Shown piece after piece: positions 1 to 64,000 of a DNA stretch of 64,000 bases. Made by a program: the position numbers and the translations under genes. Location of the stretch: assembly GCA_001829415.1 (NCBI GenBank), contig MIBE01000070.1, positions 45,041-109,040 of the forward strand, written 5' to 3'. Position 1 is the stretch's first letter, and each line of letters opens with the position of its first letter. This stretch comes from Spirochaetes bacterium GWF1_51_8. Lineage in GTDB: Bacteria > Spirochaetota > Brevinematia > Brevinematales > GWF1-51-8. The notes under the pieces were generated by a model. The model saw only the letters and a program-made list of their open reading frames with translations. It was not told where the DNA came from and ran no database searches.

Positions 1-1
1 G

Positions 2-592
2 CTCGAGGTGATGGAAGAAAGCCAGGTGACGATCGAGGGAAAGCGTTATGTGATGGAGCCGCCGTATATGGTGCTCGCGACGCAGAACCCGGTGGAGTTC
101 GAGGGCACGTACCCGTTACCCGAGGCCCAGCTCGACCGTTTCCTCATGAAGATCGCGGTGGAGTATCCGGAGAAGGAGATCGAGACCGATGTCCTGAAGA
201 AATTCCGCGACGGGTTCGACTCGAAGGAACTCGACAAGATCAAGTTCGAGAGTATCGATAAAAAGAAGCTCGCCGAATGCCGGAAGGAGTTTTCGAAGGT
301 GCGCGTGGACGACTCGCTCATGGACTACATCATGAACATCGTGCGCTCGACCCGCGAGAACCCGTCGATCCTGCTCGGGGCGAGTACCCGCGCGGGGCTG
401 GCGTTAATGAACATCTCGCGGTACAAGGCCGGGATGGACAACCGCGACTATGTCATCCCCGACGACGTCAAGGCCGCCGCGCAGCCGGTGCTCCGCCACA
501 GGATCATTCTGCAGGCCGACGCCGAGATCGAAGGATATAAGACGGACGACGTGGTCAGAAATATTATAGAAAACGTGAAGGTGCCCAGATGA
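2..592 (+). CDS. MoxR-family AAA+ ATPase, C-terminal part (5' end outside window)
   Basis: Frame is open to the window edge. 'VLATQNPVEFEGTYPLPEAQLDRF' and 'GASTRAGLAL' match the MoxR/AAA_3 core. Stop overlaps the next start (ATGA at 589-592). Confidence 0.85.
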   Translation, partial: LEVMEESQVTIEGKRYVMEPPYMVLATQNPVEFEGTYPLPEAQLDRFLMKIAVEYPEKEIETDVLKKFRDGFDSKELDKIKFESIDKKKLAECRKEFSKVRVDDSLMDYIMNIVRSTRENPSILLGASTRAGLALMNISRYKAGMDNRDYVIPDDVKAAAQPVLRHRIILQADAEIEGYKTDDVVRNIIENVKVPR

Positions 593-1869
593 TCGTTCCC
601 CGCAGGCGCTTTTTTATCCTGCTCGCGATAGGTTTTGCGTTCTCGCTTTTAGGCTTTATCAGCCCCGCGGCCGGGGGATTGCAGTATCTGTATTATCTCG
701 CGCTCATGATCGCGGCGGGGATCGATATCGCGATGATCCCGAGGAAAAAGGACTTTTCGGTCAAACGGACGCACGAGAAGTACCTGTCTATCGGCGCGTA
801 CAATCCGATCCGTTTCAGCGTGACGAACAGGAGCGCATACAGGGGCGATATCGAGATCCGCGACGAGTACCCCGACGAGATGGAGACTATCGACGACCGG
901 ATCGTCTTCCCGAGCGCGCCGATGTCGGTGATATCCGCGTCGTATACGCTGAGGCCGCTCAAGAAGGGCGACTATTCCTTCCCGGGCGCGCAGATGCGTG
1001 TTTCCGGCAGGATGGGGCTGATCGCCCGCCAGTACCGTTACGAACTCCCCACCGAGTTCAAGGTCTACCCGAATATCCTCGAGCTGCGGAAGTACCTCAT
1101 GATGTTCCGGATGAACCGCCTCGAACAGATCGGATACAAGCGCCCGGTGCACGGCGGGGAAAACGAGTTCGACTTTCTGCGCGAGTTTCTCCCCGGCGAC
1201 AACTACCGTAAGATTAACTGGAAGGCCACCGCGAAGCACCGTTACCCGATCATCGAGGTGGACGAGAAGGAGTACAACCGCAACGTGTTCACATTAATCG
1301 ACTCGGGGCGCATGATGACGACCCGTTACGGCGACCTGACCAAGCTCGACTACGCGGTGGACGCGTCGCTGATCCTCGCGGGAGCGGCGTCGAGGAAGAA
1401 GGACTTCTTCGGGCTTCTCACCTTTTCGGATAAAATCCATACCTATATCAAACCCAGCCGGAAGAACCGTGTGCTGAACGAGGTGCTCGGGGTGCTGTAC
1501 AAGGTCGAGCCGGACTATCTCCGCACCGACTATATCGCGGCATACCGTTACCTGATGCACCGCCTGCGGAAAAACTCGATCATCTTCATCTTTTCCGAAC
1601 TCTACGACCGGATTGTCTCGAAGGACCTGATCCGGCTTCTCCAGCTACTGTCCGATCACCACCAGATTTACTTCGTGAGCTTCGAGGAATCCGAGGAAAC
1701 GGCGCGGGGTACGACTCTTGACGAGATCGCGAGACGGGTGATGCAGGAAGAGCAGACTGTCGAAAAGGAGTCTGTGGTGAAGGAACTGTCCAAGACCGGG
1801 ATCAAGACGATCCGTGTGAACGCCGGGAACATCAAGCAGAAAGTGGTGAACACGTACCTGTCGCTTTAA
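589..1869 (+). CDS. DUF58-family protein (usual MoxR partner)
   Basis: 426 aa with two N-terminal TM helices and the DUF58 signature 'FDFLREFLPGDNYRKINWKATAK'. Translationally coupled to the MoxR gene. Confidence 0.85.
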   Translation: MIVPRRRFFILLAIGFAFSLLGFISPAAGGLQYLYYLALMIAAGIDIAMIPRKKDFSVKRTHEKYLSIGAYNPIRFSVTNRSAYRGDIEIRDEYPDEMETIDDRIVFPSAPMSVISASYTLRPLKKGDYSFPGAQMRVSGRMGLIARQYRYELPTEFKVYPNILELRKYLMMFRMNRLEQIGYKRPVHGGENEFDFLREFLPGDNYRKINWKATAKHRYPIIEVDEKEYNRNVFTLIDSGRMMTTRYGDLTKLDYAVDASLILAGAASRKKDFFGLLTFSDKIHTYIKPSRKNRVLNEVLGVLYKVEPDYLRTDYIAAYRYLMHRLRKNSIIFIFSELYDRIVSKDLIRLLQLLSDHHQIYFVSFEESEETARGTTLDEIARRVMQEEQTVEKESVVKELSKTGIKTIRVNAGNIKQKVVNTYLSL

Positions 1870-2001
1870 ACCTCTCAATATACAAGCCAAGTCATGTCGA
1901 GGGAAGTATGAAGGAATAAGTCTTTCCTCAACACTCAACCTTTAGGAAAAAACTATAAAAGAAAACTATCGCTTATATATATGTGTTATTATACACATAA
2001 T

Positions 2002-2030
2002 TTGACATACTTAGAATTTTATGTTATATT
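2002..2030 (+). promoter_or_regulatory. sigma70-type promoter of the Phd/RelE module
   Basis: TTGACA (2002-2007), 17 nt, TATATT (2025-2030). A 7-bp inverted repeat tatgtgt/acacata (1980-1999) abuts the -35 and could be an operator. Confidence 0.55.
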
Positions 2031-2112
2031 TTATGTAATGTGTAGAAAGGAAATTTAATAGCAAGAGGTCACTATTAATTTTCCTAAAAATATATATTTT
2101 TAGGAGGTTATC

Positions 2113-2424
2113 ATGAAGACTACTTCCGCGAGTTTGCGGATGAATGAGATGATTTCGGTTACCGAGATCGTACGTGGTTTTCCCCGGATTTTAGACAAGA
2201 TCAGGGATCATGAGATTAATAGGGTTTTTGTTTTACGGAACAATAAGCCCGAAGCCGTATTAATCTCTCCTGAGGAATACGAGGAAATAATCGAGTTACG
2301 GGAAGAGTTAGAGATCGCTAAAATCGTAAAGGAGCGGCTGAGTGATAAGGAAGTAAAATATATTTCTCAAGAGGAAGCCCTCAAGAAAAGCGGATTAACT
2401 CTGGAGGATATAAATAAAGTCTGA
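2113..2424 (+). CDS. Phd/YefM-family antitoxin
   Basis: 103 aa. 'ISVTEIVRGFPRILDKIRD...VFVLRNNKPEAVLISPEEYEEI' is typical of Phd/YefM. GGAGG RBS, AT-rich context, toxin gene 8 nt downstream. Confidence 0.8.
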   Translation: MKTTSASLRMNEMISVTEIVRGFPRILDKIRDHEINRVFVLRNNKPEAVLISPEEYEEIIELREELEIAKIVKERLSDKEVKYISQEEALKKSGLTLEDINKV

Positions 2425-2432
2425 GGAGGACA

Positions 2433-2732
2433 ATGATGTCCTTTCAAATTAAATACCACCCAAAAGCATGGGAAGAAGTTGACGCATTAGAAGGAGGACA
2501 GAAGAAAAAAGTATACAAACAGATAATAAAACTTAGTACGACCCCTGAGTTGGGGAAGCCATTGAGAGCTTTACAGGGAAATGATTTGTCGGATTGCCGA
2601 ACTATGTACGCGGATAATAAACGCATCAGAATTGTATATCGTCTCGTGGAGGGGACTCCGGATGTTTTTATTATTGCAATCGGTAAAAGAGACGATTTTG
2701 ATGTTTATAAGAAAGCAGTAAAAAGGTTATGA
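2433..2732 (+). CDS. RelE/ParE-family toxin
   Basis: 99 aa. 'YHPKAWEEVDAL...RIRIVYRLVEGTPDVFIIAIGKRDD' fits the RelE/StbE fold pattern. GAGGAGG RBS and paired with the upstream antitoxin. Confidence 0.8.
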   Translation: MMSFQIKYHPKAWEEVDALEGGQKKKVYKQIIKLSTTPELGKPLRALQGNDLSDCRTMYADNKRIRIVYRLVEGTPDVFIIAIGKRDDFDVYKKAVKRL

Positions 2733-2911
2733 CTAATACTATGGGGTGTAAGTGATAATCACATATCATCTCTATTTAAAAACATCCACGCAAGGTGTTT
2801 TGGTTATACTTCAATTCAACTATTATCGAATGAAGCCCAATTGATTCCCTTGCTATAAATTATCCGGAAACCAAGTTTGTCGAATTATGCGGGAATATAT
2901 TTCTCCCAACA

Positions 2912-3910
2912 TTAGGCTTCCGCGAGAATAGCCTCGTTCTTGGAATCTTCGTTCTTCCGTTTCCACACAAACCCGATCAGGAAATAGCTGAGTATGAACA
3001 CTGTGTTGACCGCCGCGATCAGCACCCGTATTCCGATCTCCACCTTCATCGGCGTAATCAGCCCCTCGATCAGGCCGGAGATGAAGAGAAGGAACACGAC
3101 TCCGGCGAGCGCCCGAAACGCGTCGCGCGAATGCTCCTTCAGACGGTACTTTCGGGGAAGCCGGCCGGGCAGAAGGATCGCCGCTCCGATATACAACCCC
3201 GCCCCGCCCGCGATGATGATCGCCGGGAGTTCGATCGAGCCGTGTATCATGATGAGGGAGATAAAGTCGTCGAAACTGCCGTTAAGGAAATAGAACGCCG
3301 AAAGCGCACCCAGCATGAAACCGTTGGACGCGAGGATATACAATGTGCCGATGCCGAGGGTGATCCCCAGCACGAAACAATAGATCGAAACACGGCTATT
3401 GTTGTACCAGATGAAAAAAGAGACCGAGACACGGTCTTCCTCGGGGATATCGTCGAAATTCCCGAACTGCTTCTTGTTCTCGAGGTCGTAGCGCGCCATC
3501 TGGTAGGTCGACGGGTCGAGGAAGATTTCCGCGAGTTTGATGTTGTTGACGGTCATGAAAAACGATACTAGGCCTGAGCCGATAAAAATTCCCGCTGCGA
3601 TCAGGATCGGGATTCCGAGGCGGGCGAGAGTCGCCGGGAATGTCTTGAACAGGAATTGCAGGAAACGCTGGAAACGGGATTTTTGCGGACGGTAGAACAG
3701 CATATGGCATTCCCGCACAAGCTGGTTGAGGTAGAGCGCGGTTTGGTGATCGGGAAACTCGGTCTGCGCGAACGACAGGTGCTCGGTCGCGGTGCGGTAA
3801 AGCCCGCCCAGTTCCCTGGTCTCCTCGAACGAGCGTCGACGCTTCTTCAGGAGCTCGGAAAGCCTGCTCCATGTGTCCCGGTTCTTCGCGGTAAATTCCT
3901 GCACATTCAT
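2912..3910 (-). CDS. SpoIIM-like / DUF95 polytopic membrane protein
   Basis: 332 aa. 'NNSRVSIYCFVLGITLGIGTLYILASNGFMLGA...IHGSIELPAIIIAGGAGLYIG' matches the SpoIIM/DUF95 core. Confidence 0.75.
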   Translation of the reverse strand: MNVQEFTAKNRDTWSRLSELLKKRRRSFEETRELGGLYRTATEHLSFAQTEFPDHQTALYLNQLVRECHMLFYRPQKSRFQRFLQFLFKTFPATLARLGIPILIAAGIFIGSGLVSFFMTVNNIKLAEIFLDPSTYQMARYDLENKKQFGNFDDIPEEDRVSVSFFIWYNNSRVSIYCFVLGITLGIGTLYILASNGFMLGALSAFYFLNGSFDDFISLIMIHGSIELPAIIIAGGAGLYIGAAILLPGRLPRKYRLKEHSRDAFRALAGVVFLLFISGLIEGLITPMKVEIGIRVLIAAVNTVFILSYFLIGFVWKRKNEDSKNEAILAEA

Positions 3911-3927
3911 AAAATACTCCGCATTGT

Positions 3928-4349
3928 TTATCTGAATGGATTCACGATTGTTAATTCATCATCGAAGACCATTTCGTTCTGAAGGTCTTCGGTATAAAGC
4001 ATTTCACATCCGCACGAAAGAGAAGATGAAATTATCAGCGAATCCCAATATGATATATTCGAGCGTGAACGAATCTCCAGAGCTTTTAAATATCATTGCG
4101 GGTAACTGAGTGAATATGATTTTCAGGTATTAACAAAATGAACTCAATCAGACTTTTTTCATTGAGCGGAGGCTGCATCTTTTTTATACAGATGTTACAG
4201 AACTCGGAAATTACCTGGGTACTGACAAAACAGTATTCCGATTCGAATAGCTCTTTTAATAGGCTTTTCGAGATTTCCTGTTTTTCGGGATTTCCGTTAT
4301 CAAAGGAATACACTAAAATGTTTGTATCGAGGAAGCATCTACCTTTCAT
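3928..4349 (-). pseudogene. vapC: PIN-domain VapC toxin interrupted by a single frameshift
   Basis: The N-terminal part (4349 down to 4086, 'MKGRCFLDTNILVYSF...') ends at TAA 4086-4088. The PIN C-terminal part ('KALEIRSRSNISYWDSLIISSSLSCGCEMLYTEDLQNEMVFDDELTIVNPFR') continues in another frame to the stop at 3928-3930. The shift lies in the t/a run 4084-4090. All four PIN acidic positions are retained. Confidence 0.75.
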
Positions 4350-4536
4350 GAAGTTCATCTCTTGTCCAGCGCGCGACACTACCTTTATACCCCTCGATGA
4401 TCCTCAGGGCGTGCGAAAAACTTGATTTTTCGATGTTTTCAATAGGTAATTGAATTTCTATTTCTATGCGGATTTTAGGAAGGTCTTTTTCCTGTAGTTC
4501 GATTTTTCCATTTTCGTAAATTCCATGCAGAATCAT
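4339..4536 (-). CDS. Small antitoxin-like protein (DUF104/VapB-like) upstream of vapC
   Basis: 'MILHGIYENGKIELQEKDLP...' resembles DUF104-type antitoxins. GGAGA RBS precedes the ATG at 4536. Its stop overlaps the vapC start by 11 nt. Confidence 0.6.
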   Translation of the reverse strand: MILHGIYENGKIELQEKDLPKIRIEIEIQLPIENIEKSSFSHALRIIEGYKGSVARWTRDELHER

Positions 4537-4554
4537 TTTATTTCTCCAAAACAT

Positions 4555-5192
4555 TTATTCTTTCTTATATATTTTACTACAAAACAATTAAAAGGCAAGA
4601 AAATAGAAATGAATATTGATCGGGGGAATGGGTTTCTACCCCTCGATGCTTTGACTTCGTAGGGCGCATGGCATTAAGCGGTCTCCCCTTCCGCGAGAAT
4701 ATGTGACGAATAAGGGATTCTTTTCTATACCCCAATAGCGCGCGGATTTCACGGATTTTATAGATTGACACGGATCGGAGCCGGCCGCGCACGGTGACCG
4801 CCGGGAAATACAAATGCAGTTCGCACGGAGCACCCCTCGATTTACTCGGGGCAGGCGCGGAGAAATAAGCAGGGATGTTTATTCAAGAGAGATCATCATA
4901 CTCCCATAGCTATACTTGCCATCATATGTTATGAAATTGACATTAAAACCACGATGCCGTGAAAGTAAAACGGTATCTTTCATCAGATGTTCATGGTATA
5001 ACCTCTGCGTACTCTATGTGAAATTTTCTATTCGTCGATAGTCTCAACTCGCGTTCATTCGCGGATCGATCAATCGTGATTTATCCCGTTTCGCATCCGT
5101 TAGAACCGTGGAACTATCGCCGCGTCGGCCGAGGGATGCCGCGGAATACACAGTGAAAAGGTGTTTTGAAATCTAAAATGAATCAGAAAATA
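4555..5192. repeat. Intergenic patchwork of short repeat modules (no credible CDS)
   Basis: 4729-4748 is the perfect reverse complement of 23434-23453. 4817-4860 matches 23096-23139 at 41/44. 5004-5070 matches 23183-23260 at about 80%. Confidence 0.75.
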
Positions 5193-5222
5193 TTTTCGGG
5201 GCGGCGGAAACCGCCCCGATTT
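5193..5222 (-). terminator. Hairpin downstream of the lipoprotein gene (possible bidirectional terminator)
   Basis: 8-bp GC stem cggggcgg/ccgccccg (5197-5204 / 5211-5218) with A/T-rich flanks. The U-tract is imperfect. Confidence 0.45.
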
Positions 5223-5235
5223 GGATATAGCATAC

Positions 5236-5940
5236 CTAAAAAGCTGAATTTACATAGTACAGGAGATCGCTGAGCTTTTTTGCAAGCACGGTAACCTTGG
5301 ACGGCACCTCGGCAAGTTTCGCCGCGGCGTCCGTAAGCGCGCCAGCCGCTTTCGGGGCGTTCAACGCATCTAAACCGGTGAAATCCTTCGGCGCGCTTTG
5401 CGCGAGCGCATTACAATCCTTTGCAAGCTGTACGCTGGTTTTACCCGCGGCGGTAACTTCTTCCGCGGCCGATGGCAGAGCCTTGATTACTTTTTCGAAT
5501 GCGTCGATTTTGGATTGAATTTCAGCGGGGATTTCCACGCTTGCAGCCGGGTTCACTTTAAATTTCGCCTTTCCACCCTCGGCGTAGATCTCGAGCTTCA
5601 GGGAAACGGAAACTTCCGCGCTTTTAAGTGAATCGACGAACGCCGCCAGGGCAGATTCAGGATCGCTGATTGCGGCTTTGGTATCCCCAATAATCATTTT
5701 CAGGTTAGAGGTGAAGTCGTCCACATCTGCGGCGGCCTTTACCAATAATTCGTTGATATCGTTCGCCTTTCGAAGTGTATCGTCATACTTCGCATATTTG
5801 TCCCCGAACTGGTTCTCGTATACCTTCGGGACATATACCTTCACCTGAACCTCCGCCTTAACAGAGGCACTCCCCCCGCCGCAGGAAAGTAACATCGTCG
5901 CGGCGATCATACACCACAGGAAACGAATTTTGCTTTTCAT
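5236..5940 (-). CDS. Ala-rich helical lipoprotein, function unknown
   Basis: Signal peptide with lipobox 'ATMLLSCGGG'. GGAGG RBS 4 nt upstream of the ATG. Confidence 0.75.
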   Translation of the reverse strand: MKSKIRFLWCMIAATMLLSCGGGSASVKAEVQVKVYVPKVYENQFGDKYAKYDDTLRKANDINELLVKAAADVDDFTSNLKMIIGDTKAAISDPESALAAFVDSLKSAEVSVSLKLEIYAEGGKAKFKVNPAASVEIPAEIQSKIDAFEKVIKALPSAAEEVTAAGKTSVQLAKDCNALAQSAPKDFTGLDALNAPKAAGALTDAAAKLAEVPSKVTVLAKKLSDLLYYVNSAF

Positions 5941-6184
5941 ACAGCCTCCTCAAATATTTTAAATACCTTTCCGAATGATTCTATCCTCCTATTTTTCAAA
6001 TATTTAATGAAGTTTTACCCTGTCAACAATAGGCGAATACCGTATTTTTGTCAATGTTTTACACTACTTTTTACATACTTTTTACGATACGTTGAGCAAT
6101 ATTTTCAACATAGCCCGGAAGGACATTGTACGGATTCGCGCGGAATACACGGATACTGCGGATTTGCCCGGATACGCCTCGAAA

Positions 6185-6248
6185 AGCTCATGCTTCGGCA
6201 CGCTCATGCTTCGGCAAGCTCATGCTTCGGCAAGCTCAGCATGACGGA
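6185..6248. repeat. 16-nt tandem repeat (3 copies plus 1 degenerate)
   Basis: Units are agctcatgcttcggca / cgctcatgcttcggca / agctcatgcttcggca / agctcagcatgacgga. It runs into a 'catcccgagcacttgtcccg' module. Confidence 0.85.
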
Positions 6249-6431
6249 ATGTCATCCCGAGCACTTGTCCCGCGTTTCTCCCGGCATGCCGAGGGGTTCC
6301 CCGCCGAGCCCTCTGTGCGGAATTGCCTAATAAGCGCCCATCCGTGTAAATCGGTACACAGCTTCGTGGTGCCCGGCTTCTGGGTATAATAAAACTAAAC
6401 GGTCATCGAGCGCGGCCGAGATGCCCGCCAT

Positions 6432-6460
6432 TTGCCTTAAACCTATTTAATTGGTATAAT
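6432..6460 (+). promoter_or_regulatory. sigma70-type promoter of the CDF transporter gene
   Basis: TTGCCT (6432-6437), 17 nt, TATAAT (6455-6460), 15 nt upstream of the ATG region with an AGGAAGGA RBS. Confidence 0.6.
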
Positions 6461-6475
6461 CAATAGGAAGGAAAA

Positions 6476-7435
6476 ATGAACCTTAAAAGAATTGTTCTTG
6501 TAATCATACTCAATATCCTCATCGTGGCGGCTGAGATCATTTTCGGCGTCATAGGCAACTCGATGGGGCTTGTTTCCGACGCATTGCATAACCTGAGCGA
6601 CGTAATCGCCCTTGTCATTTCGCTGATCGCGGTGAAATTCGCGCAGCGTGAGGCAAATGAAAATATGACCTACGGGTATATCCGTTCCGAGATGATGGCG
6701 GGGTTTGTCAACTCGCTCTTTCTTGTGGCGGCGATGATCTATATTTCGGTCGAGTCGATCGGCAAGCTCATGCACCCGGAGAAGGTCGAAGGGATGACGA
6801 TGATGATCGTCGCGGGTATCGCCGTGATCGCAAACAGCCTTTCAGTGCTGATCCTGCGCAAGGCCGGTATCGGCCATACCCACCATCACCGCGAGCACGA
6901 ACATAAAGATGAGCATACACACGAACACGGCATCGATTACGAGCATGAGCATGAAGAACACGCACCCGACCTGAATACCCGCGCGATGATCCTGCACCTG
7001 ATGAGCGACGTATTGATCTCGCTGGCCGTGATCGCGGGAGGGACGGCGATCCATTTCCTCGGCATCATGTGGATCGACCCGCTGCTCTCTCTGGCATTCG
7101 CGGCGTATATTATCCTGAAAGCGATCGGCGTGTTCCGTTCGGCATTCTTCAGCCTGATGGACCGGACGAGCCGGGATGTCAAGGACATAGTCGCGTGCCT
7201 GGAATCGTTCCATGAGATAAAAAACGTCCATAGCGTGCATCTCACCGAGCCGTCGTCGAAGGACATCTTCTTCTCGGCGCATATCGTTATCGACGCTTGT
7301 ATGGCGATGCGGGAAGTGGAGGGATTGATCGAACGGGTGAAGGACGAGCTGAAGAAGAAGGGTATCACTCATGTCATCCTCCAGCCCGAAACCGATAAAT
7401 ACTCCCGGGACAGCCTGATTTGCGACGGCCATTGA
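6476..7435 (+). CDS. Cation diffusion facilitator (CzcD/ZitB-like) metal exporter
   Basis: 319 aa and six TM segments, with 'HNLSDVIALVISL' and 'LHLMSDVLISLAVI' motifs. His-rich loop 'GHTHHHREHEHKDEHTHEHGIDYEHEHEEH'. Confidence 0.9.
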   Translation: MNLKRIVLVIILNILIVAAEIIFGVIGNSMGLVSDALHNLSDVIALVISLIAVKFAQREANENMTYGYIRSEMMAGFVNSLFLVAAMIYISVESIGKLMHPEKVEGMTMMIVAGIAVIANSLSVLILRKAGIGHTHHHREHEHKDEHTHEHGIDYEHEHEEHAPDLNTRAMILHLMSDVLISLAVIAGGTAIHFLGIMWIDPLLSLAFAAYIILKAIGVFRSAFFSLMDRTSRDVKDIVACLESFHEIKNVHSVHLTEPSSKDIFFSAHIVIDACMAMREVEGLIERVKDELKKKGITHVILQPETDKYSRDSLICDGH

Positions 7436-7446
7436 GCGGGGACGGA

Positions 7447-9279
7447 ATGCCCGGGCATAACGGTATAGAAGAGAACAAGGGCTATGTGACGCCCGCCGAA
7501 GTCTCCTCGATGCCCCCGGCATTCGGCGTGTACCTGATGAAGAATGCCTCCGGGCTGGTCATCTATGTCGGTAAGGCGATCAACCTGCGGAAACGTGTCA
7601 CGTCCTACTTCCAGAAAAACCATCCAGATATCAAAACCCGCGCGCTCGTGGAAAATATCGCACTGATCGACTATATCACGGTCGGAAGCGAAATGGAAGC
7701 ATTGATCCTCGAAGCGAACCTGATCAAAAAATACCATCCGAAATACAACGTCGACTATAAAGACAATAAGTTCTACCCGTTCATCACGGTCACGGTGCAG
7801 GAAGAATACCCCCGGATATTCCTGACGCGCGATCCGAGGAAGGACGGCTCGCTGATCTTCGGGCCGTACACGAGCGCGCAGATGGTGCGCCGTTATATCG
7901 ATATGGTACAGCGCCTCTTCAAGATACGTGTCTGCCGTGAATTGCCCAAGCACGAATGCCTTTATTATCATATTCACCGCTGCAGCGCGCCGTGCATCCA
8001 GAAGGTCACGAAGGACGAGTACCGCGCGCAGGCCGAACTCGCCACCCAGCTTCTTCGCGGGGAGATCGACGATCTCCTGACGCGGCTCGAGGCTGAAATG
8101 CGCGATGCGTCGAAGGAGCTCCTGTTCGAGAAGGCGCAGGCGGTAAAAGAGAAGATCGAAGCCGTCCGCTTCTTTGTCGAGGGACAGCATGTGCATCTCC
8201 AGTCGAGGATCGACGCGGACTTTATCGCGGCCGCATCCAAAATGGGTAAAATCCTCTATGTGGTCAACATCATCCGGCAGGGCAAGATGATCGGGAAACG
8301 GAGCTATACCGCCGCGCCGAGGATCGACGAGGACGAGGCTGAAATGCTCCAGCGCTTCGTGATCGAGTACTTCCGCCAGTCCGACGGCAAGGCCGAGGTG
8401 ATTGTAGTCGAGCCCGAGTACGCAAAAACGCTTGCCGCGCTGAACGGCTACTTTTCAGGGGCGGCTGAGGCAAAGGTCAGGGTGACCGTGCCGGTGGACG
8501 ACGACCAGCGGGCGCTTGTCAGGATAGCGCGCGAAAACGCCGAACTCCACCTCGCTCAAGTTCTCAGCAAGGTCGATCGTTCGGAAAGCCTCAAACTGCT
8601 CCAGGAGGCTCTGGGGACAGACCGTCTTCCGATGCGGATCGAGGGTTTCGATATCGCGAATATCCTCGGTCAGCAGGCGGTCGCGGCGATGGTCTCGTTC
8701 TATGGGGGAGACCCTGATAAGCCGAATTACCGCCATTTCAATATCCGCTCGAAAACCACGCCCGACGATTTTACGATGATGCGCGAAGCGGTCTACCGCC
8801 GTTACAAACGGCTCCGGGACGAGGGGCTGGATTTCCCCGACCTCATCCTGATCGACGGCGGCAAGGGACAGCTTCATGCCGCGCTCGACGCGGTGTCCGA
8901 ACTCGGTGTGAAGGTGAATGTCGCTTCGCTCGCGAAACGGAACGAGGAGATTTATCTCCCCGGCGCCGATCTGCCGCTCGTACTGGAAAAGAACTCTCCC
9001 GCCCTTCACGTTCTCCAGCGTGTGCGCGACGAGTCCCACCGTTTCTCGAACAAGTGCTATAACAAGCTGAAACGGCGATCCGCGCTCGAGTCCGTATTCG
9101 ACGACATCGACGGGATAGGCGGGAAACGGAAGAGTGTGATCGTGAAGAAATTTCTCCGGCGCGAGGTGATAGAAAACCTGACATTGAACGACCTCACCGA
9201 AGAAGGCATCCCTACCGGCATCGCGGAAAAAGTTTACAATTCGTTGAAAGCATTATATAATAAGTCTTCAAACGATTAG
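7447..9279 (+). CDS. uvrC: Excinuclease ABC subunit C
   Basis: GIY-YIG motif 'GVYLMKNASGLVIYVGKAINLRKRVTSYF', UVR domain and C-terminal RNase H-like/HhH region. The start is placed at the first ATG after the CDF stop and is uncertain by a few codons. Confidence 0.9.
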   Translation: MPGHNGIEENKGYVTPAEVSSMPPAFGVYLMKNASGLVIYVGKAINLRKRVTSYFQKNHPDIKTRALVENIALIDYITVGSEMEALILEANLIKKYHPKYNVDYKDNKFYPFITVTVQEEYPRIFLTRDPRKDGSLIFGPYTSAQMVRRYIDMVQRLFKIRVCRELPKHECLYYHIHRCSAPCIQKVTKDEYRAQAELATQLLRGEIDDLLTRLEAEMRDASKELLFEKAQAVKEKIEAVRFFVEGQHVHLQSRIDADFIAAASKMGKILYVVNIIRQGKMIGKRSYTAAPRIDEDEAEMLQRFVIEYFRQSDGKAEVIVVEPEYAKTLAALNGYFSGAAEAKVRVTVPVDDDQRALVRIARENAELHLAQVLSKVDRSESLKLLQEALGTDRLPMRIEGFDIANILGQQAVAAMVSFYGGDPDKPNYRHFNIRSKTTPDDFTMMREAVYRRYKRLRDEGLDFPDLILIDGGKGQLHAALDAVSELGVKVNVASLAKRNEEIYLPGADLPLVLEKNSPALHVLQRVRDESHRFSNKCYNKLKRRSALESVFDDIDGIGGKRKSVIVKKFLRREVIENLTLNDLTEEGIPTGIAEKVYNSLKALYNKSSND

Positions 9280-9337
9280 CAGAAGGTTCATTCTTTCTTT
9301 TTTTATTCTCAGGGGGGCAAATTATGGCAGGTAAAAA

Positions 9338-10162
9338 ATGAATATTTTGCTTTACACCCCGTCCATCTACGTCAGAAAAACATTTATCAACGCGCTCATT
9401 CCGATAGGGATTTCTGTATTCCATCTCGATCATTTGGCTATGTTGTTCGATACGATCCGGAAAAACCAGATAGAAGTCGTTATCTTCGATGTCATCCAGG
9501 AAAACTACTCTGATATTTTTCCCGAACTGATCAAGATCAAACAAGGCACGGAACCCGGATTGCCGGAGAAGATCGCGCTCTTAATGCTGATCGGATCCGT
9601 CGATAAAACCCAGATATCCCGGGCGCTCCAGTTGGGAGTGATCGGGTTTATCAAGAGCAACGCGTCCGAGGAAACCATCTCGAAGTACATCCCGGAGATT
9701 TACCAGAAGATCAAGGGAATTCCGCCCGCCCGAAAGTTTGTCCGGGTATCGCTGAATACATTGATGGAATCGGAAAGGATCGGTGTGAAGTTCCGTTCGG
9801 CGGTCAACCTTCAGTTGATCCTCGGGGTTATCAAGGATATCAGCGCGGGCGGTATCGCAGTCGAGCTGGTCGGGACGTTCGACCCGGCGGCTATCGAAAA
9901 CGGGATGGAAGTCAAAAATATGCAGTTCATGCTCGATCAGAAGGATGTTCTGGTGAACGCCCAGGTCGTAGCGTACCAGAAGCGTTTCTGCGCGTTCCGG
10001 TTTACCCATCTCTCCCAACAGGACAGGGAAGCGATTAGTCAATTCATTTTTGAAAAAATCTCGCGTACGCCCGAAGCCGTGGAAAAGCCTGTCGAACTTC
10101 CAACCCCCACGCCTTCACCCGCGCCCGCTCCGTCTCCTGAAACTCCGCCTACCGGGGAATAA
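9338..10162 (+). CDS. PilZ-domain protein with a degenerate receiver-like N-terminus and Pro-rich tail
   Basis: PilZ motifs 'RKFVR' (RxxxR) and 'DISAGG' (D/NxSxxG). Tail 'PTPTPSPAPAPSPETPPTGE'. Confidence 0.75.
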   Translation: MNILLYTPSIYVRKTFINALIPIGISVFHLDHLAMLFDTIRKNQIEVVIFDVIQENYSDIFPELIKIKQGTEPGLPEKIALLMLIGSVDKTQISRALQLGVIGFIKSNASEETISKYIPEIYQKIKGIPPARKFVRVSLNTLMESERIGVKFRSAVNLQLILGVIKDISAGGIAVELVGTFDPAAIENGMEVKNMQFMLDQKDVLVNAQVVAYQKRFCAFRFTHLSQQDREAISQFIFEKISRTPEAVEKPVELPTPTPSPAPAPSPETPPTGE

Positions 10163-10165
10163 GCC

Positions 10166-11059
10166 ATGGCTTCTAAAAGAGAAGGCTTGGATTTCCCCAA
10201 GCGCATCCAAAAGGTATCCCCCGGTCTCCTGAAGGACCTGATAGAAATTGCCGTGAGGGAAGACCTCGACGGTATCGGCGACATCACCACGCAGGCGCTT
10301 TTTAAAAATATCTCCGAGGATACCCGTTCCGCGAGAGTGACCGCAAAAGAACGCGGCGTAGTCTGCGGTATCGATGTCGCTCTTGCGGTCTATTCGATTG
10401 TCTCGAATCAATCCGGGGTGGAGATCATGCCGAGGAAGCTGGACGGCGAAATAGCCGAAAAAGGCGAAACTATCCTGACATTGAAGGGACGGCCTTCGGG
10501 GATCACCACCGGCGAACGGATCGCCCTCAACTTCATGGGGATCCTTTCCGGGGTCGCCACGAAAACCCGCCGTTATGCCGATCTCATCTCAGGTTCTTCC
10601 ACCCGTCTTTTAGATACGCGCAAGACTCTTCCCGGGATGCGCGAATTGCAGAAGTACGCGGTCGCGACGGGCGGCGGCTACAATCACCGGATGGGGTTGT
10701 ACGATATGATCCTGATCAAGGACAATCATATCTCCGCGGTCAGGTCGCTGACAAAAGCGGTAGAGCTCGCGAAGGCGGCCTATCCGTTCGTGCCGATAGA
10801 GGTCGAGACTACGACGATCGAACAGGTCGCCGAGGCGGTGGAGACTGAAGCGGATATCCTGATGCTCGATAATATGAACAACGACCTTGTCCGCGAAGCC
10901 CTTCGGATTATCGGCGGATCGAAGTATATCGAGGTTTCCGGGAATGTGGACGAGAAACGGCTTGTGGAACTTGCCGGGATCGGGGCGGATTTCGTTTCGA
11001 TGGGCGAACTGACCCATACGGTCAAGCCGCTGGATTTGTCGCTGCTGTTCGACGAATAG
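10166..11059 (+). CDS. nadC: Nicotinate-nucleotide pyrophosphorylase (quinolinate phosphoribosyltransferase)
   Basis: 'LDTRKTLPGMRELQKYAVATGGGYNHRMGLYDMILIKDNHI' is the NadC core. Confidence 0.9.
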   Translation: MASKREGLDFPKRIQKVSPGLLKDLIEIAVREDLDGIGDITTQALFKNISEDTRSARVTAKERGVVCGIDVALAVYSIVSNQSGVEIMPRKLDGEIAEKGETILTLKGRPSGITTGERIALNFMGILSGVATKTRRYADLISGSSTRLLDTRKTLPGMRELQKYAVATGGGYNHRMGLYDMILIKDNHISAVRSLTKAVELAKAAYPFVPIEVETTTIEQVAEAVETEADILMLDNMNNDLVREALRIIGGSKYIEVSGNVDEKRLVELAGIGADFVSMGELTHTVKPLDLSLLFDE

Positions 11060-11084
11060 AAGAAAGGTTCATCGCAGATAAACG

Positions 11085-11272
11085 AAGGGGTTGTCCCAAA
11101 AGTACGGAAAAAGTAGAAAAGTCTGTCACTGCGAGGAACGAAGTAATGAAGCAGTCTATGTAACTGTTTATCAGTTAATAATATAGATTGCTTCGGCTAT
11201 GGTTCGGCAAGCTCACCATGACGCCTCGCAATGACAAATATTCTCTATAGTACCCTTTTGGGACAGCCCCTT
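11085..11272. repeat. Composite palindromic element, family R1, copy 1 (fills the nadC / rod-binding convergent spacer)
   Basis: Outer IR: aaggggttgtcccaaaagtac (11085-11105) with gtacccttttgggacagcccctt (11250-11272). Inner IRs: gtcactgcgagg/cctcgcaatgac, and gaagcagtctat (11148-11159) with atagattgcttc (11183-11194). Confidence 0.85.
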
Positions 11273-11279
11273 ACTTATT

Positions 11280-11624
11280 TCATAGGAGGTTATCGGAGTT
11301 TTGGGTGCGCTTGAGGTAATCGTAGATGAATTTCCCGATCCCGAGCGATCCGTCGTAGGCGGTCTGACGGGCATACTCGGTGTAGAGCATGTCCTCGAAA
11401 ATTTCCTGCTTGAGTCCGCCGTCGAGCCATTCGTCCTTGGGGACGGTGCTCCGCATCGATTTATACATTTCCTGAATGAAGAGCGCGGAGAATTCGTCGG
11501 AAACCTCGTGCAGTTGTTTGTCTTCCATTGAAGCGTACTTTGTTTCTTTCATCGCGGTCGCCTTCGAAAGGTTGAGCTTTTCCTGAGCGGAATAAAGGTA
11601 TTCGCTGCCGAGTTTGATATCCAT
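11280..11624 (-). CDS. Flagellar rod-binding (FlgJ N-terminal-like) protein
   Basis: 114 aa. 'FSALFIQEMYKSMRSTVPKDEWLDGGLKQEIFEDMLYTEYA' matches the Rod_binding domain. Confidence 0.75.
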   Translation of the reverse strand: MDIKLGSEYLYSAQEKLNLSKATAMKETKYASMEDKQLHEVSDEFSALFIQEMYKSMRSTVPKDEWLDGGLKQEIFEDMLYTEYARQTAYDGSLGIGKFIYDYLKRTQNSDNLL

Positions 11625-11683
11625 GTTTCCTCCGGGTGTCTATCCGAAATATCGGAAGAATCCGGAAAACGATAAGCGGATAC

Positions 11684-14455
11684 CTAAAGATTGAAGAGTA
11701 TTTTCACAGTCGTGCCCCTGCCGATCCGGCTGTCGATCTCGATAGACGCCTCGAGCATTTTCACGAGCTGGTAGACGATATAGAGCCCGAGTCCGGTCGC
11801 CTGCTGGGGGTCTTTGGTAGTGAAAAACGGGTCGAAGATGCGCGGCTTGTTCTCGTCGGGAATCCCGCACCCGTCGTCGCTGATATCGATCCTGACATGG
11901 CCGCTGTCGGGTCGGAATACTTTTATCTGGATCGCCCCTTTCTCGTCCACTGCGTCGACACTGTTTTTTATCAGGTTATAGATGATTTCTTCGATAGTCA
12001 CTTCGTCCGTCACGAGGATACCCGCGAGAGGATCGACATCGATCTTCAGGGAGATTGACGGTGATTTCTTCCGCGTCATGCTGCCGAAGACGGGATCGAG
12101 GGTTTTGAAGAAGTCCCTGAGGTCGATAGGTTTCTTGGTGATCTTCTCGTGGCGGGCGAAAATATGCATCCTATTGGTGATTTTTATTCCGCGGTCTACG
12201 GCCTGCGCGATATTCTCGAGGTCGTTCTTCGCCCGCATGTTTTCAGTATCGTCCATGCTGTAAAGGATCAGTTCGTAATACCCTTTGATGATCGCGAAGA
12301 TATTGTTGTACTCATGCGAGATACCCGCCACCAGATTTCTCATCGTGTCCATCTTCTGCTGCTGGATCAGCAATGCGGTCATCTTATCCTTCTGCTGTTC
12401 CATCTCGATCTGCGCGTTAATATCCATGATATGCGAGAGGACGGCGGGCTTCTGGTTGTACTCGACAATCGACTCGTAGACCGAGAACCAGCACGGCTTC
12501 CGGTCTTTCCTGACACCCTTATAGGAATACTGGATGCCGGTGTTTTCGTCTATCCTCCGGGCGGTATTGGGATCGGGATGCACTTTGATAGTGGAATCCT
12601 CCGCGGCTAAGACCGCCGGGTCGAGACCGTTGTCGATATCTTCCTGGGTGTATCCGGTGATATCCATGAACTTCCGGTTCGCGTAGACGATCCGGTTTTC
12701 CTGCATCAGATAAATACCGGTGAGAGCGTGCTCGATAACCGCGCGATAGGTCGTCTCTGAGTTTTGGAGCTGACGGAAAAGCATTTCGGTCTCGATAAAT
12801 TGGGCGAGGGCGGATGCGATGTTGTTCAGGGTAAATTCAGTCAGCGCGGTATTCATCGCTAACGGGATACCGATACCGATAAACCCGTAATTTTGCTTGG
12901 ATGTGGTGATCCTGAAAAAGAGATTGCATTGATCCTTATCGCAGTTTCTATCGATAGCCTCGTTTGAATCGAAGTAGAACTTTTTCGAAACGTCGCCCTG
13001 CCCGGAAGGAAGCCTGCCGTACTTATAGTAGCCCTCGAAGCCGCGCAGGTAGACATACAGCCAGACCGCTGAGAAGTAACGTTCGATCAGCCTGCCGATC
13101 AGGTCGATGGAGTTCTGGCGGAAATCCTCGCGGATCAGGAGCTTGAAGATCGAATTGAGAAATTCGGTCGAATGGATCCCCTGAAGGATGCCCATGATGT
13201 TTTTGATAACCATGATATAGAGCGGTTTGTCGTCCTGGATATGGAGCGAGATACTGATGTTCGCGGGAAAGAGCGAACTGTCCTTTCGGCGGCAGTCGCT
13301 ATTAAATCCGTGACTGATTTCGGCGGATACGGCGCTCAGTTCCGCATCCAGCACTTCATGTTCGGCGAAAAGCGTTTTCGGGGTGATGGCGTTCAGTTCC
13401 TCAGACGTGTATCCGAACTCAATCAGCGTCTCATGGTTGTAATGGATGAGCCGGTCGCCGGAAAAGACTACTAACGGAACCCCTACGGCGTCGAAGATTT
13501 TCCGGTTGTAGCTGTTCAGGGAATTGAGCTGACGGTTTTTCTGAGTCTGAAAAAACAAATAAATTAGCGCAAATAGTATAACAAGGGAAAATGCTGATGT
13601 TGCTATCACCGATGCGGAAAGGTTATGAAGATAGAGTTTACTTAATTGGGATGCGGTTAAGGAAGCATCGAAAAGGGTCGTGATATACTGATTTTGGGTA
13701 TTAAAGAAAAGCCAACCCAAAACAAAAGAACCCACAAGGCAGAGGATACCCAGATTAATAAGTATTATCTGCCGACGCTCGAAGATATCTTTGTCGTTGA
13801 TGAAGAAAAGAATAAACGATGAATAAAACATACCAAGATGAAGATTAAAGAGAAAAAAGTGAAAGTCGGATTTTTCGACTAAGGTGAGGTAATAAGTATA
13901 AAAAATCGCACTGAATAACAAGCAAAAGATGATGATATAAGCGATACGTGTAATTTTTAATCTATATTTCATATAAGAGAATAATGAAACAAGTGTTCCC
14001 GCGAAAATCACCGCGATAAAAATAACATATATAAAATAAAGAATTCTAATCTGAAAAATTGCGCTCGTAATCGCAGATAATAAAGCCGCGATATAGACAA
14101 AATAGATTGCGTTACCTTTTAGAACGGTTTTTTTTATCATTCGAGAGACAAAAAACATACTCACGAGAAATGTTGAAGTAAACATCAGGTTTAAAGAAGG
14201 AATTTGATATCGAAACTCGATATAATATAAGACCTGAGCTACTGCAAATAAGAGTGAAGTAATGAAAAAATTATGAAGAAGCTTTTTTTTAGGAAAAACT
14301 TTCACTAAGAAAAAAACCACTATGCTGAGAAAAATACATAACACTACCGAAGCAAATACCGTATAATCGGCGAGAGGGGAATGGACACCCGCAGGTTGAA
14401 GAAACTCGGTGTTATAGAGTAGTTTGCTTAGGGAATTTGTCATATCGTATCGCAT
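11684..14455 (-). CDS. Sensor histidine kinase: polytopic membrane module, PAS regions, HisKA and HATPase
   Basis: 923 aa. H-box 'GISHEYNNIF', N-box 'IYNLIKNSVDAV', G-boxes 'DDGCGIP' and 'GLGLYIV'. The N-terminal ~300 aa are multi-TM. Confidence 0.9.
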   Translation of the reverse strand: MRYDMTNSLSKLLYNTEFLQPAGVHSPLADYTVFASVVLCIFLSIVVFFLVKVFPKKKLLHNFFITSLLFAVAQVLYYIEFRYQIPSLNLMFTSTFLVSMFFVSRMIKKTVLKGNAIYFVYIAALLSAITSAIFQIRILYFIYVIFIAVIFAGTLVSLFSYMKYRLKITRIAYIIIFCLLFSAIFYTYYLTLVEKSDFHFFLFNLHLGMFYSSFILFFINDKDIFERRQIILINLGILCLVGSFVLGWLFFNTQNQYITTLFDASLTASQLSKLYLHNLSASVIATSAFSLVILFALIYLFFQTQKNRQLNSLNSYNRKIFDAVGVPLVVFSGDRLIHYNHETLIEFGYTSEELNAITPKTLFAEHEVLDAELSAVSAEISHGFNSDCRRKDSSLFPANISISLHIQDDKPLYIMVIKNIMGILQGIHSTEFLNSIFKLLIREDFRQNSIDLIGRLIERYFSAVWLYVYLRGFEGYYKYGRLPSGQGDVSKKFYFDSNEAIDRNCDKDQCNLFFRITTSKQNYGFIGIGIPLAMNTALTEFTLNNIASALAQFIETEMLFRQLQNSETTYRAVIEHALTGIYLMQENRIVYANRKFMDITGYTQEDIDNGLDPAVLAAEDSTIKVHPDPNTARRIDENTGIQYSYKGVRKDRKPCWFSVYESIVEYNQKPAVLSHIMDINAQIEMEQQKDKMTALLIQQQKMDTMRNLVAGISHEYNNIFAIIKGYYELILYSMDDTENMRAKNDLENIAQAVDRGIKITNRMHIFARHEKITKKPIDLRDFFKTLDPVFGSMTRKKSPSISLKIDVDPLAGILVTDEVTIEEIIYNLIKNSVDAVDEKGAIQIKVFRPDSGHVRIDISDDGCGIPDENKPRIFDPFFTTKDPQQATGLGLYIVYQLVKMLEASIEIDSRIGRGTTVKILFNL

Positions 14456-14473
14456 CCCTCTCTGTACACTCTT

Positions 14474-14502
14474 ATTCTATCGGAATGAGGTGTTTTGGTC
14501 AA
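14474..14502 (-). promoter_or_regulatory. sigma70-type promoter of the histidine kinase gene
   Basis: On the minus strand: TTGACC (14502-14497), 17 nt, TAGAAT (14479-14474). Confidence 0.55.
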
Positions 14503-14519
14503 ACAATCGGCGTTTTTTC

Positions 14520-14548
14520 TTGACGGCGGGGAATATACCCACTAAATT
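14520..14548 (+). promoter_or_regulatory. sigma70-type promoter of hydE
   Basis: TTGACG (14520-14525), 17 nt, TAAATT (14543-14548). A GGAG RBS lies 5 nt before the ATG at 14566. Confidence 0.55.
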
Positions 14549-14565
14549 AATAGGCTGGAGTTTAC

Positions 14566-15648
14566 ATGGACTGGAAAAACCTTACCTTTAACGATCTTCC
14601 CCGGATACTGCGCTCTGACGATGACGAAACGCTCCGTTCACTCCTGGACCATGCTTATAGTGTCAAGATGGAGACGGTGGGGAAAAACGTCTATTTCCGG
14701 GGGCTGATCGAGTATAGCAACCTCTGCGCGAAAAACTGTTATTACTGCGGGATACGCCGCGGAAACCGTCACGCCCGCCGTTACACAATGACGCGCGAGG
14801 AGACGGTGGACGCCGGATTATTCGCGTTCAAGCAGAACATGGGCTCGATCGTGCTTCAGTCCGGCGAACGTTGCGACCGGGAGTTTACCGAGACAATCGA
14901 GGGGATCATCGCCGAACTTAAGGAGCGGACGGGCGGCAAGCTCGGGATCACGCTATCGCTGGGCGAACAGACCCGTGAAACCTACCGAAGGTGGTACGGC
15001 GCCGGGGCGCACCGTTACCTTCTCAGGATCGAGGCGTCCAACCCCGAGCTATATAGGAAACTCCATCCGGCGGGGCACGATTTCGATCTGCGGCGGAACT
15101 GCCTGATCGGCCTCAAGGAAATCGGTTACCAGACCGGGACGGGTGTGATGATCGGATTGCCGTTCCAGACCGGGGACGATCTCGTCTCCGACCTGGAGTT
15201 TTTCCGTGAGATGGATATCGATATGATCGGGATGGGGCCGTATATTGTCCACAACGAGACACCGCTTGCGGCGCACGCGCCGGATTCCCCGGAACTCAGG
15301 CGGAAGCATTACCATGATACGCTGAAGATGATCGCGTTCGCGAGGATCCTGCTCCGCGACGTAAATATCGCGGCGACCACGGCGATGCAGGTGCTCGACC
15401 CGTTCGGACGGGAACGCGCGTTGAAGGCCGGGGCGAATATCATCATGCCGAATATCACCCCGATGAAGTACCGTTCGGACTACGCGCTCTACGAGGGGAA
15501 GCCGTGCGTGGACGAGGAGCCCGATCAATGCTTAGGCTGTCTCACCGCGAGGATCAGGATGATCGGCGAGGAACCGGGCTTGGGGCAATGGGGCGATTCG
15601 CTCCATTTCAGGAAGAACGCGGATTCCCCGATTGAGACAGAAGGGTGA
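14566..15648 (+). CDS. hydE: [FeFe]-hydrogenase H-cluster radical SAM maturase HydE
   Basis: 'CAKNCYYCGIRRGN' CX3CX2C motif. 'SLGEQTRETYRRWYGAGAHRYLLRIEASNPELYRKLHP' and 'GTGVMIGLPFQTGDDLVSDLEFFREMDIDMIGMGPYI' closely follow the HydE family pattern as I recall it from Thermotoga HydE. Confidence 0.85.
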   Translation: MDWKNLTFNDLPRILRSDDDETLRSLLDHAYSVKMETVGKNVYFRGLIEYSNLCAKNCYYCGIRRGNRHARRYTMTREETVDAGLFAFKQNMGSIVLQSGERCDREFTETIEGIIAELKERTGGKLGITLSLGEQTRETYRRWYGAGAHRYLLRIEASNPELYRKLHPAGHDFDLRRNCLIGLKEIGYQTGTGVMIGLPFQTGDDLVSDLEFFREMDIDMIGMGPYIVHNETPLAAHAPDSPELRRKHYHDTLKMIAFARILLRDVNIAATTAMQVLDPFGRERALKAGANIIMPNITPMKYRSDYALYEGKPCVDEEPDQCLGCLTARIRMIGEEPGLGQWGDSLHFRKNADSPIETEG

Positions 15649-16360
15649 GGGACTTGAGTTCTCGACGGTAATGGCTCCTGAAAATCCTGCCGAACAAGTC
15701 GATCAGTTCGTTACGCACAGAAACGGAAATCTCCCTGCCGTCCCAGAAACTCATCCCGTCCGCGTTTTCGCAGTCGTAGATAAACCTGAGAGTGCCGTTA
15801 CCCAAACGGTGCTTTTCCGATGTCAATTCGCTCAGCTCTCCGGTGAAATTGCCCGAGTAATAGGGAAAAATTCCTTCCGCTATCAGCGCGGTCACGATGA
15901 AATAGAACGCGTACTTCTCGAAACGGGTATCTGCCGCGAGGCGTTTCATGAGTTCCGGAAGGAGCGGGTAGAGGGCGAACGGACTGTCGCCGGAGAGGGC
16001 GGTATCGAGGATTTCGAAAACGAGATAGAGATACGCGAGCCGTTTGAGCTCGCCGCGGATACCGTCGAAACTGTCGCATAACGATATCTCGCGTACCGAG
16101 GGGAGCTGGTTTTCCTGTGGGATTTTCGGACGTACCGCGATCCCGTTCACGAGGTTGCCGGCGAGCACGGCGCTTTTACGCCTGCTGTTCTGGCGCGAGG
16201 AGCCGAATACCGATAGCCGGATTTTACCGTGGTTCTCGTCGATCAATGTGAGGATGCGGTTGCCGTCGCCGAATGGGTCGGTCTTGAGGATGATACCCTG
16301 AAAACGGATCAGGCGCGACGAATGAAATTCTTCGTTGGTTTCGCTATTCCTTGGGTTCAT
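15608..16360 (-). CDS. recO: DNA repair protein RecO
   Basis: Start is set at the internal ATG ('MNPRNSETNEEFHSSRLIRFQGIILKTDPFGDGNRILTLIDENHGKIRLSVFG'), giving a RecO-type N-terminal OB-fold. Overlaps the upstream gene by 17 nt and the hydE 3' end by 41 nt (convergent). Confidence 0.8.
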   Translation of the reverse strand: MNPRNSETNEEFHSSRLIRFQGIILKTDPFGDGNRILTLIDENHGKIRLSVFGSSRQNSRRKSAVLAGNLVNGIAVRPKIPQENQLPSVREISLCDSFDGIRGELKRLAYLYLVFEILDTALSGDSPFALYPLLPELMKRLAADTRFEKYAFYFIVTALIAEGIFPYYSGNFTGELSELTSEKHRLGNGTLRFIYDCENADGMSFWDGREISVSVRNELIDLFGRIFRSHYRRELKSLTLLSQSGNPRSS

Positions 16361-17246
16361 TGGAAAGCTTTTCCAGAACGGTATAGCCCCGGAAACGGCC
16401 GCGCTTATCGAACAATTCTTTGACCACGGCGAAATTTCCCGAGCCGACGTAATATATCTTCCTGCCCTTCTGCTGAAGGTCGGGTTTTTGCTTCTGGAAC
16501 TCGCCCACAATACAGTCGAAATGCGCGTATTGTCCGGTAGGTTCGTGCTTCAAGGCGTAGATCAAGCCCTCGATCGGTTTCTCGCAGAGCGGGCAGATAT
16601 GCTCTTCTTTTTCAAGTTCCTGTATCTTCTTGCTGGCTTCGAGCCCGTTCAGGCCGAGCTGGTCTTTGATCTCGTCGGAAAGATTGACCGGCGGGTAGAT
16701 TTTCCTCGGCGGTTCCTTACGGGTCAGGTCGGTGCGGCCGTCGCGGTTCTGCGGGGGACGGAAGCCTCCGCCCTGCTGCTGCGGGCGGTTCTGGCCCTGG
16801 GGCTGTCCCTGTTGGGGCCTGTTCTGGTTCTGTCCCTGCGGACGAGGGCCTTGCCCTTGCGGGCGGTTCTGGCTCTGGGGCTGTCCCTGCTGGGGTCTGT
16901 TCTGGTTCTGTCCCTGCGGACGAGGGCCTTGCCCTTGCGGGCGGTTCTGGCTCTGGGGCTGTCCCTGTTGGGGCCTGTTCTGGTTCTGCCCCTGCGGACG
17001 AGGGCCTTGCCCTTGCGGGCGGTTCTGGCTCTGGGGCTGTCCCTGCTGAGGCCTGTTCTGGTTCTGTCCCTGCGGGCGGCTTTGACCCTGAGTCTGAGGC
17101 TGTGCCGGGGGTTGTGCCTGTCCCTGCTGAGGCGGCTGGGGCGCGCCTGTTTCGTCTATCGGCCCGTCCTGTCCGTCGGGGCGGTGATGGTAATGCGGCT
17201 TGCCCTGCGGCGAAAGAGGCCGGTGTCTTTTTTTATTAAACGACAT
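16344..17246 (-). CDS. Q/G/P/N-rich repeat protein with a C-terminal CxxC...HxxC domain, function unknown
   Basis: 300 aa, with an AGGAG RBS and a consensus promoter on the minus strand. Tandem 26-aa units 'PQGQNQNRPQQGQPQSQNRPQGQGPR'. C-terminal 'HICPLCEKPIEG...YAHFDCIVGEF'. Confidence 0.7.
   Translation of the reverse strand: MSFNKKRHRPLSPQGKPHYHHRPDGQDGPIDETGAPQPPQQGQAQPPAQPQTQGQSRPQGQNQNRPQQGQPQSQNRPQGQGPRPQGQNQNRPQQGQPQSQNRPQGQGPRPQGQNQNRPQQGQPQSQNRPQGQGPRPQGQNQNRPQQGQPQGQNRPQQQGGGFRPPQNRDGRTDLTRKEPPRKIYPPVNLSDEIKDQLGLNGLEASKKIQELEKEEHICPLCEKPIEGLIYALKHEPTGQYAHFDCIVGEFQKQKPDLQQKGRKIYYVGSGNFAVVKELFDKRGRFRGYTVLEKLSNEPKE
16781..17075. repeat. 78-bp tandem repeat, about 3.8 copies, inside the Q/G/P-rich gene
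   Basis: Units start at 16781, 16859, 16937 and 17015, with 2-3 differences per unit. The fourth unit diverges after about 17073. Confidence 0.9.
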
Positions 17247-17266
17247 TGTTTTGCTCCTGATGTACT

Positions 17267-17295
17267 ATTATAATAGCTTTCGTCGATTTTTGCAA
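17267..17295 (-). promoter_or_regulatory. sigma70-type promoter of the Q/G/P-rich gene / recO unit
   Basis: On the minus strand: TTGCAA (17295-17290), 17 nt, TATAAT (17272-17267). Confidence 0.6.
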
Positions 17296-17342
17296 ATCGC
17301 CCGCGGTCAAGTTGCCCGACTTATTTCCGGGAACGCTCTTAT

Positions 17343-17371
17343 TTGACAAAAAAGAGGTAAGGGCTTAAATT
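17343..17371 (+). promoter_or_regulatory. sigma70-type promoter of the DUF4349-like gene
   Basis: TTGACA (17343-17348), 17 nt, TAAATT (17366-17371). Sits back to back with the divergent promoter at 17267-17295. Confidence 0.6.
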
Positions 17372-17393
17372 GAATGCCGCTAAGGAGGACTTC

Positions 17394-18320
17394 ATGAAAG
17401 CAAAAATTATCAAGGGTCTCATCTATCTTGCGATAGGTTTCGCGGCTTTATTTGTTATCCGTTTGATTTACGGATTCGCGACCGGTGAAAAAACCGGGGT
17501 GCAGAGTTCCCAGTACTATCTCCCCGCGGGCTATGCCAATAACGAGATGACGATTCAGTCGGGGTCTTCCGGATCGAGTTTCTATATGGAGAAGAACTTC
17601 GCCGGCGAGAAGATGATGAAAAATCAGACCGATAATGCCGGGAACACCGTACAGGTGGAGATCGAGCAGAAATATGAAATGATCGCCAATATGGAACTGA
17701 AGAGCTCCGATTTCCCGGCGGACGAGAAGAAAATGAGAGACTTGTCGGCGTCCAACGGCGCGATCATTCAGTACGAGAGTATGCAGGGCTTGCCGGGTTC
17801 CCGCCAGCTTCAGCTTGTGATCGGCGTACCGCCGGAAAAGTTCGATTACATCGTGAAGCAGTTCCAGGGTATCGGCAAGGTGAAAAACCTTTCGATCAAT
17901 AAGTACGACAAGACGAGCGAGTATAACGACCTCATGGTGCAGAAACAGTCGCTCGAAACGATGCGCGAATCGCTTGTGGCGCTCAAGTACCAGAAGGGAA
18001 GCATTAAGGAAATGATCGAGCTCCAGCAACAGATTCTCGAGGTCGAAAAATCGATCCGCACTTTGGGTGTCAGCATCGGCGAATTCGCCGAGGAGAACGA
18101 GTTCTGCACCGTCGAAGTGACGTTAAGCGAAGGCAGCGGCGTATTCCGTATCATTTTCGCGGTCGTGCTCTTGTCGCTGGAATGGGCATTCTGGGTATAC
18201 TTCGGCATCCTCGGATTAGGCGCGGTCGCCCTTTTCGTGGTGTTCATCATAGTCAAGATCATGGAGAAGACCGGTTTCCTTTTCAAGCTGAGCGGGGCGA
18301 AAACCGAAGAAAAAAAGTAG
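17394..18320 (+). CDS. DUF4349-like membrane-anchored coiled-coil protein
   Basis: The start follows an AAGGAGG RBS. N-terminal TM, central coiled coil 'EYNDLMVQKQSLETMRESLVALKYQKGSIKEMIELQQQILEVEKSI', and two C-terminal TM helices. Confidence 0.65.
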   Translation: MKAKIIKGLIYLAIGFAALFVIRLIYGFATGEKTGVQSSQYYLPAGYANNEMTIQSGSSGSSFYMEKNFAGEKMMKNQTDNAGNTVQVEIEQKYEMIANMELKSSDFPADEKKMRDLSASNGAIIQYESMQGLPGSRQLQLVIGVPPEKFDYIVKQFQGIGKVKNLSINKYDKTSEYNDLMVQKQSLETMRESLVALKYQKGSIKEMIELQQQILEVEKSIRTLGVSIGEFAEENEFCTVEVTLSEGSGVFRIIFAVVLLSLEWAFWVYFGILGLGAVALFVVFIIVKIMEKTGFLFKLSGAKTEEKK

Positions 18321-18404
18321 CCGGAAGAAGCCCAATCTAACTCATTCGACGGTACTCATTTAAGAATTAAAGGCGAAATACCGATTCATATATAAGGAAA
18401 ACCT

Positions 18405-19616
18405 ATGGATCGGTTCGAAGAAGACCTTTTTCAGCTTAAAAAACGGAAAAATCCGTTATGGACGCAGACATCGGAGACGGAAAAGCAGAATCTTCCGCTC
18501 AGGAAGATCATCCTGAACGCCGTGCTTGTTTTATGCGCGGCGGGCGTCCTGATTGTGAACGGCATGATTATCCTGAACGCGCTCGACGGCGATAGCCCGT
18601 CGAAGAAATACGCTTACGGCGATAAGTTCGACCCGTACACGAACCAGACGATCGACGATATTTTCAGCGGGATCAACGGGCGTATCCCGATCCTGATGTA
18701 CCATAACTTCGTGACCCCGGCGAATACTCTCCAGATCGGGATTATTACTCCCGGGAAGAAGAGGTACTATATTACATCCGACGAGTTCCGGCAGCAGCTC
18801 GAACTGCTGTATAAGGGCAATTTCAGGAACATATCGCTGGACGAGTACCTGTCGCTGATGAAGGGCGAGAAGAAGGCGCTCGACCGTCTGCCGCCGGACT
18901 GCAAGCTCTACGTGCTGACATTCGACGACGCCACCTACGGGCAGTTCGATTTTACCGGGACGGACGTTAACGGGAACCCGAAGATCGATCCCGACTCGGC
19001 GGTGGGGATCATGATCGAGTTTTCCAAGAAGCACCCGGAGTTCAAGCTGAACGCGGCATTCAGTATCGATTTCGAGAACACGCCGTTCCTCCAGCACGAG
19101 TATGTCGAGAAGAAGCTCAACCTGCTGCTCGATTATGGTTTCGAAATCGTGAACCATACCGCGAACCACGAGTACCTCGCGACGTTTTTCCCCGGCCAGA
19201 CAGACAAGATCAACAAGGAGATCGGGAAAGCGATGGAGCTTCTCGAGTCCTATCTCGGGTACAGGGCGAGGACGGTCGATAAGATATGTTATCCCGGCGG
19301 GTACGACAATCCCGCGATGAACGCGTACTTGAAGAAGATCAAATATAACGGCAAGACTTATGAGTTCAGCGCCGCGCTCGACGCGGAAGGACTTCAGGCG
19401 TACAACCCCAACGATTACCGTTTCGACCCGTTCGATATCGCCCGGATCGAGATCAATCCCGGGGATTTCGATATCTTCGTCCTGAACGCCCCGGGCTTGT
19501 TCGTGACACCGAGCGTGCTCGGGCAGAAGAACGGCAAGACTACGGTAAAAGAGAAATCGTTCGAACTGATCCCGGAAGAAGCCGCCGGGAGTAATATGAC
19601 TGAACAGTTGCAGTAA
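18405..19616 (+). CDS. Polysaccharide deacetylase (NodB-homology) with N-terminal membrane anchor
   Basis: 'LTFDDATYGQF' (TFDD motif) and 'HTANHEYL' (HxxxH motif). Confidence 0.8.
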   Translation: MDRFEEDLFQLKKRKNPLWTQTSETEKQNLPLRKIILNAVLVLCAAGVLIVNGMIILNALDGDSPSKKYAYGDKFDPYTNQTIDDIFSGINGRIPILMYHNFVTPANTLQIGIITPGKKRYYITSDEFRQQLELLYKGNFRNISLDEYLSLMKGEKKALDRLPPDCKLYVLTFDDATYGQFDFTGTDVNGNPKIDPDSAVGIMIEFSKKHPEFKLNAAFSIDFENTPFLQHEYVEKKLNLLLDYGFEIVNHTANHEYLATFFPGQTDKINKEIGKAMELLESYLGYRARTVDKICYPGGYDNPAMNAYLKKIKYNGKTYEFSAALDAEGLQAYNPNDYRFDPFDIARIEINPGDFDIFVLNAPGLFVTPSVLGQKNGKTTVKEKSFELIPEEAAGSNMTEQLQ

Positions 19617-19641
19617 GAATTCAATCCATGAGGCGGGGTAG

Positions 19642-20886
19642 ATGAACGGACAGGAAAACAAATTTAAGATCGTGCGCTTCCAAAAGGGCAGCTTTCCTAT
19701 TATCGAGAACCAATCCACCGACGACTATTTCTTTATTATCAAACAGGGACAGGTGCGGCAGTTTACCAACAAACTCGTGATCGGAGCGCAGAACGAGCTG
19801 ATTCTCAAGGAAGGCGACTTCTTCGGGGTGATCTCGTGTATGGCGAAACGCCCCCGGCTCCATTCGATCGAAATGCTCGAAGATACCCTCGCGATCATGG
19901 TCAGGCGCGAGGATTTCAACTACCTGATCGAGAAGAACGCGCCTATCGCGATGAAGATACTCCGTTACTTCAGCAAACAGCTCCGTTATTTCAACGCCAT
20001 TCTCACCGAACTCTCGCTGAAGTCTTACACGGCGGAAGACCCGATCCATCTTTTCGACCTCGGCGAATACTACAGTTCGCTCAAAATGCAGTTCAATCAC
20101 GCGGCTTACGCGTTCATCCAGTATGTCAAACACAACCCCGAGGGGAAGTACGTCCCTATCGCGAAGTCCAAGCTCTCGAAGATTGTCGCGAGCTACAAGG
20201 ACAAGCTCCGGCTCGAACCGCGCCGCGAGGAAAACTATTACTATATCTACCAGGACTCGCAGATCATCTTTCTCGAGCACGAGCTCGGGAATATGCTGTA
20301 TATCATCCAGGAAGGCGAGGTGAAGATCACCAAGGTCGAGCAGCAGCAGGAAGTGCTTTTGAACATCCTGAAACCCGGCGATATATTCGGCGAAATGGCG
20401 ATTCTCGAGAACAAGCCCCGCAACGCTACGGCCGTGGCGTCGGGAACGGTAAAAGTGATGGCGGTATCGCGCGAGAACTTCCCGGCGATTGTCGCCGCGC
20501 ATCCTCAGATCGCGACTAAGATCATCACCCTTCTCTCCGAACGGATCTGGTTTATCCACAGGCATATCATGAATATGCTGATCGCCGATCCGGAAACCCG
20601 TCTCTACGACGCGTTCAATATCCTGATCCTGAAGGGCAGGGTAAATATCGCGCAGGGCGGAAGTTATGTTTTCGACGTGGGTTTCGACGACATGCTGAAA
20701 TTCACCGGGCTGGAAAAAAACGCCAACGGTTCCGGCACATTGCGGAACATTCTCGACACCGATAAATCGTTCGGGATGAAGGACGGCAAGATTGTCTGCC
20801 GCGATCTGAAAAAGCTCGAACAGAAGATGAACATTATCCGGCGGAATCTCGAGGTGATGAATAAGTCCAAGAACTCGCTGTTATAG
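19642..20886 (+). CDS. Protein with two cyclic-nucleotide-binding domains
   Basis: 'GDFFGVISCMAKRPRLHSIEM' and 'GDIFGEMAILENKPRNATAVA' are phosphate-binding-cassette-like motifs. The C-terminal ~130 aa are unassigned. Confidence 0.8.
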   Translation: MNGQENKFKIVRFQKGSFPIIENQSTDDYFFIIKQGQVRQFTNKLVIGAQNELILKEGDFFGVISCMAKRPRLHSIEMLEDTLAIMVRREDFNYLIEKNAPIAMKILRYFSKQLRYFNAILTELSLKSYTAEDPIHLFDLGEYYSSLKMQFNHAAYAFIQYVKHNPEGKYVPIAKSKLSKIVASYKDKLRLEPRREENYYYIYQDSQIIFLEHELGNMLYIIQEGEVKITKVEQQQEVLLNILKPGDIFGEMAILENKPRNATAVASGTVKVMAVSRENFPAIVAAHPQIATKIITLLSERIWFIHRHIMNMLIADPETRLYDAFNILILKGRVNIAQGGSYVFDVGFDDMLKFTGLEKNANGSGTLRNILDTDKSFGMKDGKIVCRDLKKLEQKMNIIRRNLEVMNKSKNSLL

Positions 20887-20894
20887 CGGGGGTG

Positions 20895-21275
20895 GTGACA
20901 AACTCATTTTGTCATTGTGAGGCTGTCATGGTGAGCACTTGTCCCGCCTTCCACGGCGGGATGCCGAACCACAGCCGAAGCAATCTATCTCATTATCAAA
21001 TATGATTTTATACCGGCTGCTTTTCCTCTCCGTGTCACGCAGTGCCGGAAAACTCTTCATTCTGTGAGTTCGTAAATACTCCACGAAGGGATTGTTGACG
21101 AAGTTGAAATTTTCGCTGTTTTTTGTCACGCGAGCCTGCCTTCTACCGAAGGTAGACAGGGAGCAAAGCGACCTGTCTCCTTCTCCTGAGAAGGAGAAGG
21201 CAGGCAAAGCAGTCTGTATAATTCATATTCCAGTAATTAAATAGATTGCTTCGGCATATGCCTCGCAATGACAAT
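20895..21275. repeat. Family R1 copy 2 plus an inverted R1 half-copy and nested hairpins
   Basis: 20911-20988 ('gtcattgtgagg...gccgaagcaatctat') is the inverted form of the right arm at 21241-21274. The left arm 21123-21135 carries an inserted multi-hairpin, cctgccttct (21135-21144) with agaaggcagg (21195-21204). Confidence 0.8.
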
Positions 21276-21309
21276 GCAAGTTCGTCAACTAGCCCTTAAG
21301 GGAACTTTG

Positions 21310-22488
21310 TTATTTCTTCTTAAGCTTTTCCAGAGCGCGTTCGTAGAAATCTTCCACCGCCCACATCATCCGGTACTCGCCGAAATTGACCATCAGGTTT
21401 TCGCATTCCTTCTTGACCAGGCTCCATTGCTCGGTATACACAAGCGCGAGAAGTTTCTGGTAGAGGATTTCCGGCAGAAATTTATCGTTCTTGAATTGGA
21501 CCGCGCCCTTATCCGCTATCGAGATGACTTCCTGATAGAGAGAGTGCTGTTTATCGGTATCGTTAAAATACTCTTCATAGAGGTCGGCGAGTTCCATCAC
21601 AAGGTTCTGGAGATTCCATGTCGCCTGCGCGGGTGTGTCCCCCTGATAGTAGGCGTAGAACTTTTTAAACGCCGCATCGGGGTCTTTCGCGGATAACTCT
21701 TTATACTCTGGGTCGCCGATGATATCGACAAATGCTTTCCACGGGGTCTCCTGAAGGCGTATCTGCATCTGGTGTATTTTGTAGTACTTATCGTTGATCT
21801 CTTTCTGGTAACGCATCTGTTTGAAGTCGAGAAGGAATTTGTAGGAATCCTCGATCCCCTCGTAGGGTTTGAGATAGTTCGGGTCGAGTTTGCTGGCTTC
21901 CTGGAACTTCTTCAGCGCTTCTTCGGCGATCCCCAGATCGAGCAGGTCGAGTCCCTCGTAATACGTCTTCACCGCGTCGAAGGAATACGCCATCGGCTGA
22001 GCGAGCGCGACAGGCTTCTTGATCCCCATCGCGGTCAGAACCTTGCCCGCCAGTTCGTTCTGGACGACCAGAATGTTCTTCACCACACCCGACGACGAGA
22101 ACGTGCCGACAATCTTGCCCGATTCGGAATCGGTGATCTTGCCGTCGATCCGCACCGAACTGCCGTTGACCACGAACGAGCCGTAGACGAGCTTTTTAGC
22201 GTTGAGCATCTGCCCGATCTTCACCGCCTCGTCCTCGTCCACCAGTCCAGCGAGCACGAGCTTCTGCTCCTGGATAATCTTCTGCATATTCTCACGCTCG
22301 ACTACCTCGATCTCCGACGATTCAGAGATGTCGGTGATGAGCATATCGGCGATGGCCTTACGGAGCCATTCGTAATCCTTATTTCCGGTCGTGTTGTCGA
22401 AGTACAACACCGAGATGACGTCCTTCGCGGACATCTGCGAAACGGGAACAAGAGATAATAGAACAAAAACGGCGAGTATTTTTTTCAT
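21310..22488 (-). CDS. Exported protein with a CsgG/LpoB-like N-terminal domain and helical C-terminal half
   Basis: The start follows an AAGGAGAAG RBS. Signal peptide 'MKKILAVFVLLSLVPVSQMSA'. 'VLYFDNTTGNKDYEWLRKAIADMLITDIS...VVERENMQKIIQEQKL' is CsgG/TolB-N-like. Confidence 0.7.
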   Translation of the reverse strand: MKKILAVFVLLSLVPVSQMSAKDVISVLYFDNTTGNKDYEWLRKAIADMLITDISESSEIEVVERENMQKIIQEQKLVLAGLVDEDEAVKIGQMLNAKKLVYGSFVVNGSSVRIDGKITDSESGKIVGTFSSSGVVKNILVVQNELAGKVLTAMGIKKPVALAQPMAYSFDAVKTYYEGLDLLDLGIAEEALKKFQEASKLDPNYLKPYEGIEDSYKFLLDFKQMRYQKEINDKYYKIHQMQIRLQETPWKAFVDIIGDPEYKELSAKDPDAAFKKFYAYYQGDTPAQATWNLQNLVMELADLYEEYFNDTDKQHSLYQEVISIADKGAVQFKNDKFLPEILYQKLLALVYTEQWSLVKKECENLMVNFGEYRMMWAVEDFYERALEKLKKK

Positions 22489-23530
22489 CGGCTTCTCCTT
22501 TTTAATAATATATATCTTAACCTGTATCGGCGCGGGTATCAAGATTTTCGGGTATCATATAGTACGGGGATGGTCCGGGCCGGTAACCTCATAAGGGATT
22601 TTGCGTCTCGGCGGTTGTTCAAATCTGCTCAACCTACAGTGAGGCTGTTGAATTATTCGTGTGCCTTCGTGTTCATTCGTGGATGCATTGCCCTAGTGCT
22701 TCTTGCGACTTCATATATTTGCGGTCATGCCTTTTTCTCGGTGTCCTTGGTGTTTTCTGTGGCAAGCCTTCGACATCCCGTGGAGGATCACGGGACGAGC
22801 GTTCAGGTTGACGTTTTTACTTCCGCGCTAATCCGTTCAATCAGCGTGAATCGGTGATTAATTGGGATAATATAATTGCCTTATATAATACACTATGAGG
22901 CCGCAGATACTTCGACTTCGCTCAGTACAAGTAAAGCGGATACTCTCCGCATTTTCCTCTGCGCCTCCGAGTCTCTGCGGTAGCTCTTCCGGCTGTTCAG
23001 ACAGAAAAATACAAAAACCGTACCGCAGAGACGCAAAGACGCAGAGACGTCCCCGCTGCGTGAGGACAAGCAAAGACCGCGGAGAAAAAAAATACAGTTC
23101 GCGCGGAGTACCCCTCGATTTACTCGGGGCAGGCACGGTGATGCAAAGCAGACTCTGTTGAAAGAGAGACCTAACTCCTTCTCTCTGCGTACTCTGTGTG
23201 AAATCTTCGATTTGGCGCGGGTCTCAATTCGTGTGCATTCGTGTTTATTCGCGGATAGATTTCCTTCCCGCCGGGGACGCTTGCCCATCGGTTGTGCGGG
23301 GTGTCGAAGGTGTTCTCACGGAGTATAACAACTCATTCGCTCTCTATGTCTCTTCGTCTTTGCGGTCAATTCCCGCAGTGCCTTTATGTTTTTACGTTTG
23401 TTCAAATCCGTGATAATCCGTTGAATCGGCGAGAATCCGCGCGCTATTGGGGTTAAAATTGATACCCCAATTTAACACGGATTGCACGGATTACGAAGGT
23501 TTACACGGATATGAATATTACGCAGGATAT
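22489..23530. repeat. About 1.0 kb of intergenic patchwork of repeat modules (no credible CDS)
   Basis: Modules are shared with 4555-5235 and 50556-51130; see the findings for coordinates and identities. ORFs here lack an RBS and known motifs. Confidence 0.75.
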
Positions 23531-23612
23531 CTAAGGCTTGGGCAACTGGGGCGCTGGAGGAGCGGGCTCGTCGTGCAGTATGGATTTTCCGTCGGGGAGT
23601 TCTCCTCGACGG
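23531..23612 (-). repeat. Divergent tandem duplicate of the 3' end of the GlgD-like gene
   Basis: The minus strand reads 'LPDGKSILHDEPAPPAPQLPKP*' against the gene end 'IPDGKSILHDEPTPPTPPQLPKA*' (23620-23691). Each has its own stop codon. Confidence 0.85.
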
Positions 23613-23619
23613 AGCAAGA

Positions 23620-24813
23620 TTACGCTTTGGGTAACTGCGGGGGTGTTGGCGGAGTGGGCTCGTCGTGTAATATGGATTTCCCGTCGGGGATCGTCCGTAG
23701 TGCCGCGATCTTCGACGGTTTGACAAAACTTTCGATATAGCAGTTTCCGCCGATTTCGGTGCGCGCGGGGATGACCACGTCCTTCCCGATCAGAGTGACG
23801 CCGAAGTTGAGGATTTTCGGATAGTCCTCGTTCCGTTTCGACGGTTTCGGGTTGCCGATTACGACATTGCGCTCGATATTCGGGATCGAGTTGTCGCCGG
23901 AGAACTCGTCAATGATCGTGTTCTGGATCACGGCTCCGGCGCCGATATGGTTGCCCGGCAGGATGATCGAGTTCTTGACTATCGCGGTCGGGGCGATTTT
24001 GACATTGGAGAATATCACCGAATCCTGGATTTTACCGGACACGTCGGAATCCTCGCCGACTATCGAATGGATAAAGTGACAGCCTCGCGCGATAGTCGCG
24101 GGAACAAGCCTCGCCTTCTCGCCGCGGATCGGGACATACGCGTTATACTGGTCGTAGGTCAGATAGCTGTCGATCATATCGATATGGATCCGGTAGTACT
24201 CTTCGATACTCTTGAACGGGATGACATAGCCGTCGGTGATATCGGTGACCGGCATATCAGCGTCGATCTCTTCGCGGAATTTCGGCACCTCGATCAGCGT
24301 ATCGTGCTTTTCGATGATCGCGGTCATTTTTTTCATGAAGAGATTTTTATCCAGCACAATCAGCGGGCATGCTTCGCGTTCGCCGTCTTTCCAGCGGAAC
24401 GCGGTGGACTTCGTTTTCACATACTCCTGGTGGTAATGGCGGAGATTGAACCAGACCGGGTAGCCGCCGTTAATCATGCCCACCATGCTGACCTGTTTCT
24501 GATTGGCATATTCGTTGAAAAATTCGATGAACTCGGTCTTGAGGTCGAGTTTGTCGAATACATAGAAGTCCAGAAACGGCCAACTGCTCATCAGGTAACG
24601 GGCGACGATTTCCTTATCCTTATCCGTGAAGATGAGGAAATCCGTGACCCCGACAGAGTTCAATGTCGCGATAGAGAAGTCGATATTCCTGAAACGGGGC
24701 GAGAACGGGAGAAGGAAGTGGTCGACATACTCGTCAAACGACAGATACCCGCCGAAGGAATTCCCGACTATCACGCCGAGGTTGAGACGTTTTTTTCCGC
24801 CGAATATACTCAT
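23620..24813 (-). CDS. GlgD-like degenerate nucleotidyltransferase with a left-handed beta-helix domain
   Basis: 397 aa. The N-terminal NTP-transferase-like region lacks a clean GGxGxR motif ('VGNSFGGYL'). C-terminal hexapeptide repeats 'VIFSNVKIAPTAIVKNSIILPGNHIGAGAVIQNTII'. Confidence 0.7.
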   Translation of the reverse strand: MSIFGGKKRLNLGVIVGNSFGGYLSFDEYVDHFLLPFSPRFRNIDFSIATLNSVGVTDFLIFTDKDKEIVARYLMSSWPFLDFYVFDKLDLKTEFIEFFNEYANQKQVSMVGMINGGYPVWFNLRHYHQEYVKTKSTAFRWKDGEREACPLIVLDKNLFMKKMTAIIEKHDTLIEVPKFREEIDADMPVTDITDGYVIPFKSIEEYYRIHIDMIDSYLTYDQYNAYVPIRGEKARLVPATIARGCHFIHSIVGEDSDVSGKIQDSVIFSNVKIAPTAIVKNSIILPGNHIGAGAVIQNTIIDEFSGDNSIPNIERNVVIGNPKPSKRNEDYPKILNFGVTLIGKDVVIPARTEIGGNCYIESFVKPSKIAALRTIPDGKSILHDEPTPPTPPQLPKA

Positions 24814-25865
24814 TTCGTTGCCTGCCTGAACATATTTTCGATATTCCGCTCAAACGGCGGAAGGATGCCGCCCCGGTCGCTGATAATCGCTGTGACCAGT
24901 TCCGACGGGGTAACATCGAATGCCGGATTGTACGCCTTTGCGCCCATGGGCGAAGTGCGTATCCCGGCGAAACCGAGGACTTCTTCCCGCGACCGCTGTT
25001 CGACCACTATCCCGCCGCCGTTCGCGAGGGAGAGATCGAATGTCGATGCGGGAGCGGCTGTATAGAACGGGATACCGTGGTACTTCGCGAGCACCGCGAG
25101 GGAATAAGTCCCTATCTTGTTCGCGAAATCACCGTTCCGGGCGATCCTGTCCGCCCCGAGTAAGACCGCCTGAGCGAGCCCTTTCCGCATTACGTCGCCG
25201 GCCATACTGTCCGTGATAATCTCGTAAGGCACGCCGGCTCTTTCCAGTTCCCATGCCGTCAGACGCGAGCCCTGAAGAAGCGGGCGCGTCTCGTCGACAT
25301 AGACCTTTATCTTTTTGCCGTCCCTCTGCGCGCGGAAAATCACCGCGAGCGAGGTGCCGTTACCGCCGGTAGCGAGCCCCCCGGCGTTGCAATGGCTGAT
25401 AATACCCATTCCGTCACTGATAAACTCAGCCCCGTATTCCCCGATCCGTTCACTGCTCTCGAGGTCTTCACGGTGAATACTCAGGGCTTCCGTGCGAAGC
25501 CCGTCGAGCATTCTATCGGACGACTCCGAAGCGCGGATCACCTGAAGCTGTCTGTCCAACGCGTAAAACAGGTTGTATGCCGTCGGACGGCTGGACTTGA
25601 TATATTCGACAGCCCGTTCGGCTTCCGCCCTGAGGGCTTCCGTTTCGCGGGCCGATTTAAAGTTCGCGAGATGGACATAAATCCCATAGGCGGCGGCGAC
25701 CCCGATAGCGGGAGCGCCTCTGACCGCAAGCGTCCGGATCGCGTCGAAAACCTCTTCCGACGTCCGTATCCGGAGATATTTTTCCTCGCCCGGCAGAAGA
25801 CGCTGATCTAATAAAACAAGCGTTTCCCCTTCAAGCCGGATATGATCGACTACCGGGTTATTCAT
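24810..25865 (-). CDS. mtnA: Methylthioribose-1-phosphate isomerase family (eIF-2B alpha/beta/delta-like)
   Basis: Start is set at the internal ATG ('MNNPVVDHIRLEGETLVLLDQRLLP'). Motifs 'LAVRGAPAIGVAAAYG', 'HCNAGGLATGG' and 'DETRPLLQGSRLTAWEL'. ATGA overlaps at both ends. Confidence 0.8.
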   Translation of the reverse strand: MNNPVVDHIRLEGETLVLLDQRLLPGEEKYLRIRTSEEVFDAIRTLAVRGAPAIGVAAAYGIYVHLANFKSARETEALRAEAERAVEYIKSSRPTAYNLFYALDRQLQVIRASESSDRMLDGLRTEALSIHREDLESSERIGEYGAEFISDGMGIISHCNAGGLATGGNGTSLAVIFRAQRDGKKIKVYVDETRPLLQGSRLTAWELERAGVPYEIITDSMAGDVMRKGLAQAVLLGADRIARNGDFANKIGTYSLAVLAKYHGIPFYTAAPASTFDLSLANGGGIVVEQRSREEVLGFAGIRTSPMGAKAYNPAFDVTPSELVTAIISDRGGILPPFERNIENMFRQATK

Positions 25866-26611
25866 AGACCGTTTTTTCGGAACAGTTTGCGGTAGATAGT
25901 GACAAAGAAAATGATCGTGATCCTGAACCATCTGACCACATTGAACGGGTTCCGGATGAGGCGATACAAGCCCGTCCACTCCTTCTGCTGAACCCAGATC
26001 GGCGGCATCTGTTTCCGTCCGGCGATCACCCTGAACGCGTCGTCGGCGCCCACCACTACCGAACTGGAGAGGTTCTGCGACTGCTCGGTCAGCCAGATTT
26101 CCTGTTTCTTCCCGCCGTTCAGTCCCGCGAAAAATATCTGCGGAGCGCTTTTCCTGAACGCGATCTGGACATTCTCCAGTTCCGCCGACGAGATATTCGA
26201 CGGGTAGTTGCCGACAATCCTGACTTGCGGGAATGACTTACGGATCATGTTGACCGTGAGACTGCTGATCTGACGGTCGCCGCCGAAAAGGAACACGGTA
26301 TAGCTCATTTCTTCGGACGCGCGCAGAAGGTCGAGCATCAGCGTGACAGGCATCGTGATCGGGACTTTTTTCTTGGTGAACAGCTTGACCGCCCAACGCA
26401 CGGTCTGCGACGAGCAAAGCACGATCTCCGCGCGGTTGATGATCTCGCGGAGCTGTTTATCGAAGATAGAATGGAACATTTTCTTCTCGTCGAGGATGAG
26501 GATACGAAATTTGCCCTTTTCGAATAGGGTGGTGATCAGGTACTCGCGCAGAGCGTCCCGTTCGATCGGGGTAACCTTGAGGCCGGAAAATTTAATCGCT
26601 ATGGGAATCAT
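25862..26611 (-). CDS. WecG/TagA/CpsF-family glycosyltransferase
   Basis: 'VFLFGGDRQISSLTVNMIRKSFPQVRIVGNYP...APQIFFAGLNGGKKQEIWL' matches the Glyco_tran_WecG pattern. Confidence 0.8.
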   Translation of the reverse strand: MIPIAIKFSGLKVTPIERDALREYLITTLFEKGKFRILILDEKKMFHSIFDKQLREIINRAEIVLCSSQTVRWAVKLFTKKKVPITMPVTLMLDLLRASEEMSYTVFLFGGDRQISSLTVNMIRKSFPQVRIVGNYPSNISSAELENVQIAFRKSAPQIFFAGLNGGKKQEIWLTEQSQNLSSSVVVGADDAFRVIAGRKQMPPIWVQQKEWTGLYRLIRNPFNVVRWFRITIIFFVTIYRKLFRKNGL

Positions 26612-26700
26612 CAGGACTCCTTTTTACCCGGCCCCGGAACAGGGGAAGAATAAAGAGGCACAGGCGGATTCCCCTCAGATTCCTGCCGGACGTTGATGAT

Positions 26701-26729
26701 TATTATATCCAGAAAACCGAATTATATCA
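26701..26729 (-). promoter_or_regulatory. sigma70-type promoter of the wecG-mtnA-glgD-like unit
   Basis: On the minus strand: TTGATA (26729-26724), 17 nt, TATAAT (26706-26701). Confidence 0.55.
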
Positions 26730-26738
26730 AACTTTACC

Positions 26739-28454
26739 CTATGTGTTCAGGAAGTCCTTGCCGGAGAAGAGGTAACGCTTGATCTTCTTCGTGGACGTCT
26801 TGTCGAACTCGTCCCGGCGGATCCTAAATCCCTGTATCTTCTGGTAGTCCTTCATCAGCCTGTTCACTTCGCGGACTTCCTTATCGATATGCTTCTTGAT
26901 ATTGTCTTCGGTGTTCTTGAAACCCTGCGTGCTCGCGAGAAGGTTGAAGTATTCGTAGTCCGGTACGATGAACGCGTAGATGTTTTCGCCCTTGTTGTCG
27001 CTGCTCTCGGGTACGCCGATCACTAACGCCTCGAGGATGCTCGGGCAGTTGTTCAGGTTCTCCTCGATCTCCTCGGGGTAAACATTCTTCCCGCCGCGTG
27101 TCACGATAATGTTCTTACTGCGGCCGGTGATATGAAGATAGGTCTCGCCCTCGAATGTGTCGATCATCCCGATATCGCCGGTATGGAGCCAGCCTTCCTT
27201 ATCGATCACCTCGTCGGTAGCCTTTTTATTCTTATAATAGCCGAGCATGATATTCGGGCCGCGCGCGATGATCTCGCCGTGCCCCTCGGCGTCGGGTATA
27301 TGGATCGCGACTTCGACATCGCGGATCGGGATACCGACCGTCTCGTTGCGGATCTTCTTCTCGAGCCGGTTGACCGAGATGACAGGCGACGATTCGGTCA
27401 GCCCGTAGCCGTTGAGGAGGCTGAAACCGAGAGTATCGAATCCTGTCGCGACTTTATTGCTGAGCGGCGCCGCGCCCGAGATCATGAAATCGACTGAATC
27501 GAGATTTGCTTTCTTACGAATAAAACGCATCAGGCTTTTTCCGGATTTGAACAGGCCTGCCAGTCCGTACATGAACATGACGATCATGCGGACAGGAAAA
27601 GCGAGGGCGCGGATATTACGCATAATACCCTCGTAGATTTTTTCAAAAAGGAGCGGTACGCCGATCATCACGTTGGCCTTGGTCTCGGCGACATTGGCGA
27701 GCATCTGCTTGGGTTTCAGCGATTCGGCGTAGGTGATCGTCCCGCCCTTGAACATGACAGTCAGCTCCACACTGAACTCGAACGTATGATGGAGAGGCAG
27801 GACGCTCAGGAGCACTGTTTCGGTGTTCAACGGTACGGCGTGCTGCAAGGAGTTTACCTGCGACGCGAAATTGGCATTTGTGAGCATGACACCCTTCGGC
27901 TTCCCGGTGGTGCCCGACGTGTAGATCAACGACGTCACATCCTCGGGTTTGACCGGATGATCCTTCAGTTCGTACTTTCTGCCCTCTTCGAGCACTTTTT
28001 CGAAACTCACGATCTTTTTATCTTTCAGCATCTGTTCGGTGGGGTCGAAGACGATGAATTCCTGAATATGGCTCATCAAATCCGGTTCCGATGCAAGGTT
28101 GTCGTAGCATGCCTTGGAGAGGAACAATACGCGCACTCCGCAGTCGAGCACGAGGTTTTTTACCTCACGGTCGGTGAGGCGCGCATCGAGCGGAACCGCC
28201 CAGATACCGTTGTAGGTGATTCCGAGATACGTCATAAACCATTCGGGACGGTTTTCGGAATAGAGCGCCGCGAAACCGTTTTTGCCGAGATGCTTGACCC
28301 GTTCGAGATACACGCTGACAAGTTTGGCATTGCGCTTCAGGTCGTCGTAGCTGTATTTCTGGTACTGCTGATCCGCGCCCTTCATCTGACAGACAGACTT
28401 ACCGCCGTAAATCCCAATGTAGTTCACATACTCCTGCATCGTCCTGATTTCCAT
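26739..28454 (-). CDS. Long-chain fatty-acid-CoA ligase (AMP-binding family)
   Basis: AMP-binding motif 'IYTSGTTGKPKGVMLT' and 'GYGLTESSP'. The start is set at the ATG preceded by a GGAGGTG RBS. Confidence 0.85.
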   Translation of the reverse strand: MEIRTMQEYVNYIGIYGGKSVCQMKGADQQYQKYSYDDLKRNAKLVSVYLERVKHLGKNGFAALYSENRPEWFMTYLGITYNGIWAVPLDARLTDREVKNLVLDCGVRVLFLSKACYDNLASEPDLMSHIQEFIVFDPTEQMLKDKKIVSFEKVLEEGRKYELKDHPVKPEDVTSLIYTSGTTGKPKGVMLTNANFASQVNSLQHAVPLNTETVLLSVLPLHHTFEFSVELTVMFKGGTITYAESLKPKQMLANVAETKANVMIGVPLLFEKIYEGIMRNIRALAFPVRMIVMFMYGLAGLFKSGKSLMRFIRKKANLDSVDFMISGAAPLSNKVATGFDTLGFSLLNGYGLTESSPVISVNRLEKKIRNETVGIPIRDVEVAIHIPDAEGHGEIIARGPNIMLGYYKNKKATDEVIDKEGWLHTGDIGMIDTFEGETYLHITGRSKNIIVTRGGKNVYPEEIEENLNNCPSILEALVIGVPESSDNKGENIYAFIVPDYEYFNLLASTQGFKNTEDNIKKHIDKEVREVNRLMKDYQKIQGFRIRRDEFDKTSTKKIKRYLFSGKDFLNT

Positions 28455-28566
28455 AAAAACACCTCCAGACAAAATAAAAAATAATTATTGCGACTTATTA
28501 TATTGTAAAAAGAAGCTTCGTCAAGGGGTAAATTATTCTAGAGTTCGGAAAAAGACTGTAAACAGG

Positions 28567-29172
28567 CTAAAGATAGCGCCGGACACGTTTTTTGTACTCA
28601 CGGTACTCGCCGCCGAAACTTGCTTCGAGAAACCTTTCCTCGGCCAGAACCTGCGAATGTACTACCGGCACGAAGATGAATATCCACACGAGAAACACCG
28701 GTAAGGCGGCGATCAGGAATACGCCCGCGGCCATCGAGAAGAAAAAGAGATAGATAGGGTTGCGCGAGAACGAGAACACCCCGGATGTCACAAGCCCGGC
28801 GGGGCGTTTGGAATCGATCCCGATTCGCCAGGACACACCCATTTCGATCGAGGCGAGGACGAACAGCAGAAACCCGCCCGCGATCAGGACGCATCCGGCG
28901 ATATCGAACGCGATATGGTCAAAAAGGACAGTATACGCGATACCCGGGAGCAGGCGGATACCGAGATGGAGCGACGTATTGACAACCTCGTAGAGCCAGT
29001 ACAGCGCCGCCGGGAAGCTCAGGAGGTTCACTATCTTCCGCACCGGGTTATCCTCGTTGCCGAACACGACGGGGATAAAGCCTTGCCGGGCGGCAAGTGT
29101 CGCTGCACGGGTAACCAATACCGCGAAAACCGCTGTCAGCGTAAAGAAAAGGTAATAATCGAAGAAGTTCAT
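28567..29172 (-). CDS. Isoprenylcysteine carboxyl / phospholipid methyltransferase-family membrane protein
   Basis: 'GLVTSGVFSFSRNPIYLFFF' and 'LAEERFLEASFGGEYREYKKRVRRYL' are ICMT/PEMT hallmarks. Confidence 0.75.
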   Translation of the reverse strand: MNFFDYYLFFTLTAVFAVLVTRAATLAARQGFIPVVFGNEDNPVRKIVNLLSFPAALYWLYEVVNTSLHLGIRLLPGIAYTVLFDHIAFDIAGCVLIAGGFLLFVLASIEMGVSWRIGIDSKRPAGLVTSGVFSFSRNPIYLFFFSMAAGVFLIAALPVFLVWIFIFVPVVHSQVLAEERFLEASFGGEYREYKKRVRRYL

Positions 29173-29672
29173 TCTATTTCTCCCGCCGACTCGGAGGAAT
29201 CCGGGGCAGTGTCTGGAGGCGGGTATTTCTCCATGAACACGAGATCGATCTTGTCGTTCAGCCGGAGCTTCTTGAAAATGACATAGCCGAGCTGTTCATA
29301 GAGCCTGATATTGCCCGCGCTCTTTTCGCCGGTGAAGAGCTCGAAACGGACGGCGCCGGGAAACTCAGACTCTATTCTGACCATGAGTTCCCGCCCGATG
29401 CCCCGTCTCCGGTAATCGGGATGAGTCATCAATCTCCCCACTAAACAAGCCTTGTTGTCATCGAGGCAAGCCCGCACCGAGCCCACAAGCCGCCCGTCCT
29501 CGATAACGGCAATGACCGTTTTCTGGGCGCATTCCGCGGTCAGGTCGTCGAGTGTCTGGGTGAGAGGCGGGATGGTATAGTCGCCGTAAAGCTCCGCTTC
29601 GGTGATATAGGCAAGTTTTTGCAGTTCCAGCAGTTCGGGGTATTCGTCTGGGCGGACGTAACGGATAGTCAT
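29169..29672 (-). CDS. GNAT-family N-acetyltransferase
   Basis: 'LMTHPDYRRRGIGRELMVRIE' is the acetyl-CoA-binding motif (R/QxxGxG/A). ATGA overlap with the downstream gene. Confidence 0.8.
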   Translation of the reverse strand: MTIRYVRPDEYPELLELQKLAYITEAELYGDYTIPPLTQTLDDLTAECAQKTVIAVIEDGRLVGSVRACLDDNKACLVGRLMTHPDYRRRGIGRELMVRIESEFPGAVRFELFTGEKSAGNIRLYEQLGYVIFKKLRLNDKIDLVFMEKYPPPDTAPDSSESAGEIE

Positions 29673-29879
29673 AGAAGTTCCTAATATTTCGATAAGGGCG
29701 ATCTAAAAATTATAAACATCATAACATTAAGTATGGTATATTTTGACAACACGCCCAATGGTCACTTCCTTGCCGCCGAGAATCGGCGGTTATTAGAAGT
29801 GCCCATAGTATATTTTCTCTGATAAGCGGGGGTTTGTCAAATCGCGGGGAACTGTTCCCGAATTCGGATGTGCAAACCC

Positions 29880-29906
29880 TACACCATTTTTATAATATGC
29901 CGATAC
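29880..29906 (+). promoter_or_regulatory. Possible sigma28 (FliA)-type promoter ahead of the flgN-like/flgK/flgL genes
   Basis: TACA (29880-29883), 15 nt, GCCGATAC (29899-29906), against the consensus TAAA-N15-GCCGATAA. This is a single instance, so it is tentative. Confidence 0.35.
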
Positions 29907-29950
29907 TTGAAGAGAGACAGGGATGTCTAAATATATCCATGGAGGGTGAT

Positions 29951-30454
29951 ATGCCGGCAGACTGGATGAAAGAACTCGCGAATTTCGAGACGGTGTTGAA
30001 TGAATTGACCGCGGCGGTCGAATCGCTTGTTTCGCACGAGGAACAGAAATACGATGCGCTCAAGCAGATCGATGTGAAGAAGCTGATGGAGCTGAATTCC
30101 GAAGAGGAAATCCTGATGCAGCAGCTGGACGGACGCGACAAGAAGAGGGCGGTGCTCATCAACCGGATGGCGAGAGAGTTCGGGATAGAGCCGTCGGCGC
30201 CCCTGAGCGAACTCATCACCCAATTTCCGTTGGAGATGCAGGAACGGTTTCACGAACTGCGGCGGAAGATCAAACGCCTGAGCACGAAGCTCGAAACGGC
30301 TGTCCGTGAGAACTCACGGCTGATTCAGAACAATCTCAATATTATCAATTTCACGCTGAATTTCGCGAACCGCGGCGCGGTGACCGAAACTTATAATTAC
30401 CGCGAACGCGGCGAAGGGCATAAAAACCTGCATATTGTCAACAGGATTGCCTGA
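29951..30454 (+). CDS. FlgN-like flagellar export chaperone (putative)
   Basis: The start is set at the ATG 4 nt after a GGAGGG RBS. About 167 aa and all-helical, with heptad-like Leu spacing. Sits directly upstream of flgK as in many flagellar loci. Sequence similarity is only family-level. Confidence 0.6.
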   Translation: MPADWMKELANFETVLNELTAAVESLVSHEEQKYDALKQIDVKKLMELNSEEEILMQQLDGRDKKRAVLINRMAREFGIEPSAPLSELITQFPLEMQERFHELRRKIKRLSTKLETAVRENSRLIQNNLNIINFTLNFANRGAVTETYNYRERGEGHKNLHIVNRIA

Positions 30455-30464
30455 CTTTTTAGCA

Positions 30465-30498
30465 GTCACTTCTTTATCTGGGTATTTATAGAAGTGAC
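30465..30498 (+). promoter_or_regulatory. Hairpin in the flgK leader, immediately 5' of the RBS
   Basis: Perfect 9-bp stem gtcacttct (30465-30473) with agaagtgac (30490-30498) and a 16-nt loop. AAGGAGG follows and the ATG is at 30514. Confidence 0.35.
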
Positions 30499-30513
30499 CA
30501 CAAGGAGGATCAC

Positions 30514-32415
30514 ATGTTATCGACATTTCACGGCGTAGAACTCGGAAAGAAAGGACTCAACGCGCATCAGGTCGGAATGGACACGATCGCGCATAACCTC
30601 GGCAATATAGAAACGCCGGGCTTCTCGAAGCAGAAGGTGAACAACACCACCTTCCACCCGATCTACGAGCCGTCGGCGAACCATCCCAACCAGGCCGGAC
30701 AGATCGGCACGGGCGTAATGGTCGAAAATATCGAGCGCGTCAAGGACGCGTTGATCGACGACCAGATATTCTACGAGAAGGGCGGGCTGGGGTTCTGGGA
30801 CGCGAAGCAGGACTATCTGCACAAGATCGAGATGCTGATGAACGAACCCGGGAAGCCGAATATCCGTACCGTGATGGACGCGATGTGGGAAGGGATCACC
30901 AAGGTGGTACAGGATCCGACCGAGATCGCCGCGCGTTTCGAGCTGATCGAGCGGGCGAAGGCCGTGACCGACACCGTGAACCATGTCTATAACTCGTTAA
31001 GCAAGCTCCAGGAAGACGCGAACATGCTGATTATCGACAAGGTCGCCGAGATCAACTCGATGGCAAGCGAGATCGCTAAGCTCAATGTCCAGATCGTAAA
31101 ATCCGAAGCGCTCGGGGACAATCCCAACGACCTTTACGATAAACGCGACCTCCTGATCGACAAGCTCTCCAAGCTGATCGATATCAAGGTGGAGCGAAAG
31201 AATAATAAAGAAGTGATCATTTATCTCGGTTCGGAAAACCTCGTCCAGGGGCCGATTTTCAACCCGCTCGTCGCGAAATCCAATCCCGACAACAAGGGGT
31301 TTGTGGACATTCAATGGGAAGACGGGCGTTCGGTACGTCTGGGCGAAGGATACCTCGCGGGGCTGCTTTCGGCTCGCGACGAAGACCTGCAGGGCGCGAT
31401 GAACAATATCAACTCGCTCGCGGTCAACCTCACCGACGCGTTCAACGAAGTCCACAAGGACGGTTTCGGCCTTAATAAAAGCACCGATGTCAACTTCTTC
31501 AAGGCGATCCCGTTATCGCCCTATGCCGACGGCGGCTACGACTTCAACAACGACGGGGTAGTGGACGGGACGGCTCTCTTCAAGGTCAGCGGCACCGAAG
31601 TTTTGAAGAAAGAGACCCTTGCCGGCACGGGCGGCTATCTCAACTTCGGCCCGTCGAAGGCGAACGGCCCGGATATAGTGGTACAGTACCAGCCCACCGA
31701 TACGATACAGGCGGTGATGGACAAGATCAACCAGTCCGAGGCGGGAGTGACCGCGTACCTGAACCACAAGGGACAGTTGAGCCTGAAGGCGAAGTTTCCG
31801 TCGGACAACAGTTTCCCCGAGTTCGCGATTCGCCATATCGAGGACAGCGGTAACCTGCTGACCGGAGTGGCCGGCCTACTCGCGGGTTCCGGCGCGCAGA
31901 ACTCGTTCGACTACAAGAATGTCAACGGCATCGCGAAGTTTATCTCGCCCGCGAACAATATATCGTTCACTCCGCAGACCAATCCGGCGGGATGGATGGC
32001 GGTCGACGATATGATCCTCGCCGACCCGCAGACGATCGCGGCTTCCGGCGGTATCGATACCACCGGCGACGGCAACCCGAACATGATGAATGGGCTCGCG
32101 GACAACCGTAACGCGATGGCGCTCATGGACCTGCGTTACGCCAAGATCATGGTCGAGTCGCAGTCCACATTCGGCGAGTTCTTCCAGAGCATCATCGGCG
32201 ACTTCGGAGAACGATCCAAAACGGCGATTACAAATTTCGACAAAAACGACGGCGTGGTGCAGAGTTTACAGAACCTGAAGGACAAAATCAGCGGGGTGAA
32301 TGTCGACGAGGAACTGACTAAGATGCTCCAGTTCCAGCACGGCTATAACGCGTCGGCGAAGCTCGTGACGGTGTTCGACCGGATGCTCGAGACGATACTC
32401 CGGATGGGCGCGTAA
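30514..32415 (+). CDS. flgK: Flagellar hook-associated protein 1
   Basis: N-terminus 'GLNAHQVGMDTIAHNLGNIETPGFSKQ' and C-terminus 'EELTKMLQFQHGYNASAKLVTVFDRMLETIL' are the conserved FlgK terminal domains. Confidence 0.9.
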   Translation: MLSTFHGVELGKKGLNAHQVGMDTIAHNLGNIETPGFSKQKVNNTTFHPIYEPSANHPNQAGQIGTGVMVENIERVKDALIDDQIFYEKGGLGFWDAKQDYLHKIEMLMNEPGKPNIRTVMDAMWEGITKVVQDPTEIAARFELIERAKAVTDTVNHVYNSLSKLQEDANMLIIDKVAEINSMASEIAKLNVQIVKSEALGDNPNDLYDKRDLLIDKLSKLIDIKVERKNNKEVIIYLGSENLVQGPIFNPLVAKSNPDNKGFVDIQWEDGRSVRLGEGYLAGLLSARDEDLQGAMNNINSLAVNLTDAFNEVHKDGFGLNKSTDVNFFKAIPLSPYADGGYDFNNDGVVDGTALFKVSGTEVLKKETLAGTGGYLNFGPSKANGPDIVVQYQPTDTIQAVMDKINQSEAGVTAYLNHKGQLSLKAKFPSDNSFPEFAIRHIEDSGNLLTGVAGLLAGSGAQNSFDYKNVNGIAKFISPANNISFTPQTNPAGWMAVDDMILADPQTIAASGGIDTTGDGNPNMMNGLADNRNAMALMDLRYAKIMVESQSTFGEFFQSIIGDFGERSKTAITNFDKNDGVVQSLQNLKDKISGVNVDEELTKMLQFQHGYNASAKLVTVFDRMLETILRMGA

Positions 32416-32432
32416 GATTCAAGGAGGAAAAA

Positions 32433-33683
32433 ATGTTAGGTAACGTATCGCAGGTTTCGATGGCAAACCAATTCACTTTTAATACGAAGAAAACCGAGAA
32501 CGAGCTCCAGAAGGTGCAGAACCAGCTCTCGTCGGGGATGAAGATCGCGCTCCCGAGCGACGATCCGGTCTCCGCGGTCAACTATATGGACTACGACAGC
32601 CGCCTCAAGGAGATACAGACCTATAACGGGCTGATCCAGAACGCTACCGCGAAGGTGGACTATATCGACGGCAAGCTCGGAAGCGCGACCGAAATCCTTC
32701 AGCGCCTGCGCGAACTTGCGGTGCAGATGGCCAACGGTATCTATACCGACGAGGTCAGAATGAACGCCGCGAAGGAAGTGGACGAACTGATGAAGGAACT
32801 TGTCTCGATCGGCAACTCGTACTACAAGGGCGAGCCGATGTTCGGCGGAACGTTTGTCGGCGATGTGCCGTTCAAAGAGACCTATATGACCGATCCAAAA
32901 ACCGGAGAGGAATACCTCGTGGCGGTCAAGTATATTGGAAATAACCAGAGCCAGATCATGGAAATAGAGCAGAACGAGAAGGTCGCGGTCAATCACCCCG
33001 GGAACCAGCTTTTCTGGGCGAAGAACGCGCTCCTGATCCCGAGTATGCCGTCGACCGGATATACCGCGCAAGGCGACTCGAAGATCGTGGTGGACGGACT
33101 CGAGGTCGAGATCAAGACCGGCGACACCCTCGATATCATCGCGAAGAAGATTAACGACTCCGGCGCGGCAGTGAAGGCGAATGTGTTCACCCAGAACGGC
33201 GCGAGCTATTTCACCCTCGAAACGACCTCGCCTCACCAGTTGTCGCTGATGGATACGAACGGAGGCGCGGTGCTCCAGAACCTCGGGATTATCGAGCCCG
33301 GCACCCAGCCCCCGAACAATCTCGCGCCTTCGGCGAAAGTCTACTCGGGCAGTATCTTCGACGTGCTGATCGATTTCCGGAAGGCGTTGGTCGACAACAA
33401 CCAGTTCGATATCGGCGGGAAAATCCTCGGCGGGATCGATATGGCGATGGACAACGTCCTGAAGTACCGGGCGAGTCTCGGCGCGGTGGAAATGCGGATG
33501 CAGACGGTGGCGGACAGGCTCGGCAACGAGGAAATCTATATTTCCGATATCCGCAGTAAAATGATCGACACCGATATGACCAAAGCGATGATAGATATGA
33601 AGATGCTCGAGTTTTCGCACGACGTCGCCCTGAACCTGGGCGCGAGGCTGATGCCTAAGACCCTGCTGGACTTCCTGAGATAA
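32433..33683 (+). CDS. flgL: Flagellar hook-associated protein 3
   Basis: Flagellin-like N-domain 'QVQNQLSSGMKIALPSDDPVSA' and C-domain 'ASLGAVEMRMQTVADRL...DMTKAMIDMKMLEFSHDVALNLGARL'. Confidence 0.85.
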   Translation: MLGNVSQVSMANQFTFNTKKTENELQKVQNQLSSGMKIALPSDDPVSAVNYMDYDSRLKEIQTYNGLIQNATAKVDYIDGKLGSATEILQRLRELAVQMANGIYTDEVRMNAAKEVDELMKELVSIGNSYYKGEPMFGGTFVGDVPFKETYMTDPKTGEEYLVAVKYIGNNQSQIMEIEQNEKVAVNHPGNQLFWAKNALLIPSMPSTGYTAQGDSKIVVDGLEVEIKTGDTLDIIAKKINDSGAAVKANVFTQNGASYFTLETTSPHQLSLMDTNGGAVLQNLGIIEPGTQPPNNLAPSAKVYSGSIFDVLIDFRKALVDNNQFDIGGKILGGIDMAMDNVLKYRASLGAVEMRMQTVADRLGNEEIYISDIRSKMIDTDMTKAMIDMKMLEFSHDVALNLGARLMPKTLLDFLR

Positions 33684-33699
33684 GAATAGTAATTCGATA

Positions 33700-33835
33700 A
33701 AGAGGGCCGTCCTACAAAGGTGAGATTGTCACTGCGGGAAGTGAAACGGCGAAGCAGTCGATTTTCAAAACAATGATTTTATAGATTGCTTCGCAAATCC
33801 TGATGGATAAGCCCGCAATGACTTAACAGATGTAA
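33700..33835. repeat. Family R1 copy 3, between flgL and fliW
   Basis: ttgtcactgcggg (33726-33738), gaagcagtcgat (33751-33762), an AT-rich loop, atagattgcttc (33781-33792) and cccgcaatgac (33812-33822). Confidence 0.85.
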
Positions 33836-33924
33836 TCTGTATTCAAATCTTATGAAGACGTCTTTTTTACAAACTGAAAACTTGCTAAAATTGCACATTG
33901 CTAATAAAGTATATACTGGGAAAT

Positions 33925-34410
33925 ATGGAGGATGGTTTGGAGAGAATTGCAACCAAAGCCTATGGCGAGATCGAAGTTCCCGAAAACAGCGCAATCCAAT
34001 TCGTAGGCCCGATTCTCGGTTTCGAGGAGTTCCAGTACTACTACCTTCTCGAAGTCCGCGACCTTCCGGGTTTTTATTGGCTCCAGAGTAAACAAGACGC
34101 GAATGTCGCATTTATAGTGATCGACCCCCGGACATTCATGAAGGATTACGAACTTGTGATCGACAAGATCGATATGGATATTCTCGAGATCGGCGCGGGC
34201 GACGAAGTCCTCGACTATGTGATAGTGAATATCCCGGAAGACCCCGCGAAGATGACGATGAATATCCTCGGGCCTATCGTGATCAACGCCGCGAAGCGTC
34301 TGGGGATACAGGGGATATCCAACAAGAACGATTACGACACGAAACGCCCGATCTTTCATTCCGACGGCGAGGAAGCGAAGGCGGAGAAAGAGGCCGCGGC
34401 CGGGCAATAG
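33925..34410 (+). CDS. fliW: Flagellar assembly factor FliW
   Basis: 'IQFVGPILGFEEFQYYYLLEVRDLPGFYWLQSKQDANVAFIVIDP' is the FliW core. The start is set at the first ATG after the repeat element. Confidence 0.9.
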   Translation: MEDGLERIATKAYGEIEVPENSAIQFVGPILGFEEFQYYYLLEVRDLPGFYWLQSKQDANVAFIVIDPRTFMKDYELVIDKIDMDILEIGAGDEVLDYVIVNIPEDPAKMTMNILGPIVINAAKRLGIQGISNKNDYDTKRPIFHSDGEEAKAEKEAAAGQ

Positions 34411-34449
34411 TAATCCGGCGGTTTAAAGAAGTATTGGGAGGATGCACCT

Positions 34450-34683
34450 TTGCTGGTATTATCCCGAAAAGAGAACGAGTCGATCATTATCAATGACGAC
34501 ATTATTATAAAAATAGTCAGTTTGAAGCCCGATCAGGTCAAACTGGGAATAGTCGCGCCCAAGGAAGTGAAGATTTACCGGATGGAAATCTACGACGAGA
34601 TCCAGAAGGAAAACCAGGCAGCGGCGATGACCGCTCCGAAGCTGGACGCGTTAAAAGACGTAATCAAACAAAAAAAGGAATAG
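34450..34683 (+). CDS. csrA: Carbon storage regulator CsrA
   Basis: TTG start after a GGGAGGA RBS. 'MLVLSRKENESIIINDDIIIKIVSLKPDQVKLGIVAPKEVKIYRMEIY'. Confidence 0.9.
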   Translation: MLVLSRKENESIIINDDIIIKIVSLKPDQVKLGIVAPKEVKIYRMEIYDEIQKENQAAAMTAPKLDALKDVIKQKKE

Positions 34684-34698
34684 GGATAGGAGGGAAGC

Positions 34699-34920
34699 AT
34701 GATTCCCAAGGACAAACTCGATATGCTCCAGTACTACAATAAGGGTTTGGAGCTTTACAAACAGAGACAGTTCCAGGAAGCGCGAAAGTACTTTGCAAAA
34801 TGTCTCGAGATGCTTCCCGGCGACGGCCCCTCGCAGTTGTATGTCGAACGCTGCGACGCTTTTATTAAAACTCCGCCCCCCGAAAACTGGGACGGCGTAT
34901 TCACGATGACCACAAAATAA
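34699..34920 (+). CDS. 73-aa TPR-like helical protein
   Basis: GGAGGGA RBS. 'YNKGLELYKQRQFQEARKYFAKCLEMLPGDGPSQLYVERCDAFIKTPPPENWDGVF'. Sits 15 nt after csrA. Confidence 0.55.
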   Translation: MIPKDKLDMLQYYNKGLELYKQRQFQEARKYFAKCLEMLPGDGPSQLYVERCDAFIKTPPPENWDGVFTMTTK

Positions 34921-34946
34921 AATCGATAGACATGGAGGACTTTTAA

Positions 34947-35306
34947 ATGGCTCAGACTATTGATCCTTACCGCGATTTTCCGACAAAGACAACCCTTAGC
35001 GGAAATACATTTTTCGACGGCACGATGAAATTCAAGGACTCGCTCCGGATAGACGGCAAGTACCACGGCAAGATCGACGCGAAGGGCTTGCTCGTGATCG
35101 GGCCGGAAAGTAAGCTCGAAGGCGATATCTTCTGCGACGAAGTGATTATCGGCGGGGAAATCCGCGGGAATATCACCGCGCGCAAACGACTCGAACTCCT
35201 GACCACCGCGAAGCTTTACGGAGACATCAGCACCCCGAAACTTAAGATCGCGGACGGCGTCGTGTTCGAAGGGAACTGCGAGATGACGACTGTAAAAGCC
35301 GAGTAA
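34947..35306 (+). CDS. Bactofilin (polymer-forming cytoskeletal protein)
   Basis: 'GKIDAKGLLVIGPESKLEGDIFCDEVIIGGEIRGNITARKRLELLTTAKLYGDISTPKLKIADGVVFEGNCEM' is the DUF583/bactofilin beta-helix pattern. Confidence 0.85.
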   Translation: MAQTIDPYRDFPTKTTLSGNTFFDGTMKFKDSLRIDGKYHGKIDAKGLLVIGPESKLEGDIFCDEVIIGGEIRGNITARKRLELLTTAKLYGDISTPKLKIADGVVFEGNCEMTTVKAE

Positions 35307-35396
35307 AAATTCTGTAATAATATTTCTCAAGATTGACAAAATTGGCGTTTCCTATTATTATTATATCGTTGGAAATGTATCTGAGTGGAGGAACCT

Positions 35397-35732
35397 ATGA
35401 TTGATGCCGAGAAAAGAGGGGATATTGTCATCCTGCGTGTTTCGGGAAGACTCGAAATCAACCAGGCCCTCGAACTGGAAGAGGTCATCAATACACATAT
35501 AAATAACGGCAGTAAGCTTTTTATATTCGATTTGGGTGACGTGCATTATCTTTCGAGTTCAGGTATCCGCGTTTTTATCGCGACATTACGCCAGCTTAAG
35601 GATATCAGCGGCCGTTTGATCCTTTCGAACCTCAGCCAGAATGTAGTCAAGACCCTGAAAATCGTGGAACTCGACGGCTTGTTCGAGATCATCAACAGCG
35701 TGGACGACGCCGTTAAAATCATGACGAACTAA
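35397..35732 (+). CDS. STAS-domain anti-sigma-factor antagonist
   Basis: The start follows a GGAGGA RBS. 'IVILRVSGRLEINQALELEEVI...LSSSGIRVFIATLRQLK' is SpoIIAA-like, including the conserved Ser region. Confidence 0.8.
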   Translation: MIDAEKRGDIVILRVSGRLEINQALELEEVINTHINNGSKLFIFDLGDVHYLSSSGIRVFIATLRQLKDISGRLILSNLSQNVVKTLKIVELDGLFEIINSVDDAVKIMTN

Positions 35733-36142
35733 TGGGTTCGCGTTTCCTTCTGGCCTTAGCCGGGTTTGTTCTGATCTGCGGCGCGGGCGGTCTCTGGCTC
35801 GGAATGAAATTACTACAAAAAAAACGAATTATCAAAAGCCTTCTCTCCCTTCCCAAGGAGAGAAGGTTTTTTTGGTATAAACTCAGGCAGTCCGGCTTCG
35901 AAATCTACAGTCAGGCGGTCTCCCGCGACGAAAAGTTTTTTGTCGACGATAACGAGAAGCATTGCGGACTGCGCGCGGATTTTCTCGCGCGGCGCGACGG
36001 GCGGAAGTATGTCTGCCTCTCCGCGGGCTCACTCGACGAAAAAGAGCTCCTGAAAATCTATTTTACCTACCGTTATTTTTTTAAGACGGACGGCGTGGTT
36101 TTTTACGACCAAAACGCGCGCGCGTTAGTCAAATGGGATTGA
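35732..36142 (+). CDS. Membrane-anchored 136-aa protein, function unknown
   Basis: TAATG overlap with the STAS gene. N-terminal TM 'FLLALAGFVLICGAGGLWLGM'. No motif recognised. Confidence 0.5.
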   Translation: MGSRFLLALAGFVLICGAGGLWLGMKLLQKKRIIKSLLSLPKERRFFWYKLRQSGFEIYSQAVSRDEKFFVDDNEKHCGLRADFLARRDGRKYVCLSAGSLDEKELLKIYFTYRYFFKTDGVVFYDQNARALVKWD

Positions 36143-36166
36143 ACGGCGGTTTTTTCGGAGAATAAT

Positions 36167-37297
36167 ATGGAACGCGTAATACTTTTAGGGGCGACCGGCT
36201 CGATAGGCGGCTCGGCGCTCGACATCCTCCGGGCGCATAGGGATCGTTTCGAACTTGTGGGTGTGAGTGGGTGGGGCAACAAGGAACGTCTCGCAGAGAT
36301 CGCGTCCGAGTTCGGCCCCCGTTATATCTGCCTGCGCGAGGAGTCCCGCGAGTTCATGTCGCGTTTCCCCGGCAAGGAGTTCCTGTTCGGGTGCGGAGGC
36401 CTCGATCAGATGGCCGCGTTGACTGACGCTGACACCGTCATCATGGCGGTCTCCGGCACGGCCGGCCTCATGCCGACCCTCTCGGCGATCCGTTCGGGTA
36501 AACGGCTCCTCACCGCCAATAAAGAATCCATCGTCTGCGCGGGCGAAATCATTATGGACGAAGCCGCCGCCCGCGATACCGAGCTGGTCCCGTTGGACAG
36601 CGAACATAACGCAATCTTCAACCTGCTGACGCGGATCGATCCCGACACTGTTTCCGAGATCACCTTGACTGCGTCAGGCGGGCCCTTCCGCGAGAAGCCT
36701 ATCGACGAAACCGTCACTCTCGAGCAGGTGCTCGACCACCCCACATGGGATATGGGGCGGTATATCACCGCGAACAGCGCGACATTGATGAACAAGGGTT
36801 TCGAGGTGATCGAGGCGCATCACCTGTTCGCGATGGAGTACGAGCAGATTCGCGTGATGATCCATCCGCAGTCGCTGGTGCACGGCATGGTGCGGACGTC
36901 GGACGGAAGCCTCTATCTCTCGGCCTCGCCGAGCGATATGCGGATCCCGATTTCACTCGCGATGTTCTTCCCGGGGCTTCCGCCGCAGACCGGCGAGCCT
37001 CTCGCGCTGGGCGGGCTGACATTCGATTTCGCCGATCCCGACTGGGTGAAGTTCCCGATGCTCGGCCTCGCGTATGAGTGCGGAAAGGCCGGGGGCTTGA
37101 TGCCCGCCGCGCTGAACGCCGCCAACGAAACGATCGTGCACGCGTTCCTCGATGGGAAAGTGCCGTTTTTCAGGATACCGGAAATGGTCGCCGATGTGCT
37201 GGACGGTGTGACGAACAAGAGCGCGCCTTCGCTCGACGAGATTCTCGAGACCGACACGCGGATACGTGTAGTATGCGATGAGATGATCGGCGGATGA
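36167..37297 (+). CDS. dxr: 1-deoxy-D-xylulose 5-phosphate reductoisomerase
   Basis: 'LGATGSIGGSALDI', 'LDSEHNAIFNLL' and 'NKGFEVIEAHHLF'. Confidence 0.9.
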   Translation: MERVILLGATGSIGGSALDILRAHRDRFELVGVSGWGNKERLAEIASEFGPRYICLREESREFMSRFPGKEFLFGCGGLDQMAALTDADTVIMAVSGTAGLMPTLSAIRSGKRLLTANKESIVCAGEIIMDEAAARDTELVPLDSEHNAIFNLLTRIDPDTVSEITLTASGGPFREKPIDETVTLEQVLDHPTWDMGRYITANSATLMNKGFEVIEAHHLFAMEYEQIRVMIHPQSLVHGMVRTSDGSLYLSASPSDMRIPISLAMFFPGLPPQTGEPLALGGLTFDFADPDWVKFPMLGLAYECGKAGGLMPAALNAANETIVHAFLDGKVPFFRIPEMVADVLDGVTNKSAPSLDEILETDTRIRVVCDEMIGG

Positions 37298-37458
37298 AGT
37301 TCCTATCGGCTCATTCTTCATCATGCTTCGACTATGCTCATCCCTCGACATCCCGGTGGGGAAGCCGGGACAAGAGCTCGGGATGACATTTTCTCAATGC
37401 TGCGCTCCGGATGACTTTTCTAAAACCCGTGGTGATGAAAAGTGTCACAATATTTCTA

Positions 37459-37509
37459 CCGAACGTCATGCCGAACGTCATACCGAACGTCATAGTGAGC
37501 CTGCCGAAC
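37459..37509. repeat. 12-nt tandem repeat (3 copies) plus a related tail
   Basis: ccgaacgtcatg / ccgaacgtcata / ccgaacgtcata, then gtgagcctgccgaac. The reverse complement resembles 'ttcggcaRgctcaNcatgacg' at 6224-6247 and 11203-11224. Confidence 0.85.
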
Positions 37510-37552
37510 TATAATGAACTAAGGCAATCCTATTCCGCATTCCCGCCAACCT

Positions 37553-37581
37553 TTGACAAACAAATCCCGTTATTCTATAAT
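37553..37581 (+). promoter_or_regulatory. Consensus sigma70 promoter of the ABC-2 permease gene
   Basis: TTGACA (37553-37558), 17 nt, TATAAT (37576-37581). An AAGGAGG RBS precedes the ATG at 37605. Confidence 0.65.
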
Positions 37582-37604
37582 ACTTTCCCTGAAAGGAGGA
37601 ACCG

Positions 37605-38402
37605 ATGGTCGCGGTCGAAGTAAATACCCCGTCTTTAGTTCAGCGCATTTTCAGCGTCTGGTACCGGCATGTCCGTGTCTACAGCAGTCACCTGATCTCG
37701 AACGCCATCCCGCCGTTATTCGAGCCTCTCCTGTTTCTCGCGGGGATCGGCCTCGGGCTCGGGCGGTACATGGTGCCGATGGAGAACGTGCCGTTCCTTA
37801 CCTACATGGGAAGCGGGTTATTGATGACGAGCGCGATGATGACCGCGGCGTTCGAGTGCACCTACGGGACGTTTATCCGGCTGGAGTTCGATAAGGCGTA
37901 CGACGGGATGATCTCGTCGCCGCTGTCCTACAAGGACGTCCTGATCGGCGAAATCATTTGGGCGGGGACGAAGGGCGCGTTCTTCACGATCTGCGTGCTC
38001 CTCGTACTCGTGATCTTCGACGTCATCCCGGTGACGTTCGCGAACCTCACGCCGCTTCTGACGATCATAGTCGGGTTCTTTACCGGTATCATTTTCGGCG
38101 CGTTCTCGATGTGCATTACGTCGTTTACCGGCAACCTCAACCATTTCAACTTCTACTTCACGGGACTCCTCACGCCGATGTTCTACTTCTGCGGCGTGTT
38201 CTTCCCGGTGTCCGATCTCCCCGCTTTCGCGATTCCCATCGCCGAAGCCGTCCCGTTAACACACTGCGTGCGGATCGCGCGAGCGTTCGCGATAGGCGAA
38301 TACCCGCCGGGACTGTGGATCGACATCGTGTACGTGCTCGGGGCGTCGGTGCTGTTCACATGGCTGGCGGTGGCGCTGATGCGGAAACGGCTTATCGATT
38401 AG
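37605..38402 (+). CDS. ABC-2-type transporter permease
   Basis: 265 aa and six TM helices. The N-terminus 'VWYRHVRVYSSHLISNAIPPLFEPLLFLAGIGLGLG' is typical of ABC-2 (NodJ/DrrB-like) permeases. Confidence 0.8.
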   Translation: MVAVEVNTPSLVQRIFSVWYRHVRVYSSHLISNAIPPLFEPLLFLAGIGLGLGRYMVPMENVPFLTYMGSGLLMTSAMMTAAFECTYGTFIRLEFDKAYDGMISSPLSYKDVLIGEIIWAGTKGAFFTICVLLVLVIFDVIPVTFANLTPLLTIIVGFFTGIIFGAFSMCITSFTGNLNHFNFYFTGLLTPMFYFCGVFFPVSDLPAFAIPIAEAVPLTHCVRIARAFAIGEYPPGLWIDIVYVLGASVLFTWLAVALMRKRLID

Positions 38403-38679
38403 CTTGGGCGAGACGTGTCATAAACTCATCTTTAGTAAAACCTTCGATCTCAATCGTCTTATTGCGCGAGGTTTGCCCGCGCATGATGGTGATATCGCGT
38501 TTAGGTATGCCGAGGATTTCCGAAAGCGCCACGGCAACCGCGTCGTTCGCCTTGCCGTCCACGGGCGGCGCGGTGATCCTGACTACTACCGTCTCGCCGG
38601 CGAGTTCCGCCGAGGTGTGCTTGCTTCTCGGGACAGCCTTGATATCGACTGTCAGGACTTTGTTTTTTTCGGAAATCAT
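38392..38679 (-). CDS. DUF167 (YggU-like) protein
   Basis: 'VRITAPPVDGKANDAVAVALSEILGIPKRDITIMRGQTSRNKTIEI'. Confidence 0.8.
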   Translation of the reverse strand: MISEKNKVLTVDIKAVPRSKHTSAELAGETVVVRITAPPVDGKANDAVAVALSEILGIPKRDITIMRGQTSRNKTIEIEGFTKDEFMTRLAQANR

Positions 38680-38957
38680 CCCGTGATGGCGAAACGGATT
38701 CTTTCGATCACGAAGCTCAGGACGTTAATGATGATAAGGAGATAGAACGGCGACAGGTCGAACATCCCGATACGGAGCGGCGGAAGGATTTTCAGGATGC
38801 CGAGATAGACCGGCTCGATCAGGCCCGAAACGAACTTCACAAGGGGGTTCTCGCGGCTGATCGGAAACCATCCGAGGAGGATATAGGCGATGAAGATCCA
38901 ACTGTAGCATTGAAGGGCAAAGGCAAGAAAGTCGAGAAAGATTATCCAGAATTCCAT
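38676..38957 (-). CDS. yggT: YggT-family membrane protein
   Basis: 93 aa with two or three TM helices. Its position between proC and DUF167 is the conserved yggS-proC-yggT arrangement. ATGA overlap with DUF167. Confidence 0.75.
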   Translation of the reverse strand: MEFWIIFLDFLAFALQCYSWIFIAYILLGWFPISRENPLVKFVSGLIEPVYLGILKILPPLRIGMFDLSPFYLLIIINVLSFVIERIRFAITG

Positions 38958-38960
38958 TTG

Positions 38961-39773
38961 TTATCCTCCGAGTTCTCGGGAACGTTGGGCGGCGGCGCGG
39001 ACCGCGTCCATGATGTCCGCGCGGAACGAGCCTCTTTCGAGGGCGTAGAGTCCGGCAGCTGTGGTGCCCCCGGGCGACATCACGCGGTCTTTCAGTTCTT
39101 CGGGATGCACTCCTTCAGCGAGCGCTTCCTTCGTCATCTTCGCCGCGCCGAGCACGGTCTGCGACGCGAGCTTTTTCGCCTTATCGCGCGGAAGACCTTC
39201 CCGCACTGCGGCGTCGACCATCGCGGAGATAAAGATATAGACATACGCGGGGCCCGAGCCCGAAAGCCCGGTCACTATATCGAGATGCTCTTCCTTAGCG
39301 ACTTCCTCGGCGATCCCGCAGGAAGAGAATATCTTCATGACGTTATCCTTCTGCCCGGCGGAAAACTTGCCGTCGAAATAGAGCCCGGTCGCGCCTTCGC
39401 CCGCGAGCATCGGCGTGTTCGGCATCGCGCGCACGATCAGCGCCTGAGCGAGATGTTTCCGGTACACAGCGGCCTTCAATCCGGCCGCGATGGAAATCAC
39501 GACCTTATCCTGCTTGTCGAGGATGCTTTTATGCTCGGCGACCATCGCTTCGACATCGAGGGGTTTTACCGCAACGATGACATAGTCCGAGGCTTCGATC
39601 GTTTCTTTGATATTGCTCTTCAGGACGATCCCGAAGTCCTTCGCGTTCTTCTCGGCCTTGTCGCGGGCGATATCGTACACAAAGACGTCATTCGCGGCTA
39701 CCGCGCCGGATTTGACCATCCCGCCGATAATCGCGGTACCCATATTCCCGCAGCCGATCATTCCTATTTTCAC
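38961..39773 (-). CDS. proC: Pyrroline-5-carboxylate reductase
   Basis: GTG start after a GGAGGA RBS. 'KIGMIGCGNMGTAIIGGM' Rossmann motif and 'SPGGTTAAGL'. Confidence 0.9.
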   Translation of the reverse strand: MKIGMIGCGNMGTAIIGGMVKSGAVAANDVFVYDIARDKAEKNAKDFGIVLKSNIKETIEASDYVIVAVKPLDVEAMVAEHKSILDKQDKVVISIAAGLKAAVYRKHLAQALIVRAMPNTPMLAGEGATGLYFDGKFSAGQKDNVMKIFSSCGIAEEVAKEEHLDIVTGLSGSGPAYVYIFISAMVDAAVREGLPRDKAKKLASQTVLGAAKMTKEALAEGVHPEELKDRVMSPGGTTAAGLYALERGSFRADIMDAVRAAAQRSRELGG

Positions 39774-39789
39774 TTGTTCCTCCGAAGTC

Positions 39790-40488
39790 TTATTCGCTCG
39801 CCGGGTAATTTCTTTCCCCGAAAATGATCCTTCCTAAACGTACCATATTCGATCCCTCCGCGATAGCCCATTCGAAATCGTCGGTCATCCCCATCGAAAG
39901 GATATCGAGCACGGCGTCACGGTAGACATTCCGCATCCGTTCGGCGGTCCGCCGCAGGAGCGCGAACGCTTCACGGACGGCTTTTTCGTCGGGAGTGAAC
40001 GGCGCAATCGTCATGTATCCCCGGACAACGAGGTTCGGGAGTTCGAGTATGCGCCCGGTGAACTCTTCCGCCTTCACGGGATCGATTCCCGTTTTCGACG
40101 CCTCGTCCGACGTCTTTATCTCGATCAGTACGTTCAGCTTTTTACCGAGTTCGCCCGCGCGCCGGTCGAGTTTCCGGCATGTCTCCTGTTCGTCCGCGGA
40201 CTGTATCCAGTCGAACACCGACGCGGCCTTGTTCGCCTTATTCTCCTGAAGGTGTCCCAAGAGATGTCGCGAGAAAACCAGATCGGGGATTTCCGCGAAT
40301 TTCTTTTCCGCCTCCTGCACACGGTTTTCGCCGATATGCTTCATCCCGGCGGAGACCGCTGAGACGATATCCCCCGACGGGCGGGTCTTCGAGACCGCCA
40401 CCAGCTCGACATACTGCTTCGTTCCGGCGCGGTCTTTCGCGCGTTCGATCCTTTCTAAGACAGACTCGATGTTCTCACGAATCGGCAT
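39790..40488 (-). CDS. yggS: YggS-family pyridoxal-phosphate homeostasis protein
   Basis: 'VELVAVSKTRP' (PLP lysine), 'HLLGHLQENK' and 'LSMGMTDDFEWAIAEGSNMVRLG'. Confidence 0.85.
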   Translation of the reverse strand: MPIRENIESVLERIERAKDRAGTKQYVELVAVSKTRPSGDIVSAVSAGMKHIGENRVQEAEKKFAEIPDLVFSRHLLGHLQENKANKAASVFDWIQSADEQETCRKLDRRAGELGKKLNVLIEIKTSDEASKTGIDPVKAEEFTGRILELPNLVVRGYMTIAPFTPDEKAVREAFALLRRTAERMRNVYRDAVLDILSMGMTDDFEWAIAEGSNMVRLGRIIFGERNYPASE

Positions 40489-40544
40489 AGTTATCCCCGG
40501 GAATATTATACAGGAATCTAATAAAAAAATCGATTTCCATCAAA

Positions 40545-40578
40545 TAAAAAAACGGACTGCGAACAGTCCGTCGTTTTT
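40545..40578 (-). terminator. Rho-independent (bidirectional) terminator after the oxidoreductase operon
   Basis: Perfect 8-bp stem acggactg (40552-40559) with cagtccgt (40564-40571) and loop cgaa, flanked by an A-run and a T-run. Confidence 0.7.
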
Positions 40579-40590
40579 GTGTTTATTCGG

Positions 40591-41127
40591 TTAAACTAAG
40601 TTGTATCCCAGCTCGAGAGCCTTATAGTTCAGGTTCACCATGCTCTCGCCCTTCTTGACGAATTTGTCGTGGATCGAGCGCTTCATCTCTTCGAGCGTGA
40701 TGACTAATCTCTCACGGATATAACGTCCGATCATGATGATGTTCGCTATTTTCAGGTTGCCCAGCGTGTCGAGCGCCATCGTCTCCATCGGCACTTTAAC
40801 CACTGTCTTTCCGGGGAAATCGAACTCCTTTTTGATCACTGACGAGTTCATCATAATTAGCCCGCCGTCCGCGACCATATCGGCGAACTTCAGCAGCGAC
40901 GGCTCGTTGAACGCCATCAATGTATCGACCTCTGTGATCAGGGGCGCGCCGATCTTTTTATCCGAAATGATGACATGGCAGTTCGCAGTCCCGCCGCGCA
41001 TCTCAATCCCGTAAGACGGAAAAAACGTGGCTTCCAAGCCGATATGAACAGCCGACTCCGCCAGCATCAATCCCGCGGAAAGTACGCCCTGCCCTCCGAA
41101 TCCCGATATAATGATTCTTTCAGTCAT
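40591..41127 (-). CDS. 2-oxoacid:ferredoxin oxidoreductase, gamma subunit
   Basis: 'IIISGFGGQGVLSAGLMLA' is the POR/KOR gamma-subunit motif. Confidence 0.85.
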   Translation of the reverse strand: MTERIIISGFGGQGVLSAGLMLAESAVHIGLEATFFPSYGIEMRGGTANCHVIISDKKIGAPLITEVDTLMAFNEPSLLKFADMVADGGLIMMNSSVIKKEFDFPGKTVVKVPMETMALDTLGNLKIANIIMIGRYIRERLVITLEEMKRSIHDKFVKKGESMVNLNYKALELGYNLV

Positions 41128-41130
41128 GGC

Positions 41131-41880
41131 TTACTCCTTGTACTCGTCTTTGTACACTCCCGGCGGGAACGCCGCCGCGAGGACATCAGTGACATGTTTA
41201 TTGGAATCGACGGGGGTCATTTTCCAGTTCGTGTTGCAGTTCGAAAGAACCTCCACGAAGCTGTAGCCTTTCCCCTCGATCTGGAGTTTGAACGCTTTCA
41301 GGATGGCTTTCTTAGTCTCGCGCACTCCCTTGACATCGGCGACCGTAGTCCGCACCGCGTACTTCACTGCGGTCAGGTTCGAGATCAGTTCCGCCATCCG
41401 GATCGGATACCCCTCGGTCAACGGGTTTCTCCCCGAGGCCGTCGTGGTCGTGACCTGTCCCACAAGTGTGGTCGGAGCCATCTGGCCCCCGGTCATCCCG
41501 TAGTTCGCGTTATTGATAAAGATCACCGTGATATTCTCGCCCCTGTTCGCGGCATGGATCGTTTCACCCATCCCGATGGAAGCAAGATCGCCGTCGCCCT
41601 GGTAGGAGATGACGAGGTGATCGGGCATGGCGCGTTTGATACCGGTAGCGACCGCCGCCGCGCGCCCGTGAGCCGCCTCGCAGACGTCGAAGTCGAAATA
41701 GTCGTAAGCGCTGACCGCGCATCCGACCGGGGCAATTCCGATCGTTTTCTCGCGCATCCCCAGTTCGTCGACAGCCTCGCAGATCAGGCGGTGCACCGTG
41801 CCGTGACCGCACCCGGGACAATAATGCAGGCGGATATCGACCATACTCTCGGGACGTTCGTATATTACATTTTGCGTCAT
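41131..41880 (-). CDS. 2-oxoacid:ferredoxin oxidoreductase, beta (TPP-binding) subunit
   Basis: 'HYCPGCGHGTVHRLI' and 'SYQGDGDLASIGMGETIHAANRGENITVIFINNANYGMTGGQ'. Confidence 0.9.
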   Translation of the reverse strand: MTQNVIYERPESMVDIRLHYCPGCGHGTVHRLICEAVDELGMREKTIGIAPVGCAVSAYDYFDFDVCEAAHGRAAAVATGIKRAMPDHLVISYQGDGDLASIGMGETIHAANRGENITVIFINNANYGMTGGQMAPTTLVGQVTTTTASGRNPLTEGYPIRMAELISNLTAVKYAVRTTVADVKGVRETKKAILKAFKLQIEGKGYSFVEVLSNCNTNWKMTPVDSNKHVTDVLAAAFPPGVYKDEYKE

Positions 41881-41887
41881 AGTATCC

Positions 41888-42943
41888 TCACTTCAGCAGC
41901 GCTTTCATGCGCTTGTAAATCTCGGCCTCGCTCGGGAAGTATCCGCCGAGTTCGCCGTAGAACTCCACTTGGATTTTACATTCGACAGCCAGCCGCACAT
42001 CTTCCACCATCTGCCCCGCGCTCATTTCGACGGTCAGGATTTTTTTCACGCCCTTTCCGGCGAGTTCGGCGATCCGTTTGTACGGGAACGGGTAAAGCGT
42101 GATCGGCCGGAACAGTCCGACCTTGTGGCCTTCGCCCCGCATATGCTCGATGACGTCGCGCGAAATTCTCGACGACAGGCCGTATGCGATAATAACCGCT
42201 TCGGCGTCTTCGGTGAGGTATTCCTCGTAACGGATCTCGTTCTTTTCGATCTCGCGGTATTTTGCTTGAAGTTTGTCATTATTGAGCGGGACTCCGTCCT
42301 GGTCGAGCCAGAGAGAACGGATGACGTTCTTCGGGCGGTCTTTGCACCCGGTGAGCGCCCACGGTTTCGACGGGAAGTTCGGCTTGTAGTCGTCGCGGAC
42401 TTCCACCGATTCCATCATGAGGCCGATCACCCCGTCGGACAGGATCAAGCTGGGAGTGCGGTATTTGTCGGCGAGTTCGAAGCCGAGGATGGCGAAATCC
42501 ATCATTTCCTGCGGGGAGTTCGGGGCGAGGACGATCGTGTGATAGTCGCCGTGACCGCCGCCCTTCGTCGCCTGGAAATAGTCCGCCTGGCTGGCGTTGA
42601 TATTCCCGAGACCCGGCCCGCCGCGCTGGACGTTCGCCAGAAGGCAGGGGAGATGGCATGCCGCGAGGTACGAGACCCCTTCCTGCATCAGGCTGAATCC
42701 CGGCGAAGAAGTCGTGGTCATCGCGCGTGCACCTGTCGACGCGGCGCCCAGCACCATATTGATCGACGCGAGCTCGCTTTCGGCCTGTACGAATGTTCCG
42801 CCTATTTCAGGCAGACGGGACGACATATATTCGGGGATTTCATTCTGGGGCGTGATCGGGTAGCCGAAATAGAAACGGCATCCCGCGATAACAGCGCCCT
42901 CGGCAAGGGCGATATTCCCTTTCATCATGACTCTTTTCGACAT
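41888..42943 (-). CDS. 2-oxoacid:ferredoxin oxidoreductase, alpha subunit
   Basis: The start is set at the ATG overlapping the delta-subunit stop (TGATG), after a GGAGGGGG RBS. 'KGNIALAEGAVIAGCRFYFGYPITPQNEI'. Confidence 0.9.
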   Translation of the reverse strand: MSKRVMMKGNIALAEGAVIAGCRFYFGYPITPQNEIPEYMSSRLPEIGGTFVQAESELASINMVLGAASTGARAMTTTSSPGFSLMQEGVSYLAACHLPCLLANVQRGGPGLGNINASQADYFQATKGGGHGDYHTIVLAPNSPQEMMDFAILGFELADKYRTPSLILSDGVIGLMMESVEVRDDYKPNFPSKPWALTGCKDRPKNVIRSLWLDQDGVPLNNDKLQAKYREIEKNEIRYEEYLTEDAEAVIIAYGLSSRISRDVIEHMRGEGHKVGLFRPITLYPFPYKRIAELAGKGVKKILTVEMSAGQMVEDVRLAVECKIQVEFYGELGGYFPSEAEIYKRMKALLK

Positions 42944-43176
42944 CAGTCCCCCTCCTTTGTGATACGAATAACGGCGTCGGGACAGATGATCGCGCACATT
43001 TTACAGCCCGTACATTTGTCGGAACCCGGGGTTTCGGCGTAGAGCCAACCCATAGAGTTAACAGCGTGCCCCATTTGCAACACGTCCTTGGGACACACTT
43101 CCACACACAGGGCGCAGCCCTTGCATTTCTCTGTGTCTACCTTGACAACGAATCTCAAAGAATCCTCCGGTAACAT
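42943..43176 (-). CDS. 2-oxoacid:ferredoxin oxidoreductase, delta (2x[4Fe-4S] ferredoxin) subunit
   Basis: 'CKGCALCVEVCP' and 'CTGCKMCAIICP'. The start codon is uncertain, with candidate ATGs at 43188 and 43176. Confidence 0.75.
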   Translation of the reverse strand: MLPEDSLRFVVKVDTEKCKGCALCVEVCPKDVLQMGHAVNSMGWLYAETPGSDKCTGCKMCAIICPDAVIRITKEGD

Positions 43177-43282
43177 GCAAGACGGCATGTTTGTTTTTTC
43201 GAATCGAAACAAAAAAACAATTGGGTAATCCAAGCATGCCAAAAAATGAAAGGAATAAAGAATAATAAAATCTTTAAAAATA

Positions 43283-43311
43283 ATTATGACTCAGCTTAAA
43301 AAAAAAGTCAA
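43283..43311 (-). promoter_or_regulatory. Possible sigma70-type promoter of the oxidoreductase operon
   Basis: On the minus strand: TTGACT (43311-43306), 17 nt, CATAAT (43288-43283), in an AT-rich spacer. Confidence 0.4.
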
Positions 43312-43622
43312 TGCTCAGCCCGATTTTTTAAAAATCCGCCGAGCTTATCGAGCAGGACCCGCCATCCTTCTTCGGCCGCCGGGACGCTCTCGGCGATCAT
43401 TCCCCATCCCGGACTTAGCTCGATCCTCGCCGCCGGGATGACCGCGTCGTCGTCTATCCCGCGGAAGAACGACCACCGTTTGCCGTAGATTTCGCAAAAC
43501 TGCGTCCTGATCCCGAACACGTCGAGAATCAGTTCCGCCGCCATGGAGAGCAGTTCGCCCAAAGGCGAGCTCGAAGCAAAAAGCGCATCCAGCCTGTCAG
43601 ATATAGAGGTCGCGTTCGCCAT
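43308..43622 (-). CDS. 104-aa protein of unknown function, overlapping the hydG 3' end
   Basis: The ATG at 43622 lies 26 nt inside hydG and is preceded by an AAGGA RBS-like sequence. No motif recognised. Confidence 0.5.
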   Translation of the reverse strand: MANATSISDRLDALFASSSPLGELLSMAAELILDVFGIRTQFCEIYGKRWSFFRGIDDDAVIPAARIELSPGWGMIAESVPAAEEGWRVLLDKLGGFLKNRAEH

Positions 43623-45090
43623 CGGTGATCCTTTTTAGGTAGTCGTCGAACGTCGCGAGGAGCTTCTTATTCTGGTAAAACGGATCGTTCTTGATCTGAT
43701 CTATCTCTTTCAATATTACTTTCTCGGAAGCGCGGATAGTCTCGCCGCTCGCGAAGTCGTCGAGCCATTCCTTATATGTCAGTACCGCGTTCAGCTTGCA
43801 GAACTTGCCCTCGACGCCGGACTTGAGGAGCTTCATGATCTTGTCGCCGGTGCGGCCGCAACGGTACCCGGCGGTGCAGAACGACGTGATGAGCCCCATA
43901 TCCGCGAATTCGCGCACGACTTCGTCAAGGCTCCGTGTGTCGCCGAGGATGAACTGCTGATTATCCGCTTCCTGCTCGAGCGGCGTCTCGCTGTACGCCC
44001 CGATCCCTATCCGGGTGGATGCGTCGGTCTGTGTGCAGCCGAGCGGAATGATCTTCCGGCGCATTTCGGCGGACTCGCGGGCCGTCACGATCATCCCGGC
44101 GTAGGGGATAGACAGGCGGATCGCGATCACGAGCTTGCGGAAGTCGTCGTCGGTCACACGGTAGGGCGACTGGCTGTGCAGTCCGTTACCCTCGGCGGGA
44201 TTGAGCCTCGGGAACGACACGGTATGCGGGCCGATCCCGAAACGGTTCTCGAGGTCGATGGCGTGATAGACCATTCCCATCACCTCGAAACGCCAGTCGT
44301 AGAGGCCGAAGAGCGCGCCGATAGCGACATCGTCGATACCCGCGTCGAGCGCCCGGTGGAGCGCATAGAGACGCCAGCGGTAATCCGCCTTTATCCCCGA
44401 CGGGTGCAGTTCGGCGTAACGGCCGTGATGGTATGTTTCCTGAAATACCTGAAATGTGCCGATCCCGGCCTTCCAGAGTTTTTTAAAGTTTTCGATAGAC
44501 ATAGGGGCGGCGTTGATATTCGCGCGCCGGATTTGTGCGCTGCCGTGGCGCGTTTTCACGCTCACACTGTACACCGCTTCGATCGTTTCGGCGATATATT
44601 CGGCGTCCGACGACGGGTGCTCGCCGTACACCATAATCAGGCGCTTGTGCCCGATCTTCGCGATCGCTTCGGCTTCTTTCTTCACTTCATCGATAGTGAG
44701 GGTGCGGCGGCGTTCCTTTTCGTTGCCGGTGCGGAATCCGCAATACAGGCAGTTGTTCACGCAGAGGTTGCTGCAATAGAGCGGCGCGAACGTGATGATC
44801 CGGTTGTCGTACACCTTTCGTTTGACATCGCCGGCGGCTTGGGCCATTTCTTCCCACAAGTCCTCGTCAGTGACGTTGAGGATAGCGGCGGTTTCGTCCG
44901 GGTCGAGCCGTTCGATCGCGCGGGCCTTCGTGATAATATCGCGGATGCGCGATTTCTCCGGGTTGCGGTTCGCCGCGATCCGTTCGAATATCCCGCCGTC
45001 GTTGATGAAGTCTTTTCCGCCGGTCAGGTACTTATCGATCTCGTTCTGCTTAATTGTGCCGCGCATGAATTCCTTGACTGTCCGAACCAT
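43597..45090 (-). CDS. hydG: [FeFe]-hydrogenase H-cluster radical SAM maturase HydG (ThiH/HydG family)
   Basis: 497 aa. 'CSNLCVNNCLYCGFR' CX3CX2C motif. Its length and the C-terminal Cys-containing extension 'SFCTAGYRCGRTGDKIMKLLKSGVEGKFCKLNA' favour HydG over ThiH. Confidence 0.85.
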   Translation of the reverse strand: MVRTVKEFMRGTIKQNEIDKYLTGGKDFINDGGIFERIAANRNPEKSRIRDIITKARAIERLDPDETAAILNVTDEDLWEEMAQAAGDVKRKVYDNRIITFAPLYCSNLCVNNCLYCGFRTGNEKERRRTLTIDEVKKEAEAIAKIGHKRLIMVYGEHPSSDAEYIAETIEAVYSVSVKTRHGSAQIRRANINAAPMSIENFKKLWKAGIGTFQVFQETYHHGRYAELHPSGIKADYRWRLYALHRALDAGIDDVAIGALFGLYDWRFEVMGMVYHAIDLENRFGIGPHTVSFPRLNPAEGNGLHSQSPYRVTDDDFRKLVIAIRLSIPYAGMIVTARESAEMRRKIIPLGCTQTDASTRIGIGAYSETPLEQEADNQQFILGDTRSLDEVVREFADMGLITSFCTAGYRCGRTGDKIMKLLKSGVEGKFCKLNAVLTYKEWLDDFASGETIRASEKVILKEIDQIKNDPFYQNKKLLATFDDYLKRITDGERDLYI

Positions 45091-45118
45091 GAATAAGCTC
45101 CCATAATCCTATGAATAC

Positions 45119-45147
45119 AGTATAATAAAAATCGCCGGTTTTGTCAA
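45119..45147 (-). promoter_or_regulatory. sigma70-type promoter of hydG
   Basis: On the minus strand: TTGACA (45147-45142), 17 nt, TATACT (45124-45119). Confidence 0.6.
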
Positions 45148-45162
45148 AGCCCCGGCGGGGAA

Positions 45163-47079
45163 TTATTTCACATACACCCCGGCGGACGAGATGTTGCCGA
45201 TCACATCGCTGATCGCAAACTGTACGAACGACGGCGACGGAACGGCGATCTTGACCGCGAACTTCTCGGTCTTCGAGTCGAGGATACCGTCGACGGGAAG
45301 GATGTTGATCCATTCCGCGCCGTTGATACTGTAACGCGCCTTGAACACCGGCAGGAGGCTGTCCGCCGCATGGAACGTGAACACATACATCCCGCCCTCG
45401 GGTTTCACTTCTATCGGCGAGACGACGGGCGCGGCTGAGTCTACATAGAAACTTTCGCCGAGAATCAGGTTGGTCTTGCCGCCGGATGCGGGATTGGAAC
45501 GTTCGTCGCTCACTATCACCTTCGTCCGGTAGAGTCCGTCGGGGAACGCCTTGTATTCGATATCGTAGCTGGGGTTCTTGAGAGGAGAAGGATTTAGTTT
45601 AACCCATCCCTTTTCGCCCATCGCGATATAGAGGTCGTAGATCAGTTCGTCGTTATTGCCGTCGGCCGCTTCCCATTTTATATTGACGAATGTTTCGGAA
45701 TACTTATAGGTCAGGCTTTTAAACTGCGGCGGCAGGTTCCATTCGACATACGGGATATTGACTTCCTTCATAAACGGAGTGTACTTGCCGTCCGAGGTGA
45801 GTTTGACCATGTACTGGATGAACCGCGCGGGGCCGCATGCGATCTTATCCTTGAGGCTCTTCCATTCGCCCCAGTACTCCGTCTCCTCGACCGCGCCGGA
45901 CCGGAACAGGAACTTGATATCGGTACCGGGCATTAGTTCCTTCTCGATAATCGGCGTGCCCCATTCGGAAACGACGGCGGCGTCGAAGATATCCGAGGTG
46001 TATGTCCCTTCCTTCGCGTAGCCTTCTTCGATCTTGACTATTTCCGACGGGAGCAGGAGTATCGCGAGAAGCCCGTCCTTCGTCTCGAGGAATTTCAGGA
46101 ATTTACCCTTGCCGAGCGAGGTGTATTTCACACGTGTGTAGTCGGTATTCAGCTCGAAATATCCGCCGCGTTCGTCAGTCCCGATGATAAGCGAATTTTT
46201 CAGGTGGGAGACCGCGATAAAACGGATGCCGCTCTTTTCGAACACCTTCTGGAATGCGCCGTTGGGATGCACCCTGTACAGTACGCTCATCGTGTTCGGG
46301 TCGGGGTTTTGCCCCTTGCCCTGCGACATCTTCAGAATGTTGTAGTCCATATAGAGGTCTTTGCTCGACGTCGTCACATAGAGGTACCCGTCGAAGTAGT
46401 CGAACCCGGTCACGGCGTTATCGAACGCGATCATCGCGACGGCCTTCTGCCCGTCGAGCTTATAGAGCGCTTTTTCACCGCAGAAGTAGAGGGTATCGTT
46501 GACGATCTTCCCGTAGATGATATTGTCTTCGAACTCGAGCTTGACCGAGAATTTAATCTCGTCATTTTCGATATAGTAAACCATCGCGGGATCGCCCGCG
46601 AGAGCGTAGTATCCCTTGCCGGACGGCACGATCTTCCAGATATAAGTGTTGTCGAACTCGATGGTTTTCACGGGTGTGTATGCCGGGTCGAGCACGACGA
46701 TCTTGGCGTCGGGGATAGCGGAAACAGTGATGCCGCTCGCGGAAATATAGATATCAGTGAAGAATAGATGTTTCGGGAGAGAGAAAACCTCTTTGGACTC
46801 GCCGTTCTTGAGGAAGACGAGCGAAGCGGAATCGCCGGTACCCATCAGGTAACCGCCGTCATGCTGCACGAGGCTCCAGATCAGCTTGTCGGTCTTATAG
46901 ATCGAACTGTAGGCATGAGCGAGCTCGATGCCGGAGTTCTGCACGAGGCAGACGTTGGAAAGCTGGTAATTCGCCACGTCGTCGAATTTATAATCGGAAA
47001 GGTATTTGGACGTGACCGCGAAAAGCGCGGCCAGTCCGCCGAGCACGAAAAGCGCGGCGAGAGTTAAGCGAAGCCTCAT
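45163..47079 (-). CDS. 638-aa exported/anchored beta-rich protein with Ig/Fn3-like C-terminal region, function unknown
   Basis: N-terminal hydrophobic anchor 'LRLTLAALFVLGGLAALFAV'. Repetitive beta-strand-like segments and a C-terminal 'FVNIKWEAADGNNDELIYDLY' Fn3-like stretch. GGAGGAA RBS. Confidence 0.7.
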   Translation of the reverse strand: MRLRLTLAALFVLGGLAALFAVTSKYLSDYKFDDVANYQLSNVCLVQNSGIELAHAYSSIYKTDKLIWSLVQHDGGYLMGTGDSASLVFLKNGESKEVFSLPKHLFFTDIYISASGITVSAIPDAKIVVLDPAYTPVKTIEFDNTYIWKIVPSGKGYYALAGDPAMVYYIENDEIKFSVKLEFEDNIIYGKIVNDTLYFCGEKALYKLDGQKAVAMIAFDNAVTGFDYFDGYLYVTTSSKDLYMDYNILKMSQGKGQNPDPNTMSVLYRVHPNGAFQKVFEKSGIRFIAVSHLKNSLIIGTDERGGYFELNTDYTRVKYTSLGKGKFLKFLETKDGLLAILLLPSEIVKIEEGYAKEGTYTSDIFDAAVVSEWGTPIIEKELMPGTDIKFLFRSGAVEETEYWGEWKSLKDKIACGPARFIQYMVKLTSDGKYTPFMKEVNIPYVEWNLPPQFKSLTYKYSETFVNIKWEAADGNNDELIYDLYIAMGEKGWVKLNPSPLKNPSYDIEYKAFPDGLYRTKVIVSDERSNPASGGKTNLILGESFYVDSAAPVVSPIEVKPEGGMYVFTFHAADSLLPVFKARYSINGAEWINILPVDGILDSKTEKFAVKIAVPSPSFVQFAISDVIGNISSAGVYVK

Positions 47080-47321
47080 GGGTTCCTCCTTCCATATAGC
47101 TTAAATCAAAAACGCAAGTTCGGCAAGTTATTATTGGGCGGTTCTAAAAACCCCAAATATTATTAACACGTGAGGTAGTGTGAACAATAATATCACCCAA
47201 TAGGCACTACCTTGGCTTCCTTCAAGGAGGTTGGCGAGGGGGTAAAATAAACTTTCCGGGGGCATTGACAATGGAACGTCCGCCCTTCTTCTTGAAAAAG
47301 GGTTTTACGGAAAAACTTCAT

Positions 47322-47353
47322 TTTTTTATAACCGCCGATTGTGAAAAACGCTC
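47322..47353. repeat. 32-bp perfect direct repeat, left copy (flanks the DUF433/DUF5615 module)
   Basis: ttttttataaccgccgattgtgaaaaacgctc, identical to 48071-48102. Confidence 0.9.
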
Positions 47354-47407
47354 AACACTAGGCGCGGCTCGATATGGAATGCGGCGGGAAATTAAAGCCG
47401 ATTATTC

Positions 47408-47436
47408 TTGAATATTAGTCCCGGGATGTGTATAAT
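47408..47436 (+). promoter_or_regulatory. sigma70-type promoter of the DUF433/DUF5615 module
   Basis: TTGAAT (47408-47413), 17 nt, TATAAT (47431-47436), with TGT immediately upstream (extended -10). Confidence 0.6.
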
Positions 47437-47467
47437 TTATATATATTACGGATTTTATGAGGACGAT

Positions 47468-47701
47468 ATGGTAAAAAAATGGGTGATTTCCGACCCTTCG
47501 GTAATGATGGGTAAACCGCTCATTAGAGGAACGAGGATTACCGTGGAACATATACTTGAGAAAATGTCCGCTGGGGAAACGATTGAGCAGGTTCTCTCGG
47601 CGCATCCATCCCTCACAAAACAAGCCGTCCTTGCCGCTTTGGAATTCGCCGCGGAAGCATTGAAAGCGGATGTGGTGTACCCGATCGGAGCAGGGAAGTA
47701 A
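47468..47701 (+). CDS. DUF433-family antitoxin-like protein
   Basis: 'GKPLIRGTRITVEHILEKMSAGETIEQVLSAHPSLTKQAVLAALEFA' is the DUF433 signature. The start follows a GAGGA RBS. Confidence 0.8.
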   Translation: MVKKWVISDPSVMMGKPLIRGTRITVEHILEKMSAGETIEQVLSAHPSLTKQAVLAALEFAAEALKADVVYPIGAGK

Positions 47702-48051
47702 TGAGGATTCTTGCCGATGAAAACATCGATGCTCAACTGGTTCTCGAACTTAGGAATCTGGGGGAAGATGTTGTTTTTATCGCCGAATTGAATCCCGGAA
47801 TCAAAGATCAGGAAGTGTTCGATATCGCCTCCGTTGAAAAAAGAATTCTACTCACTTCGGATAAGGATTTCGGTGAAATCGTGTTTCGACAGAAAAAAAT
47901 CACCGAGGGAGTGATTCTCCTGCGATTGAGCGGATTGAGTATCTCGAACAAAATCTCGAAGTTATTGACGCTTATCAAGGATCACAAACCGGAAATACCG
48001 CACTCATTTTCCGTAGTAACAAAAAACAATATTCGTATCAGAAGAAGATAA
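47701..48051 (+). CDS. DUF5615-family (PIN-like) toxin-like protein
   Basis: 'MRILADENIDAQLVLELRNLGEDVVFI...LLTSDKDFGEIV'. The start overlaps the DUF433 stop (TAATG). Confidence 0.8.
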   Translation: MRILADENIDAQLVLELRNLGEDVVFIAELNPGIKDQEVFDIASVEKRILLTSDKDFGEIVFRQKKITEGVILLRLSGLSISNKISKLLTLIKDHKPEIPHSFSVVTKNNIRIRRR

Positions 48052-48070
48052 TAATTACAAAAACATTTTC

Positions 48071-48102
48071 TTTTTTATAACCGCCGATTGTGAAAAACGC
48101 TC
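48071..48102. repeat. 32-bp perfect direct repeat, right copy
   Basis: Identical to 47322-47353. It contains the -35 of the downstream GT2 promoter. Confidence 0.9.
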
Positions 48103-48116
48103 TGATATGTTACAAT
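48088..48116 (+). promoter_or_regulatory. sigma70-type promoter of the GT2 gene
   Basis: TTGTGA (48088-48093), 17 nt, TACAAT (48111-48116), with an extended -10 TGT. Confidence 0.6.
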
Positions 48117-48144
48117 ACTCCATTGAAAAATAAAGGAGCATCCC

Positions 48145-48861
48145 TTGAAAGGACTCGTCATCATACCGACCTATAACGAGCTTGAAAACGTCCCGTTGAT
48201 CGTGCCGGAAATCCTCAAGCAGGATAAAGAGCTCGACGTCCTGATCGTGGACGACGGATCGCCTGACGGTACCGGGGCGAAAGTGAAGGAAATGATGACG
48301 AAGAACAAACGTCTTCACATCCTCGAACGCGAAAAGAAGTCCGGGCTCGGACGCGCTTATATCGCGGGATTCCGATGGTCGCTCGAGAACGGCTACGACT
48401 ATGTGATCGAGATGGACGCGGACTTCTCGCACGACCCGAACGAGCTCCATCTGCTGATCGAGGCGATGCGGAACGGGCGCGACGCCGTGTTCGGCTCACG
48501 TTATATCGGCGGTGTCAGGGTGCTCAACTGGGACATGAAGCGCCTGATCCTGAGCGCGATGGGCAACTCTTACGCGCGTTTCGCCACCGGGGTCAAGCTG
48601 ACCGACCTGACCGGCGGGTACAACCTCTACACCCGCAAGGTGCTCGAGGGACTCAATCTCGATAGGATTACATCGAACGGCTACTCGTTCCAGATAGAGA
48701 TGAAGTCGAAATCGGTATTCAAGAAATTTTCGGTGGAAGAAGTGCCGATCATTTTCAGGGATCGTTCGCACGGCTCCACCAAGATGAGCGGCGGGATTGT
48801 CAATGAAGCGCTGTTCAAGTGCTGGAGAATCCGTTTCGATAAGTGGTTCAAGAAGTACTAG
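48145..48861 (+). CDS. Polyprenol-phosphate mannosyl/glycosyltransferase (GT2, Dpm1-like)
   Basis: TTG start after an AAGGAG RBS. 'VIIPTYNELENVPLIV', 'VLIVDDGSPDGT' and 'EMDADFSHDP'. Confidence 0.85.
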   Translation: MKGLVIIPTYNELENVPLIVPEILKQDKELDVLIVDDGSPDGTGAKVKEMMTKNKRLHILEREKKSGLGRAYIAGFRWSLENGYDYVIEMDADFSHDPNELHLLIEAMRNGRDAVFGSRYIGGVRVLNWDMKRLILSAMGNSYARFATGVKLTDLTGGYNLYTRKVLEGLNLDRITSNGYSFQIEMKSKSVFKKFSVEEVPIIFRDRSHGSTKMSGGIVNEALFKCWRIRFDKWFKKY

Positions 48862-50555
48862 AACTTCGAGAACAGCCTCACCGCCATTTCCAACGTCTCG
48901 TCCACGGCTTTTTCGTCCGCCGCGCCCGAAAACGCGTTACGGTTGCAGGTGTCGTATATCTTCTGAAGCTCGTCCAGCGTCTGCGGGGGAGTACCTCTCT
49001 TCCCGAGTTCCGCGAGTATATCCCTGAACGCCATTCCCGCCGGAAGTCCGGTCTTATCCGTGATATAATAGAAGAGACCCTTCGACAGCGAAAGATAGAA
49101 CTCCTTGAAATTTCCCTGTTTCAGGTTCGCGCGCGAATCGTTCAGGTACTTCGAGAGCCGCTTGTTCGCGAGGAAACGCCGGGAATAGCCCGCGTCGCCG
49201 GACATCTTGTCCTTATGCCGTCCGTAGAGGAACGACGCGAACGGCGACATACCGAATAGTCCGAAGACGATCCAGACAAACGGGGGAAGGGGATTGCCCG
49301 AACGGTCCGCGATTCCGTCGAGAGGTTTCGGGGTGTAGACCGTTTTCGCGGCGGACACGCCCTTCGAAGCGGCAGCATCGATAGTCCCCCCGGGAAGCTC
49401 GATCTGCCGGGGGTTCATGTCCGTATCGAAATAATCGATCAGGATGGACGGGATTTCGTATTTGCCGGGTTTCAGCGCGAGAATGGAATACACGATCTTC
49501 TGGACGAAAATAGGGGAGTTACCCTTCCATTCCTTGAAACCGATAGATGTCTGCGGCTGGGCGATAAAAAGCCCCGGGATAGACAGGTTCTTCAACGGGT
49601 TCGAGAGGACTTTCAAGTTGCCGTTACCTTCCATCTCGAGGGTGAACGTGACCCGCTTTCCGGCGTCTGCGAGATTTGTCTCGAGCGCGGACTTCGCGCT
49701 GAGCGTGCCGATATAGGACAGCCCGGTCTTATCTGAATACTTGAACGAGTCGATTCCGATATTGTCCGCCGCAAGCAGGAGGTGGCCGTAGGGAGAGATC
49801 GCGACGATCTGCGGAGGGACGACGACGAGTGATCCGGTCTCGATCGGGAAGAGGACGTAACGCTTGACGATCTTCGGGTAATACAGCTCGCCGGAAATAG
49901 TGACCGGAGCCGAGACATTGTTCGAGACGAATGCGGTGAGGTCGTAGATCAGGTATTTATCGCCGCGGATAGTCGATGTCTCCACGAACTGCGAGTTGAG
50001 GATTTCCGGATCGGTACAGAACGCCACGGCGTCGACGATCACCGGCGTGCCCTGGAACACGCCGCTCTTCGCCGGAATGAGTTTCAGGAAAATCTCCGGC
50101 GTTTTTTGCTGGTTGTGATTGAATATTTTTTCCATGATACTGAACGGGTCGTTCTGAGTCGTACCGGCCTGTTTTGACGGCGCGGTGATCTTGATCTCGA
50201 GCGGCTGGGTCTTGTAGGACTTACCGCCCGTCTTGATTGTGAACGCCCCGATTTTAAACTTCCCCTTCGTTTTCGGGAAGAGGATAAACTTATACTCGTA
50301 TTCCACCGTCTGCGACATCTGCCCGTTAGCGTACATCATGTTCATACTCTGCGAGACGTACGGCCCCTCCAGCCTGAACATGTTCGCGGCGGGCGTGGTG
50401 ATATCCTCGGCCTTCCTGTCCATCTTGATAATAATCTGCGCTTCCTCGTTCATCGCGATAGTCTGCTGGTCGATCATGACCTCGATGCTGGGCTCGTCCG
50501 CGAAAAGCGCGGCGGCGGATAGTATTATGAACAGGATCGGAAATAATTTACGCAT
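48858..50555 (-). CDS. batD: BatD-like (oxygen tolerance) protein
   Basis: The start follows a GGAGAAG RBS, with a signal peptide. 'YEYKFILFPKTKGKFKIGAFTIKTGGKSYKTQPLEIKI' and a C-terminal TM plus helical tail fit BatD. Confidence 0.75.
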   Translation of the reverse strand: MRKLFPILFIILSAAALFADEPSIEVMIDQQTIAMNEEAQIIIKMDRKAEDITTPAANMFRLEGPYVSQSMNMMYANGQMSQTVEYEYKFILFPKTKGKFKIGAFTIKTGGKSYKTQPLEIKITAPSKQAGTTQNDPFSIMEKIFNHNQQKTPEIFLKLIPAKSGVFQGTPVIVDAVAFCTDPEILNSQFVETSTIRGDKYLIYDLTAFVSNNVSAPVTISGELYYPKIVKRYVLFPIETGSLVVVPPQIVAISPYGHLLLAADNIGIDSFKYSDKTGLSYIGTLSAKSALETNLADAGKRVTFTLEMEGNGNLKVLSNPLKNLSIPGLFIAQPQTSIGFKEWKGNSPIFVQKIVYSILALKPGKYEIPSILIDYFDTDMNPRQIELPGGTIDAAASKGVSAAKTVYTPKPLDGIADRSGNPLPPFVWIVFGLFGMSPFASFLYGRHKDKMSGDAGYSRRFLANKRLSKYLNDSRANLKQGNFKEFYLSLSKGLFYYITDKTGLPAGMAFRDILAELGKRGTPPQTLDELQKIYDTCNRNAFSGAADEKAVDETLEMAVRLFSKF

Positions 50556-51130
50556 TTTCTTCTCCGGCGGGCGGTACAACGGTTAATTCCCGCGCGAAAT
50601 AGTTTGAACGATTTTTAGGGATTCGTCAACGTATCGCGGCTAAGACACGTTCTATTGGGATTGAATTTTGACCCCAATTCTCACGGATTTCACAGATTAT
50701 ACAGATTATCACGGATAGAGCCGGAGAATCACCGCAAAGACGCGAAGGCGCAGAGAGACCCAGAGAGAAAAGGAAAAGCCGTCACCCTTCGGCATCCCGT
50801 GGAGGAACACGGGACGAGTGCTCAGGGTGACAGCTTTTTTACACGCTGTTCCTCCCGCGCACTTTGAAGCGCGTTTTACTTCCGGGAAATCCAACCAAGG
50901 GCGTAAGTCCGGTTACAAAGTTTGAAACCTATGAATTCTTCATATCGTGTTAAGCCCGACTTGGATTTTCCGGCTTTTCCCCTAAGCTTCATCTTGCGCG
51001 GCATACGCTTGTCCTGAGCGAAGTCGAAGGGTTCTTTTCTTCTTTCTTTCCTATGCGGCCTGTCCCTGAGGGATTTCCTGAGGGGGAAAGAAAGAAGATT
51101 CTTCCCGAATATCCCGGAAAATAGCAAAAT
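50556..51130. repeat. Intergenic patchwork of repeat modules (no credible CDS)
   Basis: 50652-50689 resembles 23444-23483. 50731-50759 resembles 23032-23058. 50788-50831 resembles 22768-22812. 51008-51029 is the reverse complement of 22910-22931 (21/22). 14-bp perfect IR 51048-51061 / 51095-51108. Confidence 0.75.
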
Positions 51131-51190
51131 TTTTAAAAATAGGATAAAACAAAAAATTTCTCGCTTTCAAGCGTTTTTCCCGCCTTTTTT

Positions 51191-51219
51191 TTGACTCATC
51201 CGGCTCAATCCTTTAAAAT
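51191..51219 (+). promoter_or_regulatory. sigma70-type promoter of the lytic transglycosylase gene
   Basis: TTGACT (51191-51196), 17 nt, TAAAAT (51214-51219). Confidence 0.55.
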
Positions 51220-51269
51220 AACTCACCAAAATTTAAGGAATAGGGTATTACACCTACGGGGAGGCTCCC

Positions 51270-53528
51270 ATGTTCGGTATCTTCCGGGGTGAGAAGTTTC
51301 TCAAAATTGAGTTCCTGATAAGTGCAATCCTTCTCATGTCAGCTCTGGTCTTTTCGTTCGAAAGCAAGAAGTACAAGATCGACAGCACGATTGAAAAGAA
51401 CTATGAGCAGTTAGTGGTATTTAAGGAATTGAGCGAAAAGCTGGACAACTCCGGCGGCTCGCAGGCCGTGCTCCAGAATGTCGTCGCGGGATTGAACGAG
51501 CTGAAGGCGAAGGATTTCGTGCTCAAGGGCGATGTCGACCTGAAGCTGTCGTCGGCGTACAACAAGCTCGGCGAGACCCAGAAGTCGAAAGAGCTCCTGC
51601 AGTACCTGATCGGCAACGGCGAGGACAGCGTGATCCGCGCGGACGCCGTGATGGCGCTTGCGATGCGGATGAGCTCGTATGAAAAGAACCCGTCCGGGGC
51701 GATAGCCATTCTCGAAAAACACAAGTCCTACTTCAAGGGATACCGCACCGACGAGTACTATATGACGCTCGCGTTAGAGTACAACGAGATCGGGAACCCG
51801 ATCACCGCCGCGCAGTATATCACCCTTGTGTCGTTCATCCCCAAGGACTATGAAGGCCTCTATAAAAAGCTGACCGTTATCAACTGGGCGCGTTTCACCA
51901 AGGAGACAAAGCTCCGGGTGATTATGACGTTCTACCGTTTGGAGTTCTACAAGGAAGCGGCCGACATGGTCGAACAGTATATCGCGGAGTTCAGCCCGCA
52001 CCCCAAGGAGGCCGAAGAGCTCCTTCTGGAATTAGTCACGCGCACTCAGCAGGCCTATATCGGCGAGATGCTCGACCGTCTGGCGAAGAACACAGTCTAC
52101 AAGGATGTCGCCGCCGAGATGAAGGCGTTTATCGGGCAGTCCGGCGCGGGTATCCAGAGCGATTCCGCCAAGGTGCGCGGCGCGTATTATTACAGTATGC
52201 TCAACAACCTTTCCGGCCTCAAGAGCTATAGCAGTTCCCTCGCCATGCAGTACTACGGGAATTACCTCGAGGGCGATATCGATATCGACTACGCCAAGAA
52301 AAACCTGACCCTCGCGATCCGCAACCTGCTGGCGTTCAAGAAATACTCGGATATCATCACGATCACCGCGAAGACATACGAAAAACTCGGGCTCGACCCC
52401 GCGACCGGCACGGTCGATAAGAACGTGGCGTTCTGGTACGGGTTCTGTTTGTACCGTTACGGCAAATACGACCTGGCTCTCGCCGAGTTCGAGAAGGCGA
52501 TAGCGGTGCGTCCCGACGACTACTTCGCGGGGCACGCGAAGGACTATATCCAGCGGACGCTTAAGGAACAGAAAGTTTCCCTCGAGGAGTACCTGAGCCG
52601 CCTCGAGTATCTCTATATCACCTCGTCCGATATCGCAACCAAGCTCCATTACGCAAAGGTCTTGTTCGCGTTCAGGAAGGGCTACGGCAAGGAAATACTC
52701 CGCCAGAAGATAGTCGAGATGCTTACTAAGTACTCGTACCACCCGATATTCAGCTATAACGACGAACTTGTGCGGGCGTTCCAGATGAATCCCAATTACA
52801 CGAAGTTCGTGATCTATATGCGGATAGGTTTCGAGGAGAAGGCGCGCGCGATCCTGTCCTCGGCGGGGATCAGCGATCCCGAGGTGCAGGAGTTTTTTAT
52901 CCTCAAGGAGTACATCTCCTACAGGAGTTTCGACGCCGCGGGCGCGATGTTCTATGACGAGTCGCGTGAGGGTTACCTCAACGACAACTTCGCATTCCTC
53001 TCGAAGGAACTGAAATCGCTCTATTTCCCCCAGCCCTACGACAGCGAGGTGAACGCCGCATTGGCGAGGGTGGGTAACGACCAGATCGATATGAACCTGA
53101 TCTACTCGATTATCCGGGGCGAGAGCCTGTATATGCCCAAGGCGCGTTCGTATGTCGGGGCGCAGGGGCTGATGCAGCTGATGCCCGCGACCGCCGATTG
53201 GATGTCGTCGAGCCTCCTCGGGAAAAAGGGCGTCGACCTGTACGACACCGCGATCAACATCCTTCTGGGGACGGCATACCTCAGCGACAATATCAAGGCG
53301 TACGGGTTTATGACCGCTATCGCCGCGTACAACTCGGGATACTCGATCATCAAGAAGACGAAGGACAAGTATAATCCCGAAAACGAAATGGTGCTGATGG
53401 AACTGATCCCTTATAAAGAGACCCGCGACTATATCGTGAAGATACTCCGGAACTATTTCCGTTATACGGACATCTACGAAACCGAACCGTTGAAGATCAA
53501 GTCCGCGCCCGTGAAGGCGTTAATGTAA
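51270..53528 (+). CDS. Slt-type soluble lytic murein transglycosylase with a long helical (TPR-like) N-domain
   Basis: C-terminal SLT domain 'IIRGESLYMPKARSYVGAQGLMQLMPATADWM' and 'AAYNSGYS'. Confidence 0.85.
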   Translation: MFGIFRGEKFLKIEFLISAILLMSALVFSFESKKYKIDSTIEKNYEQLVVFKELSEKLDNSGGSQAVLQNVVAGLNELKAKDFVLKGDVDLKLSSAYNKLGETQKSKELLQYLIGNGEDSVIRADAVMALAMRMSSYEKNPSGAIAILEKHKSYFKGYRTDEYYMTLALEYNEIGNPITAAQYITLVSFIPKDYEGLYKKLTVINWARFTKETKLRVIMTFYRLEFYKEAADMVEQYIAEFSPHPKEAEELLLELVTRTQQAYIGEMLDRLAKNTVYKDVAAEMKAFIGQSGAGIQSDSAKVRGAYYYSMLNNLSGLKSYSSSLAMQYYGNYLEGDIDIDYAKKNLTLAIRNLLAFKKYSDIITITAKTYEKLGLDPATGTVDKNVAFWYGFCLYRYGKYDLALAEFEKAIAVRPDDYFAGHAKDYIQRTLKEQKVSLEEYLSRLEYLYITSSDIATKLHYAKVLFAFRKGYGKEILRQKIVEMLTKYSYHPIFSYNDELVRAFQMNPNYTKFVIYMRIGFEEKARAILSSAGISDPEVQEFFILKEYISYRSFDAAGAMFYDESREGYLNDNFAFLSKELKSLYFPQPYDSEVNAALARVGNDQIDMNLIYSIIRGESLYMPKARSYVGAQGLMQLMPATADWMSSSLLGKKGVDLYDTAINILLGTAYLSDNIKAYGFMTAIAAYNSGYSIIKKTKDKYNPENEMVLMELIPYKETRDYIVKILRNYFRYTDIYETEPLKIKSAPVKALM

Positions 53529-53767
53529 TCTCCGGGGCGGCTGAGGCCGTCCGGGGCCGCATATTCTCACACCCATCTTAACACTGCGCTTGAAAACTGT
53601 TTTTCTGATACTCCTGTCTATGTTTGCGTTTTTTTAATTTTTCATGTAAAATATTAGCAGTTCTAAAAATTAAATTGTCAGGTGAATAAAAAGGTACGCG
53701 GAATGATGTGAAATCGTCCGGCGGCCGTAGATGAATAGGTACGAAGTATCTACCGAGAAGGAGCAAA

Positions 53768-54799
53768 GTGGAACAGAACCTCCCGGAGTTGAAAAAAGAC
53801 ATCTACCTGGCATTGCGAGACGGTAATCTTGCCCACGCCGAAGAGATCGCGTTAAACGCGATGGCGGAGCAGATTAACGACCCCGATCTGGAAGAGGTTC
53901 TTAAAGTAGTCCGTTTCTGGCAAAACCGCGCGGAACTTCTGAGTTTCAGCGAGGAAAGAAACAGCGGCGAAATTCTCTTCGAGGAATGGGATCGTTTCGT
54001 GCAGTTCGCCTCCGAGAACTCGCTCGGCAACAAAAAGGTGATCGGCGCGGTGAAATCGTATGTTTTCCGGACGATCATCGATATGCTGATCGAGTATTAC
54101 CGGATCAACCCGTGCAAGGACAGGCACAGTCTGGTCATGCTCGGCGAGGCGTTCTACGAGGTAGGGGAGAGCGAGAAGGCGATTCAGACCCTCGAGTACG
54201 CGCTTAGTTTTCCCGGCGACGGTAACGATATCCGTGTGTATCTCCTCCTCGGCGATATGTATGCCGAGATCGGGAACGACGAACTTGCGATGGTGATGTT
54301 CGGCGAGGCGTTCTACCTCCTCCCGCAGATGATCAACCTCGCGGAGATTACTTACGCCCCGGTCGCCAAGCTGAGGAAGAAGATCGAAGAGGACGGGTTC
54401 TCCGGCAACGAAGTGGTCGAGTGGGTTCCTGTTTACGGGTATATCTACAAGGGCCTGACGGTGCGCCGGAACCTCGAGTATCAGGACTATATGTCGCTCC
54501 AGCAGAGGATTAAAGAATACGAGAAGTCGCTTAAAATAGATAAAAAGGTTGTACAGATTATCGTCCCGCGCCTGATCAATTACTATCTCTGGGTCTTCGA
54601 TTACTACTTGTTCCAGATGAAGGCGCAGAAAGGGGCGAAGAAGGTCGCCGAACGGATTGTCGCGCTGTATGACGAGCTTCCCGAGAAGGACGCCCTGATG
54701 AAGCGGCTGAGGGAAAGGACTAAGGCGATCTGCCAGGGGCTTCTCGAGGAATACAATTCGTGGGATACGGCGGGTGCTCCGCCCCCGGAAGCAGAGTAG
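53768..54799 (+). CDS. 343-aa helical (TPR-like) protein, function unknown
   Basis: GTG start after an AAGGAG RBS. TPR-like 'GEAFYEVGESEKAIQTLEYALSF' and 'LLLGDMYAEIGNDELAMVMFGEAFYL'. Confidence 0.55.
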   Translation: MEQNLPELKKDIYLALRDGNLAHAEEIALNAMAEQINDPDLEEVLKVVRFWQNRAELLSFSEERNSGEILFEEWDRFVQFASENSLGNKKVIGAVKSYVFRTIIDMLIEYYRINPCKDRHSLVMLGEAFYEVGESEKAIQTLEYALSFPGDGNDIRVYLLLGDMYAEIGNDELAMVMFGEAFYLLPQMINLAEITYAPVAKLRKKIEEDGFSGNEVVEWVPVYGYIYKGLTVRRNLEYQDYMSLQQRIKEYEKSLKIDKKVVQIIVPRLINYYLWVFDYYLFQMKAQKGAKKVAERIVALYDELPEKDALMKRLRERTKAICQGLLEEYNSWDTAGAPPPEAE

Positions 54800-54837
54800 T
54801 GTATGTACGAAAATTCAAATAGAAAGGAATAACGCCC

Positions 54838-55752
54838 ATGTCGATAGTCGCGGTCGGTTCATTAGCGTATGACAGTATCAAGACGCCGTTCGGCGAAAGA
54901 GACCGGATTCTCGGGGGTTCGCTGACCCATTTCTCCAATGCGGCCGCGTTTCTCTCGAAGCCCAAGCTGGTAGGCGTAGTGGGCGAAGATTTCGGCCCGG
55001 GCGAATGGGACTTCCTCAAACGGAAGTCATCAGCGGTCGACGCGGTCAAGGTTCTGAACGGCGAGAAGTCGTTCTTCTGGAAAGGCTATTACACCAAAGA
55101 TTTCGATACAGCGGTGACCGAGGTCACCGAACTCAACGCGTTCGCGAAGTTCACTCCCGCGGTACCGGATAACTACCGCGCAGGCGACTATATCCTTTTC
55201 CTCGCGAATATCGACCCGTCGATGCAGCTCGAGGTCGCCAAGCAGTGCAGGAACAGCAAGCTGATCGTGCTTGACACGATGAACTACTGGATCAAGAACA
55301 CCCCCGCGTCGCTCGACGAGGCGATGAAGCATGTGGACGGGGTGATTATCAATGAAGGCGAGGCCGAGCTTTTGTCCGGCGGGGAAAAGAATATGATCCG
55401 CGCCGCCGAAAAACTCTTCCTGCCCAATTTTAAAATTCTGATCCTGAAGAAAGGCTCGCACGGCGTGATGATCTTCGGGCGGGATTTCCTTGTGACGCTC
55501 CCGGCGTTCCCGGTAAGAGAAGTGGTCGATCCGACCGGAGCCGGGGACAGTTTCGCGGGGGCGTTTGTCAGTTATATCGATTCTAACGGTCTCTACGACT
55601 TCGACCGTGACGGGATCAAGCGCGCGGCGGCTTATGCCACCGTGGTCGCTTCGTTCTCCGTGCAGGGTTTCGGGGTCGAGGGTATCGATAATATATCCCC
55701 GAGGGATGTAGACCAGAGAATGAAAGAATTTCAATCGGTTGCCAGTTTTTAA
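54838..55752 (+). CDS. PfkB-family carbohydrate kinase
   Basis: 'VAVGSLAYDSIKTP' and 'DPTGAGDSFAGAF' (PfkB signature 2). Confidence 0.85.
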   Translation: MSIVAVGSLAYDSIKTPFGERDRILGGSLTHFSNAAAFLSKPKLVGVVGEDFGPGEWDFLKRKSSAVDAVKVLNGEKSFFWKGYYTKDFDTAVTEVTELNAFAKFTPAVPDNYRAGDYILFLANIDPSMQLEVAKQCRNSKLIVLDTMNYWIKNTPASLDEAMKHVDGVIINEGEAELLSGGEKNMIRAAEKLFLPNFKILILKKGSHGVMIFGRDFLVTLPAFPVREVVDPTGAGDSFAGAFVSYIDSNGLYDFDRDGIKRAAAYATVVASFSVQGFGVEGIDNISPRDVDQRMKEFQSVASF

Positions 55753-55772
55753 TTGAGGAGGATACCCGCAAG

Positions 55773-58484
55773 ATGGCACAACAGACAGTCAAGCAGAAAG
55801 ACGATATTTTATTAGAGATCGGTGAGAAGTTAAAGGAAGAAAAATGGACTCGCGCCACGGTCGAAAACTACAGCGTCCGTAACTTTGTTGAGCTCGACAG
55901 CTATATCCGTCTGGCTATCGACGACCAGTTCAAAGAGGAACTCCGCGCGCTCTGCAAAGAGCACATCAAGGCCTCCCAGAACAGTATTGTCGGGCTTTAT
56001 GTGATCGGTCTCCTCTCTCTCGAGGAATCTTCGATCGACGACACCCATATTCCCCAGATTATCAAACTCTTTCTGGAAAACAAAAAGTATAAAATCGCCG
56101 AATTCCTCGGTGAAAAGCTCCTGTCCTACCGCGAGAGCAAGTTCGCGTTGAAAACCCTCGAGTCCATCCATGAGGAACAGGGCGACCACGACGAGCTGTT
56201 TAACGTGAAGAAGCGTCTCGTGCTGATCGACAGCAAGGACGCCGCCAACGCCAAGTTCCTCGGCGAGTTCTACGAGCACGAGGGCGATAAAGATATCGCG
56301 ATGTTCTATTACCGTCTGGCGATAGAACGTTTCATCAAGAGCAAGAGCGTCAAGATGGTCGAAGACCTCTGGAACAAGATCGTCAAGCTGTTCCCCGACG
56401 ATATGAACCTCCTGATAGGGATCGCGAGAAAGATCCGCGAAGTCATGGGCGATATGAAGGTCGCCGATATGGCGTTCTCGGATATCGTGAAACCCCAGAT
56501 GCGCGACGGCAAGTTCAAGAACGCGCTGAAAGTGCTGAAGGTCATCATCGACTACAAGTCCGACGACAAGGCGATCCGTAAAGCGATAGAAGAATGCTAC
56601 CGCAACATTTTCGAGGCGCACAGCCAGCTCGATAAATATCTCAAGGCCTGCCAGATCGGCCAGACATGGAAGCCTCACCGCGAGGCGATCCGCAACTTCG
56701 AAACGCATATCGCGTTCGACACCGGCCGTTACGTCTCCCATAAGACGTGGGGCATCGGGCTTGTCAAGGATATCCAGAACGAAGAAGTCACTATCGATTT
56801 TGAGAAAAAGAAAGAACATATCATGTCTCTCCAGATCGCCCTTCGCGCATTGACAGTTCTCGATAACGAGCACATCAATATCTGGAAGAAGTACCGCAAA
56901 GACGAGATGCTGGCGATACTTTGGCAGGAACCGCTAAAGGTCCTGACGATCATCCTGAAGAGTTACGACGGGAAGATCGCGACGAAGGATGTGAAGGTCA
57001 TTCTCGTGCCGGAGATACTCACTGAAAAGGAATGGACCCGTTGGTGGACGGCCGCCAAAGGTGAGATCGAAACGAGCAATACCGTGGTACATAGTTTGAC
57101 CGATAAGACCGCGCTCGAGTTCCGCGAAACCGAGGAATCGGTGACCGACGAACTGATCCGCAAGTTTAAGAAGACCACCAACTTCGAGAACAAGGTCAAG
57201 GTGTTCATCGACTTCGTGGTGCGCGGCGGCGATGTCAACGCGCCTCTGGCGTCGGCGCTGATCTCTTATTTCAACGAGATCGTCAAGGCGTCGAGCGAAC
57301 CGCCCGAAAGAAAGATTATTTCGCACACGGTTATGAAGTTCGGTAATGTCGAATCCCATAAGGACAGCGATATCGACGTTTCGATTCTTTTCGGGGTCAA
57401 AAATATTGTCGGCCTCTACGAGACGATCGACCAGGAAGCGCGTAAGGCCTTTCTCGATATCATCAAAAATAAACTCAAAGACTGGGAAGACCGTTTCGCG
57501 GACTTCATTCTCCAATCAGGTATTACCAAGATGCACAACTATATAGTAAAGGAATTGGTGACTTACGAGAAGTTCGAAATCCTGAACCGCATCATGATGA
57601 CCGCGATGAACAATTATCAGGAGAAGCCTGAGCTGTTCTCGTGGATAGCCCGGATGCTGATCGAAGAGGAATACCCTTCTCTCAAGGATAAGCTCGGGAT
57701 CAAGGATAACGAGATCATCTACCGCCTCGTATCGCTGATCGATATCCTCAGCAATGAGATCGAGGCGAAGACGAATGTCGGGATGAATAAAAAGGTGCGC
57801 GACCAGATCTACGACCTGATCTGGAAGAAGAAAGCGCTCGACAACTATATCATGATCGCGGACGAAAACCAGTCCAACGCGATACTATCGCTGATCTACT
57901 CGGCGAACAGTATGCAGGACAGTATCCGGAAGGAATATATCGAGAAGATCATCGCGAAGTTCCCGCACCTCGAACAGGCCGCCGGACAGGAAAAGGTGAT
58001 GATCCGTCATCCGTTCCTGGTCACGAAGCTGTCCTACGAGGCTAAGAAACGCGACCTCCAGAGGATTATGAACGAGGAGATACCCCAGAACAGCGCCGCT
58101 ATCGGCGAAGCGATGGAAAAGGGCGACCTTCGTGAAAACGCCGAATACAAGGCCGCTCTCGAGAAGCAGGATCAGTTGAAGGCCGCGGCTTCCAAGCTCG
58201 AAGCGGAACTCGGACAGGCGAAACTGATCGAGAAGGACAAGATCGACACCACCAAGGTGGATGTCGGCACGCATGTGAAACTTCAGAATCAGGACGGCGC
58301 GACGGAAGAGTACCAGATACTCGGACAATGGGAAGTCGAATTCGAGAAGAATATCATTTCCTATCATTCCCCGTTCGGAAAAGCCCTGATCGACAAGAAG
58401 GTCGGGAAGGAAGTGGACTTCGAGTTCAACGGGCAGATGAAAAAGTACAAGATTCTCGATATCTCGATTGCGGATTTCGAATAA
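55773..58484 (+). CDS. 903-aa protein with a C-terminal GreA/GreB domain (giant GreA)
   Basis: The last ~150 aa carry 'GDLRENAEYKAALEKQ' (GreA acidic-tip motif) and the GreA C-terminal globular pattern 'ISYHSPFGKALIDKKVGKEV'. The N-terminal ~740 aa are unassigned. Confidence 0.8.
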   Translation: MAQQTVKQKDDILLEIGEKLKEEKWTRATVENYSVRNFVELDSYIRLAIDDQFKEELRALCKEHIKASQNSIVGLYVIGLLSLEESSIDDTHIPQIIKLFLENKKYKIAEFLGEKLLSYRESKFALKTLESIHEEQGDHDELFNVKKRLVLIDSKDAANAKFLGEFYEHEGDKDIAMFYYRLAIERFIKSKSVKMVEDLWNKIVKLFPDDMNLLIGIARKIREVMGDMKVADMAFSDIVKPQMRDGKFKNALKVLKVIIDYKSDDKAIRKAIEECYRNIFEAHSQLDKYLKACQIGQTWKPHREAIRNFETHIAFDTGRYVSHKTWGIGLVKDIQNEEVTIDFEKKKEHIMSLQIALRALTVLDNEHINIWKKYRKDEMLAILWQEPLKVLTIILKSYDGKIATKDVKVILVPEILTEKEWTRWWTAAKGEIETSNTVVHSLTDKTALEFRETEESVTDELIRKFKKTTNFENKVKVFIDFVVRGGDVNAPLASALISYFNEIVKASSEPPERKIISHTVMKFGNVESHKDSDIDVSILFGVKNIVGLYETIDQEARKAFLDIIKNKLKDWEDRFADFILQSGITKMHNYIVKELVTYEKFEILNRIMMTAMNNYQEKPELFSWIARMLIEEEYPSLKDKLGIKDNEIIYRLVSLIDILSNEIEAKTNVGMNKKVRDQIYDLIWKKKALDNYIMIADENQSNAILSLIYSANSMQDSIRKEYIEKIIAKFPHLEQAAGQEKVMIRHPFLVTKLSYEAKKRDLQRIMNEEIPQNSAAIGEAMEKGDLRENAEYKAALEKQDQLKAAASKLEAELGQAKLIEKDKIDTTKVDVGTHVKLQNQDGATEEYQILGQWEVEFEKNIISYHSPFGKALIDKKVGKEVDFEFNGQMKKYKILDISIADFE

Positions 58485-58568
58485 GTTTTTGTGATACATA
58501 GCGCTATTTGTATTTGATGAATTGGGCAGAGCATGCCCCTTGTATTGAATAACCAAGGAGTGAAACGT

Positions 58569-60512
58569 ATGGCTAGTCTGATACCTCCGCAGGGACAGGG
58601 CGAACTCCGGAAAGCGGGGTTGTTTGCCCGTTTTCTGGCTGCGACAATCGACGGGATTATTCTTTTCTTCTTCAGCCCGTTAGTGAACGGTATTTTTACC
58701 GGCAGCTTCAGCTTCGGTATACAAACAAATACAGCTTCCGGCGGTTCGGTTCTTTACGTTTTAGTCTATTTGTTGATTGCGATTGCATACTTTGCAATAA
58801 TGGAAAGCTCCGCGTATCAGGCTACAATCGGCAAGATGCTTGCCGGGATATATGTGGCCGATAAAGACACGAACGGGAGACCAAAACTCCTTTCCGTTCT
58901 TATCCGCGCCGCCATGAGAACTCTTACCGGATGGTTCGGTTTTCTCGGGCTTTTCTTATCGAAAGATAAACGCACATTGCACGATATCGCCGCCGGGACG
59001 AATGTTTACCGGCTCGAGGATAAAAAGGACGAGAAGCTCTTCGATTCGTTATATCCCCGAGGATACGAACCCTATCATTTCCGCTGGTTCGACTACGCCA
59101 TCGCGTTTATGCTTTTAATTATTACCTCAATCGGATACATACAGACCCTTTCGCCGTCGGTCTGCGCCGGCGACTCCGGGGAATTGACCACCGCCGTATA
59201 TGATATGGGGGCGTGTCATCCGCCCGGATACCCGATCTACGGGGTTATCGGGAAATTGTTCACCTTCCTGCCCTTCGGGGATATCGCTTATCGGGTGAAC
59301 CTTTTCTCGGCGATCTCCGCCGCGGTATCGGTGTTTTTCCTTTACTTATTCCTTGTCAAACTCCTGGGTCTGAACCGCGACAGGAAGGAACTATCGCTCT
59401 CGGTGCATATCCCGGCCATCGCGGGATCGATCCTGTTCGCGTTCTCGGCCACATTATGGTCGCAGGCGGTGATCGGGGAAGTGTACGCGCTCAATACGGC
59501 GCTTGTTTCCGCGCTGTTGTTTGTCATGATCCAATGGTATGAGGAAATGGTCTATTTCCGCAAAGAGAAGACACTTCATTTCGCCGAACGGGGCACGTTA
59601 CTGCTCGCGTTCGTGATGGGCCTGTCGCTGACAGACCATCAACTGCCGTTGTGGTACATCGTGACATGGGCGATTGTGCTTGTGGTAATCACGATGCTGA
59701 TCCTTGTGTCCGAACGCCCGCGCGATTTCATCAATCAACTAAAGAAAAGAGTCGGAGTGATCGTGATGCTTGTCATTGTGATGGGTATCGCGGCGTTCCT
59801 CTTCCTGAAACTCGCATATACGTCGAGGCTGATCCCGAAAATCTCGGATGCTCCTGATACCTTCTGGATTGTGTTCTCGATTTTGATCATACCGGTGTTC
59901 CTGACATTATACGTCCTTTATGCCAAGAAAGCGTATAAGGGCGAGGAAAACTGGGTCGACAGATTTCTCGAGATATTCATGCAGAGCTTTTGGCTCTTCC
60001 TGTTCGGGATGTCGATCTACGCATATCTCGTGATCCGCGCCATGGCAGTCGCGCCGTTACCCGAACCGAAACCGTTAAGCTGGGGCGACACGCAGACCCT
60101 CGATATTCTCTTCAACCACATGCTCCGCAAGCAGTACGGTCTCGGCGGAAGTAATGTCGCGAACTTCGGCGGGCAGGTGATGGCGGTGCTGGAACTGATA
60201 GTCAAACAATTCCACTGGATCAATATGATCTTCGCGGCGATCGGCATGGTCTATATGGCGATCAAAGAGAAGGTGTGGTTCCTCTATACGATGGTGTCGA
60301 CAGTGCTGTTCACGCTCGTGATGATCGCGTTCGTGAACTTCGAAGTCGATCCGCGCACGATGTCGTTCCAAGAAGTGATGTATATCCAGATGTTCCTGTT
60401 CATTGCCGTCTATATCGCGTTCGGCTACCAGTGCGTACTCGATATGACGAAAGGCATAAAAAAGTTTATCAGCGAAGCGAGACCCGCCTCAGCGGAGACG
60501 GAAGGGAACTGA
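58569..60512 (+). CDS. RDD-domain / DUF2723 (GT-C-like glycosyltransferase) fusion membrane protein
   Basis: The start follows an AAGGAG RBS. RDD: 'AGLFARFLAATIDGIILFF...RTLHDIAAGTNVY'. DUF2723: 'GDSGELTTAVYDMGACHPPGYPIYGVIGKLFTFLPFGDIAYRVNLFSA'. Confidence 0.75.
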   Translation: MASLIPPQGQGELRKAGLFARFLAATIDGIILFFFSPLVNGIFTGSFSFGIQTNTASGGSVLYVLVYLLIAIAYFAIMESSAYQATIGKMLAGIYVADKDTNGRPKLLSVLIRAAMRTLTGWFGFLGLFLSKDKRTLHDIAAGTNVYRLEDKKDEKLFDSLYPRGYEPYHFRWFDYAIAFMLLIITSIGYIQTLSPSVCAGDSGELTTAVYDMGACHPPGYPIYGVIGKLFTFLPFGDIAYRVNLFSAISAAVSVFFLYLFLVKLLGLNRDRKELSLSVHIPAIAGSILFAFSATLWSQAVIGEVYALNTALVSALLFVMIQWYEEMVYFRKEKTLHFAERGTLLLAFVMGLSLTDHQLPLWYIVTWAIVLVVITMLILVSERPRDFINQLKKRVGVIVMLVIVMGIAAFLFLKLAYTSRLIPKISDAPDTFWIVFSILIIPVFLTLYVLYAKKAYKGEENWVDRFLEIFMQSFWLFLFGMSIYAYLVIRAMAVAPLPEPKPLSWGDTQTLDILFNHMLRKQYGLGGSNVANFGGQVMAVLELIVKQFHWINMIFAAIGMVYMAIKEKVWFLYTMVSTVLFTLVMIAFVNFEVDPRTMSFQEVMYIQMFLFIAVYIAFGYQCVLDMTKGIKKFISEARPASAETEGN

Positions 60513-61309
60513 TGGGCATTGTAAAAAGATTTGCTAAATGGATACATAAAGTAATGCCGGACGGGGATTTTAAGCGAAAGCTGTCCGCGTTCGGCTACCG
60601 CAGGTTCTACGGCAAAGCCCTGAAGACTTACCGTTACGAAAAGGGAGTCTTCACGGCGGTGTTCCGTGACGGAATAGAGGTAAAAAGTATCGCCGATTTC
60701 GATCCCGAGGCGATCATCACGAACCTGCTGGATTGCCCTGTGGAAGAGGGATGGTCGGTGATGGACTGGGGCGGGCATTACGGCCTCGTGTCGGTCTATC
60801 TCTCGAAGAAGGTCGGCCCATCGGGTAAGGTGTTCGTGTTCGAAGCCGATCCCAAGAACTACGAAATATTAAAAAAGAATCTCGAGCTGAACGGTGTGAC
60901 CAACACGTTAGCGATCGAGAAGGGCGTATTCGACCAGACGGGCTTCCTTGAGTTTTACTCCGGCGGGGGCTATACCTCGTCGTTCCAGAAGACCGACTAT
61001 GTCGAACGCGATCAGGAGCGGTATGTTGTCGCGCGTGTGCCGGTGGTGTCGTTGGACGAAGCCGCCGCGGAGATCGGGCTCGACAGGCTGAACCTGATCA
61101 AGATCGATATCGAGGGTAGCGAGCTTCCCGCGCTGAAAGGCGCGAAGGCGTCGTTAGTGAAGTTCCACCCGTTGCTTCTCATCGAGACGCATGTCGTGAA
61201 CGGTGAGCCGACGGCGGATAACGTTATCGGGCTGTTAAAGACTGTGGGGTATGAAGATATTGTTGTGGAGAATACTTACTACGGATTACCTTTTATCCGT
61301 GCGATATAA
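60512..61309 (+). CDS. FkbM-family methyltransferase
   Basis: The ATG overlaps the upstream stop by 1 nt (TGATG). 'VMDWGGHYGLVSVYLSKKVGPSGKVFVFEADPKNYEILKKNL' and 'IKIDIEGSELPALKGA'. Confidence 0.8.
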   Translation: MGIVKRFAKWIHKVMPDGDFKRKLSAFGYRRFYGKALKTYRYEKGVFTAVFRDGIEVKSIADFDPEAIITNLLDCPVEEGWSVMDWGGHYGLVSVYLSKKVGPSGKVFVFEADPKNYEILKKNLELNGVTNTLAIEKGVFDQTGFLEFYSGGGYTSSFQKTDYVERDQERYVVARVPVVSLDEAAAEIGLDRLNLIKIDIEGSELPALKGAKASLVKFHPLLLIETHVVNGEPTADNVIGLLKTVGYEDIVVENTYYGLPFIRAI

Positions 61310-61341
61310 ACGACGAATAATGCGGAACGACGGGAGGTAGA

Positions 61342-61623
61342 ATGGCTTGGCAGATACTTGGAATACTGATTATGGTGGCAGTGGGCGCGTTATGCGGTAT
61401 CTATTATGTGAAGGTATTGAAGAAGCCGATGATCGGTCACCTGGCCGGCGGTATCATAATCGGCGTCATCGGAAGCGTATTGGGGGGATTTTTCTTAGGG
61501 ATGTTGGAACCGGTTTTCAAATGGTTAATTTCCAATCCTCCGCTGAATGTGAACTTTATCGCGACCTTCGCCGGCGCCCTGTTGTTGGTTTGGGTTTTTT
61601 CCCGAATCTCACATCAAGAATAA
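61342..61623 (+). CDS. GlsB/YeaQ/YmgE-family small membrane protein
   Basis: 93 aa with three or four Gly-rich TM helices, 'GGIIIGVIGSVLGGFFLG'. Confidence 0.75.
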   Translation: MAWQILGILIMVAVGALCGIYYVKVLKKPMIGHLAGGIIIGVIGSVLGGFFLGMLEPVFKWLISNPPLNVNFIATFAGALLLVWVFSRISHQE

Positions 61624-61643
61624 ACTGATTAAAGGAGCGGAAT

Positions 61644-62060
61644 ATGCCTAATGAAATGGATGATGTTAATGTGATGAATATCGCGCATCCTAAACCGCAG
61701 ATGGTTTCGAAGGACACCCCTTTGTTCAAGGCGGCGGATAAGATGCTCAGACTCAAAATTCACAGTGTCATTGTAGTCGATAACGAAGAAAGCGGGAAAC
61801 CGATGGGAGTTCTCTCCTCACTCGATATCGTGAAGACGGCGTTCCTTTCGACCGAAAAGGCGAAGAACCTCCCGGTCGGAAGCCTGATCGAAGGGCAGAA
61901 GCCTTATTTCGTATATCAGGAAGTTTCGGTTCGCGACGTCCTCAACCTGATGGTGGACAAAGGTGTCCGCAGTCTCCCGATCCTCAATGAAAAGGACAAG
62001 ATTTGCGGAATCATCACCATGTCCGACGTGATGCGTTTTGTGAAGGAAAAACTGGTCTAA
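61644..62060 (+). CDS. CBS-domain pair protein
   Basis: Two CBS motifs ('IHSVIVVDNEESGKPMGVLSSLDIV' and 'VRSLPILNEKDKICGIITMSDVM'). Confidence 0.8.
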   Translation: MPNEMDDVNVMNIAHPKPQMVSKDTPLFKAADKMLRLKIHSVIVVDNEESGKPMGVLSSLDIVKTAFLSTEKAKNLPVGSLIEGQKPYFVYQEVSVRDVLNLMVDKGVRSLPILNEKDKICGIITMSDVMRFVKEKLV

Positions 62061-62084
62061 CTTTTCGGGTATTTAGGAGTATTT

Positions 62085-64000
62085 ATGGCTAAGTATCTGG
62101 TCACCTCCGCGCTAATCTATGCAAATGGACCTATCCACTTGGGACATATGGCGGGGGCGTATTTGCCCGCCGACGTTTTCGTGCGTTTCAGGAGAATGAA
62201 CGGCGACGACGTCATTTTTATTTCCGGCACTGACGAACACGGAGTTCCGATAACGATCAGGGCCGAGAAGGAAGGCGTAACTCCCCGCGAGATCGTCGAC
62301 CGATACCATAAGATTACTCGCGACAGTTTTGCTCAGTTCGGAATTTCGTTCGATAACTACTCAGGCACCGCGCGTCTCAAGCATTATGAAATCTCCAGCA
62401 AGTTTTTCACCGATCTTTACCGGAACGGTCATATCATGCTCAAAGAGGAACAGCAATTCTACGACGAGGTTGCCGGGCGTTTTCTGCCCGACCGTTATGT
62501 AGAAGGGACTTGCCCTAAGTGCGCATACGAACGCGCGCGGGGCGATCAATGCGATAAATGCGGCTCGCTTCTGAACTCCCTCGAATTAATAAACCCAAAA
62601 AGCGTACTATCGAATGCAATCCCTATAGTTAAAAATACGACACACTGGTATCTCAAGCTCCAGGACTTCGAGAATAAGCTGATCGAATGGATCGAAGGCA
62701 ACAAGCACTGGAAGGACAATGTCCGGAAGTTCATCCTCGGTTGGATTCGGAAAGAGGGCCTTCACGAGAGGTCGATCACCCGCGATCTGGACTGGGGCGT
62801 CCCGGTGCCGTTACCCGAGGGCAAGGGAAAAGTCCTCTATGTCTGGTTCGACGCGCCGATAGGGTACATCTCCTCGACCGTCGAATGGGCGGAGCGTTCG
62901 GGCAAGCCCGACAAATGGAAGGACTACTGGTATGACAAGGACGCCAAGCTCGTCCATTTTATCGGCAAGGACAATATCCCGTTCCACGCCGTTATCTGGC
63001 CCGCGGTGCTGATGGGGCAGAACGACCCTTATCTTCTCCCCTACGACATCCCCGCGAACGAATACCTGACTCTCGAGGGCGATAAGATATCGACGTCGCT
63101 GAACTGGGCGATCTGGATCAACGAGTACCTCGAGTGCTTCCCGCCCGACCCGCTCCGTTACTACCTGGCCGCGAACGCGCCGGAGTCGAAGGACGCGGAC
63201 TTCTCATGGAAGTCGTTCCAAGAACGCAATAACGAGGAACTCGCGAACATCCTCGGCAACTTCGCGAACCGTTCGCTGACCTTTATCCAGAACCATCTGG
63301 ACGGGACAGTACCCGGCGGGGAATACTCGGCCGGAGATAAAGAAGCAATCAATAAAGTTTACAAACATATTAAAGAAATCACAGGGCTGTTTGCCAACTA
63401 CAAAGTCCGGGACGCGGCGAGAGTCCTGATGGATATCGCGCGTGTCGGGAACAAGTACTTCGACGAAACGAAACCGTGGGAACTGAAGAAGAGCGACCCG
63501 GCGCGGCTCGGGGCTGTGATGAATGTCTGCGCGAACATCCTGCGCGGGCTGGCTGTCGCGATGTACCCGATCCTGCCGTTCTCGGCGGAAAAGCTCTGGG
63601 CGATGCTCGGCGAGCCCGGCAAGCTGACCGACGAACGTTGGGATACCTGCACCGGCAAGACTGTCGAGGCGGGAAGGAAGCTCGGTAAACTCGAGATCCT
63701 TTTTGTGAAGTACGACGACGATGTCATCCAGCGCGAGATCGACAAGCTACATCAAAAATCCGCGCAGGCGAAACAAGGCGGGACGAAAATGGAAGAAACC
63801 GAAAAGAAAGAAACGGCCCCTTTGGTCAATATCGACGAGTTCAAGAAATTCGATATCCGGGTGGCGGAAATTGTGAGCGCGGAGCCTCTCGAGAAGTCGA
63901 AAAAGCTCATCAAGCTGAAAGTGAAAGTAGGCGATATCGAGAAGCAAATCCTCGCGGGGATCAAGGAATTCTACGATGCCTCGAACCTTGTCGGGAAAAA
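62085..64000 (+). CDS. metG: Methionyl-tRNA synthetase (3' end outside window)
   Basis: Not in the ORF track because no stop lies within the window. The ATG at 62085 follows a GGAG RBS. 'SALIYANGPIHLGHMAGAY' (HIGH), zinc knuckle 'CPKCAYERARGDQCDKCG', 'GDKISTS' (KMSKS-like) and the start of a C-terminal tRNA-binding domain 'FKKFDIRVAEIVSAEPLEKSKKLIKLKV'. Confidence 0.9.
   Translation, partial: MAKYLVTSALIYANGPIHLGHMAGAYLPADVFVRFRRMNGDDVIFISGTDEHGVPITIRAEKEGVTPREIVDRYHKITRDSFAQFGISFDNYSGTARLKHYEISSKFFTDLYRNGHIMLKEEQQFYDEVAGRFLPDRYVEGTCPKCAYERARGDQCDKCGSLLNSLELINPKSVLSNAIPIVKNTTHWYLKLQDFENKLIEWIEGNKHWKDNVRKFILGWIRKEGLHERSITRDLDWGVPVPLPEGKGKVLYVWFDAPIGYISSTVEWAERSGKPDKWKDYWYDKDAKLVHFIGKDNIPFHAVIWPAVLMGQNDPYLLPYDIPANEYLTLEGDKISTSLNWAIWINEYLECFPPDPLRYYLAANAPESKDADFSWKSFQERNNEELANILGNFANRSLTFIQNHLDGTVPGGEYSAGDKEAINKVYKHIKEITGLFANYKVRDAARVLMDIARVGNKYFDETKPWELKKSDPARLGAVMNVCANILRGLAVAMYPILPFSAEKLWAMLGEPGKLTDERWDTCTGKTVEAGRKLGKLEILFVKYDDDVIQREIDKLHQKSAQAKQGGTKMEETEKKETAPLVNIDEFKKFDIRVAEIVSAEPLEKSKKLIKLKVKVGDIEKQILAGIKEFYDASNLVGK

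Follow-up and report, generated by a model that had tools for sequence, protein, structure and literature searches.

The R1 palindromic family of Spirochaetes bacterium GWF1_51_8 consists of small, oriented DNA hairpin repeats set in inverted pairs; it represents a class of genomic repeat already on record rather than a new structured RNA. Its units are CGTC/TGTC-tagged REP-like hairpins of the superfamily defined by Di Nocera 2013 (PMC3733652), and in other phyla units of the same build flank a small nuclease gene in an arrangement that matches the published NTS/SRM-Ssn system. We observe a constant anatomy of the unit, covariation within its stem, a wide distribution, linkage to nuclease genes, and gain and loss of copies at orthologous sites. 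We consider it reasonably probable that the R1 pair, which contains no gene, serves as Ssn-type target hairpins at the level of single-stranded DNA.

The R1 copies in the window

The window is the whole stretch of 64,000 nucleotides that was analysed. An earlier note on it had described three copies of a palindromic family, and all its motifs were found to read as described and where it had placed them. The family is real and so are its three copies, but the total is four, with an additional copy on the minus strand beside copy 2. The copies and their parts are as follows:

11085-11272, plus strand: copy 1, the whole composite, consisting of an outer stem (11085-11105 / 11250-11272), linkers, the C/G arm, an AT-rich spacer and the T/A arm
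11125-11156, plus strand: left arm of copy 1, the C/G unit GTC-ACTGC-GAG..GAA-GCAGT-C
11186-11235, minus strand: right arm of copy 1, the T/A unit GTC-ATTGC-GAG..GAA-GCAAT-C
11198-11222: unit of a second type, GTC-ATGGT-GAGCTTGCCGA-ACCAT, nested in the apical loop of the T/A arm of copy 1
20889-21082, minus strand: copy 4, in the opposite orientation and abutting copy 2
20889-20906 / 21065-21082: outer inverted repeat of copy 4, 18 nt
20911-20985: T/A arm of copy 4, with two nested hairpins inside
about 21015-21046: C/G arm of copy 4, degraded
21086-21297, plus strand: copy 2, with the outer inverted repeat GGGATTGTTGACGAAG / TTCGTCAACTAGCCC
21125-21214: left arm of copy 2, with a 1-nt deletion and a long palindrome nested inside
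21244-21272, minus strand: right arm of copy 2
33728-33822, plus strand: core of copy 3, with the C/G arm at 33728-33759 (plus) and the T/A arm at 33784-33822 (minus)

Copy 3, to which the earlier note had given the span 33700-33835, has no clear outer repeat, and that span is only approximate.

Three pattern searches set against shuffled sequence exclude chance as the origin of the family: GAAGCARTC-N15-40-GATTGCTTC matches twice in the window against an expectation of 0.00; ATAGATTGCTTCG, which is exact in all four copies, yields 8 matches at up to two mismatches against 2.0 expected; and GTCAYNNNGAG...GAANNNRTC yields 6 against 0.14. The earlier view of a palindromic family with a constant left/right asymmetry, not produced by chance, is borne out. 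Both the outer and the inner inverted repeats of the copies were recovered mechanically, and the outer stem of copy 1 is 94% complementary between 11085-11102 and 11255-11272. An outer stem had been thought peculiar to copy 1, which proved not to be so, since copy 2 (21 nt, 21086-21106 / 21277-21297, 86%) and copy 4 (18 nt) also have outer inverted repeats. The C/G arm is damaged in two of the four copies, namely copy 4 and copy 2, the latter missing a T through a 1-nt deletion (GTCAC-GCGAG). The AT-rich spacer between the arms measures 26 nt in most Brevinematales copies and 21 nt in copy 3. Folding of both strands, which had been suggested as a check, found copy 1 to be very stable on each, at -81.4 kcal/mol on the plus strand (z = -9.2) and -77.3 kcal/mol on the minus strand (z = -8.3).

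Each arm is a hairpin unit of its own

Read on its own strand, each R1 arm is a hairpin unit with the order (T/C)GTC, A-N4, GAG, a variable insert, (C)GAA, N4', T and C. The basal stem of 5 bp gives way to a conserved, purine-rich internal loop, GAG/(C)GAA, beyond which lies the free apical insert; the units range from 23 to 79 nt in length. The frame GTC-A....T-C can be read in every recognisable arm of the window, with TGTC as the tag in six of the seven arms, and the C/G unit of copy 1 is the Bacteroidota unit GTCACTGCGAGGAACGAAGCAGTC with an 8-nt insert. In the long hairpin of the whole element, the asymmetry between the arms had been taken for a G-U pair at one position and a C-A mismatch at the other. 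The underlying C/T and G/A differences are present and constant, but their placement in one long hairpin is not supported: the two positions pair with each other inside each arm, N4/N4' being CTGC/GCAG in the left arm and TTGC/GCAA in the right.

The evidence for this stem comes from covariation. A structural scan of the window recovered 12 units, against 0.48 in shuffles, and these carry seven different self-complementary stems (CTGC, TTGC, TGGT, TGCT, TCCC, TAGT and CCCT). In 362 kb of Brevinematales DNA, 50 of the 81 GTCA-N4-GAG heads are followed within 75 nt by the exact partner GA(A)-rc(N4)-T, as compared with 0, 6 and 0 in controls with scrambled partners. Conversely, the inserts between the conserved blocks are unrelated in the left and right arms and are not complementary to each other, which argues that the long hairpin is a by-product of two inverted units. 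The earlier note had also pointed to a paired change in copy 3; the loss of one A and one T is as described, but it is a single case and has no parallel among the approximately 40 Brevinematales-type copies listed.

Thermodynamics was dropped as a line of support for the arm hairpins: with standard DNA parameters single arms give weak folds whose stability (-2.3 to -6 kcal/mol, z about 0) does not exceed that of shuffled sequence. The putative arm hairpin is thus supported by sequence covariation rather than by energy; where two arms lie as a pair, the long hairpin would be expected to prevail if neither a protein nor sheared G-A pairs lent the arms stability. The commonest short form of the unit elsewhere, GTCATTGCGAGCG-N-AGCGAAGCAATC, includes GCGNAGC, reviewed as an extraordinarily stable DNA mini-hairpin motif (PMC13037366), and by analogy this stability may be relevant to the units described here.

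Units of the second type also occur in the window outside the R1 copies:

6221-6298: head-to-head pair with tags inward, with stems ATGCT/AGCAT (minus) and ATCCC/GGGGT (plus)
37339-37513: cluster of units at 37339-37387 (minus) and 37489-37513 (plus)
50783-50831, minus strand: unit GTC-ACCCT-GAGC...CCGA-AGGGT-GAC, with a related copy at 22767-22812

The ATGCT/AGCAT unit of the first pair runs into a 16-nt tandem array (6184-6238), and a 12-nt tandem array lies within the cluster at 37457-37494. As DNA, the unit at 50783-50831 folds with -16.4 kcal/mol (z = -5.5).

Distribution across genomes and phyla

A scan with the core of the pair, restricted to one genome per species, returned 61 loci, of which about 27 are in Spirochaetes bacterium GWF1_49_6 and about 9 in Brevinematales DeMMO6_14. 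The combination of a C/G and a T/A unit is also found in Bacteroidota, Dehalococcoidales, Alphaproteobacteria and Omnitrophota; in these other phyla the pair occurs without the Brevinematales outer repeat, and the tag is CGTC in most copies. Among the IMG/VR matches listed, the T/A unit is present on more than 120 contigs, against a chance expectation that we ourselves estimate at less than 1, and the inverted pairs on such contigs have their tags facing outward in 20 cases and inward in none.

The proteins encoded in the window are identical to those of Spirochaetes bacterium GWF1_51_8, and its closest relatives are annotated as Brevinematales.

Rfam gave no match to the whole window at gathering thresholds, and nothing on any R1 copy when the region 5500-34500 was searched at E up to 5. 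A literature search with sequence strings returned primer coincidences only. Likeness to a hammerhead, a k-turn or attC was considered and dropped, the order of the blocks being wrong for a hammerhead and Rfam being silent.

Relationship to CGTC-tagged REPs and to the NTS/SRM hairpins

The superfamily of CGTC-tagged REPs (PMC3733652), which has the tag variants TGTC and CCTC, includes dRS3 of Neisseria and RPE-4/-6 of Rickettsia, and its hosts include Spirochaetes, Bacteroidetes, Chlorobi and Bradyrhizobium. In these elements the tag is unpaired, the stem opens with an A-T pair and a short tail starts with C; they occur mainly as inverted dimers, often heterodimers, in spacers between convergent or co-directional genes, and no tyrosine transposase flanked by CGTC repeats was found (PMC3733652). 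R1 has all these features in common with them, from the (C/T)GTC tag, the A-T opening and the C-initial tail to the inverted heterodimers between convergent or co-directional genes and, in the DNA sampled, the want of any association with a transposase. It departs from them in its basal stem of 5 bp, the four described CGTC families having stems of 8-9 bp and loops of 4-5 nt (PMC3733652), in its tail, which is CTA/CTC rather than CCA, and, in the Brevinematales copies, in the extra outer palindromic layers and nested units.

A second point of comparison is the Neisseria NTS, CGTCATTCCCGCG..GCGGGAATC (Chenal 2025, Nat Commun, PMC11893778), which together with the related SRM hairpins flanks genes for Ssn, a single-domain GIY-YIG nuclease of about 94 aa. 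The Ssn enzymes act on the hairpin, in binding as in cutting, only when it is single-stranded DNA, and the cut falls just 5' of the tag, cleavage of the NTS being set by three bases upstream of the palindrome and binding by the C just after it (PMC11893778). In R1 units, as in NTS and SRM, the CGTC tag directly precedes a palindrome with A as its first base, and a C follows that palindrome immediately; the copies number tens to hundreds and are mostly intergenic, and in the wider R1-type set they lie on one side or both of a gene encoding a single-domain GIY-YIG protein of about 100 aa. Unlike the NTS, with its continuous 8-bp stem and 4-5-nt loop, the R1 unit pairs over 5 bp only, above which come the internal loop GAG/(C)GAA and an unconstrained insert of 2-60 nt. 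R1 repeats also differ from NTS/SRM in being mostly inverted pairs with a fixed polarity, C/G on the left and T/A on the right, and no ssn gene was found in the sampled DNA of the window lineage. The published SRM pattern, HGTCWYN(0-2)YYVSBRHN(0-5)WNVSBRGN(0-2)RNCYNB, which the NTS matches, fits neither of the canonical 26- and 32-nt units and has no match in the window.

Linkage to small GIY-YIG nuclease genes

The connection with a nuclease is seen at a Chitinophagaceae locus, L172, that was retrieved by the R1 pattern alone; its gene for a 104-aa GIY-YIG protein (PF01541, E = 2.5e-13) lies between two R1-type pairs. This gene surfaced only via a list of the ORFs between units; motif regexes for RAYT and GIY-YIG had no matches. 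In the L172-type nuclease the sole Pfam match is GIY-YIG, NCBIfam has none, and among solved chains the UPF0213 protein 1zg2 comes nearest (E = 1e-4).

A set of 80 metagenome loci, of Bacteroidota type, was picked solely by homology to this single-domain protein of about 100 aa. A unit lies within 350 nt of the nuclease gene at 67 of them, and on both sides at 42, with a unit density of 3.56 per kb near the gene as against 0.17 per kb further off, a 21-fold enrichment. The units beside the nuclease genes are 118 T..A, 8 C..G and 0 mixed (Fisher p = 8e-13), and this presence of matched combinations only leaves the reading as a G-U pair and a C-A mismatch unsupported. Over the whole of the nuclease-selected loci (n = 161) the units comprise 151 T..A, 9 C..G and one T..G; the tag is CGTC in 130 of these 161, and a C stands directly 3' of the stem in 158. 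At two loci, L214 and L199, the order is C/G unit (plus), gene, T/A unit (minus), which is the R1 polarity with the gene replacing the spacer. Bracketing with tags outward is the commonest arrangement (15 of 34 loci), and others exist.

In the window lineage itself, profiles run against the six-frame ORFs of the window and of Brevinematales loci totalling about 360 kb matched only UvrC and no small GIY-YIG gene; by our estimate this sample amounts to roughly a tenth of a genome, assuming a genome of a few Mb. Neither was any transposase domain or RAYT-like ORF found in the window or in the approximately 360 kb of related loci. The earlier note had allowed that the element might turn out to be a fragment of a known IS or MITE repeat, and in spirit this is what has happened, the arms being sequences that elsewhere bracket a gene cassette.

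Turnover and layering of copies in Brevinematales

Copy 1 has a close counterpart in Spirochaetes bacterium GWF1_49_6 (L179), the two being 83% identical over a 300-column alignment that includes unrelated flanks. They occupy non-orthologous sites, and the similarity begins at 11085 and ends at 11272. At the sampled loci the two host genomes have no other similarity at the DNA level, and a conserved protein is 76% identical between them.

Comparison of orthologous spacers points to turnover. Copy 3 is missing from the flagellin-fliW spacers of two relatives (L190 and L191), in which a plain terminator hairpin stands near its place, and an 87% relative (L196) has a different palindromic element, and no copy 1, in its nadC / rod-binding spacer. 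One copy in L191 is missing both in L190 and in the window, where it has no match, and is polarised as a gain on this account. No orthologous empty sites came from the 61 genome loci, with which the window shared only the repeat itself in tblastx, and a metagenome search for orthologous loci with the 923-aa histidine kinase found no relatives. A 146-nt length difference between two assemblies of a GWF1_49_6 locus proved to be a run of N rather than an insertion. Compared with GWF1_49_6, the window has the block 11280-20886 in inverted orientation, with copy 1 at one end of it and copies 4/2 at the other; the 87% relative has the nadC / rod-binding junction without R1, so that the inversion cannot be credited to the repeats.

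At least three outer palindromic layers, unrelated to one another, enclose the core pair: GGGCTTGTTGACGAA..., GGGGCTGTCCCAAAAG... (in copy 1 and L179) and GGGCACTTCTAAAAACTC.... The apical loops of the units harbor units of the second type and further hairpins, and whole composites often lie inside the loop of an apparent pre-existing terminator hairpin.

Alternative explanations

Copy 1 occupies the convergent nadC / rod-binding spacer, starting 26 nt after one stop and ending 8 nt before the other, exactly as previously reported. The accompanying claim that it is the only candidate terminator there is supported in that it is the sole large hairpin of the spacer and a simple terminator scan finds nothing else in it. 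All four window copies are directly 3' of genes, and 43 classifiable sites divide into 10 convergent, 29 tandem and 4 divergent. With the stability of both strands of copy 1 (-81 and -77 kcal/mol) and the plain terminator hairpin near the place of copy 3 in two relatives, these facts could mean that selection on R1 operates chiefly through the RNA, with the long hairpin as the functional form of a bidirectional intrinsic terminator or 3'-end stabiliser. R1 indeed resembles bidirectional Rho-independent terminators in presenting a GC-containing hairpin right after convergent stops, with A-rich and T-rich flanks. We nevertheless hold selection at the RNA level to be unlikely as the main explanation. 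Unlike such terminators, R1 is about 190 nt long, multi-layered, repeated at unrelated loci, variable in its presence and endowed with weak U-tracts after the outer stem, and copy 3 is followed by a small hairpin and T-run of its own. Its orientation relative to the flanking genes is random (14 same and 14 opposite in our tally), covariation favors the arm-internal stems over the long hairpin, the inserts of the two arms are not mutually complementary, and Rfam has no match; units on both sides of a nuclease gene would be left unexplained. A terminator consensus scan found no site in or beside the R1 copies, the composite hairpin being far above the size limit of that scan. A role as terminator or 3'-stabiliser is plausible from position and stability, with covariation and orientation offering it no support.

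The outer inverted repeats of 18-21 nt, the total size of 170-230 bp and the short direct repeats that flank several copies recall a MITE, as does the association of one outer repeat with the pair: most GWF1_49_6 and DeMMO6_14 copies have it, and it is seldom met by itself. Yet the flanking direct repeats vary by our reading from about 3 to about 15 nt and are wanting in some copies, no constant target-site duplication was found for the outer repeat, and at least three unrelated outer layers surround the same core pair, which in other phyla occurs without this repeat at all. Nor was a longer element, bounded by these ends and containing an ORF, encountered in about 400 kb. It seems distinctly improbable that a DDE transposase moves the Brevinematales composite as a conventional MITE through its outer repeat GGGCTTGTTGACGAA..., with the hairpin pair as a passenger.

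The damage to the C/G arms of two of the four window copies, the missing outer repeat of copy 3 and the lack of a cognate enzyme in the sampled DNA might suggest decaying relics, devoid of present activity or function and tolerated in 3' intergenic DNA. That R1 copies are such relics is rather hard to credit, given that ATAGATTGCTTCG is exact in all four copies, that copy 1 and L179 retain their 83% identity (again in an alignment with unrelated flanks) between genomes whose sampled DNA is otherwise dissimilar, and that lineage-specific gains are observed.

REPINs and BIMEs, like R1, are inverted doublets of short palindromes with a short spacer that can form one long hairpin, are intergenic and of many copies, may combine two slightly different units as known for REPs, form mosaics with other motifs, and flank a single-copy enzyme gene. 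That R1 is itself a REPIN mobilised by the tyrosine (HUH/Y1) transposase RAYT is nonetheless very improbable: its tag is (C/T)GTC and not the GT[AG]G of REPIN/RAYT systems (Bertels & Rainey 2011; Ton-Hoang 2012; Quentin 2018), the gene between units encodes a GIY-YIG nuclease in place of an HUH/Y1 transposase, Di Nocera et al. report no tyrosine transposase flanked by CGTC repeats (PMC3733652), the Pfam lists of the window genes do not include Y1_Tnp, and in 1.78 Mb of retrieved loci a crude scan for motifs gave no RAYT-like ORF.

A possible mechanism and its significance

On the preferred reading, that of a gene-less pair of Ssn-type target hairpins, the R1 arms of this Brevinematales genome would act at the DNA level. 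They may form hairpins when the DNA is single-stranded, in replication or DNA uptake, the 5-bp stem A-N4/N4'-T in each arm being free in sequence so long as it pairs, and these hairpins would be the sites for a cognate Ssn-type nuclease. The R1 pair would then be a miniature derivative of a hairpin-gene-hairpin cassette, and may have spread via nuclease- or repair-linked copying into the loops of existing hairpins or terminators. The variable flanking repeats and the nesting of loop within loop fit a process of the repair or conversion type better than a transposase with a fixed stagger. In light of their position just 3' of genes and their very stable RNA folds, the R1 copies probably also serve, as a side effect, as terminators or 3'-end stabilisers.

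A more specific proposal is that the gene-less pairs are non-autonomous derivatives of hairpin-ssn-hairpin cassettes, spread by an Ssn-type GIY-YIG ssDNase through break-and-copy into apical loops. The finding of units within units, of pairs within outer palindromes and of composites within terminator loops points in this direction; we put it forward only tentatively, as a possible but on the whole doubtful account. If true, a GIY-YIG ssDNase would be the driving force behind a class of mobile DNA that is active across phyla and can persist in lineages such as Brevinematales.

With these results an apparent candidate for a structured RNA becomes a recognisable CGTC-tagged, Ssn-related hairpin repeat. 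The class now takes in a type of unit that the published SRM pattern fails to detect, a left/right pair of fixed polarity bracketing a nuclease gene, and the Brevinematales, in which the pair is embedded in layered palindromes. For annotation, such repeats account for many false short ORFs in metagenome assemblies, and for many contig breaks. How repeats of this kind multiply was left open by both Di Nocera 2013 (PMC3733652) and Chenal 2025 (PMC11893778), and the R1 arms together with the L172/L214-type nuclease offer candidate substrates and enzymes with which this multiplication may be studied.

Gene order and the R1 copies

Between the window and the corresponding locus of Spirochaetes bacterium GWF1_49_6 (L194), the gene block running from the rod-binding gene to the cNMP-binding gene (window 11280-20886) differs in its orientation with respect to CsgG, being inverted in the window, and both ends of this block coincide with the positions of copies of R1, the inverted pair of hairpin units: copy 1 at one end and copies 4 and 2 at the other. 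The R1 repeats as the cause of the inversion were considered and rejected, because the nadC / rod-binding junction is already present in an 87% relative (L196) without R1. In that relative the nadC / rod-binding spacer holds, at 590-790, a different palindromic element, with the ends GGGCACTTCTAA... and ...TTTTTGAACCGCCC. An outer palindromic layer of the same kind also wraps R1 pairs in GWF1_49_6 (L127, L151 and L169). Convergent spacers look like common landing sites.

Other repeats in the window

Three tandem repeats were recorded.

Tandem repeats in the window
6184-6238: short tandem array, period 16, AAGCTCATGCTTCGGC x3.4, parts of second-type units
37457-37494: short tandem array, period 12, TACCGAACGTCA x3.2, parts of second-type units
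16780-17075: 78-nt tandem repeat, 3.8 copies, 95% match, within a 300-aa ORF

The two short arrays look like slippage inside hairpin units, here the related units with stems other than CTGC/TTGC. The ORF containing the 78-nt repeat has no Pfam match. Additionally, two long intergenic regions have in common, at 4802-5061 and 23080-23241, two blocks of about 60 nt with 81-85% identity, one of which includes the hairpin CCCCTCGATTTACTCGGGG. A further palindrome at 22965-23050, GAGTCTCTGCGGTAGC...GTACCGCAGAGACGC, is followed by CGCAGAGACG repeats; its weak Rfam miRNA match is at chance level, and it seems to represent a separate repeat family.

Related units in other assemblies

An R1 composite of the Brevinematales type was also observed in a contig assigned to a 'Candidatus Nomurabacteria' MAG (LCGX01000010, L140). 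It has the nested unit and the outer repeat of that type, and a spacer of equal length; this contig may be mis-binned. Many members of the small GIY-YIG nuclease family (among proteins P0079-P0198) are known solely from contigs of 0.5-2.5 kb, which would fit assembly breaks at the flanking repeats.

Genes between the hairpin units

In four IMG/VR contigs (L039, L043, L061 and L116) a single recurring ORF of about 110-135 aa lies between T/A units, and combines a Cys-rich N terminus with a C-terminal HTH_23 domain (E = 1.7e-10); these contigs may simply be related phages. Another locus, L089, has a second small GIY-YIG gene (10480-10960), which may carry a frameshift; the CGTC-tagged hairpin that flanks it (CGTCAGCCCGGGCTTGACCCGGGC) is a different one. 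The pairing of this gene with its different hairpin fits the idea that each small GIY-YIG nuclease has its own repeat.

Follow-up and report, generated by a model that had tools for sequence, protein, structure and literature searches.

What fills a stretch of about 1.1 kb between two genes of an uncultured bacterium, when no gene can be recognized in it? The spacer considered here (22489-23619) has a CsgG-like gene on one side and a GlgD-like gene on the other. It lies in a 64-kb stretch of DNA, referred to throughout as the window, from Spirochaetes bacterium GWF1_51_8, a Brevinematales-like, uncultured groundwater spirochaete of the Rifle aquifer. Both neighbours are on the minus strand, the spacer being therefore the 3' region of one and the promoter-upstream region of the other. 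We consider it probable (about 72%) that non-coding interspersed repeats have accumulated in the spacer, in a way that recalls the bacterial interspersed mosaic elements (BIMEs) of enterobacteria, with several lineage-specific families now stacked between the two genes. At least four short families contribute to it: a tagged REP, the MITE-like A-D element (200-320 nt), the 90-nt hairpin E and the 115-nt palindrome C. As bacterial 'junk/regulatory' DNA, such a patchwork is of a common type, though denser and more nested than usual.

Gene-Free Status of the Spacer

The initial annotation had described the spacer as devoid of genes, and gene calling, Pfam, codon scores and protein searches all agreed. 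An independent annotation called no gene in it (locus L001, 11195-12325), ten spacer ORFs gave nothing above noise in Pfam, and the ORF of 131 aa had no homologue among 5.8 billion proteins; codon log-odds of the spacer ORFs ranged from -0.02 to -0.88, vs. +0.17 to +0.70 in held-out genes. A tRNA/tmRNA scan returned nothing, and no Rfam family matched the whole 64-kb window at gathering scores. With permissive E-values, microRNA-precursor models and one viral frameshift-element model appeared at 14.6-25.2 bits (gathering 70-117), all of them on the generic long hairpin. The spacer was likewise unmatched in plasmid and phage collections, hence no known gene, non-coding RNA or mobile-element remnant emerged from the Rfam, Pfam, protein and plasmid/phage searches. 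We found no literature on Brevinematales repeats, and a literature search by repeat-encoded peptide words and DNA strings gave nothing relevant.

Decay of former genes, or of an insertion sequence, would be another route to such a spacer. The orthologous spacer of the sister species GWF1_49_6 carries, between the same two neighbours, three extra low-GC genes (a 227-aa gene with a weak UDG-superfamily match, a 178-aa gene and a small ORF), whose relatives could have decayed here. However, two of the sister proteins searched against the window by tblastn gave only noise (E above 0.8), the spacer ORFs have neither Pfam match nor homologue, the plasmid and phage collections are unmatched, and repeats, a promoter segment and a gene-tail duplicate together make up about three quarters of the spacer (sum of the parts listed below). 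We therefore hold decay to be extremely improbable. The parts that we distinguish are the following.

22489-22545, minus strand: CsgG-like gene promoter of sigma-70-like type (-35 TTGATA, 17 nt, -10 TAAGAT) with its ribosome-binding site
22640-22870, plus strand: composite unit 1 (direct-repeat families D2, D3 and D4, spacing 572-585 nt)
22655-22692, no strand assigned: tandem 10-mer array ATTCGTGTGC, 2.7 copies (TRF; 84% vs. 23227-23264)
22758-22818, plus strand: long-form REP, module B (R1 covariance model 62.7 bits, E 3.5e-19)
22808-22870, plus strand: left half of module C (71-76% vs. 23383-23451)
22862-22889, plus strand: promoter-like hexamers TTGGGA-16-TATAAT (consensus match 10/12 only)
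22900-22937, plus strand: degenerate short-form REP, TTCGAC-TTC-GCTCAG (R1 11.4 bits, E 0.4, marginal; 21/22 vs. the reverse complement of 51008-51029)
22957-23046, no strand assigned: module E, 90-nt hairpin (DNA fold -23 kcal/mol, z -4.9; TRF period 8)
23075-23264, plus strand: A-D element (three-copy alignment; BLAST E 1e-14 and 1.5e-9)
23212-23455, plus strand: composite unit 2, which repeats 22640-22870 in the same direction, diverged and with another core
23340-23364, no strand assigned: isolated arm fragment of module E, GTCTCTTCGTCTTTGCG (94% complementary to 23032-23048)
23401-23515, no strand assigned: module C, full 115-nt palindrome (self reverse-complement match; DNA fold -22.4 kcal/mol, z -3.45)
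23531-23619, minus strand: remnant of the GlgD-like 3' end with its stop codon, duplicated in tandem over 92 nt (D1)

Similarities to the Rest of the Window

Seven similarities between the spacer and other parts of the window had been proposed, and a BLAST of the spacer against the window recovered all seven at or around the positions first given. The strongest joins 23075-23169 to 4796-4892 (79% over 99 nt, E 1e-14), where only 44 nt had been noted earlier. It is followed by 22767-22834 vs. 50786-50852 (81% over 69 nt, E 2e-10), 23183-23241 vs. 5003-5061 (81%, gap-free, E 1.5e-9) and the pair 23406-23476 and 23425-23511 vs. 50649-50717 (70-77%, E 1e-7). Two short stretches match in reverse complement, 22910-22931 with 51008-51029 (21/22) and 23434-23453 with 4729-4748 (20/20), while 23022-23047 vs. 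50731-50756, a tandem 8-mer (88% over 26 nt), is weak when taken alone (E 0.03). Altogether the spacer gave 12 matches of at least 31 bits in the rest of the window, vs. a mean of 0.05 at this cut-off in forty order-1 Markov simulations, whose top score was 35 bits; the similarities thus persist under statistical alignment.

Beyond recurring within the window itself, the modules were found in the adjoining ~9.4 kb of the scaffold on its upstream side (further copies of C and A-D), in the sister species, in a third genome of the Brevinematales and in contigs from metagenomes. The families are repeated here and in relatives, are intergenic, occur in both orientations and vary in order from locus to locus, as expected from the earlier description of a mosaic and not of one duplicated element. 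Within the window, the repeat matches fall in spacers between genes, the exceptions being syntenic matches to L117 (14202-14550 and 44722-44835) and a repeat inside the ORF 16733-17208. The copy numbers of C (4) and A-D (3) come from 81 kb only, and genome-wide figures derived from them are extrapolations.

The hairpin-forming character attributed to the modules applies to three of them. When DNA folds were compared with shuffles, only 22950-23052 (z -4.9) and 23401-23515 (z -3.45) lay well beyond the controls; 22758-22818 reached z -1.8, backed by covariation, whereas the modules of 23070-23215 folded no better than shuffled sequence.

Spacer Ends and Local Duplications

Assembly from repeat modules describes the interior of the spacer but not its outer parts (22489-22545 and ~23531-23619). 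The first ~55 nt are the conserved promoter/RBS of the CsgG-like gene and no repeat module: the promoter scan placed the candidate promoter at 22542-22514 on the minus strand, and 22493-22544 is 78-81% identical to the segment upstream of csgG in the sister species. At the right end, ~90 nt are a duplicate of the GlgD-like gene tail and not an interspersed module. Here 23548-23598 is 86% identical to 23640-23690 at a spacing of 92, and in another frame the relic reads LPDGKSILHDEPAPPAPQLPKP and the GlgD-like gene IPDGKSILHDEPTPPTPPQLPKA, in both cases followed by a stop.

Local duplication reshaped the spacer in its interior as well as by the 92-nt gene-tail duplicate. Two composite units of ~230 nt each lie ~575 nt apart, and the pairwise alignment of 22640-22870 with 23212-23465 has both ends conserved and a different core. 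The first unit consists, in order, of the ATTCGTG 10-mer array, GGTGTC..GGTGTT, the variable core (the REP), GTTTTTAC, an AATCNGYG array and ATTGGG. The 10-mer array of 22655-22692 also closes the A-D element, at 23227-23264.

The REP Module

In module B, a variable stem on the outside is followed inwards by a conserved internal loop (TTCGRCA / RAGYGCTC) and a hairpin (TCCCGTG..CACGGGA), i.e., a second tagged hairpin nested inside the loop of the first; on the minus strand it reads CGTC-AACCT-GAAC-(TGTC-tagged inner hairpin)-GTCGA-AGGCT. The window contains 8 copies of this REP and 93 kb of the sister species 19, vs. at most one in each shuffled window. Over 24 copies, 84.7% of stem cells were paired (73.1% in shuffles, 34-43% in slid controls) and both sides had changed in 40 cells (16.9 in shuffles). 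All copies lie between real genes, in both orientations, once five that fall inside long ORFs of the crude map spanning the repeats are counted as intergenic, these ORFs being taken as spurious. Their spacers are convergent in 4 cases, divergent in 5 and tandem in 16; in tandem gene contexts, 7 copies are co-oriented with the genes and 10 opposite. The stems hold 16 G.U and 19 A.C cells, and thus carry no RNA-strand signature. Matches to module B in ~80 genomes outside Brevinematales comprised the pattern-selected core only and were dismissed as chance.

No named family had been assigned to any module in the initial annotation. For one of them this can be amended: parsing of tag and stem places module B, on the published description, in the CGTC/TGTC-tagged REP superfamily. 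The CGTC REPs (CGTC-1 to CGTC-4) are described as having an unpaired CGTC tag, with TGTC and CCTC tolerated, a stem of 8-9 bp that opens with two A-T pairs, a loop of 4-5 nt (other lengths in some families) and a short unpaired 3' tail, mostly CCA; they are present in many copies per genome, often form head-to-head dimers and are mostly extragenic (Di Nocera, De Gregorio and Rocco, 2013; PMC3733652). The same article reports them from Spirochaetes (Turneriella parva), Bacteroidetes, Chlorobi, Thermotogae and Proteobacteria, and according to it no dedicated transposase is known for them (PMC3733652).

The copies studied here resemble that description in their terminal tag, which is CGTC (13) or TGTC (12) in 25 of 27 parsed copies (CGTC in the spacer). 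The stem starts with AT in 19 of 27, with AC in 7 and with AA in the spacer copy. The short forms, 11 of the 27, have a stem of 8 positions and a 5-nt loop (C-NN-G-Y), and can be written CGTC-ATNNN-GAGC-NN-GYCGA-NNNAT. Like the CGTC REPs, the copies as a whole are numerous and intergenic, all 27 lying outside real genes, and form head-to-head dimers (window 6219-6300, L070 630-748, L004 7196-7314). They differ in three respects. Most copies, including that of the spacer, are long forms, in which the 4-5-nt loop is replaced by 23-26 nt between GAGC and GYCGA, constituting the second, TGTC-tagged GC hairpin. The stem is not fully paired, but comprises 5 Watson-Crick pairs, a conserved tandem G.A/A.G and a G-C, which makes 8 positions with the tandem G.A included but fewer without it. 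Finally, the commonest 3' tails are AGC (7), GAG (6) and GAC (3), CCA not being among the eight commonest.

The A-D Element and Modules E and C

The matches at 23096-23139 and 23183-23260 had been regarded as two modules. Both are indeed repeats, but three aligned copies (23060-23290, 4780-5085 and L121 1770-2115 in reverse complement) unite them as two parts of one element of ~200-320 nt, the A-D element. Its conserved left end is GACCG..GGGAAA.ACAAATACAGTT; the interior holds a 24-nt insert, CCCCTCGATTTACTCGGGGCAGGC, and a short central hairpin, GACTCTGTTGAAAGAGAGAC; the conserved right end, CTCTGCGTACTCTGTGTGAAATCTTCGATT, is followed by the ATTCGTG array. Imperfect inverted arms of ~22 nt lie inside the element. 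The copy that lies beyond the window shows 88% identity over 78 nt, and relatives occur at loci L109 and L115. The flanks of the three aligned copies share no duplication.

Module E is the strongest inverted repeat of the 64-kb window. Its arms, of 26 nt and 85% complementary, are built of the tandem 8-mer CGCAGAGA and its complement, and a homologue is present at the metagenome locus L112 (731-832, 83% over 105 nt). Module C is a palindrome of AATCCGTG repeats, laid out as AATCCGYG units, ATTGGGG, a loop, CCCCAAT and CACGGATT units, with copies at 4690-4775, 50633-50717 and L121 161-264; its separate left half consists of a T-rich lead and 3-4 AATCNGYG units, then ATTGGGA. The block AATCCGTG-N-AATCCGYG-..CTATTGGGGT was found in loci L109-L116, and at L109 three tandem units of ~245 nt each run from an AATCCGYG array through ATTGGGG and a REP-like hairpin to a long hairpin.

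The spacer, or its composite units, might encode one or more small RNAs. A promoter (ATTGGG.. / TATAAT) would then precede a structured body (the REP or the long hairpin) in each unit, a terminator-like hairpin would complete it, and relatives with tandem units would carry arrays of sRNA genes. The sigma-70-like hexamers at 22862-22889, with 10 of 12 consensus positions, point in this direction, as do the small GC hairpin with a T-rich tail that lies ~45 nt beyond them (22936-22950), the order kept through all three units of L109, and the arm mismatches of E and A-D, which are mostly G.T on one strand (3 vs. 0 in E of the window, ~7 vs. 1 in its L112 homologue; hand counts, too few to decide). 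On the other hand, promoter-like sites (3 vs. 1.4 in shuffles) and terminator-like sites (3 vs. 1.7) show no clear excess, and the other C copies lack a comparable -10 hexamer, so that module C was rejected as a promoter and the hexamers are not a family feature. The order and orientation of the modules vary among loci, the REPs have neither a strand preference relative to genes nor a G.U excess, and Rfam offered no matching family. We also set aside the strand asymmetry in RNA folding energy of the long hairpins as a mark of RNA-level selection, since ordinary genic windows often show differences of 10-20 kcal/mol and the asymmetry is thus no evidence for an sRNA. We regard sRNA genes as unlikely.

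A mainly cis-regulatory spacer would be one whose hairpins terminate or stabilize the mtnA/glgD-like transcript and whose 8-10-bp arrays (AATCCGTG, ATTCGTG, CGCAGAGA) are protein-binding sites for the CsgG-like promoter. The position of the spacer, at once 3' region and promoter-upstream region of its minus-strand neighbours, suits this role, as do the short arrays with periods of 8-10 nt, and REPs elsewhere are reported to act in mRNA stabilization and termination (PMC3733652). A C-like block also adjoins the GlgD-like stop codon at the same position in the sister species, and its retention in both species could reflect function and not selfish origin. Nevertheless, the modules equally adjoin unrelated genes in convergent, divergent and tandem arrangement, and are thus not specific to the CsgG-like/GlgD-like pair; none of the hairpins, on reading the sequence, has a canonical T-run after it on the minus strand, and the sister species has different sequences and three extra genes between the same two genes. 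Regulation of the neighbours as the main role of the spacer is very unlikely in our opinion.

Relatives and Assembly

The reading of the spacer as an accretion of interspersed repeats is accompanied by differences between close relatives. Repeat families are present or absent at orthologous sites depending on the sister species, in which we observed a 154-nt insertion with ATTAAGG at both flanks, a 134-nt insertion flanked by a duplicated RBS and ATG, and a 34-nt hairpin present only in GWF1_51_8. Direct repeats of 7 to ~14 nt, resembling target-site duplications, flank two of the sister-species insertions, and deletion between repeats (microhomologies) fits them equally. The modules inside the spacer have no clean target-site duplications at their flanks. 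A difference of 146 bp between loci L117 and L118, first considered a polymorphism, proved to be a scaffold gap of Ns.

The repeats break short-read assemblies. A Logan contig identical to window 23214-29780 stops within repeats at both of its ends.

Comparison with Other Interspersed Repeats

BIMEs are made of regularly spaced REPs in alternating orientation (PMC2817692). Similarly to the BIMEs of E. coli and its relatives, the spacer combines intergenic REPs with other short motifs in variable combinations, and the tandem amplification known from them has its counterpart in the three units of L109. However, the clear REP and the degenerate REP of the spacer have the same orientation and an irregular spacing, so that the spacer is not a BIME in the strict sense, and the motifs that accompany its REPs, of 90-320 nt, far exceed those of BIMEs in length and bear no sequence relationship to them.

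The companion families (the AATCCGTG palindrome, the CGCAGAGA hairpin and A-D) were absent from Rfam and from the plasmid and phage collections. REPINs are REP doublets mobilized by RAYT transposases and carry GTAG-type REPs, not those of the CGTC type. Like MITEs and REPINs, the families described here are small (~100-320 nt), contain imperfect inverted repeats able to form long hairpins, are scattered in several intergenic copies and vary in presence between related genomes. For A-D and C, no terminal inverted repeats with flanking target-site duplications could be defined; unlike in REPINs, the REPs are of CGTC type. The sampled DNA yielded neither a RAYT or IS200/IS605-type transposase nor any other mobilizing enzyme. 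The transposase search (tblastn of IS200 and IS608 TnpA against ~250 kb) gave no match, a weak test by which RAYTs are not reliably detected.

A Possible Mode of Spread

As to the way in which the elements move, we infer a spread at the DNA level, which would depend on some trans-acting enzyme. New copies would land preferentially in or next to existing ones, as suggested by the nesting of REP in REP, the head-to-head dimers and the clustering. The region would be tolerant of such additions owing to its position, which is beyond the stop codon of the GlgD-like gene and upstream of the promoter of the CsgG-like gene. Effects on the host, if any, would be secondary: where they fall within the 3' UTR of the mtnA/glgD-like operon, hairpins may act as barriers at RNA 3' ends or as terminators, and the repeats may serve as substrates of recombination.

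A further-reaching view, which seems rather doubtful to us, is that the REP family keeps direct traces of how CGTC-type REPs multiply and that, together with C, E and A-D, it forms an undescribed mobile repeat system of the Brevinematales lineage instead of a set of passive palindromes. The long form would then have arisen when one TGTC-tagged hairpin entered the 5-nt loop of a second hairpin of like orientation. The nested hairpin has GACA/GRCA flanks, suggestive of loop-targeted self-insertion by a single-strand-specific enzyme.

No new biological principle is indicated. The reading as repeat accretion bears on annotation: long gene-free spacers of this spirochaete lineage would be repeat accretions and not missed genes, which would also explain why short-read assemblies break there. 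For the biology of repeats, the locus adds a Brevinematales example of CGTC-tagged REPs, with nested REP-in-REP structures, clear stem covariation and short and long forms side by side. The companion families C, E and A-D could be catalogued, and the co-occurrence of both REP forms could help to explain the spread of CGTC REPs, elements with no known transposase.

Results

The spacer at 22489-23619 separates two genes of the minus strand and is therefore downstream of one, the GlgD-like gene, and upstream of the other, the CsgG-like gene. Four tests agree with the initial annotation that it is gene-free: zero genes were called in it by an independent annotation, Pfam gave no match above noise for ten spacer ORFs, codon log-odds were negative in 11 of 11 spacer ORFs and positive in seven held-out genes, and the longest spacer ORF had no homologue among 5.8e9 proteins. 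The window is the reverse complement of a 312.5-kb scaffold (sample SAMN03203004). Across the spacer, over 21 kb, an independent assembly differs from the window at 3 positions. One Logan contig, assembled from short reads, stops at one side exactly within the spacer (23214) and at the other within another repeat (29780). The GlgD-like protein has a counterpart of 100% identity in Spirochaetes bacterium GWF1_51_8. The nearest database relative, judged by this protein, is Spirochaetes bacterium GWF1_49_6 (76% identity), followed by Brevinematia at 35-48% identity.

Features of the spacer and its flanks
21310-22488, minus strand: CsgG-like gene (Pfam CsgG, E 5e-13)
First about 55 nt of the spacer: RBS of the CsgG-like gene and promoter-like site TTGATA-17-TAAGAT, conserved in the sister species
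22640-22870 and 23212-23455: composite units of about 230 nt each, with common ends and different cores
23075-23264: module A-D, with further copies at 4796-5067 and, 7.5 kb upstream of the window on the same scaffold, at L121 1785-2102 (reverse strand)
23531-23619 (last about 90 nt): degraded 92-nt tandem copy of the GlgD-like 3' terminus with its stop codon (compare 23623-23700)
23620-24813, minus strand: GlgD-like gene (hexapeptide/GlgC-like)

When the spacer was compared with the window by sensitive BLAST, all the similarities first listed were reproduced and several were extended; the two short near-exact ones (20/20 and 21/22) also held. The region 23075-23169 aligned with 4796-4892 (79% over 99 nt, E 1e-14), 22767-22834 with 50786-50852 (81%, E 2e-10) and 23183-23241 with 5003-5061 (81%, E 1.5e-9), while 23401-23515 forms a palindrome with itself and has further matches at 50633-50717 and 4690-4775. 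The resemblance at 23032-23058 is real but consists of a low-complexity tandem 8-mer. The real spacer gave 12 matches of at least 31 bits, against an expectation of 0.05 from 40 simulated spacers of equal dinucleotide make-up, and a top score of 72.5 bits against 35 bits in the simulations.

The modules proposed at 23096-23139 and 23183-23260 are genuine repeats but belong together as two parts of the single A-D element, whose three copies align at their conserved ends around a centre varying between 30 and 120 nt; two of them carry the highly conserved 24-mer CCCCTCGATTTACTCGGGGCAGGC as an insert. Alone, the A and D segments folded no better than shuffles. Module E (22957-23046) is the strongest inverted repeat of the entire window, folds far better than shuffles (z -4.9) and shows 83% identity to a homologue from a metagenome contig. 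Module C (23401-23515), palindromic over 115 nt (z -3.45), has arms of 9-10-nt AATCCGYG units flanking ATTGGGG/CCCCAAT, and there is a fourth copy upstream of the window. Its block AATCCGTG-N-AATCCGYG-..CTATTGGGGT recurs in at least 8 metagenome loci, such counts from metagenome contigs being lower bounds, as the scanned collection seemingly holds only part of the metagenome concerned: JGI contig Ga0209416_1001135 carries the window's copy (4729-4775) of the searched pattern and is yet absent from the matches.

Module B, the hairpin at 22758-22818, is a repetitive extragenic palindrome (REP) with further full copies at 20919-20979, 37333-37393, 50777-50837 and 6245-6304 and three short copies in the window that lack the inner hairpin. 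The window contains 8 REPs in total, and 93 kb of sister-species DNA contains 19; a shuffled window gives at most 1. Read on the other strand, the REP has a CGTC/TGTC tag, followed by a stem of 5 bp that in most copies has AT as its first two bases; next come GAGC, the loop, GYCGA and the returning stem arm. A tandem G.A plus one G-C bring the stem to 8 positions. Short forms have a 5-nt loop (CNNGY), and in long forms the loop accommodates a second hairpin of 23-26 nt, with TGTC at its own start. The outer stem covaries: 84.7% of its cells are paired, where shuffles reach 73.1% and slid partners 34-43%, and 40 cells are changed on both sides vs. 16.9 in shuffles. Head-to-head dimers occur at 6219-6300 and at two related loci.

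A pattern scan (one genome per species) found the module B core in at least 104 DNA stretches; among the matches listed, it was numerous in two genomes only, GWF1_49_6 and the Brevinematales MAG DeMMO6_14, to which strong full-length matches of a covariance model built from 24 copies were also limited. Matches in other phyla were rejected, as by this model they amount to the selected core alone. Two IMG/VR contigs filed as viral bear full-length copies (L003 4367-4427 and L004 7196-7314; 56-69 bits), and L004 7180-7280 reads, by eye, almost like a flanked stretch of DeMMO6_14 (L070); both contigs may be host DNA or prophage of that lineage.

REPs are found in tandem, convergent and divergent spacers alike, run along the flanking genes in 7 tandem contexts and against them in 10, and contain A.C cells as numerous as G.U cells in their stems; these observations give no hint of a strand-specific role as RNA.

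The window's most often matched repeat (11085-11238 and 20888-21076), matched 11-12 times in related loci, is a more extended element, GTCACTGCGAGG..ATAGATTGCTTCGGCTATGG-REP-..CGCAATGAC, in which another stem, ATTGC/GCAAT, encloses the REP as a third level of nesting.

The two composite units differ in core, with a REP in the unit at 22640-22870 and an E-arm fragment in that at 23212-23455, and a related metagenome contig holds three tandem units of about 245 nt in the order C-half, REP-like hairpin, long hairpin. Module C precedes A-D at 4690-5070, and at 50633-50852 the order is C, E half, then REP. Order and orientation thus vary among loci, and the original term "mosaic" is apt.

Repeat matches of the window are restricted to intergenic spacers, except for two syntenic matches in the sister species and a repeat in an ORF at 16733-17208. 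The latter consists of internal tandem units of about 78/156 nt, 67-77% identical, within overlapping long ORFs (16335-17273, plus strand; 16344-17246, minus strand) and probably encodes a repeat-containing protein, family not assigned.

In the sister species GWF1_49_6 the orthologous spacer (L117 11174-13385) carries repeat modules at both ends and three low-GC genes between the same two genes, so that the site is a variable island between conserved neighbours.

Genes of the sister spacer and copies of a two-tier hairpin
L117 11174-13385: 227-aa gene with a weak UDG-superfamily match; 178-aa gene not assigned to a family; small Cys-rich ORF, about 75 aa
29669-29819 (hairpin 29760-29804), 30465-30498 and L117 17990-18125: two-tier hairpin family

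The downstream copy of the GlgD-like tail still reads LPDGKSILHDEPAPPAPQLPKP up to a stop in another frame, the gene itself IPDGKSILHDEPTPPTPPQLPKA up to its stop. Gene decay was considered as a rival account of the spacer; remnants of the three sister-species genes were not found in this genome's spacer.

Three other orthologous spacers differ by indels made of hairpin repeats: a 154-nt insert with ATTAAGG on its flanks in the sister's HK-radical SAM spacer, a 34-nt hairpin of this genome only (30465-30498), and a 134-nt insert in the sister csgG leader (L117 13386-13520 region) flanked by a duplicated RBS and start codon. Insertion with target duplication and deletion between short repeats fit these indels equally well. 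The 134-nt insert carries an ATTCGTG-array hairpin and lies between the ancestral RBS/ATG and the present csgG start. The two-tier family, GGTCRCTTC .. CCGCCG-loop-CGGCGG .. GAAGYGACC, is matched 7 times in related loci, and its copies account for interspecies indels, the 154-nt insert included.

A DUF433/DUF5615 (PIN-like) gene pair at 47408-48051, probably a toxin-antitoxin cassette, lies between 44-nt direct repeats (47311-47353/48059-48102; 91% identical), which suggests arrival by insertion. A Phd/YefM-ParE toxin-antitoxin pair and a short PIN-domain ORF (2113-2732 and 4086-4379) are low in GC (38-40% vs. about 52%) and adjoin the second large repeat spacer, 4380-5235.

Discussion

The best-supported reading is that REP- and MITE-like interspersed repeats have accumulated in the spacer, making it an accretion zone. 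These elements would be mobilised at the DNA level; a search for a transposase in roughly 250 kb sampled, a weak test, found none. Small-RNA genes or dedicated regulatory DNA could alternatively account for the spacer, but both are disfavoured, since the modules adjoin unrelated genes in every context and promoter- and terminator-like matches are not conserved and no commoner than in shuffles. An apparent difference in RNA folding energy between the strands was discarded as evidence once a control scan had revealed similar asymmetries throughout coding DNA.

[quoted passage not shown] The published description of CGTC-tagged REPs gives TGTC variants, AT-starting stems of 8-9 bp, loops of 4-5 nt and head-to-head dimers, and records members in Spirochaetes and no dedicated transposase (PMC3733652). 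Compared by description, module B broadly agrees with this superfamily, dimers included, and departs from that description in its nested hairpin, tandem G.A and non-CCA tail (PMC3733652).

There is precedent for interspersed palindromic repeats, for their tendency to cluster and for their lack of entries in RNA databases, and CGTC-tagged REPs were already reported from a spirochaete. The modest novelty lies in the REP nested within a REP, which covaries clearly, in the families that accompany it and in the repeat density in an uncultured Brevinematales lineage.
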